A stretch of DNA of 21,353 nucleotides from Candidatus Heimdallarchaeota archaeon (lineage in GTDB: Archaea; Asgardarchaeota; Heimdallarchaeia; Heimdallarchaeales; Heimdallarchaeaceae). A program made the translations under genes and the position numbers. Shown one piece after another: positions 1 to 21,353 of this stretch (its first letter is position 1; every line of letters starts with the position of its first letter). The notes under the pieces are model-generated. The model searched no databases. It was given only the letters and a program-made list of their open reading frames with translations, and had not been told where the DNA came from. The stretch lies in assembly GCA_030668825.1 (NCBI GenBank), contig DAOVET010000041.1, positions 1 through 21,353 of the forward strand. Reading direction: 5' to 3'.

Positions 1-1
1 T

Positions 2-472
2 ATCCCTTTCATGAAAGAGAAAACACTGAGATATCCTGATCATATAGAAATGATGCAAGTGCTAATAGAAGTAGGATTCCTCAATACAGAGGAAATTGAT
101 GTAAAAGGAAAAAAAATCAAACCAATTGAGCTAACGGGTAAACTATTACTTGATCATTGGATGTTTGAAGAGGGAGATGAAGATCATACTATTATGAAGA
201 TAGTTATTGAAGGAATGAAAGATGACAAGAAACTACGTTATACTTATGATATGCTTGATAAGTACGATAGAGAGAAGAGTATTTTATCTATAGCAAGAAC
301 AACAGGATATACTTGTACAGCTGTAGCTCAAATTGTACTTGAAGGAAAATTTAAAGAAAAAGGAATCATTCCTCCAGAACTATTAGGAAAACATTCAGAA
401 GTCTATCACCAAGTTATTGAATACTTACGGAAGAGAAATGTGATATTTAAGGAGACTATCGAAGAACTGTAA
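2..472 (+). CDS. Saccharopine dehydrogenase / lysine 6-dehydrogenase family protein, C-terminal part (5' truncated by window edge)
   Basis: Motifs EKTLRYP(D)H, SIARTTGYTCTAVA and GIIPPELLG are typical of the saccharopine dehydrogenase C-terminal domain. The frame is open to the window start and no Rossmann N-terminus is present. Confidence 0.85.
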   Translation: MPFMKEKTLRYPDHIEMMQVLIEVGFLNTEEIDVKGKKIKPIELTGKLLLDHWMFEEGDEDHTIMKIVIEGMKDDKKLRYTYDMLDKYDREKSILSIARTTGYTCTAVAQIVLEGKFKEKGIIPPELLGKHSEVYHQVIEYLRKRNVIFKETIEEL

Positions 473-666
473 GACCAAAAAAATTTACCAGAGTGGTTGA
501 TACATTAGACAATTAGGTTATAACTACTCTTCTTTTTGAAGGTTTGAACTTGGAAAAGAAGAAGAAGCGATGAAATATTATAAAAAATAATTTGAGTTTC
601 TTTGTTTATTGAAAATGACAAGTTAAGTTTAAATAAAAATTAGGTTAAAACTTGTTGTGAATAAAT

Positions 667-1200
667 ATGGTGGAAGAAAAGAAATCTAAGTTTTTCTTTT
701 TTGGATATATCCAAAGGTGTCCGTTTTATAAACCTATACCTATACTAATTGTTTTGTTTCTAATAGCTCTTGGCACCTGGGGGTCATATTATCTCAATTT
801 ATGGGCAGCTGTTGCTTATTCAGTATATTCTCTTTTGTTTTACTTTGTGCTAATGCCATTTACAATGTGTGAACATTGTTATTTCAGAATTATTAAATCT
901 TCAACAGATGAAGAGACAGGGAAGACTACAAAGAAACTGATGTCTGTAGATGTATGGGGTAAAACGCTTCTACATAAGCATGTAGGTCAAAAGAATTGGT
1001 CATGGGCAGTGTTCTTGGTATGGTTTGTACCTGTGGTTCTAACTATCATTGGCATTGTTTTAAATTACTCAATATATGGTTTAATACCTCTAATACCTCT
1101 AATCAGTTTTATAGCTACAGTGGTGGGAAATTTCTTCTATATGTTGAAGATAAAATGTCCAGAATGTCCTATCAGAGAGTACTGCCATTCAGCTTTTTAA
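667..1200 (+). CDS. Hypothetical 4-TM membrane protein with Cys motifs (CxxC, CxxCx5C)
   Basis: 177-aa ORF with two hydrophobic helix pairs and motifs RCPFY, MCEHCYF and KCPECPIREYCH. A TTTAAATA box lies at about 628-635 upstream. Confidence 0.75.
   Translation: MVEEKKSKFFFFGYIQRCPFYKPIPILIVLFLIALGTWGSYYLNLWAAVAYSVYSLLFYFVLMPFTMCEHCYFRIIKSSTDEETGKTTKKLMSVDVWGKTLLHKHVGQKNWSWAVFLVWFVPVVLTIIGIVLNYSIYGLIPLIPLISFIATVVGNFFYMLKIKCPECPIREYCHSAF
1082..1103 (+). repeat. In-frame 9-bp tandem duplication (TAATACCTC x2 + TAAT) encoding LIPLIPLI
   Basis: The repeat is directly visible in the sequence. Confidence 0.7.
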
Positions 1201-1255
1201 GATTAAAATTAGTGAAAAAATAAGCAAAAAAAGACACATAGAGTGTGAAAAAACA

Positions 1256-2074
1256 ATGACAGAATATAAAGAAAAAGAAGATTCAAATTTTGGAATGAAT
1301 AAAGATCTTCCTAATTCCAATGCTATTGAAGTAATGGATTTGAAGAAACATTTTATTGGGAAAAGAAAGATGGAAGACGTTAAGGCGGTTGATGGAATAT
1401 CGTTTCAGGTAAAGAATGGTGAAGTCTTCGGACTTTTGGGGCCGAATGGAGCGGGGAAAACAACTACTATTAATATTTTAACTGGAATATACTCACCAAC
1501 TGAGGGTGTAGCGAGTGTTGGGGGTTATGACGTACAAACAGATCTTAAAAAGATTAAAGAATTGATTAGCGTTTGCCCACAAGAACCAGCCGTACATAAA
1601 TTTCTTTCAGGTCTAGGGAACATTAAGTTTTTTGGGGACATGTATTTGATGTCGAAACAACAAATAAAGGAACGTTCAGAAGAACTGCTAAAGCTATTAG
1701 GGTTATATGATGCTCGAAAGAGATTAGCAAAAAATTACAGTGGTGGAATGTTAAGACAACTCAGTTTAATCATTTCATTGATAAACGATCCTGACATTCT
1801 ATTTTTAGATGAACCTACAGTTGGAATGGATCCTCGAAACCGACGCAAAGTTTGGGAGTTTCTTGGTTCCATGAAAAAACAGGAGAGAACAATCATGTTA
1901 ACCACTCATTATATTGAAGAAGCAGAAGCGCTTTGTGATAGAGTAGCAATCATTGATTATGGTAAGTTGATAGCGTTAGGACCTCCAAAGGAATTAATTG
2001 AGGAATATGGAGTTAAAGATTTGGAAGAGGTTTTTATGAAAATTACTGGTAGAAGAATTTTGGAGGGGACGTAA
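1256..2074 (+). CDS. ABC transporter ATP-binding protein (DrrA/multidrug ABC-2 type)
   Basis: Walker A GPNGAGKTT, signature YSGGM, Walker B ILFLDEPT and H-loop TTHYIEEAE. Confidence 0.95.
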   Translation: MTEYKEKEDSNFGMNKDLPNSNAIEVMDLKKHFIGKRKMEDVKAVDGISFQVKNGEVFGLLGPNGAGKTTTINILTGIYSPTEGVASVGGYDVQTDLKKIKELISVCPQEPAVHKFLSGLGNIKFFGDMYLMSKQQIKERSEELLKLLGLYDARKRLAKNYSGGMLRQLSLIISLINDPDILFLDEPTVGMDPRNRRKVWEFLGSMKKQERTIMLTTHYIEEAEALCDRVAIIDYGKLIALGPPKELIEEYGVKDLEEVFMKITGRRILEGT

Positions 2075-2076
2075 TC

Positions 2077-2832
2077 ATGAATCTACAAAGAACTTTTTCC
2101 ATTGTTAAGTTGGAGATGCAAAGAATACTTACTGAACCACTTACTTCAATGTTCACCATGTTATTAGTTCCGGTACTTATTCTAATCTTTGGGTTAACTA
2201 TGGGTAATAACTATGGATGGCATGAAACTTACAGTATTTTCGAAATAATGGTTCCAGGAATGCTTGCATATGGTAGTTTACTATCGATATTTGATGTTGC
2301 CGCATCTGTTGCTGGTGGACGTGAGTTGGGTTTACAAAGAAGAATCAATACGACTCCATTAACCTCCGCAGAATATATATTCGGTCAACTGATATCCTAT
2401 ACAATTAAACCATTCATCCAACTAGTGCTTGGATTGGTCACTGCTATTGCTGTTGGATATCGTCCACAAAACTCAGCAGTAGGATATTTACTAGCGATTG
2501 TGTTTGTAGTGCTTCTAACCTTTTGCTCAGTAGGATTAGGATTGATCACAGCGAACTTTTCAAAAAGTGCAGGTGCAGCAGGTGGATTTGCTTTTATTTT
2601 TATCGTACCTCAACAAATATTTGCAACCTTTATTCCTGCAGAATTTATGGGTGCAGGGACATTTAAATGGATCTTTCCGAGCATCTATACTACTGAAGGA
2701 TTAGGATGGATTTTTGCTGGATGGTCTTTAACAGATCCATATTTATGGATGAGATTGGGTATCCTTTTCGCTATAAGTATTGTAATATATATTATTGGAA
2801 TATTTGTATATGAAAAAAAGAAAAATAAATGA
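2077..2832 (+). CDS. ABC-2 type transporter permease
   Basis: About six TM segments and an RELGLQRRINTTPL motif (ERExGTLxRLxxTP-like). It starts 2 nt after the ATPase stop codon. Confidence 0.9.
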   Translation: MNLQRTFSIVKLEMQRILTEPLTSMFTMLLVPVLILIFGLTMGNNYGWHETYSIFEIMVPGMLAYGSLLSIFDVAASVAGGRELGLQRRINTTPLTSAEYIFGQLISYTIKPFIQLVLGLVTAIAVGYRPQNSAVGYLLAIVFVVLLTFCSVGLGLITANFSKSAGAAGGFAFIFIVPQQIFATFIPAEFMGAGTFKWIFPSIYTTEGLGWIFAGWSLTDPYLWMRLGILFAISIVIYIIGIFVYEKKKNK

Positions 2833-2980
2833 AGCCTATTACTAGACAATGAGCGTGATTAATTTTGCCACGCTTTATGTAGATATAGTCTTTCTAGAAG
2901 AAAGTTGAGGCTAGAAAATAATCGAATACTCTTCGTAAAACCAAGAAAATGTGATTATTGTTTAATTTATGCTATTTCTG

Positions 2981-2995
2981 AATAAACCTTATATT
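2981..2995 (+). promoter_or_regulatory. Archaeal BRE/TATA promoter candidate for the LVIVD gene
   Basis: AATAAACCTTATATT lies about 55 nt upstream of ATG 3050. Confidence 0.5.
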
Positions 2996-3049
2996 AGACT
3001 ATTGTATAATAAATAGCTAGAACTTATTTTGTTCTTTGAGGAAAAAAAA

Positions 3050-5530
3050 ATGAAATTAATGAAAAAACAAATTATAATTATAGGTCTTTTACTTGTGTTT
3101 GTTTTCGCTACAAGTAGTATTACTTTAACACATGTAAATGGACTAGTTAATGATAATCCTGATTATGAACTTTCAATTACTGGATTACATAATGAGGATT
3201 TTGATTTTGAGACCTACAAGGACCCAGCCACAACAGCTTGGGGATGGGGTACAGGCGCTTTAACTAATACCAGAGATTTCTCTTGGGCATTACTAGATTT
3301 TTATAATACACCATTTCCAGCAAGAGGAATAGACGTTCAAGGAAGAAAGGTTTATGTTGTTCAATATGATGGATCAAGTCACTTCCATACTATAGGAGCT
3401 TACAGTATAAACAATCCAAGTGACATTCTTTTGTTGAGTGAAAGAGATTCATTGGACAGAACACTAGCAATTGCTGTTGATGGAGATGTTGGATATACCG
3501 GTAGAGATAGTTTAGGTCAAACATTTAATACATACAATATTAGTAGACCGTATGAATTAGATGGGTCAGGTGTATATTATGATTATATTGACAAAGATGG
3601 AACTGTCACCGATATTGATCCTGAAGGATACCTTGTCTATTATACTGTCTACAATTCTGCAAGTGATAGATCATTTCAAATTGCTAATGCTGCAAATCCT
3701 TCTAATTTGATTGAAATTAACCCTAATTGGAATTCCAATATGGCTCTAGGTTTAGAAGTTGAAGGACATTTTGCTTATATTGCTGCAAGTACTGATGGAC
3801 TTTACATCTTGAATGTTTCAAATAAATATTCACCCGTAGAAATAGGTTATTTGGGTCTTCCAGGAAATGCAACAGATGTTATACTAGATGGTAATTTTGC
3901 CTATGTTTCTTGTGGTGCAGCTGGTGTTGCTTTAGTCGATGTTAGTAATCCAACACTTCCTGTCCTAAAAGACATGTATGATACAATTGGGATCTCATCT
4001 CAAATGGTACTTCAAGGCAATACTCTATTTGTTGCAGATGGTTCTGGTGGAGTATGTGTTTTGGATGTAGCAAGTCACGATCACTTAACTTATGTAACTA
4101 AAATGCCATTACCTTATGTTTGGGATGTTGACCTATACGGAGGTATTCTAGTTGTTGCATCTGATGATGGAATACACACTTTTCGAATATGTGCTGGTCC
4201 TGGAATTACAGATTTCTCCCAATCTTATTACGTAAATGCTTTCACTGGGCTTCAAGCTTGGGATGTAAGAGTTTTAGGTGATATAGCTTATGTAGCTGGG
4301 GGACCTGATGGTTTCTATACACTTGATGTTAGTGATCCTAATAATCCAATTCTGCTTGATCATGTAACTCCTGTTGGAGGTAATTTCCGAAAACTTGATG
4401 TTGAAGGAACCTTTGCTCATCTTATAGCAGATGGTGCTTATTACATCTATAATATTCAGGATCCTGCAAATATAAAGCAAGAAGGATATATTAGTGGTAA
4501 TCAACTATTAGATGTATTTGTAGCTGGAGATTTAGTATATATTTCCTGGCAACAAGGTGGATATGTTGTCCTTAATGTAACTCATCCAAACTTACTAAGT
4601 ACACCTCATGTGCTTCATGAACCACATTTTGGTACAAATATAACCGCACTTTGGGTACAAGGACCACATGTTTATCTAGTGGATGGATCAGAATTATTTG
4701 AGCCAACCGTATCTGTCTATCAAACTTTAGACCTAACCAATCAGGTACTCGCTGATAATATTAATTCCTGGGGTCGTTACTATGATATCAAGGTTGACGG
4801 TGATATTGCATATACTTCAGATAGAGATTGGTTAGTCCTCTACAATGTCACAGATCCTTATGGCATCTGGTGGATTAATGATGTTTTCGTAAATGCACAA
4901 TATCTTCATTCATATGGAGTTTGGAATTTTGGTCCTTACGTAATGAATGCTGCTGGCTCTCAAGGAGTTCATCTAGTTGATACAACTGATTTCGGAAATT
5001 ATCAAGCAACTAACTATGCTGACGCTACTGGAGCTCTACAAGTTTCAAGTTATGGGGACTATACTTATGTAGCTAATATGTCCTCATTAGTTATTCTTCG
5101 ACACTTTGAAAGTGCAGGAGATACTTACATACCTGGAACAGTGATGGCTCAATCAACAAAAGTCAGTACAGCAATAGGTGTTGAAATAACTGATGCTATA
5201 CTTTCCGCAGATGTTCTTGATCTTCTGTCAAGTTCTTATGAATTCTTGCTTTCAGCAGATGGTGGTCTTCACTGGGAAGCAGTGATTCCAGATGTATCGC
5301 ATGTTTTCGCTTTTCCTGGAGATGATTTGCGATGGAGAGTAGAATTAACAGGTTTAAGTGATAGAAGTGATCACATTTACTCTATTCACATAAACTACAA
5401 CTATGATACAGTACCTGTAGTACCTGAATTTGCAAATCAAATTGCATCAATTGGTTTTGCTCTACTATTCATCTCAATTTTTGTGGCAACTATTAGTATT
5501 TTCAGGAAGAAGAAACAATTGAAAAAATAA
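3050..5530 (+). CDS. LVIVD-repeat (beta-propeller) cell-surface protein with signal peptide and C-terminal VPEF-TM-basic sorting tail
   Basis: Repeated units such as FAYIAASTDGLYILNVSN, FAYVSCGAAGVALVDVSNP and IAYVAGGPDGFYTLDVSDP. It has an N-terminal hydrophobic signal and ends in VPEF...IGFALLFISIFVATISIFRKKK. ATG 3050 follows GAGG (the ORF track starts at TTG 3029). Confidence 0.88.
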   Translation: MKLMKKQIIIIGLLLVFVFATSSITLTHVNGLVNDNPDYELSITGLHNEDFDFETYKDPATTAWGWGTGALTNTRDFSWALLDFYNTPFPARGIDVQGRKVYVVQYDGSSHFHTIGAYSINNPSDILLLSERDSLDRTLAIAVDGDVGYTGRDSLGQTFNTYNISRPYELDGSGVYYDYIDKDGTVTDIDPEGYLVYYTVYNSASDRSFQIANAANPSNLIEINPNWNSNMALGLEVEGHFAYIAASTDGLYILNVSNKYSPVEIGYLGLPGNATDVILDGNFAYVSCGAAGVALVDVSNPTLPVLKDMYDTIGISSQMVLQGNTLFVADGSGGVCVLDVASHDHLTYVTKMPLPYVWDVDLYGGILVVASDDGIHTFRICAGPGITDFSQSYYVNAFTGLQAWDVRVLGDIAYVAGGPDGFYTLDVSDPNNPILLDHVTPVGGNFRKLDVEGTFAHLIADGAYYIYNIQDPANIKQEGYISGNQLLDVFVAGDLVYISWQQGGYVVLNVTHPNLLSTPHVLHEPHFGTNITALWVQGPHVYLVDGSELFEPTVSVYQTLDLTNQVLADNINSWGRYYDIKVDGDIAYTSDRDWLVLYNVTDPYGIWWINDVFVNAQYLHSYGVWNFGPYVMNAAGSQGVHLVDTTDFGNYQATNYADATGALQVSSYGDYTYVANMSSLVILRHFESAGDTYIPGTVMAQSTKVSTAIGVEITDAILSADVLDLLSSSYEFLLSADGGLHWEAVIPDVSHVFAFPGDDLRWRVELTGLSDRSDHIYSIHINYNYDTVPVVPEFANQIASIGFALLFISIFVATISIFRKKKQLKK

Positions 5531-5538
5531 TTTGCATT

Positions 5539-5575
5539 GAAAGGACACTTATGTCCTTTCTTTTCTTTATTTTTC
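5539..5575 (+). terminator. Hairpin + oligo-T terminator
   Basis: Perfect 9-bp stem GAAAGGACA-ctta-TGTCCTTTC followed by TTTTCTTTATTTTT. Confidence 0.75.
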
Positions 5576-5607
5576 TAAACTCTCTCCATTGATTTTATTG
5601 ATTTTTC

Positions 5608-5907
5608 ATGTTCTTTAAAAAACACAATGAGAACGAGTTTAGTCATCTTTATCATTTGTTAAAATGTAGTTGTAGAGTGAAAGTTGGAGAAAAAGTGGAA
5701 ACAGGTCAAGAGATAGCCAAAATAGGTTTTTCTGGTTCTGCTACAACTTATTCACATTTGCATTAACAGTTAATGGATGGTAGAGACTTTTTAACTGACA
5801 ACCCTTTACATTTCAAATTTTCTAATGTGAAAATTGCTCTGGGACAACAGGAAATAATGTACAATGAGGTTGTTTTAGATACAGGGGATATTATTCTGCA
5901 TTACTAA
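5608..5907 (+). pseudogene. M23-family metallopeptidase remnant (5' truncated, internal stop)
   Basis: Frame +1 reads MFFKKHNENEFSHLYHLLKCSCRVKVGEKVETGQEIAKIGFSGSATTYSHLH*QLMDGRDFLTDNPLHFKF. This matches the M23 C-terminal pattern YxHL...VxVGxxVxxGQxIxxxGxSG...HLH(F). A TAA at 5764-5766 interrupts it and the HxxxD half is absent. Confidence 0.8.
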
Positions 5908-6064
5908 AAGTTTAAGAAAAAAAGAAGTGTGCTTTTTTACCGAAATCTATTTTTAACCCCATATATTGCCAAATAAGGCTAGAATCACACTTACTTCATA
6001 TCAGTATCAAAACAGTTTCACGATAAGCTAGAGCTAATTCTTATATATTTTGAACCGAAAATAA

Positions 6065-6099
6065 GAGTCTATTGTAAATTTCTATGTTACAATAGAGTC
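6065..6099. promoter_or_regulatory. Inverted repeat (operator or 5' UTR hairpin) upstream of secreted protein gene
   Basis: Perfect 10-bp arms TCTATTGTAA (6068-6077) and TTACAATAGA (6087-6096) with a 9-nt spacer. It lies downstream of the TATA-like CTTATATA at 6040-6047. Confidence 0.6.
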
Positions 6100-6116
6100 G
6101 AGAATTGGTGAAAAAA

Positions 6117-6614
6117 ATGAAAACAAGAAAGATAGTAGTATTTTTTGGAATGCTATTTCTGTTGTGCTTTTTGATCTCCGGAACAACAATGACTCAAGCA
6201 AAACAAGACAGAACTGTGATAAATTTTGACTATGAAATGTGGGTTTCAGGATTCCCTGAACGAGATTGGCTCACTAATGGTGGAATCTATCAAGCCAGAA
6301 ACACTCCTCATTTAGGTATTGTGACTTATAGTGAATCAGATCTTTCTGGTAATTTCTACTATTGTGGAAATGTAATGCTCAACGTAGTAACTCATGACGG
6401 TGTAGGAGGAGGATATTTCGATTTTAACGGACTCTACGGTGAAGGAAATGCTGTTGGTTTTGTTGGAAAAATGCATTTCAAAATTAAAGGTGGTTATTTA
6501 ACTGGAATCTTTAATTGCTTTGGCACTGGTGCTTGGGAAGGTCAGCTAATCAAAGGTACATTAGAAGGTGTGCTTGGCGGACCTTATATCGCGCAACTAA
6601 TAATCTGGAACTAA
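6117..6614 (+). CDS. Hypothetical secreted Gly/aromatic-rich beta protein
   Basis: Signal peptide MKTRKIVVFFGMLFLLCFLISG...TQA, a GGTGA RBS before ATG 6117, and an oligo-T tract after the stop. Confidence 0.75.
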   Translation: MKTRKIVVFFGMLFLLCFLISGTTMTQAKQDRTVINFDYEMWVSGFPERDWLTNGGIYQARNTPHLGIVTYSESDLSGNFYYCGNVMLNVVTHDGVGGGYFDFNGLYGEGNAVGFVGKMHFKIKGGYLTGIFNCFGTGAWEGQLIKGTLEGVLGGPYIAQLIIWN

Positions 6615-6645
6615 TTCTTTTTTTCCTTTTTTTTTGATTTTTTTA
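6615..6645 (+). terminator. Oligo-T archaeal terminator
   Basis: TTCTTTTTTTCCTTTTTTTTTGATTTTTTT directly follows the stop codon. Confidence 0.6.
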
Positions 6646-6673
6646 ATTTAACCTCGCAATAGCACCATTTATT

Positions 6674-6743
6674 GTGAATTAATACCCATAATTCGAAAAA
6701 CTTAAATAGATTCAATCTTACAGAATATTGAGTAATAATTCAT
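6674..6743 (+). promoter_or_regulatory. BRE-TATA promoter flanked by two copies of a TGARTnnnnAYYCA palindrome
   Basis: CGAAAAA-CTTAAATA at 6694-6708, TGAATTAATACCCA at 6675-6688 and TGAGTAATAATTCA at 6729-6742. Confidence 0.65.
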
Positions 6744-6747
6744 AAAG

Positions 6748-7071
6748 GTGAAAAAAACGACATATAGATATAGACAGTATGGTTATGGAAGAGGACCAGC
6801 TGGAGGCTACGGTAGAGGTAGAAGATGGGCAAGTCCCAATTGTGACTGGTATCCAGATCGTCCTCGTGGCTGGTGGGCAATGCCAGGTTATAGTTCACAG
6901 TTTCTAGATCCTACTATTACTCCCCCACCTGAGGGAGCTATTTATGATACTTTTGGAAGATCAACTAATCCGGATGCCTTAGACTATGAAATTTCTATGA
7001 TAGAAAAAACTATCAAGGATTTACAAAAGGAAATAGTCAAGCTTAAGTCAATAAAAAAATCTCGAGATTAA
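6748..7071 (+). CDS. DUF5320-like small protein (Gly/Arg-rich N-terminus, C-terminal coiled coil)
   Basis: GYGRGPAGGYGRGRRW, a Pro-rich middle and the heptad tail LDYEISMIEKTIKDLQKEIVKL. It neighbours DUF134, as is common for this family. The start codon is uncertain (GTG 6748 or ACG 6757). Confidence 0.65.
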   Translation: MKKTTYRYRQYGYGRGPAGGYGRGRRWASPNCDWYPDRPRGWWAMPGYSSQFLDPTITPPPEGAIYDTFGRSTNPDALDYEISMIEKTIKDLQKEIVKLKSIKKSRD

Positions 7072-7134
7072 TCATAACAAGCAATATTCTTTTATTTCCT
7101 TTTTTTTACTTATCTTAAAGTGAAGGTTAGTTCA

Positions 7135-7494
7135 ATGACAAATTCAGATAATCCTCCTGATGGAGACAATTTTTTTCCTAGAAAAAGATTATATGGACAA
7201 GTAAGGGGATATGGAAGAGGAATGGGTAGGGGGAGAGGAAGAGGACGACCACCAGTAGCTTATCCAATAGATATCCCGCGTGGAGTTCCAAGAACCCAAG
7301 GAGTAATAACTTTAACAAGTTTTGAATTAAAACTATTACAATTATCTGACATCAAAGAGCTGACACAACAACAAATAGCAGAGCAGTTAGATATTTCACA
7401 AACCTCAGTTTGGCGTTATTTAAAAGCCGTAAGAGCAAAAATAGCTGAAGCTATTAGTCAACATAACCAGATAGAAATCTGGATTGTTGAATAA
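7135..7494 (+). CDS. DUF134 (UPF0251) helix-turn-helix DNA-binding protein with RG-rich N-terminus
   Basis: GRGRGRGRPP followed by LTSFELKLLQLSDIKELTQQQIAEQLDISQTSVWRYLKAVRAKIAEAI matches the DUF134 pattern. The start may be GTG 7120 or ATG 7135. Confidence 0.8.
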   Translation: MTNSDNPPDGDNFFPRKRLYGQVRGYGRGMGRGRGRGRPPVAYPIDIPRGVPRTQGVITLTSFELKLLQLSDIKELTQQQIAEQLDISQTSVWRYLKAVRAKIAEAISQHNQIEIWIVE

Positions 7495-7511
7495 TTTTGG
7501 TTTGAAGATTA

Positions 7512-8492
7512 TTAGCGAAGAGTCTTTGTAGTTTCATTTTTCTTACTCTTTTCTTTTGTTATTTCCCAAAAACGTTTTTTGTTATAGATTCTAAGTTCTA
7601 AAAGCCCCTTATTTTCCATTTTCTTAAGAATTTGTAAAACTTGTTCTTCAGAAAAATCAGGAAAAAGAGAAAATACTTGCTCTTCTCTTAATGGATGTCT
7701 TTGAGTAATATCCAGTATTTTTGTTTCAGGATCAGCTTCTGAATCTACACTTTCAATTAATATTTCATCATAATGAGAAATACTTTCAGCCCCTAGAATT
7801 TTCCTGGCTGCAATTAACCGATCTTGTGTTGGCATTTTAACCCATTTCTCTGCTGGAGGACGAATTGGAATGTTAATGAATGTTTTATCAACTTCTAGAA
7901 AATCAATAAGTTTCTTGATTCCCTTAAGTGTCTCCGAAGAATCATTTAAATCTTTAACTAACATTACTTCCATCCAAATTTGATTCCTATATTCCTCTCT
8001 AAAAGTTTTCATCCCTTGTATGATCTTATTAAGTTCAAGTTCTTTGTGTGGTCTATTTATTACTCGAAACATGTTAGCTTCAAAAACATCTAAGGTTGGC
8101 ATAACTACATTAGCTTCAAGAAGATCAGCTCTAACTCCCTTTTGATACAGAAGTGCCCCATTTGTGATTATTGCTACAGGTTTTGTAGATAATTTCTTAA
8201 TTGCTGATATTAGCTTCCCTAGTTTTTTGTACAACGTTGGTTCCCCATCTCCAACTATAGTAATATAATCAATGTCTATGTTTTGTTTAAGAGCTTCCTT
8301 AAGCTCATCAACTATTTCTTCTACTGGGTAAAACTCTTCTCTTTTATTTGTAAAATTAGTTGTTCTTCCTAACTGGCAGTAGATACAAGAAAAATTGCAT
8401 GTTTTGGGTGGAATAGGACTGACACCTAGAGAACGGCCTAACCTTCTAGATGGAACAGGACCAAATAAATACTTGAAGTTTTTTTTGTCCAT
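7512..8492 (-). CDS. Radical SAM protein, COG0731 (TYW1-related) family, with probable C-terminal winged-helix-like extension
   Basis: Family signature FGPVPSRRLGRSLG, CxxxCxxC motif CNFSCIYC, GDGEPTLY and RPPAE. An AGGTGA RBS precedes the ATG. Confidence 0.9.
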   Translation of the reverse strand: MDKKNFKYLFGPVPSRRLGRSLGVSPIPPKTCNFSCIYCQLGRTTNFTNKREEFYPVEEIVDELKEALKQNIDIDYITIVGDGEPTLYKKLGKLISAIKKLSTKPVAIITNGALLYQKGVRADLLEANVVMPTLDVFEANMFRVINRPHKELELNKIIQGMKTFREEYRNQIWMEVMLVKDLNDSSETLKGIKKLIDFLEVDKTFINIPIRPPAEKWVKMPTQDRLIAARKILGAESISHYDEILIESVDSEADPETKILDITQRHPLREEQVFSLFPDFSEEQVLQILKKMENKGLLELRIYNKKRFWEITKEKSKKNETTKTLR

Positions 8493-8575
8493 TTTTTCAC
8501 CTATCTCTTCTCAGGTATGACTGGTTTTTTTTCACAATTACATCTGACTAAAGTTTAGGAATTAATTTATTCTGA

Positions 8576-8610
8576 TTAAATCAATACTCATATTCGGTTA
8601 AAAACTTATT
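8576..8610 (-). promoter_or_regulatory. Promoter candidate of the radical SAM gene with a third copy of the palindrome
   Basis: The minus strand reads AATAAG-TTTTTAAC (TATA at 8604-8597) followed by TGAGTATTGATTTA (8590-8577). Confidence 0.55.
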
Positions 8611-8651
8611 TTTAAAACTTGAGCTATGACATGAATTTTTTACAAATTCTT

Positions 8652-8798
8652 TAGAAGTGCCTGAAGCACATCATGGGGACGCCACATCCCCTCCTACACC
8701 GCCCACATCCTCTTACTAAGATGCTTACGGTTCGCTTTTGGAAGTTCGTTGGATATAGCCCCGAGGATCACCATAGTACTGGTGCATAGCTATAATCC
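8652..8798 (-). ncRNA. Candidate structured non-coding RNA of unknown class (~147 nt)
   Basis: Hand count gives 74/147 GC (~50%) in an AT-rich intergenic region. Nested helices are GGAUUAUAGC/GCUAUAUCC, CACCA/UGGUG, ACCG/CGGU, GCAUCUU/AGGAUGU, UAGGA/UUCUA, GGGGAUG/CGUCCCC and GUGC/GCAC. The G-U pairs work only on the minus strand. A TTTAAATA box lies at 8830-8823. Confidence 0.65.
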
Positions 8799-8822
8799 TT
8801 CAAGGTATAATCTACACTACCC

Positions 8823-8832
8823 TATTTAAATA
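8823..8832 (-). promoter_or_regulatory. TATA box positioned for the candidate ncRNA
   Basis: The palindromic TATTTAAATA ends about 25 nt before the first paired G at 8798. Confidence 0.55.
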
Positions 8833-9030
8833 CCAAAAAAATGTACAAAAAACAGGTTATAAGAATAGAATAAAGCAAAATTCATGTGCTTATGAAGGAA
8901 CCTAAATAAGGTGAGTTTACCCTTTAACTGTAATAGAGCTTAATTCTTTCGTATGTTCATATTTATTATACACAAAACATTTTTATGTTTCTAAGTAATA
9001 ACTGTTTTTCGATACATCTTCTCTAGTCAG

Positions 9031-10083
9031 GTGGTGAAAGTGGTGAAAGATCTAGATAGAAAAATACGAGTGGGGATTCCTAGAGCTTTGCTATTCTACA
9101 AGTTTTCAGATTTGTGGATAACTTTCTTTGAACAATTAGGAGCTGAGGTCGTCATCTCTCCAGAAACAACTAAAAAAATTAAAAATGAAGCAGTTAGGCT
9201 TGCACCTGATGAAGATTGTTACTCAACTAAGTTGTACTTTGGTCATGTTATGGCCTTAAAAGACAAAGTTGATTACTTATTTGTTCCTAGATTTGGTGGG
9301 CGTAAAAAGAAATATGTTGGATGTCCAAAGTTCATTGGTTTAGCTGAAGTATTGAGATCAATGATTCCTGATTTACCTGAGATACTTATGCCTCATTATA
9401 ATCGTGGTATGGATAAGCATACTAGAATTGGTCTTCTGGTTCGAGCTTTTAGATTAGGAACAATTTTCAGAAATAATCCTTTTGTAATAATAAGAGCTAT
9501 TAGTAGAGCTTTCAAAGCTCAAAAGTTTCATAATAAAACTATGATTATAGATGAGGAAAAACTTCGAAAATGGGAAAACTCTGAAATCATATTAAATGAC
9601 TTTCCTATTTATAATGAAAATGAAAGACAATTAAAAATAGCACTAGTAGGTCATTCTTATGTTCTGAATGATCCCTTTTCATCTCTGAGTATTCGATCAT
9701 TACTTCAAGATTATGGAGTAGATATTGTCACTTCTGAACAGATGCCTAGAAATTTGATTGAGAAACAAATGGCTAGACTTGAGTATGATATTTACTTTGA
9801 TTTTGAAAGGGAAATACTGGGTACAATTATGCATTTCATTGAAAGTAAAACTGTTGATGGTATAATTCATTTATTGATTTTCAGTTGTGGTCCAGATTCC
9901 ATCGCAGGTGAGATAGCTGCTAGATACTCGAAAAGAGATCCAACAATCCCTCTTTTGCAGCTTGTTTTTGATGAGTTAACAGGTGAAGCAGGAATGAGAA
10001 CAAGAATAGAAGCATTTGTGGATATGCTCAGAAGAAGTATTGACGAAAAAGTTATACTTCTCACCACACAGGTACATATTTGA
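9031..10083 (+). CDS. Acyl-CoA dehydratase activase-related protein (DUF2229 / COG3580-like)
   Basis: Motifs VGIPRALLFY, EDCYSTKLYFGHV, GCPKFIGL, FSCGPDS and DELTGEAGMRTRIEAFVDML. Several GTG starts are possible (9031-9043). Confidence 0.85.
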   Translation: MVKVVKDLDRKIRVGIPRALLFYKFSDLWITFFEQLGAEVVISPETTKKIKNEAVRLAPDEDCYSTKLYFGHVMALKDKVDYLFVPRFGGRKKKYVGCPKFIGLAEVLRSMIPDLPEILMPHYNRGMDKHTRIGLLVRAFRLGTIFRNNPFVIIRAISRAFKAQKFHNKTMIIDEEKLRKWENSEIILNDFPIYNENERQLKIALVGHSYVLNDPFSSLSIRSLLQDYGVDIVTSEQMPRNLIEKQMARLEYDIYFDFEREILGTIMHFIESKTVDGIIHLLIFSCGPDSIAGEIAARYSKRDPTIPLLQLVFDELTGEAGMRTRIEAFVDMLRRSIDEKVILLTTQVHI

Positions 10084-10097
10084 GGAGGAAAAAGAAG

Positions 10098-11189
10098 ATG
10101 CCATTATCTTTCCCATACGTTGGAACCTTTACTTATGTGTTCGAATCTATTGCAAGAGGGATGAAAAGAGATGATATTATTGTTCCTGATGAACCTACTT
10201 ATCGCACTAAACAGCTAGGTTCTCAACATTCTTCAGAATTTGTTTGTACTCCTTTCAAAATGCTTCTTGGTTCAATAATTGAAGTCATTGAAAAAGGAGC
10301 CTATGAGATAGTTGCAACAGTTTTTGTTGATTATTGTAGACTTGGGTATTATTCTCCTCTTTATAAAATTATTCTCGATGATTTAGGGTATGACTTTGAT
10401 CTAATCAACTTGGATTGGTTTAATAAAGTTGAATTCTTTACTAGTTTCAAAAAACTTGCATGTAATGTGAATGCTGTTCAGGCTTTTCAAGCATTCAGAG
10501 TTGGGTGGATTAAGAACAGATACATTGACCAAATAGACAAAACACTCTACAGCTATGGGGCTGTTGAAATCGAAAAAGGAGCTGCATACAAAGTTGCTCA
10601 TAAACTTTACAGACAGGTAGTTGAGACAGAGGGGATGAAGAATATCCGAATGCTTCCAGAAATTATTCAAAAAACGTTTGATGATGCAGTTGAAATTGAT
10701 ACAGAAGCTAACCCCCTAAAAGTAGGTGTTGTTGGAGAATTATATGCAGTTGTAGAACCTGCGATCAATCTTGACATAATGAGAAGACTAAATGATATAG
10801 GAGTTGTCACTGAAACACCTATTACATTTACAAGATGGATAGATTTAGGGCAAAGAATGAATCCTTTCAAGAAGTGGCATTATAAAGCATGTATAAAACA
10901 TGCAAAACCATATGTTAGATATCCTCTTGGAGGTAAAACTAGGGAATCTCTGGGAGCTGTAATTGAATATAAAGAAAAAGGATGGGATGGAGTTATTCAT
11001 TTGTATCCTTTCACTTGTATGCCTGAAATAATTTCTAGGAGTATTTTACCTCAAGTGAGCAGAGAACATGATATGCCTGTTCTTTCTCTTGTTCTAGATG
11101 AACATACAGGAGAAGCAGGTATTCAAACTAGATTAGAAGCTTTTGTTGATCTTTTAGAACGTAAAAGGAATGATAGAAATGGATTTTAA
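10098..11189 (+). CDS. 2-hydroxyacyl-CoA dehydratase-related CoA protein activase component (COG3581-like)
   Basis: Motifs SEFVCTPFKMLLG, CRLGYY, VGVVGELY, PFTCMPE and DEHTGEAGIQTRLEAFVDLL. A GAGGAGG RBS precedes ATG 10098. Confidence 0.85.
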   Translation: MPLSFPYVGTFTYVFESIARGMKRDDIIVPDEPTYRTKQLGSQHSSEFVCTPFKMLLGSIIEVIEKGAYEIVATVFVDYCRLGYYSPLYKIILDDLGYDFDLINLDWFNKVEFFTSFKKLACNVNAVQAFQAFRVGWIKNRYIDQIDKTLYSYGAVEIEKGAAYKVAHKLYRQVVETEGMKNIRMLPEIIQKTFDDAVEIDTEANPLKVGVVGELYAVVEPAINLDIMRRLNDIGVVTETPITFTRWIDLGQRMNPFKKWHYKACIKHAKPYVRYPLGGKTRESLGAVIEYKEKGWDGVIHLYPFTCMPEIISRSILPQVSREHDMPVLSLVLDEHTGEAGIQTRLEAFVDLLERKRNDRNGF

Positions 11190-11209
11190 AATTATAGGAG
11201 ATAAAAAAA

Positions 11210-12184
11210 ATGATTGATAGTAAAGAGAAATATTTTCTTGGTGTTGATGTTGGATCTATAAGTACCAACTTAGCTGTAATTAATAATTCAAAAGAATTGA
11301 TAGAATCAGTCTATATTCGCACAGAAGGTAAACCAGTGGAATCAGTTCAAAAAGGAATCAAATTAATGAGAGATCAGCTTGGAGAAGACCTTGCGATAAC
11401 AGGTGCTGGATCAACTGGAAGTGCGAGGAAATTGACAGGTGTAATAATTGGTGCTGATATCGTCAAAAACGAAATAACCGCTCATGCTTTAGCTTCTTTA
11501 CATTATAACCCCGATGTTCAGACAGTTATGGAGATAGGTGGACAAGATAGTAAAATAATCATTATTCGCAATGGGATTGTTATAGACTTTGCTATGAATA
11601 CAGTTTGTGCAGCTGGTACTGGTTCCTTTCTAGATATGCAAGCTAATAGACTAGAAATACCTATAGAGAAATTTGGAGAATTAGCTTTACAATCTGATAA
11701 TGCGGTTTCAATTGCTGGAAGATGTACAGTTTTTGCAGAAAGTGATATGATTCATAAACAGCAGTTGGGTCATCCAACTAAAGATATTATCAAAGGTTTG
11801 TGCGAAGCTTTAGGTAGGAATTACTTAAATAATGTTGGGAAAGGAAAAGACATTAGACCACCAATAATGTTCCAAGGAGGAGTAGCAGCTAATATTGGCA
11901 TGAAAGTAACTTTCGAGAAATATTTGGAACAAGAGATTATTGTACCTGAAAACTATGCTGTGATGGGTGCTATAGGTGCAGCAATTCTTGCTCAGGAAAA
12001 TGCAACAAAAAGACCTAAGAAATCGAATTTTCAGAGCTGGGATATTTCTGAAATGGATTTCCAAACTTCTGGTTTTGAGTGTGATGGATGCTCTAACATA
12101 TGTGAAATTGTTGAAATTCGCAGAAATGATGAATTAATAGCTAGATGGGGGAGTAGATGTAGGAAGTGGGATTTAATAGATTAG
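11210..12184 (+). CDS. 2-hydroxyacyl-CoA dehydratase activator (HgdC/BadFG-type ASKHA ATPase, [4Fe-4S])
   Basis: Motifs GVDVGSIST, EIGGQDSK, MNTVCAAGTGSFLD, RCTVFAESD and GGVAAN, plus a C-terminal CxxCxxxC...RC tail. A GGAG RBS is present. Confidence 0.92.
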   Translation: MIDSKEKYFLGVDVGSISTNLAVINNSKELIESVYIRTEGKPVESVQKGIKLMRDQLGEDLAITGAGSTGSARKLTGVIIGADIVKNEITAHALASLHYNPDVQTVMEIGGQDSKIIIIRNGIVIDFAMNTVCAAGTGSFLDMQANRLEIPIEKFGELALQSDNAVSIAGRCTVFAESDMIHKQQLGHPTKDIIKGLCEALGRNYLNNVGKGKDIRPPIMFQGGVAANIGMKVTFEKYLEQEIIVPENYAVMGAIGAAILAQENATKRPKKSNFQSWDISEMDFQTSGFECDGCSNICEIVEIRRNDELIARWGSRCRKWDLID

Positions 12185-12230
12185 ACTAGCAAATTAATGA
12201 GTTCTCATTCTTAGTCTACAAGAACAAATG

Positions 12231-12440
12231 CTATTTTTTCTTTACATAACCAGTAATGTGAAGTTTCTCGAAAATATCTTCTGTTTTTTTACGTTTTTCT
12301 GAATCACAATTTGGACAATATGAATTGCAGTAATACCCTTGTTCTACAGCTTCTTCATAATGTTGATGCTCAGAGTAATAAGGAAAATTACACTCCCACT
12401 TCTCTCCACATTTTTCACATTCATGTTTACATTCAGACAT
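12231..12440 (-). CDS. Small Cys/His-rich putative zinc-binding protein (69 aa)
   Basis: MSECKHECEKCGEKWEC...HQH...CNSYCPNC, with a strong GGAGGT RBS before ATG 12440. Confidence 0.65.
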   Translation of the reverse strand: MSECKHECEKCGEKWECNFPYYSEHQHYEEAVEQGYYCNSYCPNCDSEKRKKTEDIFEKLHITGYVKKK

Positions 12441-12911
12441 AACTTCAACCTCCTGATTGATAGACTTCATTTAGATTGAAATTCTTAGGTTGAATCCGCG
12501 CAAATTGCTGTTTTGATTGTATACTTGACCATTAATATAGTTATCTCCATCAAAGTTTTACTTTATCAAATGAGTAATTTTAAAGATTAGCTCAACTATT
12601 TGAACTTGGAGATCAGAATATGTTTAAGAAACGAAAAAAATTATTCTTGAAAACATGAAGGAGAACTTGATTCTTTAGCCTGGTAGGTTACGAATCTGGA
12701 CTTATGGGTGAATACAATCGAAGATCAGTTAAAGAAATAGTGTTGATCTACTCTCTCCTTTTGCTTCTTAGTATTCACACTTGTAGTGTACTTCAGAAAA
12801 GAAAAACAAAGAAGAAGTAACTTATTTTTTCTTTTTTTTTGAGACTTTAAGGGATAAATATAAGAATGAAATCTATTCTTGTTATAGCTATAACAAACTA
12901 TTGTGAAAACG

Positions 12912-14570
12912 ATGGATGAGGAACGAAGTGTTGAAGATCTAGAAGAAGAAGAGTATGAAGATCTTGACAAAATGGAAGAATTCAGTTTAGACATGGAAGT
13001 AGTGTCTGATCTTGAAGGTTTAGAAGAACTGCCTGAAGATCAAGATGTTGGTCTTGCTCAATCTGATGTTATCATCACTTATGGTGAAAAAGTAGTTGAT
13101 GAAACTAAGGAATTAGAGAAAAAATTTGATGCTTTAATAGCTCAAATACGAGATGGAGAAATAACTGATGCTATCAATGAAGCAGCTAGTTTACTTAATG
13201 AGGGAAGACGTTTAGAAGCACATTATGTAACATCAAAGATTGCATCACTAATAGCTTCTCTCTTAACTGCTCAAGGGAAGCATAAAGATGCAACAGAATA
13301 CTATCTTATGTCAGTGAGTGAGGCAAGAAAGTCAGAGGATAAGAAGCTCCACTTACTAAGCTTATCTAAATTTGGGGAAAACTTAATTCATTTTGATTTA
13401 AAAGATGCAGCTGTTGTATTTAACCAGGCTAGGGAAATAGCTGAAGAGCTAGGTGAGGACGAGTATTATGCAGAGAACTCTTTTGCATTAGCTAACTGCA
13501 TGTTTAAAACTGAAATGGATCATGCATATGATTTGTATATTGAAAGTTTATCTTATTATGAAAGCATTGAAGACACGAAATCAAATGGTGTAATTAAATA
13601 CAGATTAGGTCTGATAAATTATATTAGAGAGGAATATCAAGCAGCTTTTCAGAATCTATCTGATGCTAGAGCATTATTGACAGATTATAGTGAATTACCA
13701 GAAAGAGAAGAAGTTGAGAAATCTCTAAAGATAATCAGAACTTTACTTAAACAAGGTCATTCTTTGAACTACTTCCTATCTCTACCTAAAATAGAACCTC
13801 TGACAGATTCCCCTGAAACAAAGAAGATTTTTGAGATCTATACTGCTACAGGAATTACAGATATTGTTAGGAGAATCAAGAAAGAACAGTTACAATATGT
13901 TACAAGAGATTTAATCGAAATAAATGCTACAAAACCCCTACTAGATATCCAGAAGTTATCTAAAATGGATGAATATGAATTAATTGAAAATTCCAAACAA
14001 TATGAGAGTATAGGTGATTCTTATCAGAAGGAATTAAACTATGGCAATGCATTTTACAACTATCTAGGTTCCCGAATACTCGCATTACAAAGCAAAAGTG
14101 ACAAAAGAGCAGAGAAACTCGAAAAGAAGCTTGAGAAATATATTCAGTTTCTCACTCAACAAGAAGAAGATGCATCTTTCTTTTATAATATTCAAATTTA
14201 CATGTTTTACCAATTGGCAATGGGAACTGCTGAAAGGAACCCAAAATTATCTCAAAAAATAGCAAATAAAGGTTTAGAGCTTTCTTCTAAGAGGAATAAC
14301 CCCTACTATGAAGGATTAACTAAGGAAATAATAGCTGACATCAAAGCTGCAAAGGATGGAAACAAAGCAATAACTGATTATCAAGCAATTGCAACAATTT
14401 TCGAAGGACTAAATAACCAGCTTGATTCTATGAGAATCTACGAAAAAATTGGTACTATTTTAATTTCCTCACAAATGGACAAAGGAAAAGAATATCTCAT
14501 GAAAGCTCTTGAAATTGCGAAAGAACTCGAAGATCAAGACATTGTACAGAGACTTGAATCTAAACTTTAG
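12912..14570 (+). CDS. TPR-like alpha-solenoid protein with highly acidic N-terminal tract
   Basis: Repeats such as YRLGLINYIREEYQAAFQNLSDA and YEKIGTILI...GKEYLMKALEIAKEL. 23 of the first 45 residues are D/E. Confidence 0.75.
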   Translation: MDEERSVEDLEEEEYEDLDKMEEFSLDMEVVSDLEGLEELPEDQDVGLAQSDVIITYGEKVVDETKELEKKFDALIAQIRDGEITDAINEAASLLNEGRRLEAHYVTSKIASLIASLLTAQGKHKDATEYYLMSVSEARKSEDKKLHLLSLSKFGENLIHFDLKDAAVVFNQAREIAEELGEDEYYAENSFALANCMFKTEMDHAYDLYIESLSYYESIEDTKSNGVIKYRLGLINYIREEYQAAFQNLSDARALLTDYSELPEREEVEKSLKIIRTLLKQGHSLNYFLSLPKIEPLTDSPETKKIFEIYTATGITDIVRRIKKEQLQYVTRDLIEINATKPLLDIQKLSKMDEYELIENSKQYESIGDSYQKELNYGNAFYNYLGSRILALQSKSDKRAEKLEKKLEKYIQFLTQQEEDASFFYNIQIYMFYQLAMGTAERNPKLSQKIANKGLELSSKRNNPYYEGLTKEIIADIKAAKDGNKAITDYQAIATIFEGLNNQLDSMRIYEKIGTILISSQMDKGKEYLMKALEIAKELEDQDIVQRLESKL

Positions 14571-14681
14571 ATTTTCTTTTTTTCCTTCTCCATTTTTCGT
14601 ATATTAAAAAGGGTAGAGAGGCAAAGTTTAAAAAAACTTATGCTGTTTGTATTTTATCCTTTACTAATAATGGTGAATTAA

Positions 14682-15350
14682 TTGAAAAAAGTACTAAAAC
14701 TAAGTTTAGTTGTTTTGATGATTTCTGCATTTTTGGCTAATACTATTTCAGCTCAAACTGGAGAAGGATTATACTATTCAGATAAAATGATTAAAAATGG
14801 TACTTTTACATGGAATGTTACAAAATCTGTAGATTATTATGAGGATATTCCAGTAGGTGCTAATTTTACTGTCAAACTTAAGGATGATTTATATCCTGGA
14901 CCATTATCTGAAGAAGAATTAGAAAAAGTATATGCTAGTGTCAAAGTTGATGGTAACAAATATACAGGGGAAGGATTCCCTCTCTTCTGGCATACTCATA
15001 GAATAAATGCTACTGAAACAATATACATTAGAGATGAATTTGAAGATAATCCAACTCTATTCAATGTAACAGATGGAACTGGAACTTGGTTCTATGTGAA
15101 CTTTACAGTAGAAGATGCTCCCTATACCTTATTTGTTGAATTTGAGATAGACCCTCTAGATGGAGTTACCAAGAGATACTATGAACATTTTGTCAGTTTA
15201 GAAGTTGGAAACGAAATTGATAGTGAGATCGAATTAACTTTCTTAGGATATATCTGGGAGGCTCCAATACAATTCGGTTGGGTTTTCTTTGGTTTATTAT
15301 CAATTGGAGTATTAGTAGTTATTCGTAAGAAAAGAACAAAGACAGAATAG
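14682..15350 (+). CDS. Surface protein with signal peptide and C-terminal TM/basic anchor
   Basis: Signal MKKVLKLSLVVLMISAFLANTISA, several N-x-T sequons, and the tail APIQFGWVFFGLLSIGVLVVIRKKR. A GGTGA RBS precedes the TTG. Confidence 0.8.
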   Translation: MKKVLKLSLVVLMISAFLANTISAQTGEGLYYSDKMIKNGTFTWNVTKSVDYYEDIPVGANFTVKLKDDLYPGPLSEEELEKVYASVKVDGNKYTGEGFPLFWHTHRINATETIYIRDEFEDNPTLFNVTDGTGTWFYVNFTVEDAPYTLFVEFEIDPLDGVTKRYYEHFVSLEVGNEIDSEIELTFLGYIWEAPIQFGWVFFGLLSIGVLVVIRKKRTKTE

Positions 15351-15465
15351 TTTATCTTTACTTTTTCTCTGTTTTTTCCTTTTTTAGAAAATGAATATTT
15401 GGCTTAGGTTAATACACAAAAGAAGATTTATAACAAACTCATACAGAAACATTATTGGTGCAATA

Positions 15466-16416
15466 ATGGTTAAGGATGAAGATAATAATTTCATGTCAAT
15501 AGAAGATGTAGATACTCCAGATAAAAGGATTCTGACCGTCTTTACTGTCAATTGGATAGAGCTAGAGATACTCAAAATACTAGATAAATCTTTGGAACCA
15601 GTTTACAAGGGAAAAATGATAACAGTCCTTAGGGGTAAACATAAGAGTATATCAAATAAACCAGAAAGCTCTTTTTATGCAATCTTTGATAAATTAGAAA
15701 AAATTGAAATGATAGAAACAAATGCTATTCCAGGACAAGGTTACAAAACTTTCTTAGAAATAACAGAAAAGGGACAAATTGAACTTAGAAGAGCTCTATT
15801 TTGGGGGATCAGTTCCATATTTGAAGGCATGACTAGTCAATTAATTGAAGTATTGAATGTGGTATGTGTAAAAACTATGGGATGTCTTCGTGAGATGAAT
15901 TTTGCAGTAGTTAGTCCCAATAATCCTGAATTCCTTGTACCTGAGATGTGTAATCATTGTGTTCAAGCAACTGATGAAGATACTCAAAGCCGCTTTAATA
16001 TTCTTTTACCATTTGCTAAGGATTTAGTTGTACCCTATTATCAGAATATTAGGTCAAATCCTGATGATATTCCATTGAAGAATGATTTGCTAGATAGAGT
16101 GATGTCAGTTTTATCTTTAGGATTTCTAGAACAGAAAGATTCAGAGAATTATATAAAAGAAGTTCACAGAATACTCAAACCTGGAGGAAAAGCTGCATTC
16201 TTTGAATTAATAGAATTTGAGAGTTATCTCTGGGAGTCATTAAAACAACTTACTTTTGGATTTCAAATTTTCATACCTGAGAAGGGATCAGGCGAGTTAA
16301 TTCAATTTCTACCTGATCGACTGAAAGCAAAAGTAGTCTCAGTTTTTGGAGAAGAAAATGTAAAATTAATCTTCTTACGTGAAATTGTTTGTGTATTAGC
16401 TATAAAACAAGATTAA
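15466..16416 (+). CDS. PadR-like winged-helix regulator fused to a class I SAM-methyltransferase-like domain
   Basis: The N-terminal LEILKILD...SSFYAIFDKLEKIEMI...LEITEKGQIEL is PadR-like. The C-terminal DIPLKNDLLDRVMSVLSL...IKEVHRILKPGGKAAFFE is Methyltransf_11-like. A TTTATAA box at 15427 and a GGTG RBS favour ATG 15466 over 15391. Confidence 0.75.
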   Translation: MVKDEDNNFMSIEDVDTPDKRILTVFTVNWIELEILKILDKSLEPVYKGKMITVLRGKHKSISNKPESSFYAIFDKLEKIEMIETNAIPGQGYKTFLEITEKGQIELRRALFWGISSIFEGMTSQLIEVLNVVCVKTMGCLREMNFAVVSPNNPEFLVPEMCNHCVQATDEDTQSRFNILLPFAKDLVVPYYQNIRSNPDDIPLKNDLLDRVMSVLSLGFLEQKDSENYIKEVHRILKPGGKAAFFELIEFESYLWESLKQLTFGFQIFIPEKGSGELIQFLPDRLKAKVVSVFGEENVKLIFLREIVCVLAIKQD

Positions 16417-16503
16417 TTCTATGTTGTTCTTTATTTTTTACAAATTAAGGTAAAAATATATAAATAGCTCACCTAATTTTAGTTTAATAACTAAGTGATT
16501 GCA

Positions 16504-16866
16504 ATGAGTGCTGTTCGAGAAGAAAGATATGTAGATCTGAAAAAACTTTGTGACAAAATAGCCCCTGAGATGTTTGAAACTCTATCATGGATATTATTGA
16601 TGAATATAGACTTAATCCCAAAAGATGATATTGACATAATTCCCAATTTACAATTCTCACATCTAATGATGATTGATAAATTTACAGAGGCAAAAGAATT
16701 AGGAAAGAAGATGGCAGATTCTACTAATCCTATATCTAAACACTATAAACAAATGTTTGAATTAGATCCCAAATTAGAAAAAACAAAGCAAATAGCAGAT
16801 GGATTTTTTACACTTGCAAAACGAAGATTAGAAATAATTGAGAGATTGGGAATCAGACAAGATTAA
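16504..16866 (+). CDS. Hypothetical helical protein
   Basis: Clean ORF with its own TATA-like AATATATAAATA upstream and no recognisable motif. The ORF track gives GTG 16495 as the start. Confidence 0.65.
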   Translation: MSAVREERYVDLKKLCDKIAPEMFETLSWILLMNIDLIPKDDIDIIPNLQFSHLMMIDKFTEAKELGKKMADSTNPISKHYKQMFELDPKLEKTKQIADGFFTLAKRRLEIIERLGIRQD

Positions 16867-16952
16867 AAACTAACTCAGTTTTTTCCCTTAATTCTATTCT
16901 ATGTTTTCGTAAACAATTATCTTTATTAAGTTTCGACACTTCTTTGGTCAGT

Positions 16953-18182
16953 ATGTTAAAGAACAAATCTCCCTTCTCAATTTTTGCTGGTTTTACTCTA
17001 GCAGTAGCGGGTGGATTGTTTTTTAACCTTGGTGGATTAGCAGCTGGAAGTGCTGCAACTTTTTTACAATTTCTTTCTAGTTATATTCCTTGGATTTTCC
17101 TCATTTATCCATTATTATTAACAGTTAGAGGGGATATTAATGGAGTTCTAACCGGAAAACTTGGTACTGCATTACACCTAGGAACTCTAAAACCAACTTG
17201 GAGAAATAATACAAATAGATTCGTACATCTTATAATGCTTATTCTAATCTTAACAATATATGACTCTGTTTTGATAAGCATCGTAACCTCTATACTTGGA
17301 TTTCTTCTAAAATTAAATTTATTACCTATAGATGTTTTGAAAATTTTTGCTATAACTCTTACAACATTTACTCTTACAGCTATTATATCCTTGTCTATAA
17401 CTTTCGTTCTAACCTTTTTTATCTATAGAAAAAATGGGGATCCTGATGTATTTGCTTATCCAATAACTTCATCTATAAATGATATACTCATAACACTTAT
17501 TTTTGTAGCTGTTTGTTGGTTGTATAGACCTTGGAATCCTGTAGTGAAACTTCATTATTATCTCGGTATCCCAACGGTTATTTTTGTTATAGTTTTATTT
17601 GTGTTTTTGATAATAAAATTTAGAAAAGAAAAATATATTAGAAAAGGAATTGTGCAAACCTTACCAGTACTTACAATTACAAGTTTAATTGCTGCAGGTA
17701 CTGGTTCAGTTCTTGCTTCCTTTCCAGATATATTAAACTCTGTTCCAGTACTTATTGTCTTCTATCCTGCAATAATCAGTATTGTGGGTAGCCAAAGCTC
17801 AATTTTGGCTAATACCAGTACGACCAAACTACATTTAGGAACTATGACACCATCCTTTAAATCACTTAAGAACAAAGAATTATCAATTAATTTCTTTGGA
17901 ATAATAACAGCTGCTTTGATCGTAGTAACTGTAATGAGTCTTCTAGGAACAGCAATGTTTCCCAAGGGAATGACTATAGGATTGTATGGTTCAATACTAG
18001 GATTATTACTTCTAACCAATTTTCTATCATTTCTCTTAGTAGGTCTTATTGCTTTATCTGCTACATTCATTACTTTTCGATTAGGTATGGATCCTGATAA
18101 TCTAGTTAACCCACTTTTAAGCTCTAGTGCAGATCTGATAACAACTACAATTTTGGTTCTATTCTTCATTCTACTGTTTTAG
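16953..18182 (+). CDS. MgtE/SLC41-type divalent cation transporter (two MgtE membrane domains)
   Basis: Duplicated motifs PLLLTVRGDING...LGTALHLG / PAIISIVGSQ...TTKLHLG and DPDVFAYPITSSINDI / DPDNLVNPLLSSSADL, with about 10-11 TM segments. Confidence 0.88.
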   Translation: MLKNKSPFSIFAGFTLAVAGGLFFNLGGLAAGSAATFLQFLSSYIPWIFLIYPLLLTVRGDINGVLTGKLGTALHLGTLKPTWRNNTNRFVHLIMLILILTIYDSVLISIVTSILGFLLKLNLLPIDVLKIFAITLTTFTLTAIISLSITFVLTFFIYRKNGDPDVFAYPITSSINDILITLIFVAVCWLYRPWNPVVKLHYYLGIPTVIFVIVLFVFLIIKFRKEKYIRKGIVQTLPVLTITSLIAAGTGSVLASFPDILNSVPVLIVFYPAIISIVGSQSSILANTSTTKLHLGTMTPSFKSLKNKELSINFFGIITAALIVVTVMSLLGTAMFPKGMTIGLYGSILGLLLLTNFLSFLLVGLIALSATFITFRLGMDPDNLVNPLLSSSADLITTTILVLFFILLF

Positions 18183-18197
18183 CAAAATTGAAAAGAT

Positions 18198-18521
18198 CTA
18201 CTCCTTAGTCTCTCCAACAATCCAATCAGAATATTTTTGTGTATAATTATCATTTTTTATAGAAATTATTTGAGGAAGCTCATAGGAATGTATCTCTTCC
18301 AATTTCCTCTTGATTTTCTCAAATTTACTTTGAGTTGATTTAATAATTATTAGAAATTCTTTGGATTCTTCTAACTCTCCTTTCCAAGTACATATACTTT
18401 CTATGGGGTAAAACTGCACACAAGGAGATAGTTTCTCTTCAATCATGATATGAGCTATAGTTCTAGCTTCTTTCTCAGTCAGTACAGTGGTTTGGACTTG
18501 AATCAAATTATCTTTCATCAA
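18198..18521 (-). CDS. cutA: Divalent-cation tolerance protein CutA
   Basis: TTVLTEKEARTIA...KLSPCVQ..PIESICTWKGELEESKE...HSYELPQII matches CutA1. Confidence 0.9.
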   Translation of the reverse strand: MMKDNLIQVQTTVLTEKEARTIAHIMIEEKLSPCVQFYPIESICTWKGELEESKEFLIIIKSTQSKFEKIKRKLEEIHSYELPQIISIKNDNYTQKYSDWIVGETKE

Positions 18522-18571
18522 ATATACTTATTCGATAGCATTTTTAATAGTTCTCCTCTAAAAAATTGTAG

Positions 18572-19378
18572 TTACTTCTTTATCTTCTCAATAAAAATAG
18601 CTTTCTTCTCTTTATTTACAAGAATTGAACCTTCAACAAGCTCTGAAATAAGATTTAGTTCCTCATGTGTTAAATTGAGATTTTTCAAATTGTTTAGGAA
18701 GAAAAATATTTTACTGACTTGTTCTGGAAAATTTTCAAAGAAATATACTACTGTTGTATAATCAAGGAAATTTCCCATTATACCCATAATTTGCTGAACT
18801 TCCTTTTCACTTTCTTTTATTTGAGGTTTCAAGATTGTATAATATTCATGAATAAGGAAACTAACAAAATCATAATAATCTCCTCCAAAAGGAAATCTTT
18901 TTTCTAACATTGATTTAGCAAAATAAAGATAAGCATTGATATAAAACTCGATTTTTAGTATTATTGTTATTTCATTATCAAACCTTGGTGAATATTGAGG
19001 TAAATTGGCTGTAAAATTGTTAACAAAACTTAATACTTCTTCCAACTCTGCTTGTGAATAGAGAGAGACATTTTCTTTATTGAAATTGGGAAACAGAAAT
19101 TGAGGTATTCTAGCTAGTGTAAAAAGTATGTTCCTTTCATCTGTCTTCTTATTATCTGTCATGTATTTTGCAGTAATTGCAAGAATTAACAGTCTCTCTA
19201 TAGGATCTGGAAGGTTTTTCTTAATATTCCTCTGATTTCGAGATGTAGGGGATTCAATAACAATTGAATCATACTTACCAGATTCGATTTCATCTTCAAT
19301 TTGATTACTTAGGAGATTCAGAAATTCATGCATTGGAGCATATGTTTGAATTCGATCATCTGGATTATATCTTTTCAT
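18572..19378 (-). CDS. Hypothetical protein
   Basis: 268-aa ORF 10 nt downstream of the TPR-like gene, suggesting an operon. Confidence 0.7.
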   Translation of the reverse strand: MKRYNPDDRIQTYAPMHEFLNLLSNQIEDEIESGKYDSIVIESPTSRNQRNIKKNLPDPIERLLILAITAKYMTDNKKTDERNILFTLARIPQFLFPNFNKENVSLYSQAELEEVLSFVNNFTANLPQYSPRFDNEITIILKIEFYINAYLYFAKSMLEKRFPFGGDYYDFVSFLIHEYYTILKPQIKESEKEVQQIMGIMGNFLDYTTVVYFFENFPEQVSKIFFFLNNLKNLNLTHEELNLISELVEGSILVNKEKKAIFIEKIKK

Positions 19379-19388
19379 TTTTCAACAC

Positions 19389-20702
19389 TTATCGAAATTG
19401 TTTTACAAGTTCAAGGAATTGACCAATCATTTCAGAATAATGAAGTTCTCCTTTATCCAACATCCATTGATAGATATCGCTAATTTCATTTAGTGAGCTT
19501 TTCAGATCAGAACCTATACCTATTGATGAAATTTTATAAGATAATTGGAAAAATTGAGCCATTTTAGCTCTTATTTTATCATCATATCTCTCGAAAATAT
19601 CTATAATTCTATCAATTTCTGTAGGTATATCCATCTGTTCAAGCTGAGAAGAACCTTTTCCTCTTGGAACGCCTAAATACCCAGTTAGCCCAAGTATTCT
19701 TGCAGAATGAAACTGTAGTAATGCTGGTAAATATATGAAAACAGTTACAGCTTCCTCATATTCTAAATTCTGGTCTAGGAAATATTGTTTTGCTTTTTCG
19801 AAGGATTTGTAGGAATCTGATGGATTTCCTGTAGATTGATACAATCCTGCCATTAGTCTTCTGATTTTTGCTGTTAATTCTAGATGTTCAATACTTTCTG
19901 CAGTCAGTATTAACCTTTCACCTTTTTCAACTGCTTCTTCTGGAGTGATCCTTTCTGAACGAAGTTCCAATTCAACTCTTTGTGTATTGAAGATCAATGG
20001 ATGAAAATCATCAGGTTGATAGCGTTCCAAATATTCATCCATCAAATCAATCGTTTCTTCTGGTTCAGAAACAAATTGTGATAATATTATCTTCTTTTCA
20101 AAAGCTGACCTCTCAAAAGGCGAATCTTGGAAATATTTGAATGCTTCATCTACACTGGTGTATGCTTTGAGAACATCACCTTCTTCAGCATCGATCTGAG
20201 CTTCCAAAACTTGAAGTTCATAGAAATAAGGTTCATTACCTGTGCTTTTTGCTTTTTTCTTTAAGAAATGTACAATTTCTCTAGCATCTTCTAACTGATG
20301 ATAAACGATTTTAAGTTGGGCTTTCGTTTGCCAGAACCTAAAGAAGATTTGTGGATTTTCTTCAGATATTTGTTCTTCTTCTAATTCTTCCAACCATGCT
20401 TTTCCCTTTTCATAATCACCATAAGCAAAAAGAGTAGCTGTTAGTTCTAATATCACTAAATAATACTCTTCAATTAAGATTCTCTCTTTAGTTTGTTCAG
20501 CTAGCTCTTCCAAAATATCAATAGATTCAGCCTTAGATCCTAGAAGAGCACAACATCTAGCAATCTTTATTTCAACATCTCTAAGTTGATCTTCCTTACC
20601 AGACAAATAAAATACATCTCGAGCTTTAAGATACCAACGATAAGCATCTAGAAATTTAAACTGTGAAAACAACTCATCGCCTTTATCTCTTTCAGAGCTC
20701 AT
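19389..20702 (-). CDS. TPR-like alpha-solenoid protein
   Basis: Helical repeats such as KGDELFSQFKFLDAYRWYLKA and RLMAGLYQSTGNPSDSYKSFEKAKQYF. An AAGGT RBS-like site lies upstream. Confidence 0.75.
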   Translation of the reverse strand: MSSERDKGDELFSQFKFLDAYRWYLKARDVFYLSGKEDQLRDVEIKIARCCALLGSKAESIDILEELAEQTKERILIEEYYLVILELTATLFAYGDYEKGKAWLEELEEEQISEENPQIFFRFWQTKAQLKIVYHQLEDAREIVHFLKKKAKSTGNEPYFYELQVLEAQIDAEEGDVLKAYTSVDEAFKYFQDSPFERSAFEKKIILSQFVSEPEETIDLMDEYLERYQPDDFHPLIFNTQRVELELRSERITPEEAVEKGERLILTAESIEHLELTAKIRRLMAGLYQSTGNPSDSYKSFEKAKQYFLDQNLEYEEAVTVFIYLPALLQFHSARILGLTGYLGVPRGKGSSQLEQMDIPTEIDRIIDIFERYDDKIRAKMAQFFQLSYKISSIGIGSDLKSSLNEISDIYQWMLDKGELHYSEMIGQFLELVKQFR

Positions 20703-20822
20703 AAGAATTTACCTTATCTATTATTAGAGAAAATAACATTTAAACATTTAAAAAGATGTTTTTATCTCTAAAATTGTCATATTTCAAATAAGATATAAGA
20801 GTGAATAAGTAAATAAACAACA

Positions 20823-21353
20823 ATGAGTGAGTATTCTGAATACATGAAACAAGCCAAAAAAGAAGTAGAGCTTTGTTTGGATATTTGGAAGAATCTTTTT
20901 GCTGAGAATTATTCAAAAACGATAGAATATGCATACAGTAAGGGTTCTGCTATAAAAGAATGGGAGAGTTTTATCGATTATGTACCAATCTTAAGTGACG
21001 TAGATATTCACATCAAAGCTAAAGATTATTCGAATTTCTTTGTAGATGAATCTTCATTTTATGAATCAGTAAATCTTTCAGAAATGTACGAAACAAGATA
21101 TCTTGAGAAGAATCCAAAGTACTTCCATATACCAAGAACCCAGATTGTTAAACTGAATAAACTGATAGATGAACCTGATTTTATTCATCCAAGAGAGAGT
21201 GAGATAACTCCACTCATTGGAAAACCTGTTTTAATGGAAAATCCTTCTGATGAAATAATCAAGAAAGTTGACTTACAAAGCCTACTAGATTTAGAAGAAT
21301 TTTTACCTACACTATCCCTATCAATGATTGACAGAACAGGATTAGATCTTTGG
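20823..21353 (+). CDS. Pol-beta superfamily nucleotidyltransferase-like protein, 3' truncated (absent from ORF track)
   Basis: Open frame MSEYSEYMKQAKKEVELCLDIWKN...IEYAYSKGSAIKEWESFIDYVPILSDVDIHI continues to the window end and carries the GS...SDxD signature. Confidence 0.75.
   Translation, partial: MSEYSEYMKQAKKEVELCLDIWKNLFAENYSKTIEYAYSKGSAIKEWESFIDYVPILSDVDIHIKAKDYSNFFVDESSFYESVNLSEMYETRYLEKNPKYFHIPRTQIVKLNKLIDEPDFIHPRESEITPLIGKPVLMENPSDEIIKKVDLQSLLDLEEFLPTLSLSMIDRTGLDLW

What the first reader, a model, noticed from the sequence alone, without database searches (positions are those of the whole stretch)
8652..8832. Unannotated multi-domain structured RNA with its own promoter, upstream of a TYW1-related radical SAM gene
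Seen: a ~50% GC island in a ~540-bp AT-rich intergenic gap folds on the minus strand into three domains. Domain I (8798-8751) is GGAUUAUAGC/GCUAUAUCC enclosing a CACCA/UGGUG hairpin. An unpaired A/C-rich linker AACGAACUUCCAAAAGCGA follows. Domain II (8731-8698) is ACCG/CGGU plus GCAUCUU/AGGAUGU. Domain III (8696-8652) is a three-way junction, UAGGA/UUCUA enclosing GGGGAUG/CGUCCCC and GUGC/GCAC. Several G-U pairs would be A-C mismatches on the plus strand, which fixes the strand, and a TTTAAATA box lies ~25 nt upstream. I do not recognise tRNA, 5S, SRP, RNase P or common riboswitch signatures. Inference: a new archaeal ncRNA or cis-regulatory leader, possibly linked to the adjacent radical SAM enzyme, whose relative TYW1 modifies RNA.
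Basis: partly seen in the sequence, partly recalled or inferred. Interest (0 to 1): 0.85.

Follow-up and report, generated by a model that had tools for sequence, protein, structure and literature searches.

The report
Mobile guide-RNA minigene without its nuclease
The folded RNA is real, but it is not a new RNA class or a regulator of the neighbouring gene: it is the guide-RNA scaffold of a small jumping element that has lost its TnpB nuclease gene, one of several copies in an Asgard archaeal genome.

Summary
The region lies inside a 237-bp repeat (window 8625-8861, minus strand). The genome has 6 full copies. The repeat matches in 14 of 24 other genomes of the same Heimdallarchaeota genus and in 0 of 16 from other genera of the order.

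Across 41 copies, 97.6% of cells pair and 15 of 46 pairs show compensatory change, so the structure is under selection.

Domains II and III are homologous to the 3' end of about 19 TnpB genes in this genome. That places them as the omega-RNA (guide scaffold) of IS200/IS605-type elements. In the TnpB elements this stretch is coding; in the repeat it carries stop codons but keeps its pairing.

Three of 3 tested copies have precise empty sites in sister genomes. None has a target duplication, and each sits after TTAT.

Best reading: a TnpB-less miniature element (PATE-like) that expresses an omega-RNA from its own promoter for use in trans by resident TnpB. This kind is already described in bacteria.

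There is no link to the radical SAM gene. Expression is untested. No Y1 transposase was found in 25 genomes.

The parts
8625..8862 (-). Whole conserved repeat unit. It comprises the TTAT target motif (8862-8859), the element proper (about 8858-8626) and a nearly always conserved A (8625). The boundaries are ambiguous by 3-4 nt.
   Evidence: Six full copies in the genome. The ends are sharp in alignments. Contigs of DNA runs break at 8624/8625 and 8861/8862, and depth inside is about 10-40 times the flanks. Empty sites exist in sister genomes.
8836..8858 (-). Left end (LE), AACCTGTTTTTTGTACA..., preceded by TTAT.
   Evidence: The flank reads T34 T39 A38 T39 of 40 copies. The resemblance to the left ends of TnpB elements was judged by eye only and is not significant beyond the promoter box.
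8823..8830 (-). TATA-like box TTTAAATA within TTTTGGTATTTAAATAGG. The inferred promoter of the RNA, probably the former tnpB promoter.
   Evidence: TTTAAATA occurs in 28 of 41 copies and TTTATATA in 6 of 41. The same box, TTTTGG(G/A)(A/G)TTTAAATA, lies about 20-35 nt before the ATG of the tnpB genes in L018 and L009. The start site near 8800 is inferred, not observed.
8751..8798 (-). Domain I: outer stem GGAUUAUAGC/GCUAUAUCC enclosing hairpin CACC/GGUG. Specific to the miniature element.
   Evidence: Helices 1 and 2 have 5 of 14 pairs with change on both sides (for example GC to AU in 8 and CG to AU in 10 sequences) and are 96-98% paired.
8732..8750 (-). Linker with the nearly invariant AAAGCGA. 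Unpaired in the model.
   Evidence: Nearly invariant columns in A2 and A4, also conserved in TnpB-linked loci. Its role is unknown.
8698..8731 (-). Domain II: CCGU/GCGG plus GCAUCUU/AGGAUGU. Part of the omega-RNA core shared with TnpB-linked loci.
   Evidence: Five of 11 pairs are compensatory within the miniature elements, and 5 of 11 across miniature plus TnpB-linked copies. nhmmer E is 3e-7 to 0.04 against 17 TnpB 3' ends.
8652..8696 (-). Domain III: hairpin GGGGAUG/CGUCCCC (shared with TnpB-linked loci), hairpin GUGC/GCAC, and a proposed closing stem UAGGA/UUCUA.
   Evidence: Hairpins 5 and 6 each have 2 compensatory pairs. Hairpin 5 has 4 of 7 compensatory pairs across both classes. The closing stem has none, so it is unverified.
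8626..8649 (-). Right end (RE): subterminal hairpin GAAUUU/AAAUUC (8649-8633) and terminal ATGTCAT. The scaffold ends here.
   Evidence: Helix 7 is 97.9% paired with 1 compensatory pair. TCAT is conserved in 39 of 40 copies. TnpB elements end in ...CATCAT or ...AATCAT at the same aligned place.
8606..8625 (-). Predicted guide segment: flanking DNA that would be transcribed after the right end.
   Evidence: Inference only, from how TnpB omega-RNAs are built (Meers et al. preprint PMC10055086, passages read). The 3' flanks differ between copies.

Best explanation
The region is the RNA gene of a 237-bp non-autonomous IS200/IS605-type element. The element is a PATE- or MITE-like derivative of the TnpB-only (IS1341-type) elements that populate this Heimdallarchaeota genome. 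It keeps a left end, a TATA box like that of tnpB genes, the omega-RNA scaffold and the right end. It has lost the tnpB reading frame.

Inferred mechanism:
1. Transcription starts about 25 nt after the TATA box.
2. It runs through domain I and the omega-RNA core (domains II and III plus the 3' hairpin).
3. It crosses the right end into about 16-20 nt of flanking DNA, which becomes the guide.
4. A TnpB protein made by a full-length element binds this RNA in trans.
5. The complex cuts the copy-less allele (TTAT followed by the flank), so that recombination restores the element.

Shown here: the repeat nature, the precise insertions without duplication, the selected RNA structure, the homology to TnpB 3' ends, and the loss of coding capacity. 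Inferred: transcription, TnpB binding, the guide, the cleavage, and which TnpB is used.
For: 1. Copies. There are 6 full copies at 81-100% identity with sharp ends. The repeat matches in 14 of 24 other same-genus genomes, one of them (G002) only by a 36-nt piece, and in 0 of 16 genomes of other genera. All 20 exact hits to a 23-mer lie in records titled Candidatus Heimdallarchaeota.

2. Mobility. All 3 G000 copies tested have empty sites in sister genomes, clean in 10 of the 12 loci compared. There is no target duplication, and each insertion is compatible with TTAT|A. TTAT flanks 34-39 of 40 copies and TCAT ends 39 of 40.

3. Structure. Cells pair at 97.6%, 15 of 46 pairs are compensatory, and 0 of 500 shuffles reach this.

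4. Homology. Element positions about 121-235 hit 17 loci at the 3' end of TnpB ORFs. The 19 TnpB-linked loci share the same two helices. The joint alignment of 62 sequences is 93.9% paired, has 9 of 18 compensatory pairs and 108 compensatory cells against 38.5 +/- 6 in shuffles.

5. Non-coding. In TnpB elements the core encodes ...KSDPKALPKRSVNGVGGYVMYP.... In the element the same frame reads KSEP and then a stop.

6. Partner present. There are 19 TnpB-type loci, about 14 of them full-length. They match Pfam OrfB_IS605 plus the TNB domain, and NCBIfam guided_TnpB at 139.7 bits against a cut-off of 100. All 15 genomes that hold the element also hold TnpB.

7. Precedent. Meers et al. write that PATEs 'often encode omega-RNAs' to be used in trans by TnpB (passages read).
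Against: - No RNA data: no run on record as RNA holds the locus.
- No TnpB-encoding parent with this exact core was found. The nearest TnpB-linked cores are only about 75-80% identical.
- No Y1 TnpA (PF01797) was found in any of 25 genomes of the genus, which are 72-92% complete. The agent of the observed mobility is therefore unknown.
- Similarity of the 5' part to tnpB upstream regions is limited to the promoter box. Only 1 of 14 comparisons beat all 200 shuffles.
- No left-end hairpin was seen.
- The single-sequence fold z-score is only -1.56.
Confidence: 0.82

Rival explanations
1. Inert relic. The element is a decaying deletion product of a TnpB element, and its RNA has no present function. 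The conservation would reflect recent copying only.
For: No expression data. No parent element and no transposase found. Several copies are truncated. The relic mini-ORF is broken in 16 of 41 copies.
Against: Copies as far apart as 76-87% identity keep 97.6% pairing through 42 compensatory cells. One insertion with the same flanks is retained in three species-level genomes (L005, L100, L106). The TATA box is retained in most copies.
Confidence: 0.1
2. A new cis-regulatory leader or riboswitch, or a trans-acting ncRNA functionally tied to the downstream radical SAM gene.
For: It has the same orientation as the gene and ends 133 nt upstream of its start codon. Read-through from the element's promoter into the gene is conceivable.
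Against: The other copies have unrelated flanks. One G000 copy interrupts a conserved ORF of about 137-153 aa. The protein is a generic radical SAM enzyme, far below the TYW1 cut-off. The radical SAM gene and the element together are absent from the syntenic site in G009.
Confidence: 0.02
3. A cut-and-paste (DDE-type) MITE with terminal inverted repeats that merely captured an RNA-like segment.
For: The two ends read as an imperfect inverted repeat, 20 of 27 positions by my own reading. TA dinucleotides lie at both ends.
Against: No target-site duplication in 3 of 3 copies. A TA duplication predicts an empty site 2 nt shorter than observed. The right end is homologous to the right ends of TnpB elements.
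Confidence: 0.03
4. Domesticated guide. The RNA programs a TnpB relative for gene regulation, as with the nuclease-dead TldR-type proteins (recalled), rather than for element maintenance.
For: It has its own promoter and many different flanking 'guides'. Larger TnpB-like ORFs of unknown role exist in the genome.
Against: The resident TnpBs keep the ...NADVNAA... motif of the third RuvC segment. The guides are simply whatever flanks each insertion. No fixed association with any host gene was seen.
Confidence: 0.03

Closest known systems
PATEs (palindrome-associated transposable elements) of IS200/IS605 that carry omega-RNAs, as noted for Geobacillus stearothermophilus by Meers et al. (preprint PMC10055086; passages read)
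   Same: Short, with no protein gene. Left and right ends of a TnpB/IS605-type element. Carries the omega-RNA, which must be used in trans by TnpB encoded elsewhere. Multiple copies.
   Different: The host is archaeal (Heimdallarchaeota). A TATA box sits directly upstream of the RNA. There is an added, covarying 5' domain I that the TnpB-linked RNAs lack. No TnpA was detected in the lineage. Supplementary files of that paper were not seen and may hold closer examples.
Omega-RNA (reRNA) of TnpB in full-length IS200/IS605 or IS1341-type elements (ISDra2 system; recalled from Karvelis 2021, Altae-Tran 2021 and the 2023 structure papers, not read here)
   Same: The scaffold lies at the right end and stops at the element boundary, with the guide expected from the flank. 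It shares helices with the TnpB-linked loci of this genome.
   Different: It does not overlap a tnpB reading frame. The 3' part after the shared hairpin is shorter. No sequence comparison with ISDra2 RNA was made.
IS200/IS605-associated omega-RNAs expressed in archaea (PMC12558985; search listing, start of abstract and a term search only)
   Same: Archaeal omega-RNAs of the same element family.
   Different: That text holds none of the terms PATE, MITE, stand-alone or orphan, and has Asgard only in its reference list. I did not read its body.

Membership tests
TnpB omega-RNA (reRNA) | Sequence and structure homology to the RNA region at the 3' end of tnpB genes | tested here: met
   nhmmer hits to 17 TnpB 3' ends. 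Shared helices are 93.9% paired with 9 of 18 compensatory pairs over 62 sequences.
TnpB omega-RNA (reRNA) | Scaffold abuts the right end of the element, so that the guide comes from flanking DNA | tested here: met
   The conserved block ends at ...CATGTCAT(A) and the flanks are unrelated beyond it. It ends at the same aligned place as ...CATCAT of TnpB elements.
TnpB omega-RNA (reRNA) | Encoded within or next to a tnpB gene | tested here: not met
   No ORF of 40 aa or more overlaps 8625-8861. The tnpB-tail frame carries stops. This is the PATE condition.
TnpB omega-RNA (reRNA) | Transcribed, bound by TnpB, and directs cleavage next to a TAM | not testable with these tools
   No run on record as RNA holds it.
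IS200/IS605-type non-autonomous element (PATE) | Short, non-coding, several copies with identical sharp ends | tested here: met
IS200/IS605-type non-autonomous element (PATE) | Insertion 3' of a conserved tetranucleotide or pentanucleotide, without target duplication | tested here: met
   Three of 3 copies tested, with 10 clean empty sites of 12 loci compared. The TTAT flank is present in 34-39 of 40 copies. The boundary is ambiguous by 3-4 nt.
IS200/IS605-type non-autonomous element (PATE) | Subterminal hairpins at both ends | tested here: inconclusive
   The right-end hairpin GAAUUU/AAAUUC is present. No convincing left-end hairpin was seen in the sequence.
IS200/IS605-type non-autonomous element (PATE) | A Y1 (HUH) TnpA available in trans | tested here: not met
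   PF01797 was found in 0 of 25 genomes of the genus, which are incomplete MAGs (72-92%); the control rang in 6 of 14 known genomes.
Any Rfam 15 family | Covariance-model match | tested here: not met
   No hit at gathering score or at E<=10 in the window region. In 6 related loci the only hit was SNORD24 at E 0.19, below its cut-off.
DDE-type MITE | Terminal inverted repeats plus target-site duplication | tested here: not met
   Imperfect inverted ends only, and no duplication at 3 of 3 sites.
Riboswitch or cis-leader of the radical SAM gene | Conserved position upstream of the same gene family | tested here: not met
   The flanks of the other copies are unrelated.

The most novel reading that the evidence does not exclude
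No TnpA transposase is detectable in this lineage (0 of 25 genomes). Even so, promoter-equipped guide-only minigenes have reached dozens of distinct sites. They may form a dispersed, heritable set of guides that reprogram resident TnpB nucleases in trans, a step towards a CRISPR-like separation of guide and effector in the archaeal group closest to eukaryotes. They may also spread by a route that does not need the classical Y1 transposase.
Probability: 0.1. Interest if true: 0.8.

Novelty: new member of a known kind. Interest (0 to 1): 0.4.

Why it matters
It removes a false lead: this is not a new RNA class and not a regulator of a tRNA-modification-like enzyme. It also supplies a clean, covariation-supported example of a stand-alone omega-RNA gene in Asgard archaea.

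For people working on TnpB it offers three things:
- a compact natural scaffold with a likely TTAT(A) target motif;
- a set of candidate partner nucleases from the same genome;
- a puzzle, namely insertion polymorphism in a genus where no Y1 transposase was found.

For annotators, it shows that GC-rich structured islands in AT-rich archaeal intergenic DNA can be mobile guide-RNA genes that Rfam does not yet cover.

Tried and rejected
- **Rfam.** No family matched in the window at gathering score or at E<=10, nor in 6 related loci. ARAGORN found no tRNA. The sigma-70 and terminator scan showed nothing above shuffles and is not suited to archaea.

- **Expression.** No RNA holder is listed. The two runs labelled RNA-Seq are flagged 'probably DNA', and their short contigs over 8650-8851 and 8856-9023 say nothing about transcription.

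- **Search for a TnpB-encoding parent with the element's core.** Partial hits in G012 and G024 proved to be contig ends. Other partial hits are 5'-truncated copies with no TnpB ORF. The 20 genome-contig hits are all miniature copies or contig-end pieces. A gapped pattern scan of metagenome contigs gave 23 unrelated chance hits. Two viral-contig scans gave 0 hits.

- **Solved structures.** phmmer of one TnpB found no PDB hit at E<=0.001.

- **Left-end and start-codon homology to tnpB upstream regions.** Only the promoter box aligns. One of 14 comparisons beat all 200 shuffles and a second had 9 of 200 reaching it. The idea that domain I derives from the tnpB start and third RuvC-segment codons is therefore suggestive only.

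- **TA-duplicating transposon (IS630/Tc1-like).** Rejected from the empty sites.

- **Literature.** Two searches were run, and I saw only the top 15 and top 12 listings. No paper on such elements in Asgard archaea appeared among them. The Heimdallarchaeum mobile-element paper PMC8813620 contains none of the terms TnpB, IS605, IS200, OrfB, MITE or miniature.

Full report
**1. The observation**

TTTAAATA lies at 8830-8823. Domain I is 8798-8751, followed by an A/C-rich linker, domain II at 8731-8698 and domain III at 8696-8652. The stretch 8652-8798 is 50.3% GC, while the two flanks of the 538-nt gap are 26.5% and 27.8%.

As a single sequence the fold is unremarkable. The minus strand gives z = -1.56, with 12 of 200 shuffles folding at least as well. 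The plus strand gives z = -0.11. No Rfam family matches, even at E<=10, and there is no tRNA.

**2. It is a repeat**

The window is contig C123 of a 2.76-Mb, 33% GC assembly of 138 contigs.

- BLAST and nhmmer find 6 full copies of a 237-bp unit: C123 8625-8861(-), C26, C38, C109, C53 and C92, at 81-100% identity. Similarity stops abruptly at both ends.
- Contigs of two DNA runs break at 8624/8625 and at 8861/8862. Summed depth inside the unit is about 10-40 times that of the flanks.
- The unit matches in 14 of 24 other genomes of the same genus and in 0 of 16 genomes of other genera of the order. In one of the 14 (G002) the only match is a 36-nt piece.
- A 23-mer from domain III occurs in 20 stretches of GTDB species genomes, all titled Candidatus Heimdallarchaeota archaeon. 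All 20 are copies of this unit or contig-end pieces of it.

**3. It has moved, in the IS200/IS605 manner**

For 3 of 3 G000 copies tested (C26, C38, C109), sister genomes hold the same locus without the unit. Ten of the 12 loci compared are clean empty sites.

Filled and empty sites differ by exactly the unit, with no target duplication. A 3-4-nt ambiguity remains at the boundary. The reading that matches the full-length elements is insertion between TTAT and A, with the element ending in TCAT. A TA duplication is excluded, because it predicts an empty site 2 nt shorter than the one observed.

Across 40 copies the left flank reads T34 T39 A38 T39 and the right terminus TCAT is kept in 39. One insertion with identical flanks is shared by three species-level genomes (L005, L100, L106). 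Three near-identical copies with different flanks lie in G017.

**4. The structure is selected**

Forty-one copies from 12 genomes were aligned (A2).

Counting on that structure gives the following:
- 97.6% of 1834 cells pair, against 37.8-51.7% with partners slid by 1-3 columns.
- 15 of 46 pairs change on both sides, against 2-6 when slid and 5.1 +/- 1.5 in shuffles; 0 of 500 shuffles reach 15.
- 42 cells are compensatory, against 8.4 +/- 2.4 in shuffles.

The structure was predicted on the same alignment, which favours it. The copies are related, so the shuffle control overstates significance. The slid control and the count of pairs are the safer measures. Six of the seven helices have at least one compensatory pair. 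The closing stem of domain III (UAGGA/UUCUA) has none and is unverified.

**5. What it is**

nhmmer with the 6 copies also hits element positions about 121-235 in 17 further loci (E 3e-7 to 0.04). Each of these lies at the 3' end of an ORF ending ...INADVNAA.NIL.KSDPKALP.RSV.GVGGYV.YP....

The genome holds 24 matches to the TnpB zinc-ribbon domain. Nineteen are TnpB-type loci of about 420 aa, and about 14 are full-length. flags in-frame stops in 4 G000 loci. They match Pfam OrfB_IS605 plus Cas12f1-like TNB, and NCBIfam guided_TnpB at 139.7 bits against a cut-off of 100.

All 19 end in ...CATCAT or ...AATCAT, after which the flanks diverge. Their consensus fold contains the same domain II and the same hairpin as the unit.

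In a joint alignment of 62 sequences these two helices are 93.9% paired. Nine of 18 pairs are compensatory, and there are 108 compensatory cells against 38.5 +/- 6 in shuffles, with 0 of 500 shuffles reaching that count.

In the TnpB elements this stretch is coding. In the unit the same frame reads KSEP and then a stop. The conservation there is therefore at the RNA level.

This is the position and nature of the TnpB omega-RNA. Its scaffold ends at the right end of the element, so the guide comes from the flank.

**6. Anatomy and origin**

The unit has five parts in order: the left end; a box TTTTGGTATTTAAATAGG; domain I; the omega-RNA core; and a short right end.

The same box precedes the ATG of some tnpB genes by about 20-35 nt (L018 15 of 16 positions, L009 16 of 19). 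Only 1 of 14 comparisons beat all 200 shuffles, and nothing else in the 5' part aligns significantly.

A 20-aa reading frame runs from an ATG in domain I into the KSEP tail. It is intact in 25 of 41 copies. The most divergent copy (L116) still has an open tail reading KSDPKALPKRKVNGVGGDVASP, by my own reading of the sequence printed.

I read the unit as an internal-deletion derivative that brought the tnpB promoter next to the omega-RNA. This is inference. No parent element with the unit's core was found.

**7. Mechanism**

[quoted passage not shown] (preprint PMC10055086, passages read). The RNA would be made from its own promoter and bound in trans by a resident TnpB. Its flank-derived guide would direct cleavage of the TTAT-adjacent empty allele, which favours retention of the element.

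That preprint states that PATEs 'often encode omega-RNAs' that must be acted on in trans, so the kind is known.

All 15 genomes that hold the unit also hold TnpB. The 3 genomes with no TnpB match have no copy of the unit. These genomes are kin, so this is not a statistical test.

**8. Results against, or left open**

- There is no evidence on transcription.
- No Y1 TnpA was found in any of 25 genomes, all incomplete MAGs. What moved these elements is unknown.
- The nearest TnpB-linked cores are only about 75-80% identical, so cross-use by resident TnpB is not assured.
- No left-end hairpin was seen.

**9. The radical SAM gene**

It is a generic radical SAM protein. Its best NCBIfam hits (MoaA 57 bits, TYW1 42.7 bits) are far below their cut-offs.

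In G009 the DUF134 gene and the hgd-like gene are 18 nt apart. The 1.4-kb block 7540-8964, which holds the radical SAM gene and the unit, is absent there. No other copy of the unit shares this neighbourhood.

**10. Verdict**

The interpretation as a new RNA class linked to the radical SAM enzyme is not supported. It is a new member, in Asgard archaea, of a known kind: a TnpB-less IS200/IS605 miniature element carrying an omega-RNA.

Noticed in passing
G000 contigs C105:42696-44594(+), C133:4956-6881(+), C133:8838-10778(-), C4:6136-8076(-), C27:1300-2865(+): Four ORFs of 633-647 aa and one of 522 aa carry only the C-terminal TnpB zinc-ribbon (TNB) domain in Pfam. They are much larger than the about 420-aa TnpBs. 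The model of the miniature element finds no match next to them.
   Followed up: partly
window 7540-8964: The block holding the radical SAM gene and the miniature element is absent from the syntenic site in G009, where the DUF134 and hgd-like genes lie 18 nt apart. Both junctions in the window resemble the single G009 junction over about 30 nt, so the block may be flanked by an imperfect direct repeat.
   Followed up: partly
L061 (G012:C58) 1-1123: In G012 the same intergenic region upstream of the hgd-like gene holds the 3' part of a TnpB element. Its right end ...CACATCAT lies about 45 nt before the sequence shared with the window. This spacer therefore took different insertions in different species.
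   Followed up: partly
G000:C82:6385-6525(+) and G000:C105:7943-7993(+): Two further stand-alone relatives of the omega-RNA core lie in intergenic DNA without a TnpB ORF. The C82 one ends in CTCATGCCATA, like the miniature element, but has a different 5' part and a damaged hairpin.
   Followed up: partly
G000:C26:9617-9853 (L001 301-537): This copy interrupts an ORF that is continuous (137-153 aa) across the empty site in three sister genomes.
   Followed up: partly
window 8788-8726 (minus strand) and the aligned place in other copies: A 20-aa reading frame (MHQYYGDPRGYIQRTSKSEP) runs from an ATG in domain I into the former tnpB tail frame. It is intact in 25 of 41 copies and broken in the rest, so it is probably a relic of the tnpB frame.
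   Followed up: yes
all 25 genomes of the genus: TnpB elements are abundant, up to about 30 matches per genome, yet no Y1 transposase (PF01797) was found in any of these genomes.
   Followed up: partly
window 9031-12184: Downstream on the plus strand lie two DUF2229/HGD-D-like genes and a BcrAD/BadFG-type ATPase, a 2-hydroxyacyl-CoA dehydratase-like cluster. It is unrelated to the finding.
   Followed up: no
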